A DNA stretch of 64,000 nucleotides, from assembly GCF_048403405.1 (NCBI RefSeq), contig NZ_CP183129.1. One strand, given 5' to 3'. Each line of letters starts with the position of its first letter. Position 1 is the stretch's first letter. Below are positions 1 to 64,000 of the stretch, one piece after another. The position numbers were made by a program, and so were the translations under genes. This DNA comes from Escherichia coli (lineage in GTDB: Bacteria > Pseudomonadota > Gammaproteobacteria > Enterobacterales > Enterobacteriaceae). The notes below the pieces were generated by a model. That model did no database searches. It saw nothing but the letters and a program-made list of their open reading frames with translations, and was not told the DNA's origin.

Positions 1-1
1 C

Positions 2-214
2 GCGATTATTAAACGTTTACCGGGGGCAGCGGAAGCGACTTTGCCGTTGCAATCAAGTGGAGGGGCAGGTGAACGCTGGTGGTTTCTGAATGGCGAACCG
101 CTAACTGAACGCGGGCGCAACGTGACCCTGCATTTGACGGACAAAGGCGATTATCAATTGCTGGTGATGGATGAGGTGGGGCAAATAGCAGCAGTGAAAT
201 TTGTCATGCAATAG
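2..214 (+). CDS. pbpC: penicillin-binding protein 1C, 3' end (partial, continues upstream of window)
   Basis: Open frame from window edge ending at TAG 212-214 (...VGQIAAVKFVMQ*); position upstream of ndk matches E. coli gene order. Confidence 0.55.
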   Translation, partial: AIIKRLPGAAEATLPLQSSGGAGERWWFLNGEPLTERGRNVTLHLTDKGDYQLLVMDEVGQIAAVKFVMQ

Positions 215-362
215 TCTGTTTTGTCCCTGATTGTTGCTTAAACTAGGTTTATTTTAAAAAAATGTTACCTTCATCAATAGTCAACGGCCCTGTTGCTCAT
301 TATAATCCGCGCCATCTCGTACGCTGGTACAGACAACAACAGAACAATTTACAGAGGTAAAA

Positions 363-794
363 ATGGCTATTGAACGTACTTTTTCCATCATCAAACCGAA
401 CGCGGTAGCAAAAAACGTCATAGGTAATATCTTTGCGCGCTTTGAAGCTGCAGGGTTCAAAATTGTCGGCACCAAAATGCTGCACCTGACCGTTGAACAG
501 GCTCGTGGCTTTTATGCTGAACACGATGGAAAACCGTTCTTTGATGGTCTGGTTGAATTCATGACCTCTGGCCCGATCGTGGTTTCCGTGCTGGAGGGTG
601 AAAACGCCGTTCAGCGTCACCGCGATCTGCTGGGCGCGACCAATCCGGCAAACGCACTGGCCGGTACTCTGCGTGCTGATTACGCTGACAGCCTGACCGA
701 AAATGGTACCCACGGTTCTGATTCCGTCGAATCTGCCGCTCGCGAAATCGCTTATTTCTTCGGCGAAGGCGAAGTGTGCTCGCGCACCCGTTAA
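363..794 (+). CDS. ndk: nucleoside diphosphate kinase
   Basis: 143-aa [18 protein letters not shown]...; matches the E. coli Ndk sequence as I recall it. Confidence 0.95.
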
Positions 795-854
795 TAATTT
801 CGTAAATGCCGCGTGCAAACGTGGCATCCGTGCGCCAGAATTTGTACAATGCAG

Positions 855-897
855 CGCCCCCGGACGAGCAGCCGCTCACCGGGGCGTTTCTTTTTTC
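855..897 (+). terminator. putative rho-independent terminator downstream of ndk
   Basis: GC-rich inverted repeat cgcccccgg...ccggggcg followed by tttcttttttc. Confidence 0.5.
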
Positions 898-943
898 AAC
901 CCTCCAGGGGCCATAACGTGTAATAACGAGGCCGGAATAGCAT

Positions 944-2098
944 ATGTCTGAACAATTAGTCACACCTGAAAACGTCACCACGAAAGATGGAAAAATCAAC
1001 CTGCTGGATCTCAACCGTCAGCAGATGCGGGAGTTTTTTAAAGATTTAGGTGAAAAACCCTTCCGCGCCGATCAGGTGATGAAGTGGATGTATCACTATT
1101 GCTGCGACAACTTTGATGAGATGACCGACATCAACAAAGTGTTGCGCGGCAAACTGAAAGAGGTGGCGGAGATCCGCGCACCGGAAGTGGTTGAAGAACA
1201 GCGTTCATCTGACGGCACCATTAAATGGGCAATTGCCGTTGGCGATCAGCGCGTCGAAACGGTGTATATCCCGGAAGACGACCGTGCCACGCTCTGCGTC
1301 TCTTCGCAGGTGGGGTGTGCGCTGGAGTGTAAATTCTGTTCCACCGCCCAGCAGGGCTTTAACCGCAACCTGCGGGTATCGGAAATTATCGGCCAGGTGT
1401 GGCGTGCAGCGAAAATCGTCGGCGCAGCAAAAGTCACCGGTCAGCGTCCAATCACTAACGTAGTGATGATGGGCATGGGCGAGCCGCTGCTCAACCTGAA
1501 CAATGTCGTTCCGGCGATGGAAATCATGCTTGATGATTTCGGTTTTGGCCTGTCTAAACGTCGCGTGACGCTTTCCACTTCCGGTGTAGTTCCGGCGCTG
1601 GATAAACTGGGCGATATGATCGACGTTGCACTGGCAATTTCCCTGCACGCGCCGAACGACGAAATTCGTGACGAAATTGTGCCGATCAACAAAAAGTACA
1701 ATATCGAAACGTTCCTTGCTGCGGTACGCCGTTATCTGGAGAAATCCAACGCCAATCAGGGCCGAGTCACTATTGAATACGTGATGCTTGACCACGTTAA
1801 CGACGGCACTGAACACGCGCACCAACTGGCGGAGCTACTGAAAGATACGCCGTGTAAGATCAACCTGATCCCGTGGAACCCGTTCCCTGGCGCGCCGTAT
1901 GGACGCAGTTCGAACAGCCGTATCGACCGTTTCTCAAAAGTGCTGATGAGCTACGGTTTCACCACTATTGTGCGTAAAACTCGTGGTGATGATATCGATG
2001 CTGCCTGTGGTCAGTTGGCGGGCGATGTTATCGACCGTACGAAACGTACCCTGCGTAAACGGATGCAGGGTGAAGCCATCGATATTAAAGCGGTCTGA
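944..2098 (+). CDS. rlmN: 23S rRNA/tRNA adenine C2-methyltransferase RlmN (radical SAM)
   Basis: 384-aa ORF with radical-SAM Cys motif (CALECKFC); conserved position after ndk. Confidence 0.95.
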
Positions 2099-2103
2099 TA
2101 GCC

Positions 2104-2147
2104 ATTACGCCACGGTTACTTTATGTACCGTGGCGTAATCTTTTATG
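2104..2147 (+). terminator. rho-independent terminator after rlmN
   Basis: 13-bp perfect inverted repeat attacgccacggt/accgtggcgtaat followed by cttttatg. Confidence 0.6.
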
Positions 2148-2382
2148 AATGAAGTATTAAGTTGCAATTGTCTGGTCAATATTAACGGTGCGTTTTTGCT
2201 GACTTTAAGGCAGTATGTAACGATGCAACAGTAAGTTAGCCTTAGTGAATGTGGGCTTTGTCACGAGCACACAGACGGTCTTATACTGTATGATAACGGT
2301 TAACTTAACGGATGTTTCGCGGTGTGGGTGAGCATGATGGTTCACCGGCATCTCAATTCTCATTTAAACGTACCTGCAGCGA

Positions 2383-3396
2383 ATGAATACTGAAGCCACG
2401 CACGACCAAAATGAAGCACTTACTACCGGCGCTCGCCTGCGTAATGCTCGCGAACAACTAGGACTTAGTCAGCAGGCCGTTGCCGAGCGACTTTGCCTGA
2501 AGGTTTCCACGGTACGCGACATTGAAGAAGATAAGGCACCCGCCGATCTTGCTTCAACATTCCTGCGCGGATATATCCGCTCTTATGCGCGTCTGGTACA
2601 TATTCCAGAAGAAGAACTGCTGCCAGGGCTGGAAAAGCAGGCTCCACTTCGGGCTGCAAAAGTTGCGCCGATGCAGAGTTTTTCCCTCGGTAAACGCCGC
2701 AAAAAACGCGACGGCTGGCTGATGACCTTCACCTGGCTGGTGTTGTTTGTGGTTATCGGCCTGAGCGGTGCCTGGTGGTGGCAAGACCACAAAGCTCAGC
2801 AGGAAGAGATCACCACTATGGCCGATCAATCTTCGGCGGAATTGAGCAGTAATAGCGAGCAGGGGCAGAGTGTTCCGTTAAATACGTCGACAACTACAGA
2901 CCCGGCTACAACGTCCACGCCGCCAGCGTCTGTGGATACTACCGCAACCAACACGCAAACACCTGCCGTAACTGCGCCAGCACCAGCTGTTGATCCGCAA
3001 CAGAATGCGGTTGTTTCGCCTTCGCAGGCAAATGTTGATACCGCCGCGACCCCGGCACCAACGGCAACAACAACGCCAGATGGTGCTGCGCCGTTGCCAA
3101 CCGATCAGGCTGGCGTGACCACGCCGGCGGCTGATCCGAATGCGCTGGTGATGAACTTTACTGCCGATTGCTGGCTGGAGGTCACTGATGCTACCGGTAA
3201 AAAACTGTTTAGCGGGATGCAGCGTAAAGACGGTAATTTGAATTTAACCGGCCAGGCACCGTATAAACTGAAAATTGGTGCGCCAGCCGCAGTACAGATC
3301 CAGTATCAAGGGAAACCTGTCGATCTGAGTCGTTTTATCAGAACTAACCAGGTTGCGCGTCTGACCCTCAATGCCGAACAATCACCGGCGCAGTAA
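2383..3396 (+). CDS. rodZ: cytoskeleton protein RodZ
   Basis: 337-aa ORF; N-terminal HTH, TM segment, Pro/Thr-rich linker; matches E. coli RodZ N-terminus. Confidence 0.9.
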
Positions 3397-3422
3397 CAGA
3401 CGGGTAACGCGGGAGATTTTTC

Positions 3423-4541
3423 ATGCATAACCAGGCTCCAATTCAACGTAGAAAATCAACACGTATTTACGTTGGGAATGTGCCGATTGGCGATGGTGCT
3501 CCCATCGCCGTACAGTCCATGACCAATACGCGTACGACAGACGTCGAAGCAACGGTCAATCAAATCAAGGCGTTGGAACGTGTTGGCGCTGATATCGTCC
3601 GTGTCTCAGTACCGACGATGGACGCGGCAGAAGCGTTCAAACTCATCAAACAGCAGGTTAACGTGCCGCTGGTGGCTGACATCCACTTCGACTATCGCAT
3701 TGCGCTGAAAGTAGCGGAATACGGCGTCGATTGTCTGCGTATTAACCCTGGCAATATCGGTAATGAAGAGCGTATTCGCATGGTGGTTGACTGTGCGCGC
3801 GATAAAAACATTCCGATCCGTATTGGCGTTAACGCCGGATCGCTGGAAAAAGATCTGCAAGAAAAGTATGGCGAACCGACGCCGCAGGCGTTGCTGGAAT
3901 CCGCCATGCGTCATGTTGATCATCTCGATCGCTTGAACTTCGATCAGTTCAAAGTCAGCGTGAAAGCGTCAGACGTCTTCCTCGCTGTTGAGTCTTATCG
4001 TTTGCTGGCAAAACAGATCGATCAGCCGCTGCATCTGGGTATCACAGAAGCCGGTGGTGCGCGCAGCGGGGCGGTTAAATCCGCCATTGGTTTAGGTCTG
4101 CTGCTGTCTGAAGGCATTGGCGACACGCTGCGCGTATCGCTGGCGGCCGATCCGGTTGAAGAGATCAAAGTCGGTTTCGATATTTTGAAATCGCTACGTA
4201 TCCGTTCGCGCGGGATCAACTTCATTGCCTGCCCGACCTGTTCGCGTCAGGAGTTTGATGTTATCGGTACGGTTAACGCGTTGGAGCAACGCCTGGAAGA
4301 TATCATCACTCCAATGGACGTTTCGATTATCGGCTGCGTGGTGAATGGCCCAGGTGAGGCGCTGGTTTCTACACTCGGCGTCACCGGCGGTAACAAGAAA
4401 AGCGGCCTCTATGAAGATGGCGTGCGCAAAGACCGTCTGGACAACAACGATATGATCGACCAGTTGGAAGCACGCATTCGTGCGAAAGCCAGTCAGCTGG
4501 ACGAAGCGCGTCGAATTGACGTTCAGCAGGTTGAAAAATAA
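3423..4541 (+). CDS. ispG: 4-hydroxy-3-methylbut-2-en-1-yl diphosphate synthase (IspG/GcpE)
   Basis: 372-aa [26 protein letters not shown]...; C-terminal CPTCSR Fe-S motif. Confidence 0.95.
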
Positions 4542-4651
4542 TAACGTGATGGGAAGCGCCTCGCTTCCCGTGTATGATTGACCCCGCATGGCTCCCGAAA
4601 CATTGAGGGAAGCATTGAGGGTTCATTTTTATATTCAGAAAGAGAATAAAC

Positions 4652-5926
4652 GTGGCAAAAAACATTCAAGCCATTCGCGGCATGAACGATTACCTGCCTG
4701 GCGAAACGGCCATCTGGCAGCGCATTGAAGGCACACTGAAAAACGTGCTCGGCAGCTACGGTTACAGTGAAATCCGCTTGCCGATTGTAGAGCAGACCCC
4801 GCTATTCAAACGTGCGATTGGTGAAGTCACCGACGTGGTTGAAAAAGAGATGTACACCTTTGAGGATCGCAATGGCGACAGCCTGACTCTGCGCCCTGAA
4901 GGGACGGCGGGCTGTGTACGCGCCGGCATCGAGCATGGTCTTCTGTACAATCAGGAACAGCGTCTGTGGTATATCGGGCCGATGTTCCGTCACGAGCGTC
5001 CGCAGAAAGGGCGTTATCGTCAGTTCCATCAGTTGGGCTGCGAAGTTTTCGGTCTGCAAGGCCCGGATATCGACGCTGAACTGATTATGCTCACCGCCCG
5101 CTGGTGGCGCGCGCTGGGTATCTCCGAGCACGTAACTCTTGAGCTGAACTCTATCGGTTCGCTGGAAGCACGAGCCAATTACCGCGATGCGCTGGTGGCA
5201 TTCCTTGAGCAGCATAAAGAAAAGCTGGACGAAGACTGCAAACGCCGCATGTACACTAACCCGCTGCGCGTGCTGGATTCAAAAAATCCGGAAGTGCAGG
5301 CGCTTCTCAACGACGCTCCGGCATTAGGCGATTATCTGGACGAGGAATCTCGTGAGCATTTTGCCGGTCTGTGCAAACTGCTGGAGAGCGCGGGGATCGC
5401 TTACACCGTAAACCAGCGTCTGGTGCGTGGTCTGGATTACTATAACCGTACCGTTTTCGAGTGGGTGACTAACAGTCTCGGCTCCCAGGGCACCGTGTGT
5501 GCAGGCGGTCGTTATGACGGTCTGGTGGAACAACTGGGCGGTCGTGCAACACCGGCTGTCGGTTTTGCGATGGGCCTCGAACGTCTTGTATTGTTAGTAC
5601 AGGCCGTTAATCCGGAATTTAAGGCCGATCCTGTTGTCGATATATACCTGGTGGCTTCAGGTGCTGATACACAATCTGCGGCTATGGCATTAGCTGAGCG
5701 TCTGCGTGATGAATTACCGGGCGTGAAATTGATGACCAACCACGGCGGCGGCAACTTTAAGAAACAGTTTGCCCGTGCTGATAAATGGGGGGCCCGCGTT
5801 GCTGTGGTGCTGGGTGAGTCTGAAGTGGCTAACGGCACAGCAGTAGTGAAGGATTTGCGCTCTGGTGAGCAAACGGCAGTTGCGCAGGATAGCGTAGCCG
5901 CGCATTTGCGCACGTTACTGGGTTAA
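4652..5926 (+). CDS. hisS: histidine--tRNA ligase
   Basis: 424-aa ORF, GTG start, [18 protein letters not shown]...; class II aaRS motifs. Confidence 0.95.
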
Positions 5927-5943
5927 GGAAGGAGAAGGACAGC

Positions 5944-6564
5944 GTGGAAATTTACGAGAACGAAAACGACCAGGTTGAAGCGGTTAAACGCTTTTTTGCT
6001 GAAAATGGCAAAGCCTTGGCTGTTGGGGTGATTTTGGGCGTTGGTGCACTGATTGGCTGGCGCTACTGGAACAGCCATCAGGTTGATTCTGCACGCTCCG
6101 CTTCTCTTGCCTATCAAAATGCGGTTACCGCAGTGAGCGAAGGCAAACCGGATAGCATTCCGGCGGCGGAAAAATTTGCTGCTGAAAATAAAAATACTTA
6201 TGGTGCGCTGGCTTCTTTGGAACTTGCGCAGCAATTTGTTGACAAAAATGAACTAGAGAAAGCTGCCGCCCAGTTACAACAGGGGCTGGCAGACACGAGC
6301 GATGAAAATCTCAAAGCCGTGATAAATCTGCGTCTTGCTCGCGTTCAGGTACAGCTCAAGCAGGCTGATGCCGCGCTGAAAACCCTTGATACCATCAAAG
6401 GTGAAGGGTGGGCTGCCATTGTTGCCGACCTGCGTGGTGAAGCATTGCTGAGCAAAGGTGATAAGCAAGGTGCGCGTAGTGCATGGGAAGCAGGCGTGAA
6501 AAGCGATGTTACTCCGGCACTGAGCGAAATGATGCAGATGAAAATTAATAATTTGTCCATCTGA
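5944..6564 (+). CDS. yfgM: ancillary SecYEG translocon subunit YfgM
   Basis: 206-aa ORF, GTG start, N-terminal TM helix; conserved position between hisS and bamB. Confidence 0.85.
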   Translation: MEIYENENDQVEAVKRFFAENGKALAVGVILGVGALIGWRYWNSHQVDSARSASLAYQNAVTAVSEGKPDSIPAAEKFAAENKNTYGALASLELAQQFVDKNELEKAAAQLQQGLADTSDENLKAVINLRLARVQVQLKQADAALKTLDTIKGEGWAAIVADLRGEALLSKGDKQGARSAWEAGVKSDVTPALSEMMQMKINNLSI

Positions 6565-6574
6565 GAGGGACCCG

Positions 6575-7753
6575 ATGCAATTGCGTAAATTACTGCTGCC
6601 AGGACTGCTTTCCGTTACCCTTTTAAGCGGCTGTTCGCTGTTTAACAGCGAAGAAGATGTGGTAAAGATGTCCCCATTGCCAACCGTTGAAAACCAGTTT
6701 ACGCCGACCACGGCGTGGAGCACTTCCGTTGGTAGCGGCATTGGCAACTTCTATTCCAATCTTCATCCGGCACTGGCGGACAACGTTGTCTATGCAGCGG
6801 ACCGCGCTGGTTTAGTAAAAGCGCTGAATGCGGATGATGGCAAAGAAATCTGGTCTGTCAGCCTGGCCGAGAAAGATGGCTGGTTCTCTAAAGAGCCTGC
6901 ATTACTTTCTGGCGGTGTGACCGTGTCTGGTGGGCATGTCTACATTGGCAGCGAAAAGGCGCAGGTTTACGCGCTGAATACCAGCGATGGTACTGTGGCA
7001 TGGCAAACTAAAGTCGCGGGTGAAGCACTTTCGCGTCCGGTGGTCAGCGACGGTCTGGTGTTAATCCACACCAGTAACGGTCAGTTACAAGCGCTGAACG
7101 AAGCTGACGGCGCTGTCAAATGGACAGTTAACCTCGATATGCCTTCGCTCTCTTTGCGTGGCGAGTCTGCGCCGGCAACGGCTTTTGGTGCGGCCGTCGT
7201 GGGTGGCGATAATGGTCGCGTCAGCGCAGTGCTGATGGAACAGGGCCAGATGATTTGGCAGCAGCGTATTTCCCAGGCGACCGGTTCAACCGAAATTGAC
7301 CGTCTGAGCGATGTTGACACGACTCCCGTCGTTGTTAACGGCGTTGTTTTCGCGCTGGCCTATAATGGTAACCTGACGGCGCTTGATCTGCGCAGCGGTC
7401 AGATTATGTGGAAACGCGAACTGGGTTCGGTGAATGATTTCATCGTCGACGGCAACCGCATCTATCTGGTCGATCAAAATGACCGGGTGATGGCGTTGAC
7501 CATTGATGGCGGCGTTACGCTGTGGACACAAAGCGATCTGCTGCATCGCCTGCTGACTTCTCCGGTGCTGTATAATGGCAACCTGGTGGTAGGTGACAGC
7601 GAAGGTTATCTGCACTGGATTAACGTCGAAGATGGTCGTTTCGTTGCCCAGCAAAAAGTTGATAGTTCCGGTTTCCAGACTGAACCGGTTGCCGCTGACG
7701 GCAAACTGCTGATCCAGGCAAAAGACGGAACTGTGTACTCTATTACACGTTAA
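6575..7753 (+). CDS. bamB: outer membrane protein assembly factor BamB (lipoprotein)
   Basis: 392-aa ORF with lipoprotein signal (LLSGCSLF) and repeated beta-propeller-like segments. Confidence 0.9.
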   Translation: MQLRKLLLPGLLSVTLLSGCSLFNSEEDVVKMSPLPTVENQFTPTTAWSTSVGSGIGNFYSNLHPALADNVVYAADRAGLVKALNADDGKEIWSVSLAEKDGWFSKEPALLSGGVTVSGGHVYIGSEKAQVYALNTSDGTVAWQTKVAGEALSRPVVSDGLVLIHTSNGQLQALNEADGAVKWTVNLDMPSLSLRGESAPATAFGAAVVGGDNGRVSAVLMEQGQMIWQQRISQATGSTEIDRLSDVDTTPVVVNGVVFALAYNGNLTALDLRSGQIMWKRELGSVNDFIVDGNRIYLVDQNDRVMALTIDGGVTLWTQSDLLHRLLTSPVLYNGNLVVGDSEGYLHWINVEDGRFVAQQKVDSSGFQTEPVAADGKLLIQAKDGTVYSITR

Positions 7754-7775
7754 TCGTCTCTGTCGTTCACTTTGA

Positions 7776-7811
7776 AAACGGCTCCTGGACAGGGGCCGTT
7801 TTCCTGTTTTT
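7776..7811 (+). terminator. rho-independent terminator after bamB
   Basis: Near-perfect 12-bp stem aaacggctcctg/caggggccgttt followed by tcctgttttt. Confidence 0.6.
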
Positions 7812-7870
7812 AACAACGACACGAATATAGCGTGCGTTGTCTGATGATTTATAAAAATGAGGCTTTAAAC

Positions 7871-9343
7871 ATGGTACCTGTGGTCGCGCTTGTCGGGCGC
7901 CCTAACGTAGGAAAATCCACGTTATTTAACCGTCTAACTCGCACCCGAGATGCGCTGGTTGCGGATTTCCCGGGTCTGACTCGTGACCGTAAGTACGGTC
8001 GTGCAGAAATTGAAGGCCGTGAGTTTATCTGCATTGATACCGGCGGGATTGATGGCACAGAAGACGGTGTAGAAACTCGCATGGCGGAACAGTCGCTGCT
8101 GGCGATTGAAGAAGCGGACGTCGTACTGTTTATGGTGGATGCGCGCGCGGGCCTGATGCCGGCGGATGAAGCGATTGCTAAACATCTGCGCTCCCGTGAA
8201 AAACCGACCTTCCTGGTGGCAAACAAAACTGACGGTCTGGATCCCGATCAGGCAGTGGTTGATTTCTACTCGCTTGGTTTAGGGGAAATCTACCCGATCG
8301 CCGCGTCTCACGGTCGTGGCGTATTAAGTCTGCTGGAGCACGTGCTGCTGCCGTGGATGGAAGATCTCGCACCGCAAGAAGAAGTCGACGAAGACGCCGA
8401 ATACTGGGCGCAATTTGAAGCAGAAGAAAACGGCGAAGAAGAAGAGGAAGATGACTTCGACCCGCAAAGTCTGCCAATCAAACTGGCGATTGTGGGGCGT
8501 CCGAACGTAGGTAAGTCTACACTCACTAACCGTATTCTTGGTGAAGAGCGCGTTGTTGTTTACGACATGCCTGGCACGACGCGTGACAGCATCTACATTC
8601 CAATGGAGCGCGATGGACGTGAGTATGTACTCATTGACACCGCTGGCGTACGTAAACGCGGCAAAATCACCGATGCTGTAGAGAAATTCTCGGTAATCAA
8701 AACGTTGCAGGCCATTGAAGATGCCAACGTGGTGATGTTGGTGATTGACGCCCGCGAAGGTATTTCCGATCAGGATCTCTCGCTGCTGGGCTTTATTCTC
8801 AATAGTGGGCGCTCACTTGTCATTGTGGTGAATAAGTGGGATGGCCTGAGCCAGGATGTGAAAGAGCAGGTGAAAGAAACGCTGGACTTCCGTCTGGGCT
8901 TTATCGATTTTGCTCGTGTGCACTTTATCTCTGCCTTGCACGGCAGTGGTGTTGGTAACTTGTTTGAATCAGTGCGTGAAGCGTATGACAGCTCCACCCG
9001 TCGTGTGGGGACCTCTATGCTGACGCGCATCATGACGATGGCTGTTGAAGATCACCAACCGCCGCTGGTACGCGGTCGTCGTGTGAAGCTGAAATATGCC
9101 CACGCCGGTGGTTATAACCCGCCGATTGTGGTGATTCATGGTAACCAGGTGAAAGACCTGCCTGATTCCTACAAGCGTTACCTGATGAACTACTTCCGCA
9201 AATCGCTGGACGTAATGGGATCGCCGATTCGTATTCAGTTCAAAGAAGGGGAAAACCCGTATGCGAACAAGCGTAATACCCTGACGCCAACCCAGATGCG
9301 CAAGCGTAAGCGCCTGATGAAGCATATCAAGAAAAGTAAGTAA
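7871..9343 (+). CDS. der: ribosome-associated GTPase Der (EngA)
   Basis: Two tandem GTPase domains (GRPNVGKST twice); start chosen at ATG 7871 ([16 protein letters not shown]), the six-frame ORF extends to 7832. Confidence 0.9.
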
Positions 9344-9405
9344 TCACTTATCTGGTTTCCCTTTCCACACGGAGAGGGAAACCGAATAACACGCGAGGAG
9401 TATTT

Positions 9406-9621
9406 ATGGCACTCAACTGTCCAACCTGCAAAACCCCTCTCGAACGCAATGGCGAGACTGCCCACTGTGCAACTTGCGACAAAGACTTTACCGTCCAGGC
9501 ACTTTGCCCTGAGTGTCATCAGCCGTTACAAGTGTTAAAAGCTTGTGGTGCTGTGGACTATTTTTGCCAACATGGGCACGGTTTAATATCTAAAAAACGC
9601 GTTGAATTTGTTATTGCTTAA
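9406..9621 (+). CDS. yfgJ: zinc-ribbon protein YfgJ
   Basis: 71-aa ORF with two CxxC pairs (CPTCK...CATCDK, CPECHQ); conserved position after der. Confidence 0.8.
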   Translation: MALNCPTCKTPLERNGETAHCATCDKDFTVQALCPECHQPLQVLKACGAVDYFCQHGHGLISKKRVEFVIA

Positions 9622-9830
9622 TATCATGTGAATATATTGTTTTATCATTTATATTTAATATGTGAATGGTAAAACAATCTGTTATTAGTGGAATAACTAA
9701 TGTAATTGAGTGAAATCACTAATTTAAATAATTAAGAATATATTTATTCTTTATGACATGCCTTTCTGAATAATCAGGGATACAATATTAAAGCTTATTT
9801 TTGACTGTATCATTGTCACAGGGAAAGTGC
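9622..9830 (+). promoter_or_regulatory. strongly AT-rich intergenic/promoter region upstream of sinH-like gene
   Basis: About 200 bp of roughly 75-80% A+T immediately after core gene yfgJ; typical of horizontally acquired, H-NS-type silenced promoters. Confidence 0.4.
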
Positions 9831-12008
9831 ATGCTGCGATGGAAACGCTGTATTATTCTAACATTTATCTCTGGTGCTGCTTTCGCGGCACCAGAGATAA
9901 ATGTTAAGCAAAACGAATCGTTACCTGATTTAGGTAGCCAGGCAGCACAGCAGGATGAACAAACCAACAAGGGTAAATCGCTGAAAGAGCGCGGAGCCGA
10001 TTACGTCATCAACTCCGCCACGCAAGGGTTTGAAAACTTGACCCCTGAGGCGCTGGAATCTCAGGCCAGAAGCTATCTGCAAAGTCAAATCACCTCAACC
10101 GCACAATCTTATATTGAAGACACACTCTCTCCCTACGGTAAGGTCCGTTCGAACCTCTCCATTGGCCAGGGCGGCGATCTGGATGGCAGTTCCATCGATT
10201 ATTTTGTTCCCTGGTACGATAATCAAACCACTGTTTATTTCAGTCAATTTTCTGCGCAGCGAAAAGAAGATCGTACAATCGGGAATATTGGTCTTGGGGT
10301 AAGACATAATTTTAATGAATGGTTATTGGGTGGAAATATATTTTATGATTATGATTTTACCCGAGGACATCGCCGTTTAGGTTTAGGCGGCGAAGCGTGG
10401 ACTGATTATTTAAAATTCTCTGGCAACTATTATCATCCGCTTTCTGACTGGAAAGACTCTGAAGATTTCGACTTTTATGAAGAACGCCCTGCGCGCGGCT
10501 GGGATATTCGTGCCGAAGCCTGGTTACCTTCTTATCCGCAACTGGGAGGCAAAGTTGTCTTCGAGCAATATTACGGCGATGAAGTCGCCCTTTTTGGTAC
10601 GGATAATTTGGAGAAAGATCCCTACGCGGTAACACTTGGACTGAATTATCAACCGGTGCCATTACTAACCGTTGGGGCGGACTATAAAGCGGGGACCGGA
10701 GATAACAGCGATGTCAGCATTAATGCCACTCTTAATTATCAGTTCGGCGTTCCGCTAAAAGATCAATTGGATAGCGATAAAGTGAAAGCGGCTCACTCGT
10801 TGATGGGCAGTCGTCATGATTTTGTTGAGCGTAATAACTTTATTGTTCTGGAATACAAAGAAAAAGATCCGCTTGATGTCACCCTGTGGTTAAAAGCGGA
10901 TGCCACCAACGAGCACCCTGAGTGCGTCATTAAGGACACTCCCGAAGCGGCCGTCGGGCTGGAAAAATGTAAATGGACCATTAACGCGCTTATCAACCAC
11001 CACTACAAAATTGTCGCTGCGTCATGGCAGGCGAAAAACAATGCTGCCCGCACGCTGGTTATGCCGGTTATCAAAGAGAATACCCTGACAGAGGGTAACA
11101 ATAACCACTGGAACCTGGTGCTGCCCGCCTGGCAGTACAGCTCTGACAAAGCCGAACAAGAAAAACTCAATACCTGGCGAGTACGTCTGGCACTGGAAGA
11201 TGAAAAGGGTAACCGACAGAACTCTGGCGTGGTGGAAATCACCGTTCAGCAGGACCGTAAAATAGAGTTGATTGTTAATAACATCGCGAACGTGCCGGAA
11301 GAGAACAACCACAGCCACGAAGCCAGCGCTCAGGCAGATGGCGTTGATGGTGTGGTGATGGATCTCGATGTAACCGACAGCTTTGGCGATAACACCGACC
11401 GCAATGGCGATGCGCTGCCGGAAGATAACCTCACGCCGCAGCTTTACGACGCGCAGGACAAACGAGTGACGTTAACCAACAAGCCTTGCTCGACCGACAA
11501 CCCCTGCGTTTTTATCGCTAAACAAGATAAAGAAAAGGGCACTGTCACCCTCTCCAGTACCTTACCCGGCACCTATCGCTGGAAAGCAAAAGCTGCGCCC
11601 TACGACGACAGTAACTATGTGGATGTCACTTTCCTCGGGGCAGAAATTGGTGGGCTAAATGCATTTATCTATCGTGTGGGGGCAGCTAAACCCAGCAACC
11701 TGATAGGTAAAGATAAAGAACCGCTGCCGCTCAACAACACTTATCGATTTGTTTTGTGGCGTGACAGCAATAAAGACGGTGTCTTCCAGCAGGTCGAAAA
11801 ACTGACTGACGAAGAGATGGCGCAGTACGACTACAAGTGGGAATTTACCGGCAAGAGCATCAATGGTGAAGTGGGTGCACAGGCGAACACTTCCAATGAG
11901 GACATTGTGATTCCGGCCACTAACCGCGAAGCAGCGCAAACCTATGGCGCACAAGCGGGAGATGGCTTGCAGGGATACGGTTTACGCGTGCTGTATACCA
12001 AAAAATAA
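9831..12008 (+). CDS. sinH: intimin/invasin-like inverse autotransporter adhesin (SinH-like)
   Basis: Signal peptide, N-terminal beta-barrel-like region rich in aromatic/Gly beta-strands, C-terminal passenger; start at ATG 9831 (track ORF starts at TTG 9801). Confidence 0.75.
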   Translation: MLRWKRCIILTFISGAAFAAPEINVKQNESLPDLGSQAAQQDEQTNKGKSLKERGADYVINSATQGFENLTPEALESQARSYLQSQITSTAQSYIEDTLSPYGKVRSNLSIGQGGDLDGSSIDYFVPWYDNQTTVYFSQFSAQRKEDRTIGNIGLGVRHNFNEWLLGGNIFYDYDFTRGHRRLGLGGEAWTDYLKFSGNYYHPLSDWKDSEDFDFYEERPARGWDIRAEAWLPSYPQLGGKVVFEQYYGDEVALFGTDNLEKDPYAVTLGLNYQPVPLLTVGADYKAGTGDNSDVSINATLNYQFGVPLKDQLDSDKVKAAHSLMGSRHDFVERNNFIVLEYKEKDPLDVTLWLKADATNEHPECVIKDTPEAAVGLEKCKWTINALINHHYKIVAASWQAKNNAARTLVMPVIKENTLTEGNNNHWNLVLPAWQYSSDKAEQEKLNTWRVRLALEDEKGNRQNSGVVEITVQQDRKIELIVNNIANVPEENNHSHEASAQADGVDGVVMDLDVTDSFGDNTDRNGDALPEDNLTPQLYDAQDKRVTLTNKPCSTDNPCVFIAKQDKEKGTVTLSSTLPGTYRWKAKAAPYDDSNYVDVTFLGAEIGGLNAFIYRVGAAKPSNLIGKDKEPLPLNNTYRFVLWRDSNKDGVFQQVEKLTDEEMAQYDYKWEFTGKSINGEVGAQANTSNEDIVIPATNREAAQTYGAQAGDGLQGYGLRVLYTKK

Positions 12009-12062
12009 GATTGGCGTAAGGCCAGTCGGCCAGTCGCTGAAGGTTCATTAAGGAGAGCATCA

Positions 12063-13040
12063 ATGAAGCAGGATAAAAGACGCGGTCTGACCCGGATCGC
12101 ATTGGCGCTGGCACTGGCAGGTTATTGTGTGGCACCTGTGGCGCTGGCGGAAGAAAGCGCCTGGGTCGACAGCGGCGAAACCAATATTTTCCAGGGAACC
12201 ATTCCGTGGCTCTATTCGGAAGGGGGAAGCGCTACGACAGATGCCGACCATGTAACGTTGACTTCAGATCTAAAAGGCGCTCGCCCGACAGGTAGTGAAA
12301 CGGACAAGCGTCTTTACTCGGGTGATAAATTAACCGTAAGTTGGGAAATTGGTGATACCGAAGGCGACGTGGATCTTGGGGGATTGGGCGATAACGCAAA
12401 GACTATCGATACTATCCGCTGGATGAGCTACAAGGACGCTCAGGGTAACGATCCAAAAGAGCTGGTAACGAAGGTGACCAGTTACACCCTTACCGATGCC
12501 GACCGTGGTCGTTATATCGGTATTGAAATTACGCCAACCACGCAGACCGGTACGCCAAACGTCGGGAATGCGCTGCATCTTTATGACATTTCCACTGCCA
12601 GCGGCGGCGGAAGCGACAGCGACAACGTTGCGCCAGGGCCGGTGGTTAACCAGAACCTGAAAGTCGCCATCTTTGTTGATGGTACCAGTATCAACCTTAT
12701 CAACGGCAGCACGCCAATCGAACTTGGCAAAACCTACGTGGCCAAACTGTACTCGGATGAGAACAAAAACGGCAAGTTTGATGCGGGTACCGATGCTGAC
12801 GTTACCGCCAATTATGACTTCCGTTGGGTACTTTCTGGCAGCAGCCAGCAGCTCGGCACCTCGGGTGGTATCGTTAACTCAAGCTTCGATAATAACAATC
12901 TGGTCATCCCTGCGACCAACGAAGACGCCAGAACCAACCTTAACGGCCCTGCGCGCGATGGTAAAGAAGCTCTTACCATCCCGACCAACGGCGACGGGGT
13001 ACAGGGGTACAAACTTCACATTATTTACAAACACAAATAA
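12063..13040 (+). CDS. sinI: SinI-like secreted protein
   Basis: 325-aa ORF with signal peptide and strong RBS aaggagag; N-terminus resembles RatA N-terminus, C-terminal ~100 aa resemble SinH C-terminus (VIPATN...DG.QGY motif). Confidence 0.7.
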   Translation: MKQDKRRGLTRIALALALAGYCVAPVALAEESAWVDSGETNIFQGTIPWLYSEGGSATTDADHVTLTSDLKGARPTGSETDKRLYSGDKLTVSWEIGDTEGDVDLGGLGDNAKTIDTIRWMSYKDAQGNDPKELVTKVTSYTLTDADRGRYIGIEITPTTQTGTPNVGNALHLYDISTASGGGSDSDNVAPGPVVNQNLKVAIFVDGTSINLINGSTPIELGKTYVAKLYSDENKNGKFDAGTDADVTANYDFRWVLSGSSQQLGTSGGIVNSSFDNNNLVIPATNEDARTNLNGPARDGKEALTIPTNGDGVQGYKLHIIYKHK

Positions 13041-13051
13041 CGCGTACTCAG

Positions 13052-13116
13052 CAGCATTCCCGCAAGGGAATGCTGTTTCCGCATATTTTGCTTAATCCCG
13101 GATTAAGCAAAATATG
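13052..13116 (+). promoter_or_regulatory. hairpin plus 35-bp perfect palindrome between sinI and ratA
   Basis: cagcattccc-gcaa-gggaatgctg hairpin, then catattttgcttaatc-ccg-gattaagcaaaatatg perfect inverted repeat. Confidence 0.4.
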
Positions 13117-13160
13117 TTGATGCGACAAGCGTCCGTTTAACAACCGGTGGAGTTTCTGTC

Positions 13161-16100
13161 ATGTCCCTGACCCTGAATAAAATCCTTGTGTTATGCGCAT
13201 TGCTGATAAGCGCAATGCTGCCTGGGTGGTCATGGGCAGAATCTGCATGGCAAGACTCTTCAGATACGGTCGGCGAATTTAACGGTACCGTGCCCACCGC
13301 CGACAGTGCCAGCATACCCGTCTACCAGGGCAGTGTCTTTCTGGATCCTGCAAAGACGCATGAGGTAGCGTTTACCGCTAAACCGAGTGAATTCAGCGCG
13401 GATATTAGCGTCTCTAAATTGCTCGTCACCAATCCGCAAGACAGAGAAGGCGATATCATTTCCACCCCACGTTGGGAAAACCAAACGCCACCGACAGTAT
13501 CTTTAGTTTGGGCGGATGCCGCGACGCCGGACACCTTACTGGACCCACAGCCAGTCGCAGATCGCTCGTTTTGCGCTCAGGGACTTGCCGGGCGTTCGCT
13601 GGTCGCCTGGGCGCAGCCTGATCCCCAACAGACCATGCCGCTGTTATATTTACTCACCTCGACGGGCTATCCCTATGAAAGTGTTCTGACGCTCGCCGAT
13701 CAGAAAGTGACGCTGAAGATTGCGCCCGCGCAGGGTGACCTTATTTCCGTCAGCGCCGCGGGCTATGACGAATCCTCCGGTGCGGCGAAAACGACGGTTG
13801 GCGGCAGTATCACGTTAACGGTCACCACCAAAGATTGCGTCGGTAATGTTGTGGGGAATATTCCTTTTGTTATCAAACGCAAAGATGCTGAAAACCGCCA
13901 GGGTGTGGTGAACAATACTGCGCCGGTAAAACTGGGCACGACCGAATTAACCACCACCGCGACGGAATATCGTGGTACTACCGATGCGAATGGTGTTGCC
14001 ACGGTTACGGTCACCCAGGCCAACGGCCCTGGTGTAAAAACGCCGTTGGTCGCGAGCCTTGCGGGTATTGCTCAGGCCAGTGAAACGGCAGTGATCTTTA
14101 CCGTCCTCACCAGCCCGGATGTCCCGCAGGCTACAATGTGGGGTCATATGCCCGATACGCTGAAGGCCCGTGATTACACTTTTAGTCGACCAAAACTGGC
14201 GGCGGAAGTCGATAATGAAGACGGTACGGTTAACGATCACAATGAAACCTGGTCCACCTTTACCTGGAGCGGCGCGGATAAACATTGCGACATTTTGCCC
14301 GGAATGCGTCAGTTCGGTGCGCTGGCGACGGTGGTGCCAACGTCAGTGCAGGATGTGGCTGGTTGGCCGATGCAGGGTAATTTCTACTGGTCATCACTGG
14401 CGGGGATGAGTGGCCAGCACCATGCGGCGGATGTTTCGAACCGCAGCGAAGCGCAAAAACCGGACGATACGACGTTTATTGTGAGCTGTGTCGATAAAGA
14501 AGCGCCCGATGTTGAACCGAAGCTGGTACTGACGCCGGGCAGTTATGATTCGACGATAAAAGCGATGAAAGTAAAGGTGGGGGAAGAGGCTTCTTTACGC
14601 CTGACGATTACCGATAGCAAGAACAACGATCAGCCGCTGGCGTACTACTACTTTTCGCTGCATCTGGATGACGGCGTTAACCGTAAGAATCAAACTGACA
14701 CCGCGTGGCAGGCGAATCCGGTACAAATAGCGGGCGGCAGTAATGTCCATCAGGTTGACGCGCATACCTATGAAGGGATCACTGATGCTAACGGAGAGGC
14801 CTCTCTGACGCTGACCCAGCCAGGCGGTGTGGGGGTGAAAACTCACATCACCGCGAGAATGCGCAGCGATTTTACCGCCTCGGATGAGAAAGACGTTATT
14901 TTTACGGTGATCACCAGCCCTGATTCCGACAAAGCGCGGATGTGGGGACATATGTTGGGCATTATTGAAGCGAATAATATCTTTAAACGCCCACGGCTGG
15001 CGGATGAAACCGACAACGAACTGGGAGCAGTGCGGGAAAATAACGAAGACTGGGCGCTGTTTGATCAGAATAGCAGTATGCAGGCTGAGTGTGGTTTAGG
15101 TCATATTCCGAGCCAAAGCTCATTGCACAGTTTGTTTGCCGCACATCCAGCCAATGTCATCGGCACCGAATATGGCTGGCCAACGTTGCAAAAAGCGTAT
15201 CTTAGTGCGGTGGAAGAGACGTCGCACGCGTCGGTGAACCTGGCCACGGGCAACATCGACACCTATTCCGGCTTTAAGCAAAACTACCTTTCTTGTTCGG
15301 GCAATGAGATGGTCGCCCAGATTGCTGCGACCACCGATCATGATGTTTCCACAAGCAGCAGAGCGCAGGCTAAAGTGGGTGAAACGATTACCATGACGGT
15401 ACGCACCTTTAATGCCTTGAATAATGCGCCCGTGCCGTATACCGCGTTCACCATCACTAAAGATATGGGGAAAAATCGTCAGGGGCAGAGCACGGGTTTC
15501 GATGATCCAACCCGCGGCGCAATCGAGATGAATGGCACGCTCTACGGAACATCGCAACCGTCTTTAGTCTATGCAGGTACTACGGATGCGCAGGGTTTTG
15601 CTACTGTGGAAATTAAGCAACCGCAAGGTGTGGGCTTAGCGACGCCGCTGAATATTGCGCCTGTAAACTCCTATATTCCCAATACTGTTAATTACAATGT
15701 GATTTTCACTACGCTCACCAGTCCGGATGCGGTTGGCGCGCAGATGTGGGGGCATATGGATGAGACGATTACCGTCGATGCATTAACCTTTGCCCGACCC
15801 CGGCTGGCTGCGGAAGTGTCCAGCCCGGACGGCACATTAACGGAAAATAACGAAGTGTGGTCGCGCGTTAGCCAGGCCAACACTTCCAGCACCAGTAAAG
15901 GTGGCTGTGGTGCCAATATGCTCCCACGCCGTTCCCAGCTTAACGCGCTCTATGATGCTAACAGCGGTAACGCCGTTCAAACGGTACACGGTTGGCCAAC
16001 GCAGCGTCAGCCCTACTGGAGCAGTTCGCCCGCGGATCAGGTGCCGCATTACTACACCATAGCCCTCAACGATGGCGCGCGGACCGTTGGCGGTAGCACG

Positions 16101-19100
16101 GCGGTTTATGTCAGTTGCCTGACGACGGCTAACAATCCTGCCAGCAGCATTACGCTGGAAGTGGTGGACCCGGCGCAGTGGAACGCGGCAGCAAATGCGG
16201 CGAAGCTGAAAAAAGGCGAAACGCTACAGGTGAAGGTGACGGTAAAAGATGCTCAGGGCAATCCATTGGGTGATATGCCTTTTACGCTGAAGCGTGGCGA
16301 TGGTTATACCCGATCAAACGAAAAACACATTGCCGGTAGCGGTGATGCGCTGGTTGCGCCGGTTGTGATCAATAGTGGCCTGGCGGATGAAACTTCGCTC
16401 AATGATACCGCCGCAGCATACAGCGCGATGACCGGTAGCGATGGCACTAAAATTCTCACTATTACCCGCCCGGATACCCATGGCACAAAAACGTCGCTGA
16501 CCGCCGCGCTCTATTCAGACACAACGAAAAAAGCGACCCTCGATACCATTTTTACCGTTGTCACCAGCCCAGACAGCAATAAAGCGAAAATGTGGGGGCA
16601 TATGCCGGAAACGGTGACGGCTGCGGATGGAACGGTCTTTAAACGCCCATTATTGTTGAAAGAGTTATCCAGTACGTCGGGTCGAACAGCGATTGCAGAA
16701 GATAATGAGGACTGGGCGCAATTTACCCAAACTCAGGCGACAAGCACATCCTCTAATGGTTGTGGTAGTGAATATGTTCCCTCTCAGGCCGGGCTGGAGT
16801 CATTGTATGAAGCCAACCGCGGCAATGCGATGAAAACGGTTCAGGGCTGGCCCGTCGCCTCAAGTTACCTTACCAGCACGACAGGCAGCAGTAGTCTGGA
16901 ACAGCGTGACTTAAAGGCCGTCAATCTCAGTTCAGGCACCAGTTCGATAATTCCATCGGCCACAAAAGAACTGCTTACCTGCCAGACGACGCCGATCGTC
17001 AAGGCTAGCCAAATCGTTCTTGAGGCTGCGGACCCCACAAAATTTGACAGTACGAATAATGTTGTCAAAGCGAAAAAAGGGGAAGAAGTCGTGGTTCGCG
17101 TGACCACTAAAGATTCGCAGGGTAACCCGGTGGGAAATACCGCGTTTACGCTTAAACGTAACCTTAGCGTCAATCGGGCAAATGCGTCTACAACGGTGAC
17201 AGCAGGCGCGCTCATCGTGACGGATGCCTGGGGTAACACGCAGAGTAATTTTTCCTCAACAACAGCACTGATTTATGGCGTTACCGGCGCAGATGGTACG
17301 ACAACACTTGCACTGAAACAGGACAATACCACGGGTTTAAAAACCGAACTGACCGCCATGCTGGATACAGATAATAACGTAAAATCAATGCTTCCGGTGG
17401 TCTTTACGGTGATAACCAGCCCCGATACCCCTAAAGCAAAATTCTGGGGGCATATGGCCGAAACGATGACCGGTGCTGGCGGGCTTATTTATAAAAGACC
17501 GTTATTGCAAGATGAGCTTTCCGTTACAACCAGTCGAAGCTCTTTTCAGGAAGATGGAGAGAGCTGGTCACTGTTCTCGCCGGACCAGTCGAACAACACA
17601 TCTGTAAATGGTTGCGGTGCAGGATATGTCCCGGTTGAAAGTGAGCTGGAGTCACTGTATGCCGATGAAGGTTACGTGCCAATACATGACGTTACGGGAT
17701 GGCCTGTATCACGCGCCTATATCTCCAGTACGGTTGTTGCCTATTACACTCAAACATTTAATTTTAAAGCGGTTTCGTTAAAAACGGGTGATGGAACGGA
17801 GGTCATGTCAAGCAGTATAGGACTGCTAAGTTGTCGGGCTACCCCAGTGGCGGTGACCAGCCACATTATTGTTGAAGCGAACGATGCGACACAATTTGTC
17901 AAAGTTGACGAAACCCTCAGCGCACTAAAACGGAAAAAAGGTGACGACGCGGTGATTCGCGTGGTGACAAAAGATGCGCAGGGAAATGTCGTACCAAATG
18001 TTCCGTTTATTCTCAAACGTGAAGGATCGACAAATCGCCAGAATGTACAGTTGTCGAACAGAACTATCACTGTAATCAACGCTGCGGGAACGTCGGCAAG
18101 AGTGGATACTCCATCAATCTCCCTTTATGCGGTGACAGGTGCAGACGGGACAGCCACGTTTACGGTAAAGCAGGATGATTCTATAGGCCTGGTAACCAAT
18201 GTGTACGCTCAGGCCTATCAGTCGAGCCTGGAATCCAACAAATTACCCGTGATGTTTACCGTGATAACCAGCCCGGATACCCCCCTGGCAAGTTACTGGG
18301 GGCATATGGCGGAAACGTTCACTACGCGTTCTGGTACTGCCTTCAAACGCCCCTTACTCTCTGCTGAAAGATCGTCGGGCCAGTCGTTTATAGAAGACAA
18401 TGAAGAGTGGGCCGTGTTGAGATCGGCAACAAAGGGGGATATCGATAAAAGCGGGTGCGATGTACATTATCAACCACTGTTAAGCGAACTACAGGCATTG
18501 TACGACGAACACCCAAGTCGTGCGATAAAGACCGATCTGGGTATTCCGGTAAATAGCTACTGGTGGGCTTACGACATGGTGGCATATGCGGGTAACTGGT
18601 ACGATCAATATATTTATCTGTTAAATGGATCAAGTGGAAGAGCGTCTTCAACCACCTCGGCATTAATGCTGTGCCTGGTAAACCCTCATCCAGAGGCGGC
18701 TTCTATTGAAATGACCTCAACGGCGGAGGATGCAACGAAAACGGCCAGCAATGATGGCAGGCCCAGCGCAACAGCGAAGAAGGGAGAGGTTATCCCGATG
18801 ACTGTTACGGTGCGAGATAGCGCAGGCAATCCACTGCCAGGTGCCAGCTTTAACCTTAAACGAGGAACTGCGCTGAACCGCGCTAAAGCTGCGTACGATG
18901 CCTCTGCAGATGATCTTACCATCATACCTGTGGAACCTACTGGGGTAACGTCAATCTTGTATGGGGATGGGACGCAGGCTCTTCTGAAGACAGGGAGCGA
19001 TGGTAAAGCTACGTTTGAGGTCAGCCAGAATAGCAGTTATGGGCTGTCAACGCCGCTCAGCGCAGAACTCATGCGCGATACCTCGAAAAGCGTCACGCTG

Positions 19101-21203
19101 GATGTCATTTTCACGGTGATAACCAGCCCGGATTCGCCAAAAGCGAAATACTGGGGCCATATGCCGGAAACGTTTACCAGTTCGGCAGGCGTGACCTTCA
19201 AGCGCCCATTACTGGCAGCGGAAGCGACTACGGGGAGCTCGGTAAACGGTAATAATGAGACATGGTCATATATATATAGTACTCAAAAAGCGACGGCAGA
19301 TTGTTCGCTGGAATATCAACCGCGCCTCAGCGAATTGCAGGGGTTATATGACGATCACCCAAACGGGGCGTTAACGAAAGATCTGGGGTTGCCGATAGCG
19401 TCAGGAAACTGGTGGATTTATGAATTGCTTAACTCCAATGGTAGCTCCTGGTATTACCAGGTCTTTAACCTAAGTACGGGACGAGCATCATCCGCACTCT
19501 CTCCGGTTGCTCTAATGCTCTGCCTGGCACAGCCTCACTCTAAGCCGTCAAGCGTTACCCTGACTTCAATAGCATTTGATGAGACGAGAACCGCAAGTAA
19601 CGGCGGTACACCTTCGGCATCGGCGAAAAAGGGCGAGACAATCCCGTTAGTCGTGACAGTAAAAGACCAAAATGGCAACCTGCTGAGTGGCGAGAGCGTG
19701 ACGCTTCAGCGGGCACAGGCGAAAAGTCGTTCAGGAATTAGGCCCTCATCGTCGGCAGATGATCTTATTGTAGATGTCATCACACCGACAGCGGTCAGCA
19801 TTCCCTTTACTCAGGATACGGCAAAATGGCTTGGCTTTACCGGCAGTGATGGCACAGTGACGTTCAATGTTACGCAAAACGCCACCACCGGCCTGGCAAC
19901 GCCGTTTACGGTCTCGCTTGCACAAGATCCGCAGATCACGTCAAACCTGGACCTGATATTTACCGTGGTCACCAGCCCTGACTCCCTGGATGCCAACTAC
20001 TGGGGCCATATGCCAGAAACGGTGACAGCGGCAAATGGAACCGTCTTTGAACGACCGAAATTGTGGAAGGAACTGCCATCGACCTCCGGGGTAAATAAAA
20101 CCAATAACAATAATGAGGACTGGCCCTATTTTTCGTCAACCACTAAAGCAAATTCCAGCCTCAGCCCTTGTGAGGAAGCCCGGCAACCGTTGCTCAGCGA
20201 TATGAAGTCACTGTATCAACGTTATCCCAATAACACCCTTACGACGGAAACTGGCTGGTCAGTTTATTATTACTGGTGGGCGCAGGATAAGACTACAGAT
20301 GGTAAAAATCAGTCGCTCAATATGAAAGATGGCACAACGACATTGAATGGTAATGCCGCTTATCAGGCGTGTCTGGTGTCTGCGCGCGCGACGGTTTCCA
20401 GCGTCACACTGACCTCAACAGCGTTTGATGCTGACAGCCAGGCGGCGAAAGTGAAAAAAGGCGAAGCCATGCCCGTTACCGTGACGGTGAAAGACAGCGC
20501 CGGGAATACGGTACCGAATGTGGAATTTACTTTGAAACGTGGCGATGCATCGCCGCGTAACGCTGGGGCGACGTTGTATGGTGATGTGGTGGCGATGGAC
20601 GATCTCATCGTTCAGCCGTTATCTGGTTCGGCTGTTACGCTGAGTGAAAGCGGTAATACCATTAGTGGCATGACAGGCGCGGATGGGACGGCAAGTTTTA
20701 CGCTCCGCCAGGATAATACCCCTGGTTATAAAACGCCACTGACGGTTACTCTGGCTAATTACGCTTCCGCGACAGACACGCTGGACGCTATTTTTACGGT
20801 ACCAACCAGCCCGAATGTTTCCTCGGCGCACTTTTGGGGACATATGGCAGACACTGTAGTGGTGAATGGTAAATCGCTACATCGACCGTTGTTAACGACA
20901 GAATTGCCGTCCGGGGCTAATCCCGTATCCTCACCGATTATTAACTACGAAAACTGGGCTTCTGCACATATCATTGATGCCAGTAAATGGGATATTGCAA
21001 GGCAGTGTGGCAGCATAGAAAATGCACCGACATACAATGAATTAGAGTTGTTGCACACTGTTTTTAATTCACTGGGATGGCCGTCTTCACCAAGTTTTCC
21101 TTATTTGTCCTCTCAACAGTGTGGGATGGACGAAGGCACTGGAGCACAGGATTGTAGTATCACGCTAATGAATAAACCGGGTCTGGTGACCTGCTTCCAG
21201 TAA
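13161..21203 (+). CDS. ratA: giant repeat-containing surface protein (RatA-like)
   Basis: 2680-aa uninterrupted ORF with signal peptide and about 9 tandem ~283-aa repeats each carrying FTV(I/V)TSPD...WGHM. Confidence 0.8.
14050..20900 (+). repeat. tandem ~850-bp coding repeats inside ratA-like gene
   Basis: TSPD...WGHM motif recurs at approx. 14.10, 14.91, 15.72, 16.56, 17.41, 18.26, 19.12, 19.97, 20.80 kb. Confidence 0.75.
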
Positions 21204-21235
21204 CCAGCATGGCGCATCTGGCGTGGCCTGGGAGC

Positions 21236-21262
21236 CAGTGCCGGATGCGATGCTGGCGCATC
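21236..21262. repeat. REP-like palindromic element between convergent ratA and xseA
   Basis: gccggatgcgatgctggcgcatcttatgg resembles the enterobacterial REP consensus (GCCGGATGCG...CTTATC). Confidence 0.3.
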
Positions 21263-22669
<1,407 letters not shown>

Positions 22670-22728
22670 TTATTCAGTCGATAGTAACCCGCCCTCCGGG
22701 GATAGCAAGCATTTTTTGCAAAAAGGGG

Positions 22729-22757
22729 TAGATGCAATCGGTTACGCTCTGTATAAT
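22729..22757 (+). promoter_or_regulatory. putative guaB promoter (-10 TATAAT at 22752-22757)
   Basis: Perfect TATAAT hexamer about 45 bp upstream of guaB ATG in the xseA-guaB divergent region. Confidence 0.4.
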
Positions 22758-22800
22758 GCCGCGGCAATATTTATTAACCACTCTGGTCGAGATATTGCCC

Positions 22801-24267
22801 ATGCTACGTATCGCTAAAGAAGCTCTGACGTTTGACGACGTTCTCCTCGTTCCTGCTCATTCTACCGTTCTGCCGAATACTGCTGACCTCAGCACCCAGC
22901 TGACGAAAACTATTCGTCTGAATATCCCTATGCTTTCCGCAGCAATGGATACCGTAACGGAAGCGCGCCTGGCTATTGCTCTGGCTCAGGAAGGCGGTAT
23001 CGGCTTTATCCACAAAAATATGTCCATTGAACGCCAGGCGGAAGAAGTTCGCCGTGTGAAAAAACACGAATCTGGCGTGGTGACTGACCCGCAGACTGTT
23101 CTGCCAACCACGACGCTGCGCGAAGTGAAAGAACTGACCGAGCGTAACGGCTTTGCGGGCTACCCGGTCGTTACCGAAGAAAACGAACTGGTGGGTATTA
23201 TCACCGGTCGTGACGTACGTTTTGTTACCGACCTGAGCCAGCCGGTTAGCGTTTACATGACGCCGAAAGAACGTCTGGTCACCGTGCGTGAAGGTGAAGC
23301 CCGTGAAGTTGTGCTGGCAAAAATGCACGAAAAACGCGTTGAAAAAGCGCTGGTGGTTGATGACGAATTCCACCTGATCGGCATGATCACCGTGAAAGAT
23401 TTCCAGAAAGCAGAACGTAAACCGAACGCCTGTAAAGACGAGCAAGGCCGTCTGCGTGTTGGTGCAGCGGTTGGCGCGGGTGCGGGTAACGAAGAGCGTG
23501 TTGACGCGCTGGTTGCCGCAGGCGTTGACGTTCTGCTGATCGACTCCTCTCACGGTCACTCTGAAGGCGTTCTGCAGCGTATCCGTGAAACTCGTGCTAA
23601 ATATCCGGATCTGCAAATCATCGGCGGCAACGTGGCAACAGCTGCGGGGGCACGCGCTCTGGCAGAAGCTGGTTGCAGCGCGGTTAAAGTCGGCATTGGC
23701 CCTGGCTCTATCTGTACGACTCGTATCGTGACTGGCGTAGGTGTTCCGCAGATCACCGCCGTTGCTGACGCCGTAGAAGCCCTGGAAGGCACCGGTATTC
23801 CGGTTATCGCTGACGGTGGTATCCGTTTCTCAGGCGATATCGCCAAAGCTATCGCCGCAGGTGCAAGCGCGGTAATGGTGGGTTCCATGCTGGCGGGTAC
23901 TGAAGAATCTCCGGGTGAAATCGAACTCTACCAGGGCCGTTCTTACAAATCTTACCGTGGGATGGGCTCTCTGGGTGCGATGTCCAAAGGTTCTTCTGAC
24001 CGTTACTTCCAGAGCGACAACGCTGCCGACAAACTGGTGCCGGAAGGTATCGAAGGTCGCGTGGCCTATAAAGGTCGCCTGAAAGAGATCATTCACCAGC
24101 AGATGGGCGGCCTGCGCTCCTGTATGGGCCTGACCGGCTGTGGTACTATCGACGAACTGCGTACTAAAGCGGAGTTTGTACGTATCAGCGGTGCGGGCAT
24201 TCAGGAAAGCCACGTTCACGACGTGACCATTACTAAAGAGTCCCCGAACTACCGTCTGGGCTCCTGA
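22801..24267 (+). CDS. guaB: IMP dehydrogenase
   Basis: 488 aa from ATG 22801 ([21 protein letters not shown]...); CBS pair and catalytic Cys loop ([11 protein letters not shown]); track ORF extends upstream to 22732. Confidence 0.95.
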
Positions 24268-24335
24268 TTCTCTTCGCCCGACTTCATGTCGGGCGATTTA
24301 TATTATCTGTTTCACTTGCCTCGGAATAAGCGTCA

Positions 24336-25913
24336 ATGACGGAAAACATTCATAAGCATCGCATCCTCATTCTGGACTTCGGTTCTCAGTACACTCAACT
24401 GGTTGCGCGCCGCGTGCGTGAACTGGGTGTTTACTGCGTACTGTGGGCGTGGGATGTGACAGAAGCACAAATTCGTGACTTCAACCCAAGCGGCATTATT
24501 CTTTCCGGCGGCCCGGAAAGCACCACCGAAGAAAACAGCCCGCGTGCGCCGCAGTATGTCTTTGAAGCAGGCGTACCGGTATTCGGCGTTTGCTATGGCA
24601 TGCAGACCATGGCAATGCAGTTGGGCGGTCACGTTGAAGCCTCTAACGAACGTGAATTTGGCTACGCGCAGGTTGAAGTCGTAAACGACAGCGCACTGGT
24701 TCGCGGTATCGAAGATGCGCTGACTGCAGACGGTAAACCGCTGCTCGATGTCTGGATGAGCCACGGCGATAAAGTTACCGCTATCCCGTCCGACTTCGTC
24801 ACCGTAGCCAGCACCGAAAGCTGCCCGTTTGCCATTATGGCCAACGAAGAAAAACGCTTCTACGGCGTACAGTTCCACCCGGAAGTGACTCACACCCGCC
24901 AGGGTATGCGCATGCTGGAGCGCTTTGTGCGTGATATCTGCCAGTGTGAAGCCCTGTGGACGCCGGCGAAAATTATCGACGACGCTGTAGCTCGCATCCG
25001 CGAGCAGGTGGGCGACGATAAAGTCATCCTCGGCCTTTCTGGTGGCGTGGATTCCTCCGTAACCGCAATGCTGCTGCACCGCGCTATCGGTAAAAACCTG
25101 ACTTGCGTATTCGTCGACAACGGCCTGCTGCGTCTCAACGAAGCAGAGCAGGTTCTGGATATGTTTGGCGATCACTTTGGTCTCAATATTGTTCACGTTC
25201 CGGCAGAAGATCGCTTCCTGTCAGCGCTGGCTGGCGAAAACGATCCGGAAGCAAAACGTAAAATCATCGGGCGCGTTTTCGTTGAAGTATTCGATGAAGA
25301 AGCGCTGAAACTGGAAGACGTGAAGTGGCTGGCGCAGGGTACTATCTACCCTGACGTTATCGAATCTGCGGCGTCTGCAACCGGTAAAGCACACGTCATC
25401 AAATCTCACCACAACGTGGGCGGCCTGCCGAAAGAGATGAAGATGGGCCTGGTTGAACCGCTGAAAGAGCTGTTCAAAGACGAAGTGCGTAAGATTGGTC
25501 TGGAGCTGGGCCTGCCGTACGACATGCTGTACCGTCATCCGTTCCCGGGACCAGGCCTTGGCGTTCGTGTTCTGGGTGAAGTGAAGAAAGAGTACTGTGA
25601 CCTGCTGCGCCGCGCTGACGCCATCTTCATTGAAGAACTGCGTAAAGCGGGCCTGTACGACAAAGTCAGCCAGGCGTTCACCGTCTTCCTGCCAGTACGT
25701 TCCGTTGGCGTAATGGGCGATGGTCGTAAGTATGACTGGGTTGTCTCTCTGCGTGCTGTCGAAACCATCGACTTTATGACCGCACACTGGGCGCATCTGC
25801 CGTACGATTTCCTCGGTCGCGTTTCCAACCGCATTATCAATGAAGTGAACGGTATTTCCCGCGTGGTGTATGACATCAGCGGCAAGCCGCCAGCTACCAT
25901 TGAGTGGGAATGA
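24336..25913 (+). CDS. guaA: GMP synthase (glutamine-hydrolysing)
   Basis: 525-aa ORF; N-terminal glutamine amidotransferase (GVCYGMQ), ATP-PPase SGGVDSSV motif. Confidence 0.95.
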
Positions 25914-25960
25914 TTAACAGCTAACTCATAGCAAATCATTCCTATTCAGATGCCAACTCA

Positions 25961-25992
25961 ACCCTCTGTTTTTGCAGAGGGTTTTTGTTTTT
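25961..25992 (+). terminator. rho-independent terminator of guaBA
   Basis: ccctctg-loop-cagaggg hairpin followed by tttttgttttt. Confidence 0.8.
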
Positions 25993-26105
25993 ATGTATTC
26001 ATTTCTATTCACTCTACACCATATTTTTCGGCGGTACAGGTGACGGTATTACCTTAAAGGTATACTCTCATACCGTCATGAAAATGGTTTCTATACGGGT
26101 GAATT

Positions 26106-27356
26106 GTGCTTACCGATACAAAATTAAAAAACCTCAAGCCGCAGGACAAACTGTACAAGGTCTCCGATCGTGACGGGCTGTATGTAGCTGTGCTTACGTC
26201 AGGCACGGTCTCGTTTCGCTATGACTACCGTATCAACGGTCGCCGCGAAACACTGGTAATCGGGCAGTATGGGCGTGACGGTATCAGCCTGGCAGAAGCG
26301 CGAGAAGAACTGATTGCTGCAAAGAAGCTGCTTAAAGCAGGCCAGTCACCGGCTGCGGCTAAACGTGACGGTATCAAAAAGATTCGTGGTGCCGAGACGT
26401 TTGCGGTACATACCGACAGTTATATGAAACATGTCATCCTGGCTGACAGTACCCGCGCAATGAAGCAGGCGGTGATCGACCGTGACATACTTCCGGTTCT
26501 TGGCAACAAAATGATGACTGAAATTACCACATCGATGGTTCGTGATTTGTGTGACCGGATTGTCGAACGCGGTGGTCGGGCAACAGCAGTGCAGGCCAGG
26601 GAGATCATCAGCAGCGTATACCGTCACGCCAATGACCGTGGTCATGGTTTGTTTAATCCTGCGGCTGACATTAAACCTTCGTCTATCGCCATATTTAAAC
26701 CACGAGAGCGAACACTGACGCCAGAAGAAATTGGCCTGTTCTTCCGCACGCTGGATGCCATTGGTGCTATGGGCACTATGAAAATGGCTTTAAAGCTGGT
26801 GCTTATCACTATGGTTCGTAAAGGCGAATTCACCAATGCAACGTGGGACGAAATAGATTTTAAAAAATGGACATGGACAATTCCTTCAGACCGCATGAAG
26901 GGAAGCCGGGCGCATGTTATTTACCTGCCTAAACAGGCACAGGATATATTGGTCGGGTTGCAGATGTGCGCTGGTGGAAGTGAATATCTGGTTCCTGGTC
27001 GTTACAACTTCCGGAAGCCATTATCTAATGCCGCGCTGAACTCTCTGATCGACAGAACGGTGAAAATAATAAATGAAGATGGTGAGCATATTCAGGACTT
27101 CACCGTACATGATATGCGCCGTACAGCCAGTACGTTGTTGCATGAGGCTGGTTATCCTTCAGACTGGATTGAAAAGGCTCTGGCACATGAGCAGAAAGGT
27201 GTGCGCGCCGTATATAACAAAGCGGAATACGCCAGACAGCGCGCCTACATGTTGCAGCAGTGGGCCGATATGATTGATTCCTGGATTGACGGGGAGCATA
27301 CGGATCTGATTCCGTTCTCCCCGTCGAAGTTTGAGAAGTGGATGGCGGGAGAATAA
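26106..27356 (+). CDS. int: tyrosine integrase (P4-like family), prophage left end
   Basis: 416-aa ORF, GTG start; N-terminus MLTDTKLKNLKPQDKLYKVSDRDGLY typical of P4-type integrases; C-terminal catalytic region (HDMRRTASTLL...Y). Confidence 0.9.
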   Translation: MLTDTKLKNLKPQDKLYKVSDRDGLYVAVLTSGTVSFRYDYRINGRRETLVIGQYGRDGISLAEAREELIAAKKLLKAGQSPAAAKRDGIKKIRGAETFAVHTDSYMKHVILADSTRAMKQAVIDRDILPVLGNKMMTEITTSMVRDLCDRIVERGGRATAVQAREIISSVYRHANDRGHGLFNPAADIKPSSIAIFKPRERTLTPEEIGLFFRTLDAIGAMGTMKMALKLVLITMVRKGEFTNATWDEIDFKKWTWTIPSDRMKGSRAHVIYLPKQAQDILVGLQMCAGGSEYLVPGRYNFRKPLSNAALNSLIDRTVKIINEDGEHIQDFTVHDMRRTASTLLHEAGYPSDWIEKALAHEQKGVRAVYNKAEYARQRAYMLQQWADMIDSWIDGEHTDLIPFSPSKFEKWMAGE

Positions 27357-27359
27357 CGT

Positions 27360-27554
27360 TTAATAGTTCTGCTGATTTTCTTCCATCTCGGCTTCTGCTG
27401 CCAGTGATTCAATTTTGTCTGCGAATATTGCTGACAGCGTTGCAAATTCAGCATCAGTGACAGCGGGAATTGGAACAAACCTGATCCCGCTGTGTGCAAG
27501 CATGTTTGCAGTTTCAAGGCATTTCCTTAAATCTGCTGGTGATGCCCTGTTCAT
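27360..27554 (-). CDS. small hypothetical protein, translationally coupled to methyltransferase
   Basis: 64-aa ORF (MNRASPADLRK...) whose ATG overlaps the methyltransferase TGA (ATGA overlap). Confidence 0.4.
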   Translation of the reverse strand: MNRASPADLRKCLETANMLAHSGIRFVPIPAVTDAEFATLSAIFADKIESLAAEAEMEENQQNY

Positions 27555-28201
27555 GCTGCACGCTCCCGCCCCTGGTTGTCTGTTGGTGACAGCGGAGCAT
27601 TGCTGAATGCATTTGTTAATTCGGCAATATCCAACGCGTATCCAGGGTGTAGTTGCACTGCCGGGTCTTCGCACTGATTACCCCAAACATCGAAGCCATG
27701 AGACGTCTGGCGGGCGAACAGTTCAATGCGAGAAACATCGCCTAACAATTGCACAAGTTTTTCACGAACAATATCTGGTTTTCTTGAATGCTCAAGCCGC
27801 GGTGCGGTAAATGACTGAACGATCCCTGCATTAATGCGCGTAGGTAGTTTTCCCTTTACTGCAAACAGGCAATCTTCACTATTGGCGCGAGTCATGTGTC
27901 CCATACCCATAACCAGTTTATCTGGTTGTCGACTACCACATTTTATCCACGTGAAGCCCTTCATGGTCATCAGACGGAATCCCCAGACTTCAACAACTTT
28001 TAGTGCTTCGAGTGGTTGTGTTGGCACCCACCACATGGCCAACAGACAGTTTTCATCGGCCAAATCCCACACAGGAAGGCGGCAGATATCCAGCACACTC
28101 ATAACCGGGTATTTAAAACCGGCACCGCGATTACCATCTGCGGCTTTGTCCCGGTATACCCAGGGTGGATCTGCATAGATTAGTGTGTATTTCTTAGTCA
28201 T
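27551..28201 (-). CDS. DNA N6-adenine methyltransferase, MT-A70-like (orphan, no restriction partner seen)
   Basis: MTKKYTLIYADPPWVY... DPPW catalytic motif near N-terminus, ~215 aa; start at ATG 28201. Confidence 0.7.
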   Translation of the reverse strand: MTKKYTLIYADPPWVYRDKAADGNRGAGFKYPVMSVLDICRLPVWDLADENCLLAMWWVPTQPLEALKVVEVWGFRLMTMKGFTWIKCGSRQPDKLVMGMGHMTRANSEDCLFAVKGKLPTRINAGIVQSFTAPRLEHSRKPDIVREKLVQLLGDVSRIELFARQTSHGFDVWGNQCEDPAVQLHPGYALDIAELTNAFSNAPLSPTDNQGRERAA

Positions 28202-28493
28202 AAACCACCCCACAACATCCTATGCCGCTATAGTCGCCACGGCGAAGGCCGTTACCTTTTGTGATACATTGGTCCCTGCGAACCGCGATCCTTGCACGCT
28301 CAACATCACCAGAAGCAACATCCATACACTGAAGCCAAAGGTGGGCGGCAATGCGGAACTGCCCTTTTTTCTCTCTTTCAATCGCGCGTTTTTCGATCTC
28401 TATCGCCGCAGGAGTAACGGCAACAACCTTTGAAGGGCTGCGCATTGAAACCTTGTTCATGTGATATTTTTCAAGTCGGCTTAACTTTCTCAC
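28194..28493 (-). CDS. hypothetical small protein (possible regulator)
   Basis: 99-aa ORF; no confident family assignment; true start may be internal. Confidence 0.35.
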   Translation of the reverse strand: MRKLSRLEKYHMNKVSMRSPSKVVAVTPAAIEIEKRAIEREKKGQFRIAAHLWLQCMDVASGDVERARIAVRRDQCITKGNGLRRGDYSGIGCCGVVYD

Positions 28494-28602
28494 TTAATCC
28501 AACCCTCTCTGAAAATTAATGCCAGCAGATAAAGCCATGCTGAAACAGAGGCCAGGAATAAGTACCATCCTGACCATTTGCTCCAGTGCCTTAGCAGCAC
28601 AC

Positions 28603-28851
28603 TCATTCCGCGTTGCTCACGGGACGATATACACGTTGCTGAACAGGAGGTTTTTTACCCTGGAACTCTGCCGGGCTTGCTGCATGACGTTCATCAAGCC
28701 AACGCTCAACTTCATCACGGTTCCATGCGCAGCGTTTATCGGTGATATACCAGCGTTTAGGAAATTCCCCTGCGCGCTCCATACGGTCGATAGTGCTCCA
28801 TGACAGTGGAACCACCGCCAGGAGTTCCTTCTTACCTAATGCACCTTTCAT
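28603..28851 (-). CDS. AlpA-family phage transcriptional regulator / excisionase-like HTH protein
   Basis: 82-aa ORF with LSWSTIDRMERAGEFPKRW motif typical of AlpA/Xis-type HTH proteins. Confidence 0.65.
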   Translation of the reverse strand: MKGALGKKELLAVVPLSWSTIDRMERAGEFPKRWYITDKRCAWNRDEVERWLDERHAASPAEFQGKKPPVQQRVYRPVSNAE

Positions 28852-28900
28852 AAATACCTCTCTTGGTTGCAGTGCGGCGCGCGTGGCGCCGCGGTGGTGG

Positions 28901-29782
28901 TTACATAGATGTTTCGTTTAATTCTTCCCGACGAACGCTGTAAACGTCGGTGGCTTTTGCCAGCAGTTCGTCATCATCTGAAAGTTTTTGTGCAATGTAT
29001 TTGTAAGCCTTATCCAGTTCGGAGACAGTGCTGTAATTCATCGCTGCGCTGGTAAAGGCCATCAGCATTTCTTCTGGATCACGGCTATCCGCTTTACGCG
29101 TTTGCTCATCAGGCTTTTTCACTGGTTTAGCGTTGATCAGACTGTTCATTCCCGCAGCAGTAGTTGTTTGCGGAGTAATGTCTCGCTCAACGCGCGGTGC
29201 CGTTTCCTGTAATTCGTCAGGGGTGTAAACACCGAGAAGTACATCAGGAGCGTGCAGGCGAGCCCATCGTTTCGTGCAAAGATAGGCAAGTTGCTGGCGC
29301 GGATCCTGTTCCCACAATGGAGAGTTACGCACTCCGGCTTGCGCCATACTGATGGTAAGCTCACGGGGTTCTGCTTCTCCTTTAAGAACTGCTGACACAG
29401 TTACCGTCAGATTCGGTGATTTATCTGTTTTGCCGTTAACATTCGACCAGTCACCGCTCCAGCGATAATTCAGGCGTGTCGCTAGCAGGCTGGAAGAGGA
29501 TACGACCGCGTTTACCAACTGTGCTTCGTAGCCTAACGTTCCGTTTACCACATGCGTTTTCTGCGCCACGGCGAAAGGGTTCATTCCCCACTGTGCCGCC
29601 TGCATGGTCACCGCCAGGCAATCGGCAGGTTTGCCTTCAAGATGTTTCGGCACAGTCGCTTTGCTTTGTGACATCAACTCCGCGAAACGCACCAGTTGAT
29701 TCATGCCCTCGGGGCTGAAGATTGCCGCAGCAGTGCCTACAGTTGCGCCTGGTTGTGATGTGATTGCGATATCATTGCTCAT
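28901..29782 (-). CDS. RecT/Redbeta-type single-strand annealing protein (probable)
   Basis: 293-aa ORF directly downstream of and 4-bp overlapping an exonuclease gene; composition and size of RecT-like SSAPs. Confidence 0.6.
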   Translation of the reverse strand: MSNDIAITSQPGATVGTAAAIFSPEGMNQLVRFAELMSQSKATVPKHLEGKPADCLAVTMQAAQWGMNPFAVAQKTHVVNGTLGYEAQLVNAVVSSSSLLATRLNYRWSGDWSNVNGKTDKSPNLTVTVSAVLKGEAEPRELTISMAQAGVRNSPLWEQDPRQQLAYLCTKRWARLHAPDVLLGVYTPDELQETAPRVERDITPQTTTAAGMNSLINAKPVKKPDEQTRKADSRDPEEMLMAFTSAAMNYSTVSELDKAYKYIAQKLSDDDELLAKATDVYSVRREELNETSM

Positions 29783-30600
29783 ACGTACATATCCTGTTTA
29801 CGTGCCCAGTCAGGGCGTTTAATAATTTCCACTCCGCCCCATTCATCGTTGATGCGGCATTCGTGATAGGTATTCAGATCCCGGCGGAACAGAGCGTGCC
29901 CGGCATCGACATCTGGCGCATCCAGCTCGAACACGCGTACCGGATACCGACCACAATCAATGCTTTCGCTCACGGCAAGAAAGAAAAAACCATGCGGCTG
30001 ACCAGTAACCCTCATTGCGCCTTCGCGGTACATTGCGTCCTGCACGTGGTAGCGGAATTCCTCGATGTGGCGTGCAAAACGGTCCATATCTGCAACCTTT
30101 TTCACGTCGACGATCACGTTGTGCTCGTTCAGCCATTTGTCTGGACGAATTCGGCACAACTCACCCGTCTCTTCATCATTCCAGTACATTGATGCTTCGC
30201 AGTAACCAGGTGCTTCCAGCATCCAGCGTGCCGCCGGGTGAGCCATTGCGCTATCACGCATCAGCTCCAGTTTCCGCCACTGCTCGGCATCAAGTACCGT
30301 AATCCCCATATCCGCCACATCACGAAGAAATGCCTCTTCGTCAGCTTTACCTTGTTTCGTCCGACGATCGAATTTCGGTGAAACAATGAAGCGTTTGTCG
30401 AACTCTCCAGGCTCCAGAAGCAGACAGTGCAATGCGGTTCCCATATCCAGTGCAGACTTTTTCTCTTCGTCTTCTGGTGCTGCCTGAACCCATTTAAGAA
30501 GCGCCGGATTCTTGGCAACCATGTCTAGTTGCGACTTACTCACTCCGTCACCGGCGTGGTAGTCTTCGTTGCTGATGTCGAAATAAATTCCCGGTTTCAT
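29779..30600 (-). CDS. PD-(D/E)XK exonuclease (YqaJ/RecE-like)
   Basis: 273-aa ORF with D...E.K-type nuclease core (VIVDVKK); paired with the SSAP gene. Confidence 0.65.
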   Translation of the reverse strand: MKPGIYFDISNEDYHAGDGVSKSQLDMVAKNPALLKWVQAAPEDEEKKSALDMGTALHCLLLEPGEFDKRFIVSPKFDRRTKQGKADEEAFLRDVADMGITVLDAEQWRKLELMRDSAMAHPAARWMLEAPGYCEASMYWNDEETGELCRIRPDKWLNEHNVIVDVKKVADMDRFARHIEEFRYHVQDAMYREGAMRVTGQPHGFFFLAVSESIDCGRYPVRVFELDAPDVDAGHALFRRDLNTYHECRINDEWGGVEIIKRPDWARKQDMYV

Positions 30601-30896
30601 GCCGCGTCCCTCTGTCCATCAAGCTGATCCGCCAGATCCCAGCGGGCGATAATTGCCATTGCCTCTCGCCGGTAGGCATCCATCAGTTCTTCGAACTCAG
30701 GGCTGTCTTTAGCAGCCTCCAGTACTTCCTGACGAACGCCTTTGCCTGTTACAACGTCGAAAGTTGAGGACAGTTGATGAAGTCGGATGCTCTCAATCAG
30801 TTCAACTTGTCGGTCATATAGCTGTTCTGACAGGCGGTAGTCCTTGTCGAATGCCAGCATGATTTTTTGAAGATTTTTCTGCTGATTAACGTTCAT
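30597..30896 (-). CDS. hypothetical early-left protein
   Basis: ORF overlapping the exonuclease start; start likely ATG 30896 (MNVNQQ...). Confidence 0.45.
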   Translation of the reverse strand: MNVNQQKNLQKIMLAFDKDYRLSEQLYDRQVELIESIRLHQLSSTFDVVTGKGVRQEVLEAAKDSPEFEELMDAYRREAMAIIARWDLADQLDGQRDAA

Positions 30897-31070
30897 TATC
30901 AGCCCTCCCATATCTCGTTATCGTTGGCCACATCGCGAGCTTCTTTGCTGACGAAAGCCCACTTAATGCCTTCCTGTAAGGTGCGGAACTTCCAGCTCAT
31001 GAATCCGCATGCAGTAACGCAGTACCAACCGTTGATGATTTTCCACTGCATAACTTGTTACCTCGGTCTG

Positions 31071-31147
31071 TTACCGTTGAGGTAATGATTATGCGTATCT
31101 GGTTTGATGTCAATAGATATGAGTTAAAAAAATTACCCAACAGGTAA
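31071..31147. promoter_or_regulatory. OL-like operator pair: two perfect TTACC-N5-GGTAA palindromes
   Basis: TTACCGTTGAGGTAA at 31071-31085 and TTACCCAACAGGTAA at 31133-31147, between the repressor terminator and the leftward early genes. Confidence 0.55.
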
Positions 31148-31155
31148 TCTAACAG

Positions 31156-31184
31156 GCAATAAAAAAGCCGCCATGAGGCGGCTT
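31156..31184 (-). terminator. rho-independent terminator downstream of repressor gene
   Basis: aagccgcc-atga-ggcggctt hairpin with a run of A on + strand (U-tract on - strand). Confidence 0.65.
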
Positions 31185-31204
31185 ACTTGCTGAAAACTAT
31201 AGTT

Positions 31205-31789
31205 TTATTGTTTGTTTTTTTCGTTCTGGTTGATGACAAATTCAATGTAACTTTCGATCTTTGCTTTCTCGGTTTCGGGTAACAATGCGTAGCGCGAGCG
31301 GTCATAGTTGATAGTCGCAGGGTCGTGCGGGTGAATCAGTAATTCATAGCCATGACGCCCGAATGCGGATGCAACATTCTCCAGGGTGGAAATGGAAACG
31401 CTGACCTCATTGTTTAACAGGCGGCTGATTGTCACCTGGGCGACGCCGGATGCGCGGTGTAGTTTTCCCTGCGTTGAAAGGTCGCGGCTTTCGCTCATCC
31501 AGCGTTCCAGGTTGTGAGCAGCCAGCTGACCTATATCACTCGGGCCGACAGGCTGAAAACCTTCCTGAGAAAGCGAGCGATCGATATCAAGCCAGTTACG
31601 GGGTTTATTGGCGGCAGCTTCAATTTTTCGCGCAACCTGGTCGCCGATAACCTTCTTGCCAAGAGCCCAGCGGTTTACCAGATTTGCCTGAGTTCCAAGT
31701 TTTTCTGCCATCCGCGTCTGAACACCATTGAATTCACGGTCGATCAAGTCGTTGAGATTTTGCCTGCGGACGTCCTGGATACTTTTCAT
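31205..31789 (-). CDS. prophage repressor candidate, tandem HTH (XRE-type), no LexA-like peptidase domain
   Basis: 194-aa ORF divergent from cro-like gene; two HTH-like segments (TRMAEKLGTQANLVNRWALGKK and ASGVAQVTISRLLNNE); no Ser-Lys autocleavage domain recognisable. Confidence 0.65.
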   Translation of the reverse strand: MKSIQDVRRQNLNDLIDREFNGVQTRMAEKLGTQANLVNRWALGKKVIGDQVARKIEAAANKPRNWLDIDRSLSQEGFQPVGPSDIGQLAAHNLERWMSESRDLSTQGKLHRASGVAQVTISRLLNNEVSVSISTLENVASAFGRHGYELLIHPHDPATINYDRSRYALLPETEKAKIESYIEFVINQNEKNKQ

Positions 31790-31844
31790 TTTCTGGAAAA
31801 TCGCCTCATATATGAATCAGTAGATGATTCAATTTAAAGCAATA

Positions 31845-31908
31845 TTACCCAACAGGTAAATGCACCTCATAGGTAACTATCCTTGATTTTTGTTACCTTA
31901 TGGGTGAA
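31845..31908. promoter_or_regulatory. OR-like operator cluster: one perfect and two imperfect TTACC-N5-GGTAA sites
   Basis: TTACCCAACAGGTAA 31845-31859 (identical 15-mer to OL site), gCACCTCATAGGTAA 31862-31876, TTACCTTATGGGTgA 31894-31908, between repressor and cro-like starts. Confidence 0.55.
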
Positions 31909-31943
31909 TATTTATTATCTGAAATAAATATCAGGCAATAGCT

Positions 31944-32174
31944 ATGAGCGATAACGGACATTTCGATTTCAAAAAGCACTGGCTTGCACTTACTCCGGAC
32001 GAGCGTGAAGCCTTCGCACAGGAAGCCGGAACGACGAGTCACTATATCCAGACTCACTTAACAGGTAAGCGCAAAATGCCAGGTAAGGTATTGATGGATG
32101 GGCTTTTTAAAGCCTGTAAAACAAGACAATGGCTGCGCTCAAAAGCAGAACTGGCATACTTCTTCTACTCATGA
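31944..32174 (+). CDS. Cro-like DNA-binding protein
   Basis: 76-aa ORF divergent from repressor across the operator cluster. Confidence 0.6.
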   Translation: MSDNGHFDFKKHWLALTPDEREAFAQEAGTTSHYIQTHLTGKRKMPGKVLMDGLFKACKTRQWLRSKAELAYFFYS

Positions 32175-32196
32175 TATCCAGCTACAACCCTCTGTA

Positions 32197-32220
32197 GACC
32201 GCCACCCGGCGGTCTTTTCA
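32197..32220 (+). terminator. rho-independent terminator after cro-like gene (tR1-like position)
   Basis: gaccgcc-accc-ggcggtc followed by ttttca; imperfect operator gTACCTCAAAGGTAA follows at 32230-32244. Confidence 0.6.
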
Positions 32221-32340
32221 TATCTATTCGTACCTCAAAGGTAATAAAAAACCAAATCTGGTTGATCAAATTTTCCAATTGTGCAAAAATAGCCAATATC
32301 AATAACAAAAAGGTGCGGAAAAATTGAAGATAGTAACCAG

Positions 32341-32536
32341 AATGGAGGCCGCAAAAGCCGGGTTAAATCGCTATTTCACAGGAAAGCGGTGCCGTCACGG
32401 CCATCTCTCTGAAAGGTATGTTCTGAACGGAACATGTGTTGAATGTGCAATGAATAGCGCCAACCGCCATCGTAATGAATTTGCTTGTGCACTAAAGAGT
32501 GCAAGAGGGGAAACCTATGGCAAGCAGCTGGATTAA
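32341..32536 (+). CDS. small zinc-binding protein in cII-like position
   Basis: About 65 aa from ATG 32341 with CRHGH...CVEC cysteines; between cro-like and O-like genes. Confidence 0.4.
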
Positions 32537-33347
32537 GGTTGAAGTTATCACTCCTGATAAACCTGAAATTTTTCAGATAGCAGAAATTCTGGGTATTGAT
32601 CCAGATGCTGTTCTTGGAAAGCTGGTTCGTATATGGGCATGGGCTGACCAGCAAACAATAGACGGTAACGCTGGCAGCGTTACAAAAGGAGTACTTGATA
32701 GACTCGCTTTTATTACAGGATTTGCTGACGCCCTCATTAGCGTCGGATGGCTTGCTTATCATGACGGCAAACTAATTCTTCCAAACTTTGAGCGACACAA
32801 TGGAGAATCATCGAAAAAACGTGCACTTACGAATAGAAGAGTGGCAGAGCATCGAAAACGAGTAACGCAAAAAGTAACGCCAACAGCGTTACAAAAGGAG
32901 TTACCAGAGGAAGAGGAAGAGGAAGATATATATAAAACCCCACACATAGCGCACGTGCGCGAGAGTGCTCCGACCAGTGAGTCGAGTGGTACGCCGTTGC
33001 AGGCAGCAGAACCTGCATCCCTGGATGGCCTGAGTGAACCCATCGGGAAATTTCCGATGACCGATGGCTGGCATCCGTCGCCGGATTTTCGACGGCGTGC
33101 TGCGCTGTGGGGAACGGCCCTGCCGGAACCGGAATTTACACCTGCTGAACTTGCTGCATTCCGGGATTACTGGATGGCTGAGGGCAAAGTGTTCACGCAG
33201 GTTCAGTGGGAACAAAAATTCGCCAGGCACGTAAATCATATCAGGGGAAAATCAAAAAACGCCGGGAAAAGCGATGAGCTTGACTGGAATAACACTGACT
33301 GGATAGAAGGGGTGTGGGATGAAATCAACTCCAGAACTTCTCAATGA
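32517..33347 (+). CDS. replication initiation protein (lambda O-like position)
   Basis: 276 aa from ATG 32517; acidic linker EEEEEEDIY; immediately upstream of and overlapping a clear lambda P homolog. Confidence 0.55.
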
Positions 33348-34095
33348 GTACGATCGCTTACGTGAGCATGGTGTTGCTGTGCATGAAGAGCGGCGTGACA
33401 GCAATGGCAAAAAGGAGCAGGTCGCTAGAATTTTCAATGAACTATTTGTCCAGTTACAGGCTGCATTTCCCGCAAGCGTTTCGACCATAAGGGAGCAGAA
33501 CAAACTTAATGAATTCCGTAAGCAATGGATGCTTGCGTTTCTGGAGAATGGGATCACAACAATGGAACAGGTTAACGCTGGTATGCGCCACGCCCGCGCC
33601 AGTGAGTCTCCGTTCTGGCCGTCGCCAGGGCAATTTATCAAGTGGTGTAAAGACAGCAAGATGGTTCTTGGCGTCACCATTGACGATGTGATGGCGGAGT
33701 TTCACCGGTACAGCAAGGAAAAAAGTTTATATCCTGGTGGTCCCGAAAGATTCCCGTGGCGGCATCCGGTTATGTACTGGGTCGTATGTGATACCCGCCG
33801 TGCAATGTATCAGCGCCAGCTTAGCGAGATTGAAGTTGAGAAACACGCGCGCAGGCTGCTCGATGATTGGGCGAAAAAGGTGGCTTCCGGGCAGCAGATA
33901 CCCGATCCGGTGATCAGCATACAGGCAAAGCCAGAACCCATGAGTACGCCTCCGGACACAGGGAGAGACGTTTACCACCCGCCAGGGCGAAGTTTCGGGT
34001 GCATGCCTAACGCCGCCACCCTTGGGGGAATAACACCGGCTCAGTGGCTGATGGAGGAATACAGGCGGGGAAAGGCGGCAGGATTTATCAAGTAA
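33319..34095 (+). CDS. replication protein P-like helicase loader
   Basis: Long collinear similarity to lambda P as recalled ([14 protein letters not shown]...[37 protein letters not shown]). Confidence 0.85.
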
Positions 34096-34132
34096 TACCA
34101 GCGCGATAGCGCATTTTTTTACGCCTTGATAA

Positions 34133-34209
34133 TTACCTGCAGGGTAACAAAATATTCTAAACTCTATTGATTTCGTGTCTTATGTGGTTTTTAATTACCT
34201 CAGAGGTAA
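34133..34209. promoter_or_regulatory. two perfect TTACC-N5-GGTAA palindromes upstream of the 34213 gene
   Basis: TTACCTGCAGGGTAA 34133-34147 and TTACCTCAGAGGTAA 34195-34209; the second overlaps the RBS; ATGTGGTT motif at 34181-34188. Confidence 0.5.
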
Positions 34210-34212
34210 ATC

Positions 34213-34557
34213 ATGAGAAAACAGATACAGGCTCTTGGTCGACTCAAAACAGGCCAGATGAACAAAACAGAATCTGCGTATTGCCAGCACCTTGAGCTGC
34301 GTAAACGTGCAGGGGAAATCGCCTGGTATCGATTCGAGGGTATCAAGCTGCGGTTAGCTGACAACACGTTCTATACGCCCGATTTTGCTGTGATGCTCGC
34401 CACCGGCGAGATGGAACTGCACGAAGTGAAAGGTTTCTGGACCGACGACGCTAGGGTGAAAACCAAAGTCGCCGCAGATCAGTATCCGTTCCGAATCATC
34501 GGGGTAACGGTTAAACCAAAGAAAGCAGGTGGTGGCTGGAACATCGAAGAGTTCTGA
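34213..34557 (+). CDS. hypothetical phage protein (DUF1064-like, possible small nuclease)
   Basis: 114-aa ORF; resemblance to a conserved lambdoid small-protein family recalled from memory, unverified. Confidence 0.5.
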   Translation: MRKQIQALGRLKTGQMNKTESAYCQHLELRKRAGEIAWYRFEGIKLRLADNTFYTPDFAVMLATGEMELHEVKGFWTDDARVKTKVAADQYPFRIIGVTVKPKKAGGGWNIEEF

Positions 34558-34609
34558 ATCGACGATCTTTTTAGTTATCAATGTAATCAATAAGTTATGT
34601 GGATAAGCG

Positions 34610-35239
34610 ATGGTAAAGATGGAAAGTAATATCAAAGGGTTAGTTGCCGCCGGGCATGAGATGGCTTCGGAACTGAAAGCTGAATGTGGTGCCGTTGATA
34701 TGCGTAGTGTGGCAAAGCTGCTCAGCGATTTGGCAACGCAACTGGAAGTGCAACTGGTGCGTGCTAATGCGCTGGCCGAAGACCAACAGAGAGCGATTGA
34801 GTCAATTAAGCAGGCTGATTCGGCTGTTAAGTTGGCACACAAGAAGTTTTCGGAGCTGGCAGCGGAGAATGCGGCACTGAAGGCTGCGCACCCTCAACCA
34901 TTCGGACCTGAGATGATGAAGGCTCTTGATGCGTATGAGAAGTATCAGGATGAAGTGCCGGAGACTGGGATGCTCAATGCATTTTTCATCTTGCGCGACA
35001 GTATCCGTGTTGACACCCCAGCCACCGATGCTTTCCTGGCTGAAGTGCGGGCGCAGGGCGTGGATGCTGCTATAGAAGCTGCAAAAAATCTGGTGGCCCA
35101 AGAATATGAGTATAAGGATTTCAAAGCGGCGCAGAGTGATTGCTGTATGCACCCTGGTTCAGATCTGGTAGGGAAGGTTGAAATGACTGAGTGGTTAGTT
35201 GACTTTGCTGCCCAGCTTCGCAAAGGAGGCAACCAGTGA
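34610..35239 (+). CDS. hypothetical phage protein
   Basis: 209-aa ORF, coiled-coil-like Ala/Glu-rich N-terminus. Confidence 0.5.
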   Translation: MVKMESNIKGLVAAGHEMASELKAECGAVDMRSVAKLLSDLATQLEVQLVRANALAEDQQRAIESIKQADSAVKLAHKKFSELAAENAALKAAHPQPFGPEMMKALDAYEKYQDEVPETGMLNAFFILRDSIRVDTPATDAFLAEVRAQGVDAAIEAAKNLVAQEYEYKDFKAAQSDCCMHPGSDLVGKVEMTEWLVDFAAQLRKGGNQ

Positions 35240-35763
35240 GCAAGATTGACTATCAGGCACTGCGTGAAAAGGCAGAGAAAGCAACGTGTGGTGTGTGGTC
35301 GCTCGAATATGGAGAGGGACGATTTGATGGTGATGATGCGCTAATTCATCGTGAAGTTGCTGGATATATTCCCATTTGCAGAATTGAAGGAGCGCATCCT
35401 GAAAGCGGTTTCGATGAAGATTTCCAAACTGAACAGCAGGCCAATGCTGAATTCATCGCCGCAGCCAATCCGGCTACTGTGCTGGCGCTTCTGGATGAAC
35501 GGGAAAGAAACCAGCAATACATCAAACGCCGCGACCAGGAGAACGAGGATATTGCGCTAACGGTAGGGAAGCTGCGCGTTGAGCTGGAAGCCGCAGAGAA
35601 GCGCATAGCAGAACTGGAAGCGCGGGAAATACTGCTCCCTGAACGTAGCAGCATGCTTCATCGAACAGATTTTCACGATGATTACCAAACGGTAATGGCA
35701 TACAAAGTTTCTGAAGTCATCGATGCAATCCGCGCTACTGGCATTCGCATCAAAGGAGAGTGA
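35236..35763 (+). CDS. Ea22-like family protein
   Basis: 175-aa ORF beginning MSKIDYQALREKAEKATCG, as in Ea22-like proteins of E. coli prophages (memory-based). Confidence 0.55.
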   Translation: MSKIDYQALREKAEKATCGVWSLEYGEGRFDGDDALIHREVAGYIPICRIEGAHPESGFDEDFQTEQQANAEFIAAANPATVLALLDERERNQQYIKRRDQENEDIALTVGKLRVELEAAEKRIAELEAREILLPERSSMLHRTDFHDDYQTVMAYKVSEVIDAIRATGIRIKGE

Positions 35764-35765
35764 CG

Positions 35766-36121
35766 TGGAAATAAATCCAGAAGATGAGTTAAGCAATATC
35801 GTTTTATTTCCGGTAAAAGAGGATGACCCACGTAATCAGGTTAATTTTCTTTATGAGCCATCGGAAAGACCATACTGCCATCACGCTTCTGTCCGGGTTG
35901 ACGAAAAAGAGCGTCAGGTCCGCTGTAAAATCTGCGGTGCAGTTGTGGAGCCGTTTGACTGGATGCTCTCTGTGGCGAAAAGAGAAACCAGACTGGCAGA
36001 TGATGTAAGGCTATTGCGCCAGGAGGAACAGGAAAGGCGGAAAAATATAGAAAAGTTAATTCAGATTGAGCGTAACGCGAAAGCGCGGATACGCAGGGCG
36101 ACAAAATCCAGAACTGAATAA
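35766..36121 (+). CDS. hypothetical zinc-ribbon protein
   Basis: ORF with CHH...CKICG motif; GTG start assumed. Confidence 0.4.
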
Positions 36122-36216
36122 TTAAATTTAGCACTGTTAAAAATTTTATCCTTAACCGGAGGGATTTCTGCACCCTCAGAACATCAGGAGGCCGCCCGAA
36201 AGGGCGGTAATGAAAA

Positions 36217-36981
36217 ATGACTGAATTAACAAAAGAGCAATTAATCGAAGAAGCCAAATTAAAAATAGCGATTGCGAAATGCCACACGAATTCAGGGATG
36301 GCACGGGTAGAGGGTGAGTTATTCAAAATTGCACTGGCATCGCTGGAAGCAGATCCAGTTGCTTATATTTTCAAACATCCGGCCGGGAAATTATTCTGGG
36401 CTTTGACGGATGAAAGCAATAAAGAGCAATCGGACGTTATTCCTGTTTATGCCGCCCCTCCAGTGCCAGTAGTACCTGAAGAAAAACCAATGCCTAACCC
36501 TCTTAAAATGTACGCGGTCGATGCTGTTGCCGCTATTGCAGAGGTGAGAGGCTGGAACGCCTGCCGCGCCGCCATGCTTCAGGCCGAACCTGTAAGTAAT
36601 AGTGATGAGTTACCGCTGGACTATCTGCAAGGACACAAAGACGGCCTGGAGTGGGCTGCACAATTGGCAGAAGCCAATCATCCGCAAACAGGTGACTGGT
36701 TGTACGACGACCCAATCGATCTTGCCAGGGCGATTCGCAAAGGTCCTGATATGCCTACTGTTCAGGCTGGCAACTATCCGGTAACTCCGGATGGTTGGAT
36801 AAGCTGTAGTGAGCGAATGCCCGCTCAAGATGATTGGATTTTAATTTATTCAAAGCACGGCGAGTATATGGCAGGACAGGTACAAGGGGAATACGTGGAG
36901 TTGAGCGACGGCACTTTATCGTGGTTAGGGAACGCCTTGTACTGGATGCCTCTACCGGAACCGCCGCAGGAGGTTAATTGA
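36217..36981 (+). CDS. hypothetical phage protein with DUF551-like C-terminus
   Basis: 254-aa ORF; C-terminal W...LYWMPLPEPP signature seen in DUF551 prophage proteins (memory-based). Confidence 0.55.
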   Translation: MTELTKEQLIEEAKLKIAIAKCHTNSGMARVEGELFKIALASLEADPVAYIFKHPAGKLFWALTDESNKEQSDVIPVYAAPPVPVVPEEKPMPNPLKMYAVDAVAAIAEVRGWNACRAAMLQAEPVSNSDELPLDYLQGHKDGLEWAAQLAEANHPQTGDWLYDDPIDLARAIRKGPDMPTVQAGNYPVTPDGWISCSERMPAQDDWILIYSKHGEYMAGQVQGEYVELSDGTLSWLGNALYWMPLPEPPQEVN

Positions 36982-37265
36982 TGGTCTCCTTCGCGAAATA
37001 TACGATTATTGACTGGATAGCATTCATTCAGGTTTTGCTCATCTGGTTTTATATGGCTTACAGGAGTGGACAGTGGATTGTCAGTGTAGCCTGTAGCAAT
37101 GGATGGCGTTGGTGGAACCGAAAGAATAAAAAAGCGCTGGCCTTGGCTTCGTTTTACGAAGCATTCAATCTTAACAGTCTTCAGCCTGGTTCTGTCGTTG
37201 TAGTCACCACTCAAAGCGGCATGACGATACAAATTCACAAGCCAAAGGAGGAAGGTCGTGGCTAA
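36981..37265 (+). CDS. small membrane protein
   Basis: Hydrophobic segment IIDWIAFIQVLLIWFYMAY; about 94 aa. Confidence 0.4.
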   Translation: MVSFAKYTIIDWIAFIQVLLIWFYMAYRSGQWIVSVACSNGWRWWNRKNKKALALASFYEAFNLNSLQPGSVVVVTTQSGMTIQIHKPKEEGRG

Positions 37266-37539
37266 CCTGCAACTTGCCGTTAAAGGTGAATACTTCGATG
37301 CCATGATTCGCGGGGAGAAAACGGAAGAGTATCGCCTGTGTAATGACTACTGGAATAAGCGAATTATGTTCCGCGAGTATGACCGCCTGATTATCACAAA
37401 GGGATATCAGAAGCGCGACGATTCCAGCCGCAGAATTGACGTCCCGTATGACGGATATGAAATCAAGACAATCACACATCCGCACTTCGGCGATAAACCG
37501 GTAAAGGTGTTCGCTATAAAGGTGAATATTGATGGCTAA
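37258..37539 (+). CDS. ASCH-domain-like protein
   Basis: 93-aa ORF MANLQLAVKGEYFDAMIRGEKTEEYR typical ASCH N-terminus (memory-based). Confidence 0.55.
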   Translation: MANLQLAVKGEYFDAMIRGEKTEEYRLCNDYWNKRIMFREYDRLIITKGYQKRDDSSRRIDVPYDGYEIKTITHPHFGDKPVKVFAIKVNIDG

Positions 37540-37870
37540 ATCAGCAGCAGAGCGCAAAGCCGCGCAGCGCGCTCGGCAGTCCGCCGCCGGTGAGCGCAAA
37601 ATTGAACTGGTGCTGGATAAGCAGGAGCAGGAAATGCTGGCGCGGAACTGCGCCGCCCGGCGCCCTGGTCACGATCCCTATGAAATGGCCGAGTACATCG
37701 CGCTGCTGATCCGCCAGGATGATGCACGTGTGCGCGGGCGTATAAAATCGATCAGTAGAAAACGTTGCGGTAAGTGCGGCGAGAGAGTTCCAGTTAATTC
37801 ATGTCCGTGTAATGGTGACTCGCAATGCTGGGTGACTAAAGGCTGGCATGAAACGAAATTAATAGTGTGA
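37529..37870 (+). CDS. hypothetical protein with C-terminal Cys cluster
   Basis: 113-aa ORF; CGKCGERVPVNSCPCNGDSQC; stop codon lies inside the TGTGACATGTCACG palindrome. Confidence 0.45.
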   Translation: MMAKSAAERKAAQRARQSAAGERKIELVLDKQEQEMLARNCAARRPGHDPYEMAEYIALLIRQDDARVRGRIKSISRKRCGKCGERVPVNSCPCNGDSQCWVTKGWHETKLIV

Positions 37871-37920
37871 CATGTCACGAGTAGATTATGCATGATGAAT
37901 TTGATGGGTTTTGAATACTG

Positions 37921-37946
37921 CCGCCAACTATGGCGGCTTTATTTTG
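37921..37946 (+). terminator. rho-independent terminator before terminase operon
   Basis: ccgcca-acta-tggcgg followed by ctttatttt. Confidence 0.6.
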
Positions 37947-37956
37947 CATGGTACTA

Positions 37957-37971
37957 TTACCACAACGGTAA
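37957..37971. promoter_or_regulatory. perfect TTACC-N5-GGTAA palindrome upstream of terS
   Basis: TTACCACAACGGTAA 18 bp upstream of the terS ATG. Confidence 0.5.
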
Positions 37972-37988
37972 CTATTACCACGGTGGTT

Positions 37989-38585
37989 ATGATGCCTGCT
38001 GAACCTAAAACCTATAAACGCAAATCAACGCAATTTAAGCCGCTCACAGCAATGCAGGAGGCTTATTGCCAGTCATACATCAAAACGCCTGAAAACCAGA
38101 CTCAGGCAGCGATTAACGCAGGATTCTCCCCAAATACAGCGGCAGTTAAAGCCAGTGTCATGATGCGCGATGAACGCATTCAAAAACGGATTGCCGAGTT
38201 GATGGAGGAGCGCAACAAACGAATGCGCGTCAGTGCTGATTACGTTCTCATGCGCCTGGTGGAGATCGACCAGATGGACGTGATCGATATCCTCAACGAC
38301 GATGGGAGCCTTAAACCAATCCGCGAGTGGCCGAAAATCTGGCGCACTACGCTTAGTGGCTTTGATCTGTCATCGACCATCATGAACATGAACGAGGATT
38401 CGATAGAGACAATCCTCAAAAAAATTAAATGGCCTGACAAGGTGAAGAACCTCGAACTGATTGGTAAGCACGTCGACGTCAACGCATTCAAAGAACGCCT
38501 GGATGTTAATGTGAATGTGACAATTGCTGATCGCATAGCGGCAGCCAGGAAGCGACTCAAAGAACGTCAGGATGGTAATCAGTGA
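37989..38585 (+). CDS. terminase small subunit
   Basis: About 198 aa immediately upstream of and overlapping terminase large subunit; basic N-terminus, HTH-like segment. Confidence 0.7.
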   Translation: MMPAEPKTYKRKSTQFKPLTAMQEAYCQSYIKTPENQTQAAINAGFSPNTAAVKASVMMRDERIQKRIAELMEERNKRMRVSADYVLMRLVEIDQMDVIDILNDDGSLKPIREWPKIWRTTLSGFDLSSTIMNMNEDSIETILKKIKWPDKVKNLELIGKHVDVNAFKERLDVNVNVTIADRIAAARKRLKERQDGNQ

Positions 38586-40057
38586 CAGATACAGCGTTAT
38601 CTCCTGAAGAGCAGTTGATCGAGGATATTGCAGGGTTTACTCACGATCCGCTTGGTTATGCCCTCTATGCGTTCCCGTGGGGGGAAGAGGGTACTGAACT
38701 GGCACATGCTACCGGCCCACGTCAGTGGCAGGCTGATGCGTTCCGAGAGATACGTGATCACCTGCAGAATCCAGAGACGCGCTATCAGCCGCTTATGCTG
38801 GCACGCGCTTCTGGTCACGGTATTGGTAAATCCGCATTCATCTCAATGCTGATCAACTGGGGCATGTCCACTTGCGAGGATTGTAAGGTCGTGGTGACCG
38901 CCAACACCGACAACCAGCTACGAACGAAGACCTGGCCGGAAATTATCAAGTGGTCAAACCTTGCTATCACGAAAGACTGGTTTACCTGTACCGCTACCGC
39001 GATGTACAGCAATGACCCTGGGCACGACAAGCGGTGGCGCGCTGACGCAATCCCCTGGTCTGAGCACAACACTGAGGCGTTCGCGGGACTACACAACGAG
39101 CGCAAACGCATCATCGTGGTGTTTGATGAAGCGTCGAACATTGCGGATCTGGTGTGGGAAGTTGCCGAGGGTGCGCTTACGGACGAAGACACCGAAATCA
39201 TCTGGGTGGCGTTCGGGAACCCGACGCGTAACACCGGGCGTTTCCGTGAGTGTTTCCGCAAGTACAAACACCGCTGGAAGTGTGCGCAGATTGACAGCCG
39301 GACGGTGGAAGGCACCAACAAACAGCAGTTGCAGAAATGGGTTGATGACTACGGGGAAGACAGCGACTTCGTTAAAATCCGTGTGCGCGGCATATTCCCT
39401 GATGCATCTGAATTGCAGTTTATTCCTACCGGTCTTACTGACGAGGCAATGAAACGGGTGGTAACTGCTGCGCAGGTGGCACATGCTCCGGTGATAATCG
39501 GCGTTGACCCTGCATACTCCGGTGTTGATGACGCGGTGATATACCTGCGGCAGGGGCTGCACAGTAAGGTGCTGTGGACCGGCAACAAGACCATTGACGA
39601 TCTGATTATGGCAAAGCGTATCGCTGACTTTGAAGACCAGTATCAGGCTGACGCGGTGTTCATCGACTTCGGTTACGGAACCGGTTTGAAGTCAATCGGT
39701 GACGGCTGGGGTCGTACATGGCAACTTGTTCCGTTCGGCGGTGCGTCCACTGACCCGCAGATGCTTAACAAGCGTGGGGAGATGTTCAACTCATGTAAGA
39801 CATGGCTGAGGCTGGGCGGCATGCTGGATGACCAGGAAACAGCAGACGACCTGTCGGCGGCAGAGTACAAAGTTCGTGTGGACGGTAAAATCGTTATCGA
39901 ACCGAAGGAAGATATCAAAGAGCGTCTTGGGCGTTCGCCGGGTAAAGGCGATGCGCTACTGCTGACGTTTGCTTTCCCTGTGTCGAAGCGTCTGCGAATT
40001 CCTGGGCAGCAGAACCAGCAAGGCAAGGCCATCACAGATTATGACCCGTATGCTTAA
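38582..40057 (+). CDS. terminase large subunit
   Basis: 491-aa ORF with Walker A-like GHGIGKS and ATPase/nuclease two-domain size. Confidence 0.85.
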   Translation: MTDTALSPEEQLIEDIAGFTHDPLGYALYAFPWGEEGTELAHATGPRQWQADAFREIRDHLQNPETRYQPLMLARASGHGIGKSAFISMLINWGMSTCEDCKVVVTANTDNQLRTKTWPEIIKWSNLAITKDWFTCTATAMYSNDPGHDKRWRADAIPWSEHNTEAFAGLHNERKRIIVVFDEASNIADLVWEVAEGALTDEDTEIIWVAFGNPTRNTGRFRECFRKYKHRWKCAQIDSRTVEGTNKQQLQKWVDDYGEDSDFVKIRVRGIFPDASELQFIPTGLTDEAMKRVVTAAQVAHAPVIIGVDPAYSGVDDAVIYLRQGLHSKVLWTGNKTIDDLIMAKRIADFEDQYQADAVFIDFGYGTGLKSIGDGWGRTWQLVPFGGASTDPQMLNKRGEMFNSCKTWLRLGGMLDDQETADDLSAAEYKVRVDGKIVIEPKEDIKERLGRSPGKGDALLLTFAFPVSKRLRIPGQQNQQGKAITDYDPYA

Positions 40058-40108
40058 TCCGCTGGTGGGGATAATGTCGTTGATATCCTCTGATGAGGAT
40101 AAAACAAA

Positions 40109-40133
40109 GCCAGCTCATCGGCTGGCTGTTTGT
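40109..40133. terminator. bidirectional terminator between terL (+) and gp49-like gene (-)
   Basis: agccagc-tcatc-ggctggct hairpin with T-rich flanks on both strands. Confidence 0.5.
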
Positions 40134-40147
40134 GACATGTCACGGTG

Positions 40148-40504
40148 TTATTGCTCGCTTAGCTTCTGCTTCAGCAAGTAACCTTCGAGCATCCAGATTT
40201 TGTTTACAGCATTCTGCCGGGCAATCTTCCGACCAATTTCTGCATCAAAGTTTTCCGGGCTTGCACAGGCGCTCTCTCCGGTGACGGTGAAGCCATTCTT
40301 CAGCACCAGTACGCAGAAAGTAAGGAGGTCTGTAGATTTATGCGCTGTCCACGCATCGCCAATGCCCATATTGGCGGCACGAATACCGTCATAAGCAGTA
40401 AAGAAATGCTCTTCAAGAATGATGCTTTCGATATATTGGGGCGTAACTCGCGGTGCCGTTTTGCCTTTCTCAACGATTTCTTTTTCGATTTGCTGGTCGT
40501 TCAT
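40148..40504 (-). CDS. Gp49-like phage protein
   Basis: 118-aa ORF; resembles the N15 gp49-like family as recalled. Confidence 0.5.
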   Translation of the reverse strand: MNDQQIEKEIVEKGKTAPRVTPQYIESIILEEHFFTAYDGIRAANMGIGDAWTAHKSTDLLTFCVLVLKNGFTVTGESACASPENFDAEIGRKIARQNAVNKIWMLEGYLLKQKLSEQ

Positions 40505-40702
40505 AATCTCACCTTAAAAAAATGCCCGGCGAACCGGGAGAACTGGAAGCAATGAGTTATGCCTTCCGTGGCTGTACGGGTTTACAGCATGAAGTCATCG
40601 CAATGGCGTCCTGCTGTAAAAAGGGCGGTGATAGTCCTTCAAGGGAAACCATCACCGCCAAGCCCCTGGAACTTCTGGCATCACGGTCCTTAGGCGTGAT
40701 TC

Positions 40703-40779
40703 TGGCGTGGCATGCAGGATTCGAACCTGCGACCAACCGCTTAGAAGGCGGTTGCTCTGTCCAACTGAGCTAATGCCAC
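40703..40779 (-). tRNA. tRNA-Arg (anticodon UCU), phage-encoded, CCA end encoded
   Basis: Reverse complement GTGGCATTAGCTCAGTTGGACAGAGCAACCGCCTTCTAAGCGGTTGGTCGCAGGTTCGAATCCTGCATGCCACGCCA folds as cloverleaf; anticodon loop CTTCTAA; T-arm GGTTCGAATCC; close to E. coli argU. Confidence 0.85.
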
Positions 40780-41101
40780 AACGCTGAGAGCACTTAGCCT
40801 GTTAAGGCGCCACACTTTGTCGCGGCTCCATAAATGCTCTCATCGTTGCACCCTCGTCTCTTCCGAGGCGTCACACCGAATCGCCGGGATGGTGAATCCC
40901 CGTGCGCGGAATAAAACCGCTCGACTTGCACATTCCGGCTACCTGGTTCGTTTGCCCGAGCAAGTGAGGGTGCCCCTTAAACGTATCCAGACCGCTATCG
41001 ACGCATGTGCCATACACCGTACTGCTCAAAATAAAAGCTCACCCCACCTGTTCAATTTAACGACAAGCCAGTCAGGTTAATAACCGGAATGAACTCTTTA
41101 C

Positions 41102-41116
41102 TTACCTGAAGGGTAA
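41102..41116. promoter_or_regulatory. perfect TTACC-N5-GGTAA palindrome upstream of head gene cluster
   Basis: TTACCTGAAGGGTAA; ATGTGGTT motif at 41160-41167. Confidence 0.5.
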
Positions 41117-41205
41117 TAATTGTGCGTTAAATGTCAACCACCTACGATAAATAAATCATATGTGGTTAAATTGGTAATAATTTAATTGCGTACGGAGTCA
41201 TTGAT

Positions 41206-41412
41206 ATGTGCATGGGTAGCTCACCATCAGTGCCTGCAACACCAGAAGTTCAGGCAGCACCACAGGAGCAGGATGCCGCCGTTGTTGATGCCCGCGACGA
41301 AGAAACACGTCGCCGTCGCGCTGCTGCTGGTCGTAGTTCTACGCTGCTTACCGGTTCTCAGGGCGACACATCAACCGCTAATACCAGCGGTAAAACGCTG
41401 CTTGGTCAGTAA
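41206..41412 (+). CDS. small virion-associated protein candidate (T7 gp6.7-like size and composition)
   Basis: 68-aa ORF beginning MC, Ala/Thr/Ser-rich, directly upstream of portal; analogy only. Confidence 0.35.
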   Translation: MCMGSSPSVPATPEVQAAPQEQDAAVVDARDEETRRRRAAAGRSSTLLTGSQGDTSTANTSGKTLLGQ

Positions 41413-41426
41413 CCGGAGTCATTGAA

Positions 41427-43106
41427 ATGGCGGAAACAACTAAAGAGCGATTGAACAAACAGTTCGCACAACTTGAAAGCGAGCGTCAGTCGTTCGAGCC
41501 GCACTGGCGCGAGTTGAGTGATTACATCAACCCGCGTGGTTCCCGCTTTCTGACTTCTGAGGTCAACCGTAACGATCGACGCAATACACGCATTATTGAT
41601 TCGACCGGGACTATGGCGGCGCGCACTCTCGCCAGCGGCATGATGTCAGGCATCACAAGCCCCGCGCGTCCGTGGTTTCGCCTGGCTACGCCTGATCCTG
41701 AAATGATGGATTATGGCCCTGTTAAGTTGTGGCTTGAGGCGGTGCAGAACCGCATGAACGATATGTTCAATAAGTCGAATCTCTATCAGTCGCTGCCGCA
41801 GTTATACGGAAGCCTCGGCACATACAGCACTGGTGCAATGGCAGTGCTGGAGGATGACGAGGACATTATTCGCACAATGCCATTCCCGATAGGCAGTTAC
41901 TACCTAGCTAACTCACCTCGTGGCAGTGTGGACACCTGTTTTCGCAAGTTCTCTATGACTGTTCGTCAGCTTGTTCAGGAGTTCGGGCTAAATAACGTCA
42001 GCGAATCCGTAAAAAGCATGTGGGAAAGCGGAACCTACGAGAAGTGGATTGAAGTGATGCATTCGGTTTACCCGAACATTGACCGCGATACATCGAAGCT
42101 GGATAGCAAGAACAAGCCATTCAAATCGGTTTATTACGAGGTTGGTGGCGATAACGACAAGTTGTTGCGTGAGTCCGGATTCGATGAGTTTCCAATTATG
42201 GCTCCGCGCTGGGAAGTTAACGGCGAAGATGTTTATGGATCATCATGCCCGGGTATGCTGGCGCTTGGACCTGTTAAGGCATTGCAGCTTCTCCAGAAGC
42301 GCAAGTCGCAGATCATCGACAAAGTGACAAACCCTCCGATGGTTGCCCCTACCACTCTCAGAACACAGAGTGTTTCGTTACTTCCTGGTGGCGTCACATA
42401 CGTAGATCAACTGACTGGACAGGAAGGATTAAGGCCTGTTTATCAGGTTAACCCTAACACTGCGGATTTAATCAGCGACATCCAAGATACGCGGCAGACC
42501 ATCAACAGCGCCTACTTTGTCGATCTGTTCATGATGTTGCAGAACATCAATACCCGCTCGATGCCTGTTGAAGCGGTGATCGAAATGAAAGAAGAAAAAC
42601 TTCTGATGTTGGGGCCGGTTCTGGAGCGTCTGAACGACGAATGTCTTAATCCTCTCATTGACCGCGCTTTCTCGATGATGGTGCGTAAAAACATGCTGCC
42701 GCCACCGCCTGACGCGATGGAAGGCATGCCCCTGAAGGTCGAATACATTTCCGTCATGGCTCAGGCGCAGAAGTCTATCGGCCTGTCCAGTCTGGCGTCC
42801 ACGGTTAACTTCATTGGTCAACTTGCGCAAGCGAAACCAGAAGCTCTCGACAAACTCAATGTTGATCAGGCGATCGATGCATTCGCTGATATGTCCGGAG
42901 TGTCTCCAACCGTCATTGTTCCGCAGGAACAGGTTGAGCAGGCTCGCCAGCAACGGGCACAGCAGCAACAGCAGCAACAAATGATGGCGATGGGAATGGA
43001 GGCGGCACAGGGCGCCAAGACGCTAAGCGAAGCTAAAACTTCGGATCCGAGTGTTTTGTCAGCTATGGCGAATGCAGTTAGTGGTCAGGGTGGGCAATCA
43101 CAATGA
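41427..43106 (+). CDS. portal (head-to-tail connector) protein, podovirus type
   Basis: 559-aa ORF; Gln-rich C-terminal tail (QQRAQQQQQQQMMAMGMEAAQG) as in T7-type portal proteins; position after terminase. Confidence 0.8.
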   Translation: MAETTKERLNKQFAQLESERQSFEPHWRELSDYINPRGSRFLTSEVNRNDRRNTRIIDSTGTMAARTLASGMMSGITSPARPWFRLATPDPEMMDYGPVKLWLEAVQNRMNDMFNKSNLYQSLPQLYGSLGTYSTGAMAVLEDDEDIIRTMPFPIGSYYLANSPRGSVDTCFRKFSMTVRQLVQEFGLNNVSESVKSMWESGTYEKWIEVMHSVYPNIDRDTSKLDSKNKPFKSVYYEVGGDNDKLLRESGFDEFPIMAPRWEVNGEDVYGSSCPGMLALGPVKALQLLQKRKSQIIDKVTNPPMVAPTTLRTQSVSLLPGGVTYVDQLTGQEGLRPVYQVNPNTADLISDIQDTRQTINSAYFVDLFMMLQNINTRSMPVEAVIEMKEEKLLMLGPVLERLNDECLNPLIDRAFSMMVRKNMLPPPPDAMEGMPLKVEYISVMAQAQKSIGLSSLASTVNFIGQLAQAKPEALDKLNVDQAIDAFADMSGVSPTVIVPQEQVEQARQQRAQQQQQQQMMAMGMEAAQGAKTLSEAKTSDPSVLSAMANAVSGQGGQSQ

Positions 43107-43399
43107 CAGATTACGAAGATGATCAACTGAAAGAAGAAAACGCCCGTAAGCAACGTGACATGGCACAGCGTGAAATTGATGACATTCGCTTTGTCATGAG
43201 CAGTGAACAGGGGCGTCGCGTTGTCTGGTCGGTGCTGGAGAAAGGCCGTGTGTTTTCCGCTATCTCACCGATGGACGCTATGGCAATGGCATTTAATGAG
43301 GGGCAACGCAATCTGGCGCTGGAACTGTTTCAGCGCGTTATGGCGCATTGCCCTGAACAGTATTTGAAGATGGCCAAAGAGGCCAGTGAACAGGAGTGA
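43103..43399 (+). CDS. hypothetical head-module protein
   Basis: 98-aa ORF, ATGA overlap with portal stop. Confidence 0.45.
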   Translation: MTDYEDDQLKEENARKQRDMAQREIDDIRFVMSSEQGRRVVWSVLEKGRVFSAISPMDAMAMAFNEGQRNLALELFQRVMAHCPEQYLKMAKEASEQE

Positions 43400-43401
43400 T
43401 C

Positions 43402-44097
43402 ATGAATTTATTTGAGCGTTTGCTGTATCGCCGTCTTTGCAATGAGCAACCAGTCGATGGTGGAGCAGCTCCGGCTGCGTCAGAACCGTCAGCGCCTGCA
43501 GGTGATAACCCTGCTCCAGTTGGTGATCCATCACAACCGGAAGGTGATAAGCCACAACCTGTTGCTGATGGCGATAAACCTGCTGATGACAAAAAGCCTG
43601 AAAACGATAAGCAGGATGAAAAAAAGGACGGCGATAAACCAGAGGGTGCGCCTGAGAAGTACGAGTTTCAGGCTGCCGAAGGCGTAGAGCTGGATACAGA
43701 AGCGTTGAAGGAATTCGAGCCGGTGGCGCGAGAACTAAACCTGACCAACGAGCAAGCGCAAAAGCTGGTTGATGCTTATCCGAAGATTCTGGCAGGTGTT
43801 CAGCAGCGCCAGGCAGAAGCCTGGCAGAAAACAACCGAGCAGTGGGCTGCGGATGTAAAAGCTGACAAAGAAATCGGTGGCGACAAGTTGATTTCTAACC
43901 TTAGCGCCGCACAGCGTGCGCTTGACCAGTTCGGGACACCTGAACTCAAAGAATATCTGAACACCACCGGGCTGGGTAATCACCCTGATCTGGTCAAAAC
44001 GTTCGTGAAAATCGGAAAGGCGATGTCTGAAGATGGCATGGTCACCGGTGGTAATGAAGGCCAGCGTAGTGCGGCCGAAGTGCTCTATGGCAAATAA
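43402..44097 (+). CDS. scaffolding protein candidate
   Basis: Acidic, Pro/Asp/Lys-rich low-complexity N-terminal half, helical C-terminal half; between portal and capsid genes. Confidence 0.55.
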   Translation: MNLFERLLYRRLCNEQPVDGGAAPAASEPSAPAGDNPAPVGDPSQPEGDKPQPVADGDKPADDKKPENDKQDEKKDGDKPEGAPEKYEFQAAEGVELDTEALKEFEPVARELNLTNEQAQKLVDAYPKILAGVQQRQAEAWQKTTEQWAADVKADKEIGGDKLISNLSAAQRALDQFGTPELKEYLNTTGLGNHPDLVKTFVKIGKAMSEDGMVTGGNEGQRSAAEVLYGK

Positions 44098-44105
44098 GAG
44101 AGGAA

Positions 44106-45098
44106 ATGACAATGGCTGTTAAAGGCTTAACTGCGCTAACGCTGGCTGACTGGGGTAAGCGCGTCGATCCAAACGGGAAAGTCGATAAGATTATCGAGCT
44201 TCTCGGTCAAACTAACCCGATCCTTCAGGATATGCCTTTTGTCGAAGGGAACCTTCCTACCGGACACCGAACCACCATTCGTTCTGGTTTACCTTCAGCT
44301 ACCTGGCGTTTGCTGAACTATGGTGTACAGCCAAGCAAATCAACCACAGTGCAGGTCACCGATTCCGTTGGCATGCTGGAAACCTATGCTGAAGTCGATA
44401 AGTCACTGGCTGATCTGAACGGTAATACCGCCGAATTCCGCCTGTCTGAAGACCGCGCATTTATTGAAGCGATGAATCAGCAGATGGCGCAGACACTGTT
44501 TTATGGTGATTCCAGCGTTAACCCTCAGCAGTTTATGGGACTGTCCTCCCGCTATTCCAGCCTGTCTGCGGGTAATGCTCAGAACATCATTGATGCTGGT
44601 GGCACGGGTACAGATAACACCTCAATCTGGTTAGTGGTGTGGGGCGAAAACACCGTGCATGGCATCTTCCCGAAAGGGCAGAAGGCTGGCATCCAGATGG
44701 AAGATAAAGGCCAGGTGACACTGGAAGATGCGAATGGCGGCAAGTACGAAGGCTACCGTACCCATTACAAATGGGACAACGGACTTGCTCTGCGTGACTG
44801 GCGTTATGTTGTTCGCATTGCAAACATCTATGTCAGCAATCTTTCAGAACCTTCCTCTGCCGCAAATATTGCGAAGTTGATGGTTAAAGCACTGCATCGC
44901 ATTCCAAATCGTGGCATGGGTCGCCCGGTGTTCTACATGAACCGCACTGTAGGCCAGGCTCTTGATCTGCAATCTCTGGAGAAAACATCTCTGGCGATCA
45001 GCGTAAAAGAGACAGAAGGCGAGTGGTGGACTTCATTCCGTGGTGTACCAATCCGTGAAACTGATGCGCTTCTGGAAACAGAAGCCCGCGTGGTGTAA
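44106..45098 (+). CDS. major capsid protein
   Basis: 330-aa ORF in canonical position after scaffold; size as in podovirus MCPs; followed by strong terminator. Confidence 0.75.
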   Translation: MTMAVKGLTALTLADWGKRVDPNGKVDKIIELLGQTNPILQDMPFVEGNLPTGHRTTIRSGLPSATWRLLNYGVQPSKSTTVQVTDSVGMLETYAEVDKSLADLNGNTAEFRLSEDRAFIEAMNQQMAQTLFYGDSSVNPQQFMGLSSRYSSLSAGNAQNIIDAGGTGTDNTSIWLVVWGENTVHGIFPKGQKAGIQMEDKGQVTLEDANGGKYEGYRTHYKWDNGLALRDWRYVVRIANIYVSNLSEPSSAANIAKLMVKALHRIPNRGMGRPVFYMNRTVGQALDLQSLEKTSLAISVKETEGEWWTSFRGVPIRETDALLETEARVV

Positions 45099-45149
45099 CG
45101 CCTGTTATTAACCTGTGGGTCGTAACAGACCCACTAATGGAGAAAGAAG

Positions 45150-45587
45150 ATGATCACCGACAAACTGTTGATGTTCTCCGAAGCTCAGGCGGTTACGAAT
45201 ACCGCGGCTTCTACTGACGTAATCGATCTCGGTCCAATTGACGGAAAACGTCGTGATATCGGCGTGGGTTACTCGCTTGAGTTTTGGGCGCTGGTTAACA
45301 CAGCCGCCGCGGCAAGCGGTGATGCAACTGTAAACATCCAGTTGCAGACGAGTGAGAATAACAGCTCTTGGACCACTATTTATGATAGTGGTGCGTTGGC
45401 AAAGGCCACCCTGACAGCAGGTAAGCGAGTTGTTTCTGCAAAGGTGCCAGCCGGTGTTCTGCGATATCTGCGTGTTAACTACTCCGTCGCAACTGGCCCA
45501 CTAACGGCTGGCGAATTCACTGCGGGTATCAGTCTTGATGTTGATGCCAATACGCCGTATCCGATCCGCTCAAAAGTAACTGGTTAA
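45150..45587 (+). CDS. hypothetical capsid-associated protein (possible decoration protein)
   Basis: 145-aa ORF immediately after the capsid gene. Confidence 0.4.
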   Translation: MITDKLLMFSEAQAVTNTAASTDVIDLGPIDGKRRDIGVGYSLEFWALVNTAAAASGDATVNIQLQTSENNSSWTTIYDSGALAKATLTAGKRVVSAKVPAGVLRYLRVNYSVATGPLTAGEFTAGISLDVDANTPYPIRSKVTG

Positions 45588-45588
45588 G

Positions 45589-45933
45589 GTGATATCGATG
45601 TCAGGTGAGAAACCAAGATACCGCGTTCTGCGCCTCTCTCATATCCATAACACTCTGTGGCCTGAGGGGGCAGAAATCGAATACGAAGGTGAGCCTGGTA
45701 GCGCACTGGAACCTGTTAACGATGCAGCCAGACAGGCAAAAGCAAATGTAGCAGGAAAGGTGTCTATGGCAGCAACCAGCACCAAAATCATCAACGATGT
45801 GTCAGATGATGGTGAACTGGATAAGCTCCGTGAAGAGTACGAATTGCTCTTTAACGAGAAGCCACACCATAACGCTAAAGCCGAAACGCTCCGCGAGAAG
45901 ATCGCAGATAAGCGTAAAGAACTGGGCGTGTAA
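45589..45933 (+). CDS. hypothetical head-module protein
   Basis: 114-aa ORF. Confidence 0.4.
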   Translation: MISMSGEKPRYRVLRLSHIHNTLWPEGAEIEYEGEPGSALEPVNDAARQAKANVAGKVSMAATSTKIINDVSDDGELDKLREEYELLFNEKPHHNAKAETLREKIADKRKELGV

Positions 45934-45949
45934 GCCTCGCGAATCCGAC

Positions 45950-45972
45950 AAGGGGCTTCGGCCCCTTTATTG
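45950..45972 (+). terminator. rho-independent terminator after capsid genes
   Basis: aggggc-ttcg-gcccct followed by ttatt. Confidence 0.7.
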
Positions 45973-45977
45973 CAGGA

Positions 45978-46307
45978 GTGTATATGGAACTCGTAAACCT
46001 CAAAACCGGCACTGACAGCTACCAGGATGAGAGCGGAGAAGCCAGAACTCGTGATGAATACCCGTGGGGGCTGTGCATCACTCTTAATAACGACACATTG
46101 AATAAGCTGAAGGCGCAACCTCAGGGCGTCGGAACAGAAGTGATGATAACTGCAAAGGCTGTTATTCGAGGCCTGTCTGCCAGAGAAACTGACGATGGTG
46201 TTAATCGCAGCGCCGATCTGCAGATCACTGATATGGCGATCGCTCCTGTTTCCGGGGATGTAGAAAAATCAGCGGCTGAAACTCTGTACGGCAATGGGGG
46301 TGAGTAA
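45978..46307 (+). CDS. hypothetical virion protein
   Basis: 109-aa ORF preceding tail-tube genes. Confidence 0.4.
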   Translation: MYMELVNLKTGTDSYQDESGEARTRDEYPWGLCITLNNDTLNKLKAQPQGVGTEVMITAKAVIRGLSARETDDGVNRSADLQITDMAIAPVSGDVEKSAAETLYGNGGE

Positions 46308-46912
46308 TGGCCTCTGTAGTAGAGATCTGCAATCGTGCGCTGTCCAATATTGGCAATAGCCGCAGCATTAACAGCCTGACGGAAGCCAGCAAGGAAGCGG
46401 GGGAATGTTCGCTGCACTTTGAGGCCTGCCGTGATGCTGTGCTTTCTGATTTTGACTGGAACTTTGCTACCAAACGCGTGGCGCTTGCAGATACGAGCAA
46501 TCCACCGCCTGACTGGGAATATGCGTATCAGTACCCGTCCGATTGTCTGCGCATTACTGAAATTATGCTTCCTGGTGTACGCAATCCAACAGCAGCAATG
46601 CGTGTTCAGTACGAAGTTGGTGCAGACACCAACGGAACAGGAAAATTGATCTACACAGACCAGCCGCAGGCATGGCTCAAGTATGTCTCTCGCGTTACAG
46701 ATGTGAACATGTTTGATGCCATTTTTATGGAGGCGTTGGCTTGGCGTCTTGCGGCAGCTATTAACATGGCGCTGACTGGGAATGCAGACCTCGGTACGTT
46801 TGCCCTCAATATGTACAATCGCGTGATTCTTAGTGCTGGCTCGCATAGCCAGAATGAATCACAGGAACCACAGCCACCGGTTGACGAGTTTACCATTGCG
46901 AGGTTGTCCTGA
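46307..46912 (+). CDS. tail tubular protein A-like (gp11-like)
   Basis: 201-aa ORF, size and position as T7 gp11; overlapping start/stop with neighbours. Confidence 0.5.
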   Translation: MASVVEICNRALSNIGNSRSINSLTEASKEAGECSLHFEACRDAVLSDFDWNFATKRVALADTSNPPPDWEYAYQYPSDCLRITEIMLPGVRNPTAAMRVQYEVGADTNGTGKLIYTDQPQAWLKYVSRVTDVNMFDAIFMEALAWRLAAAINMALTGNADLGTFALNMYNRVILSAGSHSQNESQEPQPPVDEFTIARLS

Positions 46913-49383
46913 TGGCTATCAGTTGGATCCAGCCCAGCTTTGCCGGTGGTGAGATTGGACCGTCGTTGTACGGTCGTATCGACATGGCGAAGTACCAGGT
47001 GGCATTGCGCAAGTGCGATAACTTTATCGTGCGGCAGTATGGCGGCGTTGAGAATCGACCTGGTACGCGTTTTATCGGTGCCGCCAAATACCCAAATCGG
47101 AAATGCCGCCTGATCCCGTTCCAGTTCTCGACGGTTCAGACCTATGCTCTGGAGTTCGGGCACCAGTACATGCGCGTTATCAAAGATGGTGCGTTGGTGC
47201 TGAACAGCAGCAATGTTATTTATGAAATTGCCACGCCATATACTGAAGCCGATCTGTTCCGAATTAAATTCACGCAAAGCGCCGACGTGCTTACGCTGGT
47301 TCACCCGGCATACCCGCCGAAAGAGTTGCGCCGCTACGCGCATGACAACTGGCAACTGGTTGATGTGGTAACGAAGAACGGGCCATTTGAAGATATCAAT
47401 ATTGACGAGTCAGTGACGGTTTATGCCAGCGCCAGCACCGGGGCAATTACGTTAACGGCAAGCGCCTCTATTTTTGGCGCGGAGCAGGTAGGCAAATTGT
47501 TCTATCTGGAACAGCCTGCAGTGGATTCAGTGCCGGTATGGGAAACCAGTAAGAGTACGTCGATTGGCGATATTCGCCGTGCAGGCAGTAACTACTATCG
47601 CGCCGTTACAGCAGGCAAAACAGGCACTTTGCGCCCTTCGCATACAGAAGGCACATCATGGGATGGCTGGGGCGGATCCGGTGATGATGATACTGGCATT
47701 GAGTGGGAGTATCTGCACAGTGGGTTTGGCATTGCCCGTATCACTGCTGTAAACGGCACTACTGCAACTGCCGAGGTGATTTCCTATATCCCTTCGCAGG
47801 TCGTTGGCGAGGATAATGCCAGCTATAAATGGGCTAAATATGCCTGGAACAGTGTTAATGGTTATCCTGGCACTGTTGTTTATTATCAACAACGTCTTTA
47901 CTTCGCCGCATCGACTGCGTTCCCTCAGACTATCTGGACCAGCCGTACCGGGGATTATAAGGATTTTGGCAAAAGCAATCCTACGCAGGATAACGACAGA
48001 ATTATCTACACCTATGCCGGGCGTCAGGTTAATGAGATCCGCCACCTGATTGATGTTGGTTCGCTGGTGGCGCTGACTTCCGGAGGTGAGTACGTCATCA
48101 CCGGCGACCAGAACAAAGTGTTAACCCCATCATCATTTGCATTCAGCTCTCAGGGGTCAAATGGCTCAAGCAACGTCCCACCAATTGCTGTGGCGAATAT
48201 TGCTCTGTTCGTCCAGGAGAAAGGCAGTGTTGTCCGTGATCTGGCCTACTCATTCGATGTTGACGGCTATCAGGGGAACGACCTTACTATCCTTGCCAAT
48301 CATCTTTTTCAGAAGCACAGCATTGTTGACTGGTGCTTCTCGATTGTCCCTTACTCCAGCGCATTCTGCATTCGTGATGACGGTAAATTATTGGTAATGA
48401 CCTATCTGCGTGATCAGCAGGTTTTCGCATGGGCACCACAATCCAGTACCGGAAAATATGAAAGCACATGCAGTATCAGCGAAGGCAATGAAGATGCGGT
48501 GTATTTCGTCGTTAACCGAACCGTTAACGGGCAAACAGTGAGATACATCGAGAGACTGTCCAGCCGTTTATTTACCAGCGATGAAGATGCTTTCTTTGTT
48601 GATTCTGGCCTTAGCTATGATGGAAGAAATACGTCTGACAGAACGATGATCATCACTGGTGGTTCTGGCGAATGGGATTACCGCGCGGAATATACAATCA
48701 GTGTTTCTGGTGGTGCGTACTTCACCAGTAGTGATGTCGGCGCGCAACTACAGTTCCCTTATACCGGAACGGATCCTGATACTGGCGATGAAGTGTCAAA
48801 AGAATTACGTTGCGACATTATTTCTGTAACCAGCAATACCGCTGTAGTGGTTCGTCCTAACAGGAACGTCCCGCCATCCCTCAGGAATGTGGCCACCACG
48901 AACTGGCAGATGGCGCGCCGGGCATTTGGCGGCTTGTCTCATCTTGAAGGTCAGACCGTAAACATTCTCTCTGATGCGAACGTGGAACCACAGAAAGTGG
49001 TTTCCGGAGGTGCCGTCACGCTGGAATCTCCGGGGGCTGTAGTGCACATCGGCCTGCCAATAACTGCTGAATTCGAAACACTGGATATCAACATTAACGG
49101 ACAGGAAACGCTGCTGGACAAAAAACAGGTGATCCCCTCCGTTACTCTGGTTGTGAATGCCAGTCGCGGCATCTGGGCGACTACGCCCGGCGGTAAATGG
49201 TACGAATATCCACAGCGTGAATTCGAGTTCTACGATGATCCTGTTGATGATGCTACCGGAAAAGTAGAAGTGAAACTGGACAGTAACTGGGGCAAAAACG
49301 GACGTGTAAAAATCCGTCAGCTTGATCCGTTGCCGCTGTCTGTTCTTGCCGTTATTCCTCGCCTTACTGTTGGGGGATTCTGA
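46912..49383 (+). CDS. tail tubular protein B-like (gp12-like)
   Basis: 823-aa ORF following the gp11-like gene, size as T7 gp12. Confidence 0.55.
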   Translation: MAISWIQPSFAGGEIGPSLYGRIDMAKYQVALRKCDNFIVRQYGGVENRPGTRFIGAAKYPNRKCRLIPFQFSTVQTYALEFGHQYMRVIKDGALVLNSSNVIYEIATPYTEADLFRIKFTQSADVLTLVHPAYPPKELRRYAHDNWQLVDVVTKNGPFEDINIDESVTVYASASTGAITLTASASIFGAEQVGKLFYLEQPAVDSVPVWETSKSTSIGDIRRAGSNYYRAVTAGKTGTLRPSHTEGTSWDGWGGSGDDDTGIEWEYLHSGFGIARITAVNGTTATAEVISYIPSQVVGEDNASYKWAKYAWNSVNGYPGTVVYYQQRLYFAASTAFPQTIWTSRTGDYKDFGKSNPTQDNDRIIYTYAGRQVNEIRHLIDVGSLVALTSGGEYVITGDQNKVLTPSSFAFSSQGSNGSSNVPPIAVANIALFVQEKGSVVRDLAYSFDVDGYQGNDLTILANHLFQKHSIVDWCFSIVPYSSAFCIRDDGKLLVMTYLRDQQVFAWAPQSSTGKYESTCSISEGNEDAVYFVVNRTVNGQTVRYIERLSSRLFTSDEDAFFVDSGLSYDGRNTSDRTMIITGGSGEWDYRAEYTISVSGGAYFTSSDVGAQLQFPYTGTDPDTGDEVSKELRCDIISVTSNTAVVVRPNRNVPPSLRNVATTNWQMARRAFGGLSHLEGQTVNILSDANVEPQKVVSGGAVTLESPGAVVHIGLPITAEFETLDININGQETLLDKKQVIPSVTLVVNASRGIWATTPGGKWYEYPQREFEFYDDPVDDATGKVEVKLDSNWGKNGRVKIRQLDPLPLSVLAVIPRLTVGGF

Positions 49384-49847
49384 TGATCGACGTTCAAATT
49401 ATTCCCGCTACCGAAGAGCATCTTCAGATGATTTTGCCGGATGTTCGTCAGGCTGATATTGACGAACTGTATGCGGTATCGCTGATGACTACCGAAGATG
49501 CGCTGCGTGTTGGTCTGCGTACTGCGACTATGGCCTGGTCAGGATTTGCGAACGGAGAACTGGTAACCATGTTTGGCGTATCTCCGGCGTCAATGATCGG
49601 TGGCAATGGTACGCCCTGGCTGGTAGGAACCAGCCGTATTGAAAAATATCAGAAGACATTTCTTCGCCACTGCCGCCCTGTATTGCAGCAGATGCTGGCA
49701 GTTTATCCGCGCCTGGAAAACTACGTCGACGAGCGAAACCATGTTGCCAAAGCATGGCTGCACTGGCTTGGATTCAGGCTTGAAGAAGCCGCGCCTTATG
49801 GTGCTCTTGGTCTTAATTTCCACAGATTTCACATGGAGAGAAAATAA
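49383..49847 (+). CDS. hypothetical virion protein (gp13-like position)
   Basis: 154-aa ORF. Confidence 0.4.
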   Translation: MIDVQIIPATEEHLQMILPDVRQADIDELYAVSLMTTEDALRVGLRTATMAWSGFANGELVTMFGVSPASMIGGNGTPWLVGTSRIEKYQKTFLRHCRPVLQQMLAVYPRLENYVDERNHVAKAWLHWLGFRLEEAAPYGALGLNFHRFHMERK

Positions 49848-50422
49848 TGTGCGATCCGGTTATTGCTGGTGGCGCAATGCTCGCCATGAGTGGCATTCAG
49901 GCATACACCCAGTACCAACAGGGAAAGTATGCCTCGAAGGTTGCAGAAGCGAACGCAGATATAGCCACAGCTCAGGCAAATGATGCAATAAACAGAGGTA
50001 ACGCTGAAGCTGAGCAACGACGCAGAGAGACCCGACAGCGGCTTGGTACACAGGCGGCGACAATGGGGGCTACCGGCGCTGATTTATCTACAGGTAACGC
50101 GCTGGATATATTTGGCGACACTGCCCAGTTTGGCGCTCTTGATTCGCTGACGACGGTGAATAACGCGCAACGCGAGGCTTACGGTTATCAGGTTCAGGCT
50201 GCCAACTATAAAGCAGAAGCCAGTTCAGCCCGTAAACAGGGGAATGTAGGAGCAGCAACAACATTGCTCACTGCGCCTCTGAAGGCATACGGTGCGTACC
50301 AGATGTTTGGTGGGACGTGGAGTCCGTTCTCTAAAGGAAGTACATCTAGTGGTGGGACGCCAATGTTATCTAACTCAGGTTTTATGAATTCTGACTCCCG
50401 ATTCAAAATAGGAGGTTACTGA
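49847..50422 (+). CDS. internal virion protein (gp14-like)
   Basis: 191-aa ORF starting MC, Ala/Gln-rich, size and composition like T7 gp14. Confidence 0.5.
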   Translation: MCDPVIAGGAMLAMSGIQAYTQYQQGKYASKVAEANADIATAQANDAINRGNAEAEQRRRETRQRLGTQAATMGATGADLSTGNALDIFGDTAQFGALDSLTTVNNAQREAYGYQVQAANYKAEASSARKQGNVGAATTLLTAPLKAYGAYQMFGGTWSPFSKGSTSSGGTPMLSNSGFMNSDSRFKIGGY

Positions 50423-53169
50423 TGCCTGTTGTTCCTACTACATCCGGACGTCAGGTGCAAAGTCGTGGTGTGCAAACCGGTGGTTTTCAGATCTTCGATG
50501 TTCCTCAAGCAGATCAGGTGCTGGCGAATGTCGCAGATCAGTATGCGGTGGCATATGGTGAAGCCAGGCAGAAAGCGAATGTTGCTATGGCCCAGGAGGC
50601 GTTACTGCAATTTAACCAATTTGCAGATGACCAGATTAACAACCCTGAAAGTGGGCTGATTTCTAAACAGGGTAAAAACGCTCTTGGTCAGAGTGACGCT
50701 GTTATGAAAAATATGCAGGAAAGGGCTCAGGCATTATTAGGCTCAATTCCTGAAAGTGAGGAAAGGAATAAATTATCCTTTCAACTCCAGCAGTCTATGC
50801 AGTCTTATTACAATCAGGCACGTCGATATGAAGTTGGGCAGTTTCAGCAATTCCAAGATCAAACGTATTTGTCAGGAAATGCATTGGCTGTCACTCAGTC
50901 TGCGGGGCTATATAGCGATAACCAAGCATTTGTCGATTTAGCCAAGCAGCGATTTGAATCTATTGATCAATACGCTGATGCGCATGGGCTTCCTGATGAG
51001 TGGCGTGTTCAGCAGAAAACTCAGCTCAAGGAACAAATGGGGCAGCAAGCATGGATAGGAAATATCGCTCAAAAATACAACGAGTTTCTTCAGGTTAATG
51101 GAGAGCCAGGGGATCTTGATGGTGTGAGTCGTGCAATATCACATGGTAATTCATTGGATGCTCGTGGTTTACGTAATAATAACCCTGGTAATATTGAAGC
51201 GAGCAAATCTAACCCGTGGGAAGGTCAGATCGGTAGCGATGGACGTTTTGCAACGTTTGCTACCCCTGAGCATGGAATCCGCGCGTTGGGTAAAAATATG
51301 TTGTCTTACCAGCGTCAAGGCTATGACACCGTTAGCGAGATTGTTAATCGCTATGCTCCGGCTAGTGATGGTAATAATACTGATGCTTATATTAGGGCAT
51401 TGTGTGGTGAGCTTGGTGTTGGGGAGAATGATCAGCTTGATATCTCTAACCCAAAGACACTAGCTGCTTTATGTGCTGGGATTATTAAACACGAAAATGG
51501 CAGTATGCCTTATAGCACCGAACAGCTTGAAACTGGTATCTCGGCAGCCCTTGGTCTAACTAACCTTGATTCACCTAAGCGTTATACAGGCAATGCGGCA
51601 TTTGATGCTATGAGCCCTCAAATGCAAATACAGGCATTGAGGCAGGCTAATGAGCTGAGAAATCAGTACCGCCAGCAGTATGCGGACCAGCTTAGCACCG
51701 TAGTTAAAGATGCATATTCAGCCCTTGATGAAGGATTGAAACCTGAGAAGTTACCTTCTGAGGACGATTTTATCCGGGCCAATGGTCCGCGCATTGGCGC
51801 TATGAAGTGGAAGGATATGCAGGCGCAGATACAATATGGAGGTGTCATTGGTGCCGCTAAAGACCTCACTCCAGAAGGACGACAAGACATTCTTGAACGT
51901 TTACGTCCACAGGATCCAAACGCTCCTGGATTTGCAGCTAACCAGCAACGCTGGGAGAAAATGCAGGCCAAATTTAAAGAGATGGATAGGGAGTGGGAGA
52001 TTCAGCAGGGAAGAAACAGGTTCGTGTCTTCAATGCAAAATAACTTCCCGCTGGACCCGAACGACAAAAACAATCAGGCAGCGGTAGACCGTTATTTCGC
52101 GCAGGATATCGCGCCTTCGTTTTCCATATCTGATCCGCAGAGCATCAATACACTGGTCACCGTCACAACTAAAAGCGGCATGATACCAACTCAGGTTAAA
52201 ACAATGCTTAACAGTGGAGCAACATCAAGAGATCCTGCGCTGGTTGTCCCGATGGCAAAATTCTACGGTCAGTTATTCGATAATAATCCGGCGGCAGCGG
52301 CAACACTTGATAAAAGTACGATGGCATTTTACGGCAAGGTTTACGATTATTCCCGCGCTGGCGTGCCGGAGGATAAGGCTGTTGATATGGCTTACAGCCA
52401 GGTGTTCCAACAGGATGACCGAATGAAACAGATGCTTTCCACTGCCATGCGAGACAAAAAATATGTCGCGGCGAGGGCAACTGCTGCACAAAATAACGCC
52501 AGCAGTCTGACTTCCTTTGGTTCGTGGTCTCCGGATATTACCGATCCAGGAAAATCAAATGCGGCCTATCAGCGAGATTACCAGACAATTTACGATGCTA
52601 ACTTTGTACAGACAGGTGGCGATGCAGAACAGGCTGAGAAAATGACCAATGCCATGATCAGAACCACCTGGGGAGTTTCTACGGTTAATGGCAAAGCAGA
52701 GGTTATGAAGTATGCACCTGAGGCATTGTACGGAGTAAATAATGGTGCTGGTAACTGGATACAGGGGCAGTGGGAGCAGGAAAAACGCGAGCTTAAATCA
52801 AAATCCTTTGGCGGTCCTCGCAGTGATACGGACTTAATACTTGTTTCTGATGGCCTTACGGCAAGGGATAGGAGTTATGCTGTTATGGTTTTACAGCCTG
52901 ACGCAAACGGAGCGATAGAACCGAGAAATTATATTGGAGAAAATGGTCTCCCTGTTCGTTTCAAGCCGGATCAGCTGACATCTCCAATGTACAGGCAAAC
53001 CATTAAGTTCCAGCAACAGCGTGTTGATGAGGCTAGAGTGCGGAGAGAAGGCAATCCGCTGCCGCAGTTCAGCAATAAAGATGGATATACTCCTCCAGAT
53101 CTGACCAAACCATTCGGTTATGGTTCAGCCAATTACCTTCCGAGCAATATATACGCAGGGGGCAAATAA
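50422..53169 (+). CDS. internal virion/ejection protein (gp15-like)
   Basis: 915-aa ORF in the core-protein position; contains a conserved-looking segment GLRNNNPGNIEASKSNPWEGQ...GIRALGKNM. Confidence 0.5.
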   Translation: MPVVPTTSGRQVQSRGVQTGGFQIFDVPQADQVLANVADQYAVAYGEARQKANVAMAQEALLQFNQFADDQINNPESGLISKQGKNALGQSDAVMKNMQERAQALLGSIPESEERNKLSFQLQQSMQSYYNQARRYEVGQFQQFQDQTYLSGNALAVTQSAGLYSDNQAFVDLAKQRFESIDQYADAHGLPDEWRVQQKTQLKEQMGQQAWIGNIAQKYNEFLQVNGEPGDLDGVSRAISHGNSLDARGLRNNNPGNIEASKSNPWEGQIGSDGRFATFATPEHGIRALGKNMLSYQRQGYDTVSEIVNRYAPASDGNNTDAYIRALCGELGVGENDQLDISNPKTLAALCAGIIKHENGSMPYSTEQLETGISAALGLTNLDSPKRYTGNAAFDAMSPQMQIQALRQANELRNQYRQQYADQLSTVVKDAYSALDEGLKPEKLPSEDDFIRANGPRIGAMKWKDMQAQIQYGGVIGAAKDLTPEGRQDILERLRPQDPNAPGFAANQQRWEKMQAKFKEMDREWEIQQGRNRFVSSMQNNFPLDPNDKNNQAAVDRYFAQDIAPSFSISDPQSINTLVTVTTKSGMIPTQVKTMLNSGATSRDPALVVPMAKFYGQLFDNNPAAAATLDKSTMAFYGKVYDYSRAGVPEDKAVDMAYSQVFQQDDRMKQMLSTAMRDKKYVAARATAAQNNASSLTSFGSWSPDITDPGKSNAAYQRDYQTIYDANFVQTGGDAEQAEKMTNAMIRTTWGVSTVNGKAEVMKYAPEALYGVNNGAGNWIQGQWEQEKRELKSKSFGGPRSDTDLILVSDGLTARDRSYAVMVLQPDANGAIEPRNYIGENGLPVRFKPDQLTSPMYRQTIKFQQQRVDEARVRREGNPLPQFSNKDGYTPPDLTKPFGYGSANYLPSNIYAGGK

Positions 53170-56100
53170 TGCCGATATATGAACAGGATCCTAAAGAGTT
53201 GCTTGGCGAGGATATTCAGCAAATAGCAGCACCTGATGACAGTAATTTCTATATGGAAACACCTTCTTTGCTTTCTGCTGTGAACCCATTTACCAGTGAT
53301 CAACGCGTTCAAAGGTCTAGACAAGCAGCATTTCGTATAGATAACACGCTGGGTAGCTTTATTGCCAGTGCTCCTTTCAGTCAGTTTGACAGGGTTGAAG
53401 GATATAACCCATTTGATAACGATGCAGCAGATATTAAAGGCTATGAAGATTTTGCAGATTCGTTTATCAACTCCGGTTCGCATGAAGAAACAATGGCAAT
53501 TAAACATCGAATCGATCAGCAGAGAGCTGACATGGAATACAATTCAGGCTTGGGATTTGCTGGTACAGTCTCTTCTGTAGCAATGAGATTAGCAGATCCA
53601 TTCAATGCGATTTCTATGTTTATTCCGTTCGGCGCTGTCGTTCGTGGCGGTCGTATTGCAGAAACAGCCGGACGTTTTGCTTTAGCCAATGCTGCTGGCA
53701 GTGTTGCTTCAGAGGCCGCATTGCAGGCCACTCAGGAAGCTCGCTCACCGATGGAGAGCGTATCGAACGTTGTTGTTGATGCTCTCGTTGGTGGGATCCT
53801 TGGTGCTGGTGCACAGCTACTTGCTGGACCTAGCGCGCGCGAGGCAGTGGTTAACTCAGTAGGTAATCATTTGCGAGGTATGGATTCTCCTCAAAGCATT
53901 GGTGCAGCTCAGGTTTTCAATACCACACTCGATCAGGAACAGCTTGCTGGACTTGGACTTGCTAACAAAACGTTGAGTGTCACTCCTGCTGGCCGCTTGG
54001 CGCAATCACCATCTCTTGTTTCCCGTCAGATTAACCAGCAGCTTGCCGAAAATAACTATTTCTTCGCCAAAAATGATGAGGGGTTGGCTACGTTTACGGC
54101 AGTCGAGACTAAGATTAAGCAATACGACGCCATGCTTTATAAGCAGATGGAAGCTACTCGTGATGCTTACCAGCAGTACAGCAAATCTGTCAGCGCCCGC
54201 GGCGTGAAGAGGATGAACTTTATTGATTTCAATGAAGCTGTTGGCATGGCTATGCGCCGTGGTGATCAGAGTGATATTCCTGAGGTTTCACAAGCAGCCG
54301 CCAGAATCCGCCCCATTTTTGAGACCACAAAAGCCCGTATGCAGGAATTGGGGATCCTTCCTGAGGATATCGATGTCGTGACGACGAAGAGTTATCTTCC
54401 CCGCATTTATAAGTTCGATAAGATACTTTCCGACCGCACTGAATTCAGAGGGCGAATTGCCAACTGGATACAAGGGATTAGTGCCAAAGGTGCTGACAAA
54501 GCAGGTCAGCGAATTGAAAAGATAAATTCATTGCTAAAAACTGCAGAGGAATCAGCACCGCGCGCTGATGCTCTCGCTAGTGAAATCGCTGAAGCGGAGA
54601 AATGGTCTGGTAAAAAAATTCTACTCATGGAAGAACTGGATAAACGAAATAAGCTTATATCTCAGGAGACTGACACACAGGCGCGTCTTACAAGAATAGA
54701 AAAAGAGTTGGCCGAGACTTCATCAGAAAAACTTCAGGCAAGAATGATGAAAGAAAGCTCTGACCTTAAAACACGCCTTGATGATATAGCGCAGGCAAAG
54801 AGTGAGCTTCCTGTCTATCAGCGCCATATGGAGTTGCTGGATAATCCACGGAAATATCGTTCTGAGCTTCGCCGACTGCAAAAACGGGCAAATTCAACCA
54901 CAAGGCTGAATGCAAGCCGCGAGCGAGCACTGAAGCAGATGGAGCCTCTATCCCGAGAGGAAGCAGAGGACGCTGCTGACGAGATCGTGAATAAAATAAT
55001 AGGCGCACCTTCCGGGCTTGTACCAGCCGATATTATCCCAGAGAGACTCGTTGGTCGGGCTGGTTTCACTAAAAGCCGAACGCTGCTTATTCCTGATGAG
55101 CGTATAGAAGATTTTCTTGAATCAGATGTTAACTACATCATGGAAAGTTATCTCCGGCAGGTGGCACCAGAAATTGAGCTGACTGCGCAGTTTGGCCGTA
55201 AAGATATGGGGGAGCAAATCCGTCAGGTTAGTGAGGAATATACCCGGCTAATAAAAGAGGCTAAAACACCTAAACGACGTGCAGCTCTTGAGAAGCAACG
55301 GGAGGCTGATATTAGGGATATTACGGCTATGCGTGACCGACTGCTTGGTACTTACGGCGCACCTCAAGATCCACGCAGTTTCTTTGTTCGTGCCGGGCGA
55401 GTTGCTAGGAATATTAACTTCCTCCGTTTGCTTGGTGGAATGACCGTCTCCGCTGCAACTGATCTGATGCGACCGATGATGCAGCATGGCCTGAGAAAAT
55501 CTCTCGGACCAATGGTAAGCATGCTTAAAAATATGGACTCAGTGAAAATTGCAACCAGGGATTTGCGAGAAATGGCAGTTGGGCTTGATTATGTCCTGTC
55601 TACGCGCACAAAGGCTATAGCGGATCTTACTGACCCCTATAGCCGGAGAAGCGCCGCTGAGCGAGGTCTGAACTGGATGACGCAGAAATTCGGTAACTGG
55701 ACGCTGATGAATCAGTGGAACAGCGCACTTAAATCATGGTCTGGGATGATAGTGCAGTCGAGGATACTTGACGCGGCTCGCCAAGTTTCTGCTGGTGGCA
55801 CGCTCTCCAAAAGTGAAATGCGGAAGATGGCACAGGTCGGCATCAATGAAGATGTTCTGCGCCGAATCGGGGAGCAATTCGGGAAGCACGGAGAGGATAT
55901 GGACGGGCTGTTAACCGGGCATAGTCATCTGTGGGATGACCGTTTCGCTAGAGAGATTTTCCAGTCTGCAGTGCTGAAAGATGTAGACTCAGTGATTGTA
56001 ACGCCTGGCGTAGGTGATACACCGCTGTTTTTTAGTAAAGAAGGCTGGAAGATGATCACGCAGTTCAAAACGTTTATCTTCGCACAGCATAACAGGGTGC

Positions 56101-56558
56101 TAGTATCTGGTATCCAGCAGGGCGATGCTGCATTCTATCTTGGTGCGCTTGGCACGATTGCGCTTGGCTCAATGGTCTATATGATGAAACAGAAGTTAAG
56201 CGGTCGCGATATCGACTACAGCTGGAATAACCTTGTGAAAGAGGGGATCGACCGGGGCGGAATGCTTGGCTGGCTCTCTGAGCCGCTGAATACCGTTGAG
56301 AACATAAGCGGCGGTAGGTTTGGTCTTGGCGCGATGTTTGGTGCGCCTCCGGTATCAAGGTTTCAGAGTCGTAATGCTATTGGTGCTTTACTTGGTCCTA
56401 CCTTTGATCTTGGCGGTGATGCCGCGACGGTTGCAAATGGTGTACTTAACGGAGAATTTGACAGCCAGCAAACCCACGCTGTCCGTAAAATGCTACCTTT
56501 TCAGAATCTGTGGGCGATATCACCATTACTAAATAAAGTTGAAGAGCAGATGAAATAG
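53169..56558 (+). CDS. internal virion/ejection protein (gp16-like)
   Basis: 1129-aa ORF, largest core protein, precedes tailspike region. Confidence 0.5.
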   Translation: MPIYEQDPKELLGEDIQQIAAPDDSNFYMETPSLLSAVNPFTSDQRVQRSRQAAFRIDNTLGSFIASAPFSQFDRVEGYNPFDNDAADIKGYEDFADSFINSGSHEETMAIKHRIDQQRADMEYNSGLGFAGTVSSVAMRLADPFNAISMFIPFGAVVRGGRIAETAGRFALANAAGSVASEAALQATQEARSPMESVSNVVVDALVGGILGAGAQLLAGPSAREAVVNSVGNHLRGMDSPQSIGAAQVFNTTLDQEQLAGLGLANKTLSVTPAGRLAQSPSLVSRQINQQLAENNYFFAKNDEGLATFTAVETKIKQYDAMLYKQMEATRDAYQQYSKSVSARGVKRMNFIDFNEAVGMAMRRGDQSDIPEVSQAAARIRPIFETTKARMQELGILPEDIDVVTTKSYLPRIYKFDKILSDRTEFRGRIANWIQGISAKGADKAGQRIEKINSLLKTAEESAPRADALASEIAEAEKWSGKKILLMEELDKRNKLISQETDTQARLTRIEKELAETSSEKLQARMMKESSDLKTRLDDIAQAKSELPVYQRHMELLDNPRKYRSELRRLQKRANSTTRLNASRERALKQMEPLSREEAEDAADEIVNKIIGAPSGLVPADIIPERLVGRAGFTKSRTLLIPDERIEDFLESDVNYIMESYLRQVAPEIELTAQFGRKDMGEQIRQVSEEYTRLIKEAKTPKRRAALEKQREADIRDITAMRDRLLGTYGAPQDPRSFFVRAGRVARNINFLRLLGGMTVSAATDLMRPMMQHGLRKSLGPMVSMLKNMDSVKIATRDLREMAVGLDYVLSTRTKAIADLTDPYSRRSAAERGLNWMTQKFGNWTLMNQWNSALKSWSGMIVQSRILDAARQVSAGGTLSKSEMRKMAQVGINEDVLRRIGEQFGKHGEDMDGLLTGHSHLWDDRFAREIFQSAVLKDVDSVIVTPGVGDTPLFFSKEGWKMITQFKTFIFAQHNRVLVSGIQQGDAAFYLGALGTIALGSMVYMMKQKLSGRDIDYSWNNLVKEGIDRGGMLGWLSEPLNTVENISGGRFGLGAMFGAPPVSRFQSRNAIGALLGPTFDLGGDAATVANGVLNGEFDSQQTHAVRKMLPFQNLWAISPLLNKVEEQMK

Positions 56559-56559
56559 G

Positions 56560-57411
56560 ATGAAAAAAATAAATTTGTTTTTTGGCATAGTGCTTTCAAT
56601 AGTCTCTGTAAATCCTACAGCTGCCAGTTCATTGCAATGCAATAAGGATAACTTTGATGCATGCAAAACGTGCGAACAATTATCAAAGGCTATCGACTTA
56701 AAAGAACCTAATCGTGGCGATTACTATAGAGGGGCTTTATGGAATGGGCTTTACGCCTCTTATGTAATTAATTGCCCTGTGGTTGCAGAGAAGTTACTGA
56801 GCCATGGTGCTATACCATCATATGGCGGATATATGGGGTCTATGGGGGCGGTTCTGACAGGAAAATGGCCTCATAACAATGAATCAATAAATCTTTCATG
56901 GGCAGATTTGCTTATAAAACATGGATTTGATGTTAATAGGCATACGGGGAATTATAAATCAGCTACTGAAGTATGGGCTATAGATAAAAAACAGATTGAA
57001 TATAAGTCAGTTTTTGACAAGTTAATTCAATCCAGCGAAGTAAAACCACTCGATCCTTCAAGAAATTTAGAATGGTGTGCGTCTGAAGGGTATCGCTCAG
57101 TTGTCGTTTATTCCCTTAACTCATGTATAGAAAATGCTATAAAACGTTTGGATGACGGTGTTTCTTCAGCGTCTGATATTTCATCAGCAGCCGTAAATTC
57201 CTGTACTAGCGATGTAGAAAATTTCAATAAGCATTTGGCATGCAAAGCAGCTGTTAAAGAAAACTCTGATAAAGAGAGAAGCAACGTTTACCAGTTATTA
57301 ACCAGTGATAGTCAAATGAATAAAAATGTTATTGATATGCTGAAGGAAAGAAATATTGAAACGGTTCTTGAATTTAGAGCTGAAAATCGATCAGCGAAAA
57401 CTGCACAGTGA
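56560..57411 (+). CDS. secreted moron protein, low GC, possible ankyrin-like repeats
   Basis: 283-aa ORF with signal peptide MKKINLFFGIVLSIVSVNPTAAS; markedly AT-rich relative to flanking late genes; weak ankyrin-like segments (VAEKLLSHGA, ADLLIKHGFDVN). Confidence 0.55.
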   Translation: MKKINLFFGIVLSIVSVNPTAASSLQCNKDNFDACKTCEQLSKAIDLKEPNRGDYYRGALWNGLYASYVINCPVVAEKLLSHGAIPSYGGYMGSMGAVLTGKWPHNNESINLSWADLLIKHGFDVNRHTGNYKSATEVWAIDKKQIEYKSVFDKLIQSSEVKPLDPSRNLEWCASEGYRSVVVYSLNSCIENAIKRLDDGVSSASDISSAAVNSCTSDVENFNKHLACKAAVKENSDKERSNVYQLLTSDSQMNKNVIDMLKERNIETVLEFRAENRSAKTAQ

Positions 57412-57418
57412 TCAAACA

Positions 57419-57442
57419 GGCCGCTTTCGCGGCCTTGTTTTT
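57419..57442. terminator. terminator hairpin (ggccgctttcgcggcc + T-run), copy 1
   Basis: ggccgctttcgcggcc followed by ttgttttt; identical hairpin recurs at 60670. Confidence 0.7.
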
Positions 57443-57601
57443 AACGAATGCCACCGCCGCCAGGGCGGGAATCCGCAGAACGCCCACCGCAGCGGGAGCC
57501 GTCAGCGGCAGTATCGCTGTCGTGCTGACAACGACCGGCAAAGGCCTGAGTTGAAGCTACCAGAGACAACAAAACGAACAGTGCAGCAAATGCTTTTTTC
57601 A
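57441..57601 (-). CDS. small secreted peptide (hypothetical)
   Basis: 53-aa ORF MKKAFAALFVLLSLVASTQA... with signal peptide; short, weak RBS. Confidence 0.3.
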
Positions 57602-57673
57602 TTGTGAAATTTCCATCTATAAGCCACCTCAATGTGGCGTCAATGAGTGTAGCACTGACTTTTGTTTCGTCCA

Positions 57674-57697
57674 CAAAAAAGCCCGCAGCGCGGGCTT
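57674..57697 (-). terminator. rho-independent terminator after small membrane protein gene
   Basis: agcccgc-agc-gcgggct hairpin with A-run on + strand (U-tract on - strand). Confidence 0.6.
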
Positions 57698-57929
57698 ACT
57701 TTTCTTCAGGTTTGTTGTCTTCAGATTTCTTCTTGATGCTTGGTTTTTGTCTAAGACCGAAAATACCAGCCACTGCAACAACTGTACCGATCACTGTGCC
57801 AGCTAGAACTTCATGACCTGTTAAACCTAATAATGTTGCACAAGCTACTGTAAAAATAGTTGCACTCAGGCCAAACCACTGCCCACGTTTATCTCTATTA
57901 ATAGCCCCGTCAAGTGCCTTTTCCTCCAT
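57696..57929 (-). CDS. small two-TM membrane protein
   Basis: 77-aa ORF; hydrophobic segments WFGLSATIFTVACATLLGL and VIGTVVAVAGIFGL; Lys-rich C-terminus. Confidence 0.45.
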   Translation of the reverse strand: MEEKALDGAINRDKRGQWFGLSATIFTVACATLLGLTGHEVLAGTVIGTVVAVAGIFGLRQKPSIKKKSEDNKPEEK

Positions 57930-58169
57930 TTTCTGGCGGTGAGCAAACTCCTTCTCCGTCAGCTGGAAGATGCGTTCGGGGGCATCAGGTAAAATATCCT
58001 GATACCCGCGAAGCAGATAGGGGGAGGAAGCGGACCCTGAAACGCATGGTGAGCGACAACTATCTCCTGAATTTCAGGGCGATCAAGAACTCTTGTGAAG
58101 GCATCTGGGTGTTGAATGATCTCGTTACTTAGCCCTTCCTCAACTTCCTCGAACTCAGTTTCTTCGTTA

Positions 58170-58496
58170 TCACTTGGTTGCCCAATAGATTTTTGCATAT
58201 TTGTCGAAGGACATTCCTTTAGCTTCTGGTTTTCCTCTTGCATTTGAGTTTTTCCCTGTCACTATTGCCCATTTTCCGCCAGCAGGCGCTGCAATTTTTT
58301 TTCCGTTCTTTACTATATATTCAGCATAAACACGATTTTCTGACCGTCTGAGATCGTCTCCGACCATATTCATGTCTCTTGATATAACTTTGACGACAGA
58401 GTCTCGGTTTAAAGCCTTGGCATAGTTGGAGCCAGGAACGATACCCAAAGGGGTGCCAGACTCTATAGCCAGCTCCTTGACATATCTTCTGCTCAT
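58170..58496 (-). CDS. hypothetical protein (possible small DNA-binding protein)
   Basis: 108-aa ORF from ATG 58496 (MSRRYVKELAIESG...); a perfect TTACC-N5-GGTAA site lies 22 bp upstream. Confidence 0.4.
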   Translation of the reverse strand: MSRRYVKELAIESGTPLGIVPGSNYAKALNRDSVVKVISRDMNMVGDDLRRSENRVYAEYIVKNGKKIAAPAGGKWAIVTGKNSNARGKPEAKGMSFDKYAKIYWATK

Positions 58497-58517
58497 ATGA
58501 ACCTCAACCAATCGACT

Positions 58518-58532
58518 TTACCAATCGGGTAA
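58518..58532. promoter_or_regulatory. perfect TTACC-N5-GGTAA palindrome
   Basis: TTACCAATCGGGTAA upstream of the 58496 gene. Confidence 0.5.
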
Positions 58533-58617
58533 TTTTAAACATGAGTATAATGCTTTTAACTGCAACGAGTGTAAACAATTATTGATAATTGTAGGCACAT
58601 CCCTGTGCCGCCGCCCG

Positions 58618-59310
58618 TCAGAAGAACCCTGCTTTGTCGTTGATGTACTCCGCGTGCGTCTGGATATCACGCAGGCATTTGCTCACACCGACGATGTAGC
58701 AGAACATGGTGGTCAACTCCGCCGCCGCGCCCGATACGTCGTGCCCGTCTTCCTGTAACTGGTTTAGCAGATTCATCAGCAGTGAGTTCTCCGTCAGGCC
58801 GAGAACACCAGACGGCGAATGAATCAGGCTGCGGTAGCCGGGCTTCAGTGGGGCGCTGTAGGTTTTGTTCTCTACCTTCATTGCCTGCATCACTGCTGAT
58901 GCTGTGGCGTTGGCTACCTGGTCGGCAACCATCTTTATGCGTTCTTCCTGCGGGAGCGAGTTTTTAATGTAACTTCCGGTGCGGCGGATCTGAGGAAGAA
59001 CCTCACCTGTAACCCATTCAAGAAATCTGAATGCTCTCGTTCCCTCAGTCATTGCCTCTTTGCAACGCAGAATAAGGATGTAGAGACCTGATTCTGAAAC
59101 GATGGATAGTTCTTGTATTCCACCAGGGGTCTGTATTGAATACAGCCCCTTTTTGTTCCAGCCTTTTTTATCAAGTTTTCTCGCTTGTGTAACATCAATA
59201 TTCAAAGCATTGCACACATCTTTGGTGACAAACCAAGGTTCTCCGTCAATCATGAACATACGGATCTGGCAGGATGACTCAAAGGAAAAGATGGAAGGTT
59301 TGGTATTCAT
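58618..59310 (-). CDS. antirepressor, Bro-N domain plus C-terminal antirepressor domain
   Basis: N-terminus MNTKPSIFSFESSCQIRMFMIDGEPWFVTKDVCNALNI is a Bro-N/KilA-N-type signature; C-terminal domain has a paralog at 60693-60950. Confidence 0.7.
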   Translation of the reverse strand: MNTKPSIFSFESSCQIRMFMIDGEPWFVTKDVCNALNIDVTQARKLDKKGWNKKGLYSIQTPGGIQELSIVSESGLYILILRCKEAMTEGTRAFRFLEWVTGEVLPQIRRTGSYIKNSLPQEERIKMVADQVANATASAVMQAMKVENKTYSAPLKPGYRSLIHSPSGVLGLTENSLLMNLLNQLQEDGHDVSGAAAELTTMFCYIVGVSKCLRDIQTHAEYINDKAGFF

Positions 59311-59577
59311 AGCGATCACCTTTGTAGTTAGGTTAATCACCACCGCTGAGACCAATCAGATGGTGGTGAACTGTGCAGAGTTGGTCTTACCGGCTACAAA
59401 GGAACCCGGCGCACCTTTCGGTGCCCCCACACAGCCCACCATAGAATAGGTGCGCTTTACACATAAAAAAACCGCTTATGCGGCATATGTGCCTCTGTAG
59501 TAATCCGGGAGACCAATCCCGGCACTGGATTTTGCCAGTGCCCGATTACTATGGCACAAGAGGAGTGCAATGTAAAT

Positions 59578-59592
59578 TTACCGAAAAGGTAA
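59578..59592. promoter_or_regulatory. perfect TTACC-N5-GGTAA palindrome about 270 bp upstream of antirepressor
   Basis: TTACCGAAAAGGTAA. Confidence 0.5.
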
Positions 59593-59753
59593 TAATAAAT
59601 GCATAACTCACGTTATTTCAACCCTATATGGTTTGATTTATCCCATTTCAGAAAATACCTGCCTATTTTTTTGCCAGTATGCGTATACTTTCGATAGAAT
59701 GTTTACCCTAGAGGTAGTTGGGGGTGCCCGTGAACACGAAGAGAGCTACAGTA

Positions 59754-60173
59754 ATGCAGCATTTGAGGAAATCAGAAAAAAATAAAGACCATGAAATATT
59801 GAGTAAGGCCATTGTTCGGGCTTCCAATAATACTGTTATACCTCATGCTGAAGAGTCTGGACAGAAATTTCTTATTCGGTATTTCACTGAAAATAGTGCA
59901 GTTGAGGAGATTTTAAAACATCAGGGAGGGGAATTTAAATGTGGAAAACTGGCAGATTATGTTCGTCGTGAAACGTCTGAACAAGAAGTATATTATGCTG
60001 ATATTAATCATAAGTCAGGTGTGAAAATTGTAATAGGCTATTACACAACTCCCAAAAATGTTATGCATGAGGTCCCAAAGATGTCCGTCGAGAAATCTCA
60101 TGCAATCTCGCGCAGGATGTTTGCACGCACTGCCGAAGATATGGCTCAGGAGCTCTACGACGATGCTGAATAA
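59754..60173 (+). CDS. hypothetical protein, candidate partner of YafO-like toxin
   Basis: About 140 aa from ATG 59754; stop overlaps the start of the downstream gene (ATGCTGAATAA); low GC. Confidence 0.5.
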   Translation: MQHLRKSEKNKDHEILSKAIVRASNNTVIPHAEESGQKFLIRYFTENSAVEEILKHQGGEFKCGKLADYVRRETSEQEVYYADINHKSGVKIVIGYYTTPKNVMHEVPKMSVEKSHAISRRMFARTAEDMAQELYDDAE

Positions 60174-60668
60174 ATTCCAGGGGTTGGTTCACCCTGGAAT
60201 TTTTGGGAAGGACCCTGAGCTAATACCTATCAAAAACGCGTTCATAGATCACTGGCGCTACGGTCATCATAAGGATTTCGGAAAGGACACTCTGTTTCGG
60301 GATCCACCGAAAGAAATGCTGGAATATCACATACGCCACGTTCACGTAAACATCGGAAACTATACTGACAAGTTTGGTGAGAGCGGTACGGACAATGCTG
60401 GAAAAACTGGGCGTCTGGGAAGAAAGACAAGACCACTAACAAGCATAAAAAGATCCCAACCAGTGACGTGTATGTGATTTATCTGGTCACATCTGAACGC
60501 CATGCCTTCCTTCTGGATTATTGGGATGAACCAGCACATAAGACAGTAGAAATTGACGAGCAGAAGCAAAAATTAGTTGTCGAGTGTGACAGAATTTTGC
60601 GGCTGAAAAAGTTAGAATCCATGCCGCGCGATGCTAGTTTGTGGGACCCAGAATTTTACGACTGTTAA
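60163..60668 (+). pseudogene. YafO-like toxin gene interrupted by a frameshift (or sequencing error)
   Basis: N-terminal part in one frame (to 60477: ...FGKDTLFRDPPKEMLEYHIRHVHV) and C-terminal part in another (60381-60668: ...VYVIYLVTSERHAFLLDYWDEPAHK) both resemble E. coli YafO as I recall it; frames overlap 60381-60477. Confidence 0.45.
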
Positions 60669-60669
60669 T

Positions 60670-60694
60670 GGCCGCTTTCGCGGCCTTTAAATTT
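60670..60694. terminator. terminator hairpin (ggccgctttcgcggcc), copy 2
   Basis: Identical 16-bp hairpin to 57419-57434, followed by tttaaattt. Confidence 0.65.
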
Positions 60695-60950
60695 ACCGGG
60701 TTTGTTTTCGTAATTGTTCGGCACAATAGTCGAGATGTGTTTGCAGATCCCGCATAGACATCTGTGAGCTGGTGACGTAGTTAATCAGTGCAGTCAGTTC
60801 GGCAAGTGGGCCATCGACATTAAATCCATCCTTATCGAGATCCCGGAGTAATTTCATCAAGTGCGATCCCTCCACCAGTGACCTGACGCCTCCCGGCGTG
60901 TGAATCCTTTCGGTAAATCCGTCTTCCAGTGGATAGTGATACTGCTGCAT
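60693..60950 (-). CDS. free-standing antirepressor C-terminal-domain paralog
   Basis: About 85 aa from internal ATG (MQQYHYPLEDG...); shares L..LL..L..DG..V.G..AELT.....Y.......RD.QTH..Y pattern with the C-terminus of the 58618-59310 antirepressor. Confidence 0.5.
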   Translation of the reverse strand: MQQYHYPLEDGFTERIHTPGGVRSLVEGSHLMKLLRDLDKDGFNVDGPLAELTALINYVTSSQMSMRDLQTHLDYCAEQLRKQTR

Positions 60951-61026
60951 CTTATCTTCTCCATGCAATAACTGTATGTTTATACAGTAACAAATAATTT
61001 GTTTGCTATCCAGCACGTTTTGCAAA

Positions 61027-61041
61027 TTACCTGAAAGGTAA
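61027..61041. promoter_or_regulatory. perfect TTACC-N5-GGTAA palindrome between ant-C paralog and tailspike
   Basis: TTACCTGAAAGGTAA; ATGTGGTT motif at 61074-61081. Confidence 0.5.
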
Positions 61042-61145
61042 TATCTATTCGTATTTACAGCCTTTCTATCCATATGTGGTTTTTCAGGTAATAGAATAAC
61101 CAGATATGCGGCGCAACGGGTGCTGCGACTATCTGGAGATTTAAC

Positions 61146-63797
61146 ATGACGGTCTCAACCGAAGTTGACCACAACGAATACACTGGTAACGGAGCTACGA
61201 CATCATTTCCGTATACCTTCCGTATTTTCAAAAAATCCGACCTGGTTGTTCAGGTGTCTGACCTGAACGGGAACGTAACAGAATTGGTTCTGGATACTGA
61301 CTACACAGTAACCAATGCTGGAGGATATAATGGCGGTAATGTAATTCTGTCGAAGGCGTTGGCTAACGGTTATCATATTTCTATATCACGAGAGCTCCCG
61401 GTTACGCAGGATACTGATTTGCGTAATCAGGGTAAGTTCTTCGCTGAGGTACATGAAGACGCGTTCGATAAACTGACAATGCTTATTCAAAAGTGTTTTT
61501 CATGGATGAGGTTAGCACTTATAAAACCAAGCATTCTGGCTAACTATTATGATGCAAAAAATAATAAGATATCAAATCTAGCAAATGCCACTGACAGAAA
61601 CGATGCTGTCAATAAAGGTTATGTTGATGATCTTTTTACTGGAGGTGTAACGCCTACACCTAACAGCGTTAAAAACGATATTTTTACAAATCACCAAAGA
61701 AAGATTGTAGCTACGATGCCGCTTCTTTTTCCTGAATATGATGCGATTATGGCTGCTAACCCGTCAGCAACTTATATGTATCCTCAAGGATTCTGCGTTA
61801 GCGAAGATTTGATATACATCACTTATCCATTTGAGCCTAAACAGACGAATAATGTCGTCGCAGTATTTAACATATCTGGTATTTATCAAGGTTATTTCTA
61901 TGTTCAGGCTGGCGGCCCAGGCTTCGCTGCTGAAGGAATCGTGGTTACGTCAGACTATGGCCCCAAAAAAATGTTTGTTGGTCACACAAACGGAATACTG
62001 CGTGAATTTAATATGGAGGGGGCATTATACGGAAGCAATCTGCCTCTTGTACAAAACCATGATGTTGGATTATTCAACCAGTTCAGCTACAGAAGAGGTA
62101 TATGGCTCGTTGAGCAGAATGCGCCAGAAGTAGGACAGAAAATCACAAGAACTGTACTTGCAGTGTTCGACAGTGGTTTCAATCGCCTGTCAACTATAAC
62201 GCTGCCGTTACATGATGTTGGGTATGTAACTAAAAGCACCTCACCTTATGCGCCTTATTTCAACAAGCGTCAGGGTATTGCGGTAGGTGATAACTACTTT
62301 GTCTGCGGCTATGGCGGCTTCATAGCTGATGGGGCAGGAAGCGCAGGATATAACGAATATCAGGGCAGCAAAGTTTTTAACCCTGACGGTACAAAGCGAA
62401 CTGAATCAATGCTTCATCCTCAGGCCATGATGGATTTAATGAAAGCCGCAGGATTGAACGTCACTCGCATAGAAAATGAAGGCGTTTGTGTTTCTCAGGA
62501 TGGAAAATCCATTTATTCACTTTACATTCATCAGGAAAGAACTGGCTCTGAACCTTACAATTCAGGTTTGGTTATTTTCGAAGATTTCTCCACTGATAAA
62601 GATGCTATCGATTTTACACCTGCATCCAGGCTTTACCGCGGATTTGATATCGATCACGCGAGCATTGGGGTATATCCCCGTAGTGCGAAGGGGATTGTTA
62701 ACCCTGTAGATGGTACGTTGTTCACTAACATGACTGAAATTCTTCGCTATATGCAGGAGATGAGTCAGAAGGCATTTAATTTTTACACAGGGACTGTCAG
62801 CATTGCTGATATATCTGGCGTGGCAATCCCTTCCAGCACATATGTTGAAATACTGAATGCGAATAATCAGACTTTTATAGTCAACTATTATTCATCTGAT
62901 AGTGGTATTAGTTATTTGGTTGCAACTAATCCTTCTGGTGACTTTGTATTTGTGCGCCAGCGACCGGCACAGTGGGCATCTAACTTAACCATTCAGCAAA
63001 ACGCAGATCCTGATACAAACCAATTAAACCGCATCACTGCATCATCATATGCCGGTGCAACTACAAACTCTCAGAAAATATTGGTCCTTGACCAGCAGGC
63101 TACAGCTAGCGCAAATAGCTTGGTATTGGGCGGTAGTTCTTCTGTGTTTAGGTCTGCCACCACGGTGGATATTGCATGCAACAGCGACCCGACAGCATTG
63201 GGAGGAACCATACGCTGGCGGTTTTATGATACAGGTCTTCGCCCGTTTGCTGACAATACCTATAATTTTGGTCAGGCATCGTTTCGTATTAAAGACGCCT
63301 ACTTTGCAAATGCCCCAACCGTTTCATCAGATGCCACGCTGAAAACCAATCCCGAGGCAATATCAGATTTAAGTGAAATGCTTTCTTCTGATAGAGACAG
63401 CATTCTTGATGCCTGGGGCGATATTTCTGTTGTGGCGTATCGATGGCTCGACGCTATATCCATGAAGGGCGATGGTGCCAGATGGCATTTTGGCGTCATG
63501 GCTCAGCAGGTAAGGGATGTATTCTTGGCGCACGGAATTGATGGAACCAGATTTGGCCTTCTTTGCTATGACGAGTGGGATGATATTTTTGAGCCGGTAA
63601 TCGCGACTAAAGAGATTACCGATACGTCTGGTGAGTTGGTCACCGTCGAATATGACACCGGAGAACAGAGGCTGGTTAAAAAAGCGGGTAGTTCATGGGG
63701 TATACGGCCTGACCAGTGCGCTTGGCTTGAGGCTGCATATCAGCGCCGTCGATGCGATCGTATTGAAGAGCGACTCGAACTATTGGAATCAAAATAA
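61146..63797 (+). CDS. tailspike/tail fiber with N-terminal podovirus adaptor domain and C-terminal intramolecular chaperone (peptidase S74-like) domain
   Basis: 883-aa ORF; N-terminus resembles T7 gp17 N-terminal domain pattern; C-terminal ~130 aa resemble self-cleaving chaperone domains of endosialidase-type tailspikes. Confidence 0.8.
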   Translation: MTVSTEVDHNEYTGNGATTSFPYTFRIFKKSDLVVQVSDLNGNVTELVLDTDYTVTNAGGYNGGNVILSKALANGYHISISRELPVTQDTDLRNQGKFFAEVHEDAFDKLTMLIQKCFSWMRLALIKPSILANYYDAKNNKISNLANATDRNDAVNKGYVDDLFTGGVTPTPNSVKNDIFTNHQRKIVATMPLLFPEYDAIMAANPSATYMYPQGFCVSEDLIYITYPFEPKQTNNVVAVFNISGIYQGYFYVQAGGPGFAAEGIVVTSDYGPKKMFVGHTNGILREFNMEGALYGSNLPLVQNHDVGLFNQFSYRRGIWLVEQNAPEVGQKITRTVLAVFDSGFNRLSTITLPLHDVGYVTKSTSPYAPYFNKRQGIAVGDNYFVCGYGGFIADGAGSAGYNEYQGSKVFNPDGTKRTESMLHPQAMMDLMKAAGLNVTRIENEGVCVSQDGKSIYSLYIHQERTGSEPYNSGLVIFEDFSTDKDAIDFTPASRLYRGFDIDHASIGVYPRSAKGIVNPVDGTLFTNMTEILRYMQEMSQKAFNFYTGTVSIADISGVAIPSSTYVEILNANNQTFIVNYYSSDSGISYLVATNPSGDFVFVRQRPAQWASNLTIQQNADPDTNQLNRITASSYAGATTNSQKILVLDQQATASANSLVLGGSSSVFRSATTVDIACNSDPTALGGTIRWRFYDTGLRPFADNTYNFGQASFRIKDAYFANAPTVSSDATLKTNPEAISDLSEMLSSDRDSILDAWGDISVVAYRWLDAISMKGDGARWHFGVMAQQVRDVFLAHGIDGTRFGLLCYDEWDDIFEPVIATKEITDTSGELVTVEYDTGEQRLVKKAGSSWGIRPDQCAWLEAAYQRRRCDRIEERLELLESK

Positions 63798-63894
63798 GAC
63801 CAAATTTAGGTAATTATTATCCGTAAATGGTTTATTGTGTATGATGGACCTCATCTTCTAAGGGGGTTTTTATGCACAATAAACGGTGGTTACC

Positions 63895-64000
63895 ATGAAT
63901 GGCACGGTTACGGCGGATTCACTGAATCAAGGGTTAAGCTTGGGTGCGCTGGCCTCTGTCGTCTACGGCGTTCCGCCAGAGGTGGCTCTCGGTGCTCTGG
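63895..64000 (+). CDS. hypothetical protein, 5' end only (continues beyond window)
   Basis: ATG at 63895 opens a frame (MNGTVTADSLNQGLSLGALASVVYG...) running to the window edge. Confidence 0.3.
   Translation, partial: MNGTVTADSLNQGLSLGALASVVYGVPPEVALGAL

What the first reader, a model, noticed from the sequence alone, without database searches (positions are those of the whole stretch)
59754..60668. Two-gene toxin-antitoxin-like pair with a YafO-like toxin split by a frameshift
The downstream gene resembles the YafO toxin family in two blocks that sit in different reading frames: FGKDTLFRDPPKEMLEYHIRHVHV in the frame ending at 60477, and VYVIYLVTSERHAFLLDYWDEPAHK in the frame open from 60381 to 60668. 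Compare FGRDALYDD...RVAHIHL and HLVYCQGAFDEQAWLLIAILQPEPHK in E. coli YafO as I recall it. The frames overlap over 60381-60477, so a single indel would restore an intact toxin of about 168 aa. The upstream ~140-aa gene overlaps its start (ATGCTGAATAA) as in coupled TA pairs, yet is larger than and unlike the usual YafN-type antitoxin. This may be an inactivated toxin with a novel partner, a programmed frameshift or a sequencing error.
Basis: partly seen in the sequence, partly recalled or inferred. Interest (0 to 1): 0.6.

Follow-up and report, generated by a model that had tools for sequence, protein, structure and literature searches.

The report
Frameshifted YafO-like prophage toxin gene pair
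A two-gene toxin–antitoxin-like module carried by an E. coli prophage has its toxin gene (a distant relative of the YafO RNase toxin) broken by the loss of one base that no other sequenced relative lacks, so the break is an ordinary private mutation or sequencing error; the uncharacterised partner protein, with a swappable front half, is the more interesting part.

Summary
The two blocks lie in two frames (60163-60477 and 60381-60668). One inserted A at 60391/60392 (GGAC to GGAAC) restores a 168-aa protein. That intact form is present in 57/57 complete E. coli genomes and 38/38 viral contigs that carry the gene.

The upstream 147-aa gene overlaps the toxin start by 11 nt in every relative. It has no known domain and is unrelated to YafN. 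Its last ~35 residues track the toxin (r 0.97). Its N-terminal ~100 residues are a sharply bounded, exchangeable cassette.

The module sits in an epsilon15/phiV10-like prophage, between the antirepressor and tailspike genes.

Verdict:
- The toxin is most likely a recent pseudogene (about 0.6).
- A sequencing error is the main rival (about 0.3).
- A programmed frameshift is not supported.

The broken gene is ordinary. The module is an uncharacterised variant of a known kind.

The parts
59671..59700 (+). sigma-70-like promoter candidate for the two-gene operon (TTGCCA-18-TAGAAT)
   Evidence: It matches 10 of 12 consensus positions. DNA here is 90-98% identical to a prophage that carries a different partner cassette. 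This is a consensus match only and has not been tested.
59730..60173 (+). upstream partner gene (putative antitoxin), 147 aa from GTG 59730, or 139 aa from ATG 59754
   Evidence: The translation is identical to WP_224171553.1 'hypothetical protein'. It matches phrog_9503, of unknown function. It has no Pfam, NCBIfam or PADLOC hit. An upstream ORF overlapping or abutting the toxin start is present in 38/38 viral loci.
59751..60070 (+). exchangeable N-terminal cassette of the partner gene (approximate limits)
   Evidence: DNA identity to locus L009 falls from 95% to 22-53% across this stretch and returns to 97-100% after about 60087. Several unrelated N-terminal types are joined to the same tail.
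60063..60173 (+). conserved C-terminal tail of the partner (VPKMSVEKSHAISRRMFARTAEDMAQELYDDAE), the proposed toxin-binding segment
   Evidence: It is near-invariant across partners with unrelated N-termini. Tails from all toxin subgroups align ungapped. Tail identity tracks toxin identity with r 0.97. In a fused partner-linker-toxin AlphaFold model the tail has pLDDT 90-97, against 52-67 for the N-terminal part.
60163..60390 (+). toxin gene, native codons 1-76
   Evidence: It is identical to the intact allele of FDAARGOS_497. It contains the FGKD and RHVHV motifs and conserved residues F27, G40, D42, P49 and H61.
60391..60392 (+). site of the single-base deletion (GGAAC to GGAC)
   Evidence: Shown. 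None of the 57 complete E. coli genomes carrying this stretch has the deletion. The three metagenome/Logan contigs examined have GGAAC.
60391..60477 (+). out-of-frame continuation (28 codons, DNAGKTGRLGRKTRPLTSIKRSQPVTCM) and premature stop of the truncated 104-aa product
   Evidence: Shown. The exact 104-aa and 139-aa products are absent from the collection of about 15 billion proteins.
60393..60668 (+). toxin gene, native codons 78-168 plus stop, now in another frame
   Evidence: Shown. It carries conserved residues W80, S101, Y107 and H126, two of the four core beta strands and the C-terminal helix of the model.
60670..60685 (+). terminator-like hairpin (GGCCGCTTTCGCGGCC followed by TTTAAATTTA) directly after the toxin stop
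   Evidence: Found. This is a consensus match only.

Best explanation
This is a prophage accessory ('moron') operon of two translationally coupled genes. The downstream gene encodes, in its intact form, a 168-aa RelE-superfamily toxin that is a distant, enlarged relative of YafO. It most likely acts as an mRNA endonuclease that blocks translation. The upstream gene encodes its partner. The partner's conserved C-terminal ~35 residues most likely bind and neutralise the toxin, as the C-terminal tails of classical type II antitoxins do. The partner's N-terminal ~100 residues are an exchangeable cassette of unknown role. In this genome one A has been lost from GGAAC at 60391/60392. Translation stops after 76 native and 28 foreign residues, and the product lacks half of the fold and the conserved W80, S101, Y107 and H126. 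The toxin is therefore a recent, private pseudogene and the partner is left intact. Shown here: the deletion, its uniqueness, the remote homology to YafO, the predicted fold, the conserved gene pairing and the cassette architecture. Inferred: RNase activity, neutralisation by the tail, and that the deletion is biological rather than a sequencing error.
Against: The repaired protein has no Pfam or NCBIfam hit, so 'YafO family' rests on remote-homology methods and the RefSeq name. No coordinates or PAE were available for the fused model, so tail-toxin contact is not shown. No toxicity or rescue data exist. The toxin gene shows no further decay and the allele is seen nowhere else, which fits a sequencing error as well as a very recent mutation. 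Over 11 kb the prophage differs from its closest relative by 2 substitutions and 2 one-base deletions, an indel-rich ratio.
Confidence: 0.6

Rival explanations
1. Sequencing or assembly error: the strain really carries GGAAC and an intact, functional toxin, so the split exists only in the deposited sequence.
For: The deletion is private: 0/57 genomes, and the exact truncated products are absent from the protein collection. The rest of the gene is identical to the intact allele. A second one-base deletion lies 2.4 kb away in a G6 run, a classic error context.
Against: The 25.9 kb of chromosome in the same window has zero indels against several near-identical genomes. A uniform error rate of 2 per 11 kb would predict about 5 there. 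The AA context is not a long homopolymer. The product of the G5 allele at 58019 recurs in independent assemblies, so that deletion is probably real.
Confidence: 0.3
2. Programmed or tolerated -1 frameshifting: ribosomes or RNA polymerase slip inside the 60381-60477 overlap and make a full-length toxin at a regulated low level.
For: The two frames overlap by 97 nt. An A5 run (60402-60406, GGAAAAAC) lies inside the overlap, where tRNA-Lys could slip back by one base (sequence).
Against: Every relative encodes the protein in one frame, so the shift is derived and not conserved. There is no X XXY YYZ heptamer. Slipping at the A5 run would replace EQCW with DNAG, removing W80 (90% or more of 61 homologues) and C79 (invariant among the 11 closest relatives).
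Confidence: 0.02
3. The pair is not a toxin-antitoxin system: the upstream protein is a regulator, chaperone or co-effector, or the 168-aa protein has lost RNase activity and serves another prophage function.
For: The partner has no antitoxin-type domain in any of 18 variants and no similarity to YafN. No operator-like repeats lie in the promoter region. PADLOC has no match.
Against: The strict antitoxin-toxin gene order and overlap hold even for the most distant homologues, which have 60-69-aa partners. The tail co-varies with the toxin. The residues conserved across 61 homologues include two histidines and a tyrosine, a residue set common in RelE-type active sites (my own knowledge). The toxin has been independently disrupted here and in L067.
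Confidence: 0.08

Closest known systems
E. coli K-12 YafN-YafO (dinB operon), Pfam PF13957, RelE/ParE BECR-fold superfamily
   Same: It has antitoxin-then-toxin order with coupled genes. The motifs are collinear (F..FG[KR]D, H.H, TSD..L[IV]Y, (P)AHK) over the whole YafO domain. YafO is listed among the 13 BECR-fold type II toxin families as an mRNA-degrading toxin (PMC11980606).
   Different: Sequence identity is about 20%, and the window protein does not match PF13957. It is 168 rather than 132 aa, with an insertion of about 35 residues (around 65-98, where the frameshift lies) and a longer C-terminus. The partner is not a Phd/YefM-type YafN. The module is prophage-borne rather than in the SOS-regulated dinB operon.
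HigB2 / HigB1 / RelE / YoeB / YafQ toxins (solved structures)
   Different: There is no detectable sequence similarity to any PDB chain, and Foldseek against the PDB is not significant. The window protein is about 60-80 residues larger.
PHROG families phrog_1651 (toxin) and phrog_9503 (partner)
   Same: Both match directly: E 6.8e-46 and 4.3e-88. The proteins are therefore already catalogued as phage proteins.
   Different: Both PHROGs carry no functional annotation. Partners of other toxin subgroups fall in other PHROGs (phrog_5933) or in none.
Type II or fused toxin-antitoxin defence systems whose antitoxin part senses phage proteins (e.g. CapRel-SJ46; from my own knowledge, not tested here)
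   Same: The module is prophage-encoded. A conserved toxin is joined to a neutralising element whose other part is highly variable between close relatives.
   Different: There is no sequence or fold relationship. A sensing role for the variable cassette is pure inference.

Membership tests
YafO toxin family (Pfam PF13957) | Significant match to the PF13957 profile | tested here: not met
   The repaired 168-aa protein gives no hit even at E<=10. Six of 11 close relatives hit at E<=0.1, with the best at 2.1e-3, and none reaches E<=0.001. One relative (P0005) has a precomputed PF13957 hit.
YafO toxin family (Pfam PF13957) | Homology to canonical YafO detectable by profile methods over the whole domain | tested here: met
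   hhalign of the clade against 14 canonical YafO proteins gives E 3e-5, probability 73% and 109 columns. With four bridging PF13957-positive sequences it gives E 1.8e-15 and probability 98.5%. The clade profile finds PF13957-positive proteins at E about 1e-4 among 1.84 billion proteins.
YafO toxin family (Pfam PF13957) | YafN (Phd/YefM-type) antitoxin encoded upstream | tested here: not met
   No Pfam domain is found in 18 partner variants. BLASTP and hhalign against YafN find nothing. The tail HMM scores YafN no better than shuffled sequences, with 417 of 2000 shuffles as good.
RelE/ParE (BECR-fold) toxin superfamily | RelE-type fold | tested here: met
RelE/ParE (BECR-fold) toxin superfamily | mRNA cleavage and translation arrest | not testable with these tools
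   This needs expression of the intact allele and mapping of RNA ends.
Type II toxin-antitoxin system | Two small co-oriented, coupled genes conserved as a pair | tested here: met
   The genes overlap by 11 nt here. All 38 viral loci have an upstream ORF: 37 overlap the toxin start by 11 or 14 nt and one ends 5 nt before it. The same pairing is seen in E. coli, Klebsiella and metagenome loci.
Type II toxin-antitoxin system | Protein antitoxin binds and neutralises the toxin | tested here: inconclusive
   The evidence is indirect: tail-toxin co-variation with r 0.97 and a high-confidence tail in the fused model. No contact map or experiment is available.
Type II toxin-antitoxin system | Autoregulation through operator binding | tested here: inconclusive
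   No inverted or direct repeats were found in 59540-59770. Unrelated N-terminal cassettes sit behind a 90-98% identical promoter region, which argues against cassette-specific operators there.
Programmed ribosomal frameshift | Frameshift conserved among homologues, with a slippery site | tested here: not met
   None of the 57 genomes or 38 viral loci has the shift. The site reads ACG GAC AAT with no slippery heptamer.

The most novel reading that the evidence does not exclude
The partner's sharply bounded, exchangeable N-terminal cassette is a trigger-sensing domain. When a particular incoming phage is recognised, the conserved tail releases the YafO-like RNase and the infected lysogen aborts the infection. 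Swapping cassettes between prophages would then re-target the specificity. This would be a modular, prophage-borne defence system in the antirepressor-tailspike hotspot, and this lysogen would have lost it through the frameshift.
Probability: 0.2. Interest if true: 0.7.

Novelty: new variant of a known kind. Interest (0 to 1): 0.38.

Why it matters
The broken gene itself matters little. It is one more inactivated toxin in a prophage, or a base-calling slip.

The module behind it is more useful:
- It extends the small YafO family (about 1,000 Pfam members according to PMC11980606; only 71 representatives found here among 1.84 billion proteins) to an enlarged, prophage-borne branch that Pfam misses.
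- It pairs that branch with an uncharacterised partner that has a constant toxin-linked tail and a replaceable front half.

If the tail is the neutralising element, it is a compact handle for studying how YafO-type toxins are inhibited; sequence searches of the PDB with this clade's profile found no solved relative. If the cassette senses something, the system would be a simple model for how toxin-antitoxin defence modules change their trigger.

Tried and rejected
- Pfam, NCBIfam and PADLOC scans of the repaired toxin, both fragments and the partner found nothing significant.
- I tested by eye-led alignment whether the partner tail resembles the YafN C-terminus (h-[ST]-x6-h-[ST]-R-R, with the same distance to the C-terminus). 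It failed every statistical test: Smith-Waterman shuffles p about 0.09, tail HMM no better than shuffles, BLASTP and hhalign negative. I rejected it as evidence.
- No operator-like repeats were found in the promoter region.
- An exact look-up of the truncated 104-aa and 139-aa products, intended to find the same allele elsewhere, found neither.
- The 66-aa C-terminal ORF is in the collection, but the three contigs carrying it have the intact GGAAC and were split for other reasons: an N gap, a contig end, and a different A5-to-A4 frameshift.
- The search for related loci with the broad 61-sequence alignment failed for lack of conserved stretches. The 11-sequence alignment worked.
- Window 25001-50000 is mosaic relative to all genomes, so it was useless for counting indels.
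- No coordinates or PAE were returned for the fused model, so tail-toxin contacts could not be measured.
- Literature searches for YafO with tailspike, or for YafO-like prophage modules, found nothing specific.

Full report
**1. The observation**

- From ATG 60163 one frame gives 76 residues ending ...NIGNYTDKFGESGT. It then runs on for 28 unrelated residues to a stop at 60475-60477.
- A second frame, open from 60381 to 60668, holds ...CWKNWASGKKDK...DVYVIYLVTSERHAFLLDYWDEPAHK...EFYDC.
- The upstream ORF (GTG 59730, or ATG 59754, to TAA 60171-60173) overlaps the ATG by 11 nt in GACGATGCTGAATAA.

**2. The cause of the split**

A megablast of 59600-60750 against 5,426 complete E. coli genomes found full-length matches at 99.4% identity. 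In these, RefSeq annotates one 507-nt gene, 'type II toxin-antitoxin system YafO family toxin', preceded by a 444-nt 'hypothetical protein'.

The three-way alignment shows one difference inside the toxin gene between the window and strain FDAARGOS_497. Relatives read GGTACGGAACAATG and the window reads GGTACGG-ACAATG. Adding the A restores the 168-aa protein WP_024946528.1. The partner protein is identical to WP_224171553.1.

An 80-base probe centred on the site matched 57 genomes, and all 57 have the extra base. All 38 related loci found in viral contigs have an uninterrupted toxin ORF of 163-171 aa. The deletion is therefore derived and private.

**3. Real mutation or error?**

Evidence on the indel pattern:
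- Between 49664 and 60689 the window differs from FDAARGOS_497 by only two substitutions and two one-base deletions. One is the toxin deletion. The other turns G6 into G5 at 58019, inside a DUF2335 gene.
- That G5 allele is also absent from 67 complete genomes. However, its exact 94-aa truncated product is recorded in 10 or more independent Logan assemblies and one NCBI assembly. It is probably a recurrent real polymorphism.
- The first 25.9 kb of the window is chromosome up to guaA, where the prophage begins. The first 25 kb match several genomes at 100.0% and equal length, and bases 22,280-25,915 match E. coli MS 69-1 at 99.97% with no gaps. MS 69-1 has the empty guaA-yfgI site.
- An error process giving 2 indels in 11 kb would be expected to leave about 5 in that stretch.

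I therefore favour a genuine, recent mutation. It is recent because the rest of the gene is undecayed. I cannot exclude an error, because the allele is seen nowhere else and the exact 104-aa and 139-aa products are not in the protein collection.

The three contigs that carry the 66-aa C-terminal ORF have the intact GGAAC. One of them has a different frameshift, A5 to A4.

**4. Programmed frameshift**

Nothing supports it.
- The shift is not conserved.
- The site (ACG GAC AAT) is not slippery.
- The only slippage-prone element in the overlap is an A5 run at 60402-60406. It would give a protein with EQCW replaced by DNAG. That removes W80, which is conserved in at least 90% of 61 homologues, and C79, which is invariant among the 11 closest relatives.

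**5. What the intact protein is**

Pfam and NCBIfam do not match it. The YafO relationship is nevertheless real, though remote.
- Six of eleven close relatives give sub-threshold PF13957 hits.
- A profile of the clade, searched against 1.84 billion representatives, found only 71 proteins. Its weakest hits include P0107, P0108, P0109 and P0102, which are significant relatives of K-12 YafO by phmmer. P0107 and P0102 carry precomputed PF13957 hits.
- hhalign of the clade against 14 canonical YafO proteins gives E 3e-5 over 109 collinear columns. Adding the four bridging sequences gives E 1.8e-15, probability 98.5%.
- The AlphaFold model is confident: pLDDT 96.5, pTM 0.91.
- Foldseek against AFDB50 runs from the clade itself through models named 'Toxin YafO', including an E. 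coli one, to RelE/ParE.

YafO is one of the 13 BECR-fold toxin families of type II modules and degrades mRNA (PMC11980606).

Compared with YafO, this protein has an insertion of about 35 residues (around 65-98) and a longer C-terminus. The frameshift falls at codon 77, inside the insertion. The truncated product keeps two beta strands and H61. It loses W80, S101, Y107 and H126, two strands and the long C-terminal helix. It cannot be a working toxin.

**6. The partner**

None of 18 partner variants has a Pfam domain. There is no similarity to YafN by BLASTP, hhalign or a tail HMM. It belongs to phrog_9503, of unknown function.

Its architecture is distinctive.
- The last ~35 residues (VPKMSVEKSHAISRRMFARTAEDMAQELYDDAE) are nearly invariant among partners whose first 100-140 residues are only about 40% identical or unrelated.
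- At the DNA level, identity to another E. coli prophage is 90-98% through the promoter and the first few codons. It drops to 22-53% between about 59751 and 60070, and returns to 97-100% through the tail and toxin.
- Over 25 distinct pairs, tail identity tracks toxin identity (r 0.97). Among pairs whose toxins are at least 90% identical, tails are 91-100% identical while N-terminal parts range from 23 to 100%.
- Distant toxin homologues have short partners of 60-69 aa that consist of little more than a tail with the same h-[ST]-x6-h-S-R motif. The similarity is significant among partner tails (p 0.001 or lower for two comparisons, about 0.02 for a third).
- In a fused partner-linker-toxin AlphaFold model the tail is confident (pLDDT 90-97). 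The N-terminal part is not (52-67) and the linker is disordered. I could not see contacts.

I infer that the tail is the toxin-neutralising element. The N-terminal cassette does something else. It is unlikely to be a cassette-specific operator binder, because unrelated cassettes share one promoter region and no operator-like repeats are present.

**7. Context**

The window carries an epsilon15/phiV10-like podovirus prophage inserted after guaA. The operon has its own promoter-like site (59671-59700) and a terminator-like hairpin (60670-60685). It lies between a BRO-N antirepressor gene on the minus strand (58618-59355) and the tailspike gene (61146-63797).

The same slot in Klebsiella P22-like prophages, next to Arc/Ant, and in other E. 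coli prophages holds the same module. One E. coli prophage has two different YafO-like pairs flanking its ant gene. Among 50,697 phage records only three hold a relative. I found no paper describing the module.

**8. Verdict**

The finding is accurate and its main reading holds. The frameshift is an ordinary private lesion, or an error. The module is an uncharacterised variant of a known kind: a RelE-superfamily, YafO-related toxin with a non-YafN partner built from a constant tail and an exchangeable front. Its mechanism is inferred, not shown.

Noticed in passing
window 59359-59554 (- strand): Rfam finds a C4 antisense RNA (RF01695, 78.6 bits, 59359-59446), isrK (RF01394, 74.7 bits, 59465-59541) and a sub-threshold c4 a1/b1 target element (59502-59554). 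They lie just upstream of the BRO-N antirepressor ORF (58618-59355, - strand). This looks like P1/P7-type antisense control of an antirepressor, divergent from the toxin operon.
   Followed up: partly
window 58019 (DUF2335 gene, about 57695-58243, - strand): A second one-base deletion (G6 to G5) truncates a DUF2335 membrane-protein gene to 94 aa. None of 67 complete E. coli genomes share it. The exact truncated product does occur in 10 or more independent Logan assemblies and GCA_949813155.1, which suggests a recurrent homopolymer polymorphism. Both one-base deletions in this 11-kb stretch hit accessory genes next to the antirepressor.
   Followed up: partly
L055 (E. coli strain 2/0, NZ_CP023853.1 2816337-2821417): This prophage carries two different YafO-like pairs flanking its ant gene. 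One is a 168-aa toxin with a 175-aa partner, and the other a 170-aa toxin with a 108-aa partner. The slot appears to be a hotspot for such modules.
   Followed up: no
L067 (Logan SRR10211216), equivalent to window 60451: There is an independent frameshift in the same toxin gene (A5 to A4) in another sample. This suggests either recurrent inactivation or a homopolymer error.
   Followed up: no
window 60693-60950 (- strand): An 85-aa ORF (WP_001188253-like, phrog_450) resembles the C-terminal part of phage antirepressors (phrog_1760, E 6.6e-7) and the C-terminus of the neighbouring BRO-N protein. It may be an antirepressor fragment or a small regulator.
   Followed up: no
window about 25916 and 40703-40779: The prophage starts right after guaA, and E. 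coli MS 69-1 has the empty guaA-yfgI site. A tRNA-Arg(tct) gene lies inside the prophage on the minus strand.
   Followed up: partly
window 58170-58511 (- strand): A gene of about 108 aa (phrog_10654, unknown function) overlaps the start of the DUF2335 gene by about 74 nt in relatives. It may form a second two-gene accessory module on the other side of the antirepressor.
   Followed up: no

Follow-up and report, generated by a model that had tools for sequence, protein, structure and literature searches.

The window analyzed here, a stretch of 64,000 nucleotides from Escherichia coli (RefSeq assembly GCF_048403405.1, contig NZ_CP183129.1), carries a prophage tailspike that we read, with a probability of roughly 65%, as a homotrimeric spike in three parts, with a β-propeller head specific for the K2 capsule and a C-terminal chaperone that cleaves itself off. 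The K2 capsule is a likely target of the spike because its genes co-occur with the head in sequenced genomes. The modeled fold of the head departs from the β-helix usually assumed for tailspikes and resembles the receptor-binding proteins (RBPs) of Staphylococcus phages.

The tailspike gene and its prophage

The 883-codon open reading frame (Table 1) is confirmed as a real gene. It is found intact and 99.5 to 99.9% identical in 18 complete E. coli genomes—there under the RefSeq name "tail fiber domain-containing protein"—and its product is matched by PHROG tailspike/tail families with E-values of 1e-218 and 1e-102; an NCBIfam search with the protein gave no match. The prophage is epsilon15/phiV10-like and is inserted between guaA and yfgI; within it, the gene is flanked by the virion genes and by a cassette for holin and GH19 endolysin. 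It is the single spike gene of this prophage, and its product is best explained as the only protein with which this temperate, epsilon15-like podovirus binds its receptor. A scan for promoters and terminators around the gene returned no more sites than shuffled sequence.

Table 1. Features of the tailspike gene and its product; positions refer to the window
Feature	Position	Strand	Basis and remarks
Tailspike gene	61146..63797	+	ORF list; ATG start; 883 aa plus stop codon; precursor of 97.5 kDa
Shine-Dalgarno GGAG	61135..61138	+	Read from sequence; 7 nt upstream of the tailspike ATG
N-terminal particle-binding anchor, aa 1-165	61146..61640	+	Dpo31 D1 / T7 gp17 profile and fold matches
Five-bladed β-propeller, aa ~176-495	61671..62630	+	AF2 model, pLDDT 90; proposed receptor-binding, possibly catalytic head
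Small α/β domain, aa ~500-605	62643..62960	+	DSSP of model, pLDDT about 95
C-terminal stalk, aa ~606-727	62961..63326	+	Aligns to pre-cleavage stalks; ends at predicted cleavage site
Folding-sensor pair in stalk, D703 and R714	63252-63254; 63285-63287	+	Alignment to endoNF/T5
Predicted autocleavage site between S727 and S728	63324..63329	+	Alignment to 3GW6
Intramolecular chaperone / peptidase S74, aa 728-883	63327..63794	+	PF13884 and solved homologues; 17.7 kDa
Predicted catalytic residues S728 and K733	63327-63329; 63342-63344	+	Alignment to endoNF

The N-terminal anchor

The anchor consists of a β-sandwich (aa 9-82), a trimerizing helix (aa 100-125), and a conserved NKISNLAN..DAVNKGYVD motif (aa 134-161); its core is modeled by AF2 with a pLDDT of about 85. 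Its closest relative is domain D1 of Dpo31 from the marine podovirus Carin-1 (28LX/8CK1), also the closest solved homologue, which is matched at E 2e-26 by the single sequence and at E 4e-42 by the profile, and which Foldseek aligns to the model with a TM score of 0.86 and 42% identity (8CK1_B). Originally, a particle-binding domain of the T7 gp17 type had been predicted for the first ~110 aa. This kinship is supported as a remote homology, namely, as superfamily-level profile homology together with a common fold: the anchor profile (A4) matches T7 gp17 (7BOZ, gp17 residues 10-152) at E 1.6e-4, hhalign gives 91% probability against T7-type N-termini, and Foldseek aligns 7EY9_a at E 1.4e-5 and a TM score of 0.61. 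The predicted extent did not hold—the domain spans ~165 aa—and the T7 gp17 N-terminal family of Pfam (PF03906) scores 21.6 bits against a cut-off of 25.2, on aa 134-161 only, so that by Pfam score the anchor is placed outside this family.

In cryo-EM, D1 of Dpo31 is located at the base of the virion (PMC13317679). By homology to Dpo31 and T7 gp17, the β-sandwich and coiled coil would likewise dock the spike on the phage tail. With the Uetakevirus phages epsilon15, phiV10, and TL-2011b, the prophage shares its type, its gene order, and anchor DNA of 80 to 85% identity over the first ~340 nt; the same identity is seen with epsilon15, TL-2011b, and PAS61, limited to nt 1-350. Among 5426 E. coli genomes, the anchor turns up in 493.

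Stalk and intramolecular chaperone

The stalk can be aligned with those of other chaperone-bearing fibers, including the K1F endosialidase endoNF (3GW6) from aa 665 and the E1004 tailspike (9VVR) from aa 637. In the monomer model its confidence is low (pLDDT 50-80), as is expected of an interdigitated trimer. Without assistance from the C-terminal chaperone, the stalk would not reach this fold.

For the last ~130 aa, the original prediction had proposed an S74-type chaperone. The domain type stands and the length has to be extended to the 156 aa of residues 728-883, which by sequence are a peptidase S74 intramolecular chaperone. Pfam assigns PF13884 (Peptidase_S74) to aa 728-797 with a score of 47.1 bits (gathering cut-off 22; E 2.9e-12), the chaperone of the K1F endosialidase (3GW6) is matched over aa 665-883 at E 3.9e-39, both far beyond chance, and further matches are phi29 gp12 (3GUD, E 1.3e-19) and T5 pb1 (4UW8, E 3e-11). 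The translation bears the motifs DISVVAYRWLD, WHFGVMAQQ, and LCYDEWDD at aa 759-769, 780-788, and 806-813, respectively.

The residues of the cleavage mechanism—D, R, T/S, S, and K—are all aligned with endoNF. S728 falls on the position of S911A in 3GW6, S727 on Thr910, and K733 on K916, which spaces the catalytic serine and lysine by five residues, right where the chaperone domain begins. S728, D729, and K733 are invariant in nine homologues, and R714 (-14) and D703 (-25), also conserved, align with R1250 and D1239 of T5. At position -1, a serine (S727) is found where the mechanism has a threonine. For T5 pb1, mechanism and cleavage site (Thr1263-Ser1264) have been described (PMC4690869), and Dpo31 sheds its D4, which is of S74 type, as a fragment of 18 kDa (PMC13317679). 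By analogy to K1F, T5, phi29, and Dpo31, autocleavage of the spike can be inferred. After trimerization, R714 of a neighboring chain would be positioned between D703 and residue 727, and the S728/K733 dyad would cut between S727 and S728, giving a fragment of 17.7 kDa and a mature spike of 79.9 kDa (calculated masses).

EndoNF resembles this spike in its general plan, too: an exchangeable N-terminal anchor, a β-propeller head, a trimeric stalk, and an autocleaved S74 chaperone, with stalk and chaperone homologous, and both proteins stem from capsule-associated E. coli phages. The appendage gp12 of the Bacillus phage phi29, a spike from another podovirus, has an autocleaved chaperone that is homologous; its head is β-helical, however, and homology to this spike is confined to the chaperone. 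The substrate of phi29 gp12 is glycerol-phosphate teichoic acid.

The central head: a predicted five-bladed propeller

Between anchor and stalk, the AF2 model shows a five-bladed β-propeller followed by a small α/β domain, which DSSP resolves into one helix and a five-stranded sheet. The nearest solved structural relatives of the propeller are RBPs of the Staphylococcus phages phi11 (Gp45, 5EFV), 80α, P68, and NF5, and its structural neighbors (phi11 Gp45, glutaminyl cyclase, GH43) are five-bladed and no sialidases. Foldseek alignments to the RBPs of phi11, 80α, and P68 extend across the small α/β domain, which might tentatively be compared with the "tower" described for phi11 Gp45 (PMC4901313). 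The modeled propeller is most similar in fold to the Gp45 platform, and membership of the Gp45 sequence family is not supported: searched against PDB sequences, the propeller family profile (A3) returned nothing at E<=0.01, Gp45 included. The profile thus offers no solved structure from which an active site could be carried over. Pfam has no family for the module, none of its members has a solved structure, and it belongs to a propeller-type family of 281 clusters at 50% identity that bears no annotation. The Staphylococcus phage RBPs differ from the spike described here: their stem is a coiled coil, the S74 chaperone is absent, and they are part of the baseplate in siphoviruses or of the tail in podoviruses that infect Gram-positive hosts.

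The propeller holds several near-invariant polar residues: Q214, E263, R335, K374/Q376, and E443/E445, which mark where the innermost strand begins in one blade after the next, and in addition D489. Blades and cavity residues were placed by DSSP string and alignment rather than by coordinates. The cavity along the propeller axis that these residues would line is the putative binding site for the K2 polysaccharide.

A right-handed parallel β-helix depolymerase—as in the spikes of P22, epsilon15, or Dpo31—had been expected for the central ~600 aa. This is the commonest tailspike fold, the epsilon15 record is named "right-handed parallel beta-helix repeat-containing protein", and Dpo31 has both end domains in common with this spike, around a center that is a β-helix of 17 turns with an Ig-like insertion. 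Here, AF2 gives the five-bladed propeller instead and neither Foldseek nor Pfam reports a β-helix match, which refutes the β-helical center at the level of structure prediction and leaves it with next to no probability. Hardly more credible is a K1-specific endosialidase or a phosphodiesterase of the GDPD family, although database relatives carry the names "endo-N-acetylneuraminidase" and "glycerophosphoryl diester phosphodiesterase". The head of endoNF is a six-bladed sialidase; the propeller described here groups with five-bladed ones and has no sequence match to sialidase catalytic domains in the PDB. Similarity to endoNF is limited to stalk and chaperone (aa 665-883) and thus lies outside the endoNF head, so that membership of GH58 was rejected, and the sialidase name of the relatives is an inherited one that the common chaperone alone explains. 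The carriers moreover bear K2 genes and not K1 genes. The phosphodiesterase name is an inherited PHROG label as well: the GDPD domain (PF03009) was not found in the spike, nor was any Pfam domain at E<=1e-3 in the Staphylococcus phage protein that bears the label. If the propeller itself had such an activity, it would represent a new class of enzyme rather than a GDPD.

Association with the K2 capsule

The K2 polymer is built of galactose and glycerol-phosphate and is teichoic-acid-like. It is produced by strain CFT073 (PMC12488582), and the nearest structural relatives of the propeller bind wall teichoic acid (PMC4901313). Capsule genes were counted in 5426 complete E. coli genomes, a set that holds 18 carriers of the propeller module and that the genome of the window stands outside of. 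A TagF-like gene of K2 region 2, 100% identical to the CFT073 copy, is present in 16 of these 18 carriers compared with a background of 140 genomes (2.6%). Fisher's test gives p 2e-24 for this excess and 1e-16 once obvious duplicates are removed—values that overstate independence, as the carriers are partly related. Many of them are related, several look like ST131, and no more than three backgrounds (O25, O16, and O4) were established as clearly distinct. The two carriers without K2 belong to a single clone whose capsule locus is another polyol-phosphate one, of ribitol-phosphate type. This restriction to capsule genotypes of K2 or ribitol-phosphate type is indirect evidence that the head may bind a teichoic-acid-type polymer.

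Could the receptor rather be an O antigen or another noncapsular structure, with the lysogens' common descent or ecology behind the K2 link? The spikes of epsilon15 and phiV10 are O-antigen specific, RBPs of Uetakevirus prophages usually track the serogroup (PMC10408124), and several carriers are apparently related clonally. The galF-gnd clusters of three carriers were assigned to O25, O16, and O4, all with rfbBDAC for rhamnose, which would allow for a common epitope. However, the carriers thereby span three different O-antigen clusters, and O-antigen specificity was rejected as a simple explanation; in the same study, RBPs spread over several serogroups are taken as likely non-O-antigen binders (PMC10408124). 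Whereas the receptor modules of epsilon15, phiV10, and TL-2011b are O-antigen-specific, the module here occurs in only 18 genomes, independent of O type. Prophages with the same anchor and other receptor modules sit in a K2 strain in only 2 of 475 cases, so that the K2 link calls for more than the prophage backbone or lineage as its explanation. A sister module (P0009) that is 50% identical and resides independently on a Mu-like prophage is equally restricted to K2, which is missing in only three of about 60 carriers. Taken together, we regard a noncapsular receptor as unlikely.

If K2 is the receptor, the head might merely hold on to it: a lectin-like adhesin with no enzymatic activity, similar to the phi11 Gp45 platform, would let the phage pass the capsule by reversible binding and diffusion. 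The RBPs of phi11 (Gp45), 80α, P68, and NF5 are described as binders only—the Gp45 family is not known to have enzymatic activity—and the head matches no known catalytic family in Pfam, NCBIfam, or a PDB profile search. We consider such an adhesin possible, if not the probable case. For the K2-specific head, additional cleavage of the polymer at a glycosidic or phosphodiester bond is narrowly favored, since a short-tailed phage must cross the capsule and since acidic and basic residues of the modeled head are conserved across hosts. More speculative still, and in our view rather doubtful, is that the propeller founds a new class of phage enzymes, a five-bladed "teichoicase-like" depolymerase whose E/E/D and K/R cavity would cleave polyol-phosphate polymers. 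Such an ancient module might have passed by horizontal transfer from Gram-positive phages acting on wall teichoic acid to E. coli phages acting on K2, and perhaps on group 2 capsules of ribitol-phosphate type, and would be the first K2-specific phage enzyme to be identified.

Implications

K2 is a common capsule of extraintestinal pathogenic E. coli—among them CFT073/ST73 and part of ST131—and adds to serum resistance. A 2025 paper that lists the K antigens for which phage depolymerases are known does not include K2 (PMC12488582), and no K2-specific phage receptor-binding protein was found in the searchable literature. If the K2 reading is true, a spike that recognizes and possibly degrades this capsule could be used to type capsules, to counter virulence as an enzyme, or to retarget therapeutic phages and tailocins as a module, and a Uetakevirus spike can track the K antigen instead of the O antigen. 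The associated capsule is a glycerol-phosphate polymer, as opposed to the polysialic acid of K1 for endoNF. It is precisely in E. coli with a teichoic-acid-like polymer that a receptor module structurally akin to the teichoic-acid binders of Gram-positive phages occurs, with no sequence relation to Gp45 detected in the PDB profile search. For the sizeable unannotated family around this propeller, the "default" assumption of a β-helix in tailspikes breaks down.

Exchange of the head among phages

Literature on lytic phages with relatives of ~38% or 72% identity (EcoIv39_Milel, U8, ZCEC08, and others) held no host or receptor data, the BASEL paper was uninformative on the propeller module, and the ~38% clade (vB_EcoP-U8) has zero copies in complete E. 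coli genomes. The relatives differ in what precedes the head. Head, stalk, and chaperone together are found behind a P22 head-binding domain at 84% identity (P0003), behind Tail_spike_N together with an N-terminus of T7 type in a Kayfunavirus at 72% (P0006), and alongside Mu-type baseplate genes at 50% in the sister module. Judged from these sequences, the propeller module is swapped among epsilon15-, P22-, T7-, and Mu-type phages, and the spike would be a homotrimer of three exchangeable parts: the anchor, the head, and the stalk with its chaperone.

Architecture of the tailspike

The 883-codon tailspike ORF encodes a genuine tailspike. The distal half of the protein, a module that lacks a family annotation, is probably specific for the K2 capsule—a teichoic-acid-like group 2 capsule of galactose and glycerol-phosphate. 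The ATG of the ORF is preceded by GGAG at 7 nt, as read from the sequence, and the motifs cited in the original prediction are located at aa 759–769, 780–788, and 806–813. Of 5426 complete E. coli genomes, 18 (hereafter carriers) hold the full-length gene at 99.5–99.9% identity, and their annotation gives it as an intact "tail fiber domain-containing protein." Both the ORF and these motifs are hence real. In five carriers (NZ_CP139846.1, NZ_CP183084/89/97/105), a 1-nt indel gives a gene of 2653 rather than 2652 nt. The change may be a true frameshift or an assembly error in a homopolymer; an A7 run is present in the gene, and the Nord58 annotation splits the gene into two CDSs.

The Pfam model of the T7 tail-fibre N-terminal domain (PF03906) matches aa 134–161 only and remains below its cut-off, so the anchor (aa 1–165) is not filed under this family. 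Among solved structures, the anchor is closest to domain D1 of Dpo31 (marine podovirus Carin-1; E 2e-26), and cryo-EM locates this β-sandwich at the virion base (PMC13317679). A profile made from 15 diverse N-termini (A4) matches Dpo31 (4e-42), PhiM1 gp47 (3e-21), several further podovirus fibre anchors, and residues 10–152 of T7 gp17 (E 1.6e-4), while profile–profile comparison with Pfam-verified T7-type N-termini yields 91% probability over 128 columns. The AF2 anchor model—a β-sandwich at aa 9–82 and a helix at aa 100–125, with a core pLDDT of ~85—resembles structures that were all determined on virion tails, among them Carin-1 (TM 0.86), LME-1, PhiM1, T7 gp17 (E 1.4e-5), and Kp9/Kp7. As these profile, profile–profile, and fold matches agree, the N-terminal domain is a remote relative of gp17-N, which we take to be a particle-binding anchor, and the gp17-like N-terminus initially proposed proves right in substance.

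For the central region, a β-helix had been expected. This is refuted by the AlphaFold model of the region (108-homologue alignment; pLDDT 90, pTM 0.86), which displays ~20 short strands in aa 184–480, followed by one helix and five strands in aa 500–605—a five-bladed propeller with a small domain. The central region is a real protein family, since aa 161–665 retrieve 281 clusters at E≤1e-3 from 1.84 billion representative proteins; searches of Pfam and NCBIfam gave no model for it. By tblastn, phages of Staphylococcus, Mammaliicoccus, and Weissella have tail proteins homologous to this region, at 23–32% identity. The label "glycerophosphoryl diester phosphodiesterase" could be traced to these Gram-positive phage homologues and is without Pfam support. 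The most conserved polar residues among the 108 homologues are Q214, E263, R335, K374, Q376, E443, E445, and D489. Five of the conserved polar positions open the first strand of successive blades, as placed by the secondary-structure string and not by coordinates. In propellers, residues at these strand starts line the axial cavity, and we infer that the conserved polar residues line such a putative cavity in the spike.

The C-terminal S74 chaperone, also part of the original prediction, is confirmed by Pfam Peptidase_S74 (47.1 bits at a cut-off of 22, aa 728–797) and by the stalk-plus-chaperone structure of K1F endosialidase (3GW6; aa 665–883, E 3.9e-39). The chaperones of phi29 gp12 and T5 pb1 match at E 1.3e-19 and 3e-11. 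The autocleavage mechanism proposed for K1F and then applied to T5 involves an Asp, an Arg of the neighbour chain sensing correct triple-β-helix folding, the residue before the scissile bond, a nucleophilic Ser, and a Lys at +5—in T5 D1239, R1250, T1263, S1264, and K1269 (PMC4690869). Equal spacing in the spike gives D703, R714, S727, S728, and K733, which all align with K1F residues; D703, R714, S728, and K733 are invariant across nine homologues. Based on this spacing, alignment, and invariance, we predict cleavage between S727 and S728, which would release a 17.7 kDa fragment from a 79.9 kDa mature spike. For Dpo31, D4—homologous to the chaperone of the spike—was observed as an 18 kDa band (PMC13317679).

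O antigen or K2 capsule as candidate receptor

Uetakevirus spikes normally track the O antigen (PMC10408124). A single O-antigen specificity is disfavoured here, as the clusters read in three carriers are O25 (strain 2/0), O16 (S1-KEN-05-A), and O4 (canine strain P4). Strain 2/0 has a group 2 capsule locus whose region 2 bears a 3.8 kb TagF-like CDP-glycerol glycerophosphotransferase gene, 100% identical to the CFT073 copy. When a concatenated query of receptor module and a segment of this K2 gene was run against all 5426 genomes, the segment appeared in 16 of 18 carriers and in 140 genomes overall (2.6%; Fisher p 2e-24, or 1e-16 with obvious duplicates collapsed). The carriers are partly clonal. 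The two carriers lacking it, Nord58 and B19695, are one clone, whose region 2 encodes another TagF-family transferase—its gene occurs in 133 genomes—and a bifunctional cytidylyltransferase/SDR. We take this locus to be ribitol-phosphate-type. Judged by capsule genes, all 18 carriers would thus have polyol-phosphate capsules, 16 of them K2. In both ribitol-phosphate-type carriers, ISEcp1-blaCTX-M-15 lies in the chromosome beside gspL/yghD, few kb from kpsM/T (L013 14553–16947; L014 2993–5386).

Two controls bear on the origin of this association. The sister module of a Mu-like prophage (P0009) is found at 63 places, with the K2 segment missing in only three carriers, and the same anchor combined with other receptor modules coincides with a K2 genome in only 2 of 475 cases. 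Therefore, the K2 link belongs to the receptor module and not to the prophage family. Judging by this co-occurrence, the K2 capsule is the most likely receptor of the spike. K2 is chemically similar to teichoic acid, which fits the structural relatedness of the spike head to receptor-binding proteins that bind teichoic acid. We lean slightly toward a putative cleavage of the capsule polymer by the head over binding alone, because residues of the cavity are retained in homologues from different hosts and a phage with a short tail must pass through the capsule.

Prophage context and module exchange

The window covers part of an E. coli chromosome. The closest annotated relatives carry the spike gene within a ~40 kb prophage between guaA and yfgI, ordered as integrase, RecT/YqaJ, replication P, terminase, portal, major capsid, Bbp16-type cement protein, gp10 "capsid staple," T7-gp14-like core protein, large ejection proteins, a variable accessory region, the spike gene, two holins, GH19 endolysin, and a spanin-like gene. 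By alignment, the window has the integrase at ~26.1–27.4 kb and ends on the right before the prophage does. DNA similarity of the spike gene to isolated phages (epsilon15, TL-2011b, PAS61, Tyrion, others) stops within the first 150–350 nt. Given this limit and the prophage context, the gene encodes the only spike of an epsilon15/phiV10-like podovirus prophage, and its distal part is of foreign origin.

From ~aa 176 on, the same head, stalk, and chaperone are found after different N-termini: the P22 head-binding domain in P0003 (84% identity), a T7-type N-terminus combined with Tail_spike_N in Kayfunavirus genomes (P0006/EcoIv39_Milel, 72%), and Tail_spike_N alone in Rahnella (P0007). In P0009 (50%), they follow Mu-type baseplate genes. 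At ~38% identity, they also occur in several lytic coliphages and Salmonella phages, whose genomes span 39 to 75 kb. Among E. coli genomes, 493 carry the anchor and only 18 this receptor module. A Mu-like myovirus prophage (L015 3001–5376, E. coli GCA_032431415.1, and many complete genomes) encodes a 791-aa tail fibre that shares 50% identity with the spike over propeller, stalk, and S74 chaperone; it is co-resident in several carriers (Ecol_AZ146, P4/FP4, 98889, A1.S1.18) and likewise nearly limited to strains of K2 genotype, and ISEc52 interrupts the fibre gene in four genomes.

The accessory ("moron") region at 56600–61100, between virion genes and tailspike, varies among otherwise similar prophages (window, L001, and L002). 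That of the window matches 27 other genomes, where it is annotated with BRO-N/Ant, DUF2335, and a YafO-family toxin. These genomes have a different spike, showing that recombination has occurred directly 5′ of the spike gene; the prophage of the window is a further mosaic. The 126-aa ORF accompanies the spike in relatives, unlike the remaining accessory region, and shares a C-terminal domain with the 245-aa ORF (42% identity over 84 aa, E 3e-16). The hairpin is likely an intrinsic terminator separating the accessory genes from the spike region.

Features of the accessory region and tailspike gene in the window
Feature	Position	Strand	Remark
Ant/BRO-N-like 245-aa ORF	58618–59355	−	accessory region
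66-aa ORF	60468–60668		directly 5′ of the hairpin
GC-rich perfect hairpin GGCCGC-TTTC-GCGGCC	60670–60685	+	followed by T-rich tract TTTAAATTTA
126-aa ORF	60693–61073	−	directly upstream of, and divergent from, the tailspike
Tailspike ORF	61146–63797	+	from the ORF list

A tRNA-Arg (anticodon TCT) lies within the prophage at 40703–40779 (−), just upstream of a small ORF and the portal gene, and is likewise annotated in related prophages. Adjoining the integrase of one relative (L017 15341–17052, window ~27.5–28.2 kb), a DGQHR-domain protein and an MT-A70 family methyltransferase may form a prophage-borne DNA-modification or defence pair. The chromosomal flank of the window is only ~95.4–95.9% identical to the B2 strain 2/0. 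Within it, a 5 kb stretch (12492–17470) with only 74% identity to this strain is located inside an 8 kb "adhesion domain-containing protein" gene adjoining sinH, which looks like a highly variable giant adhesin.
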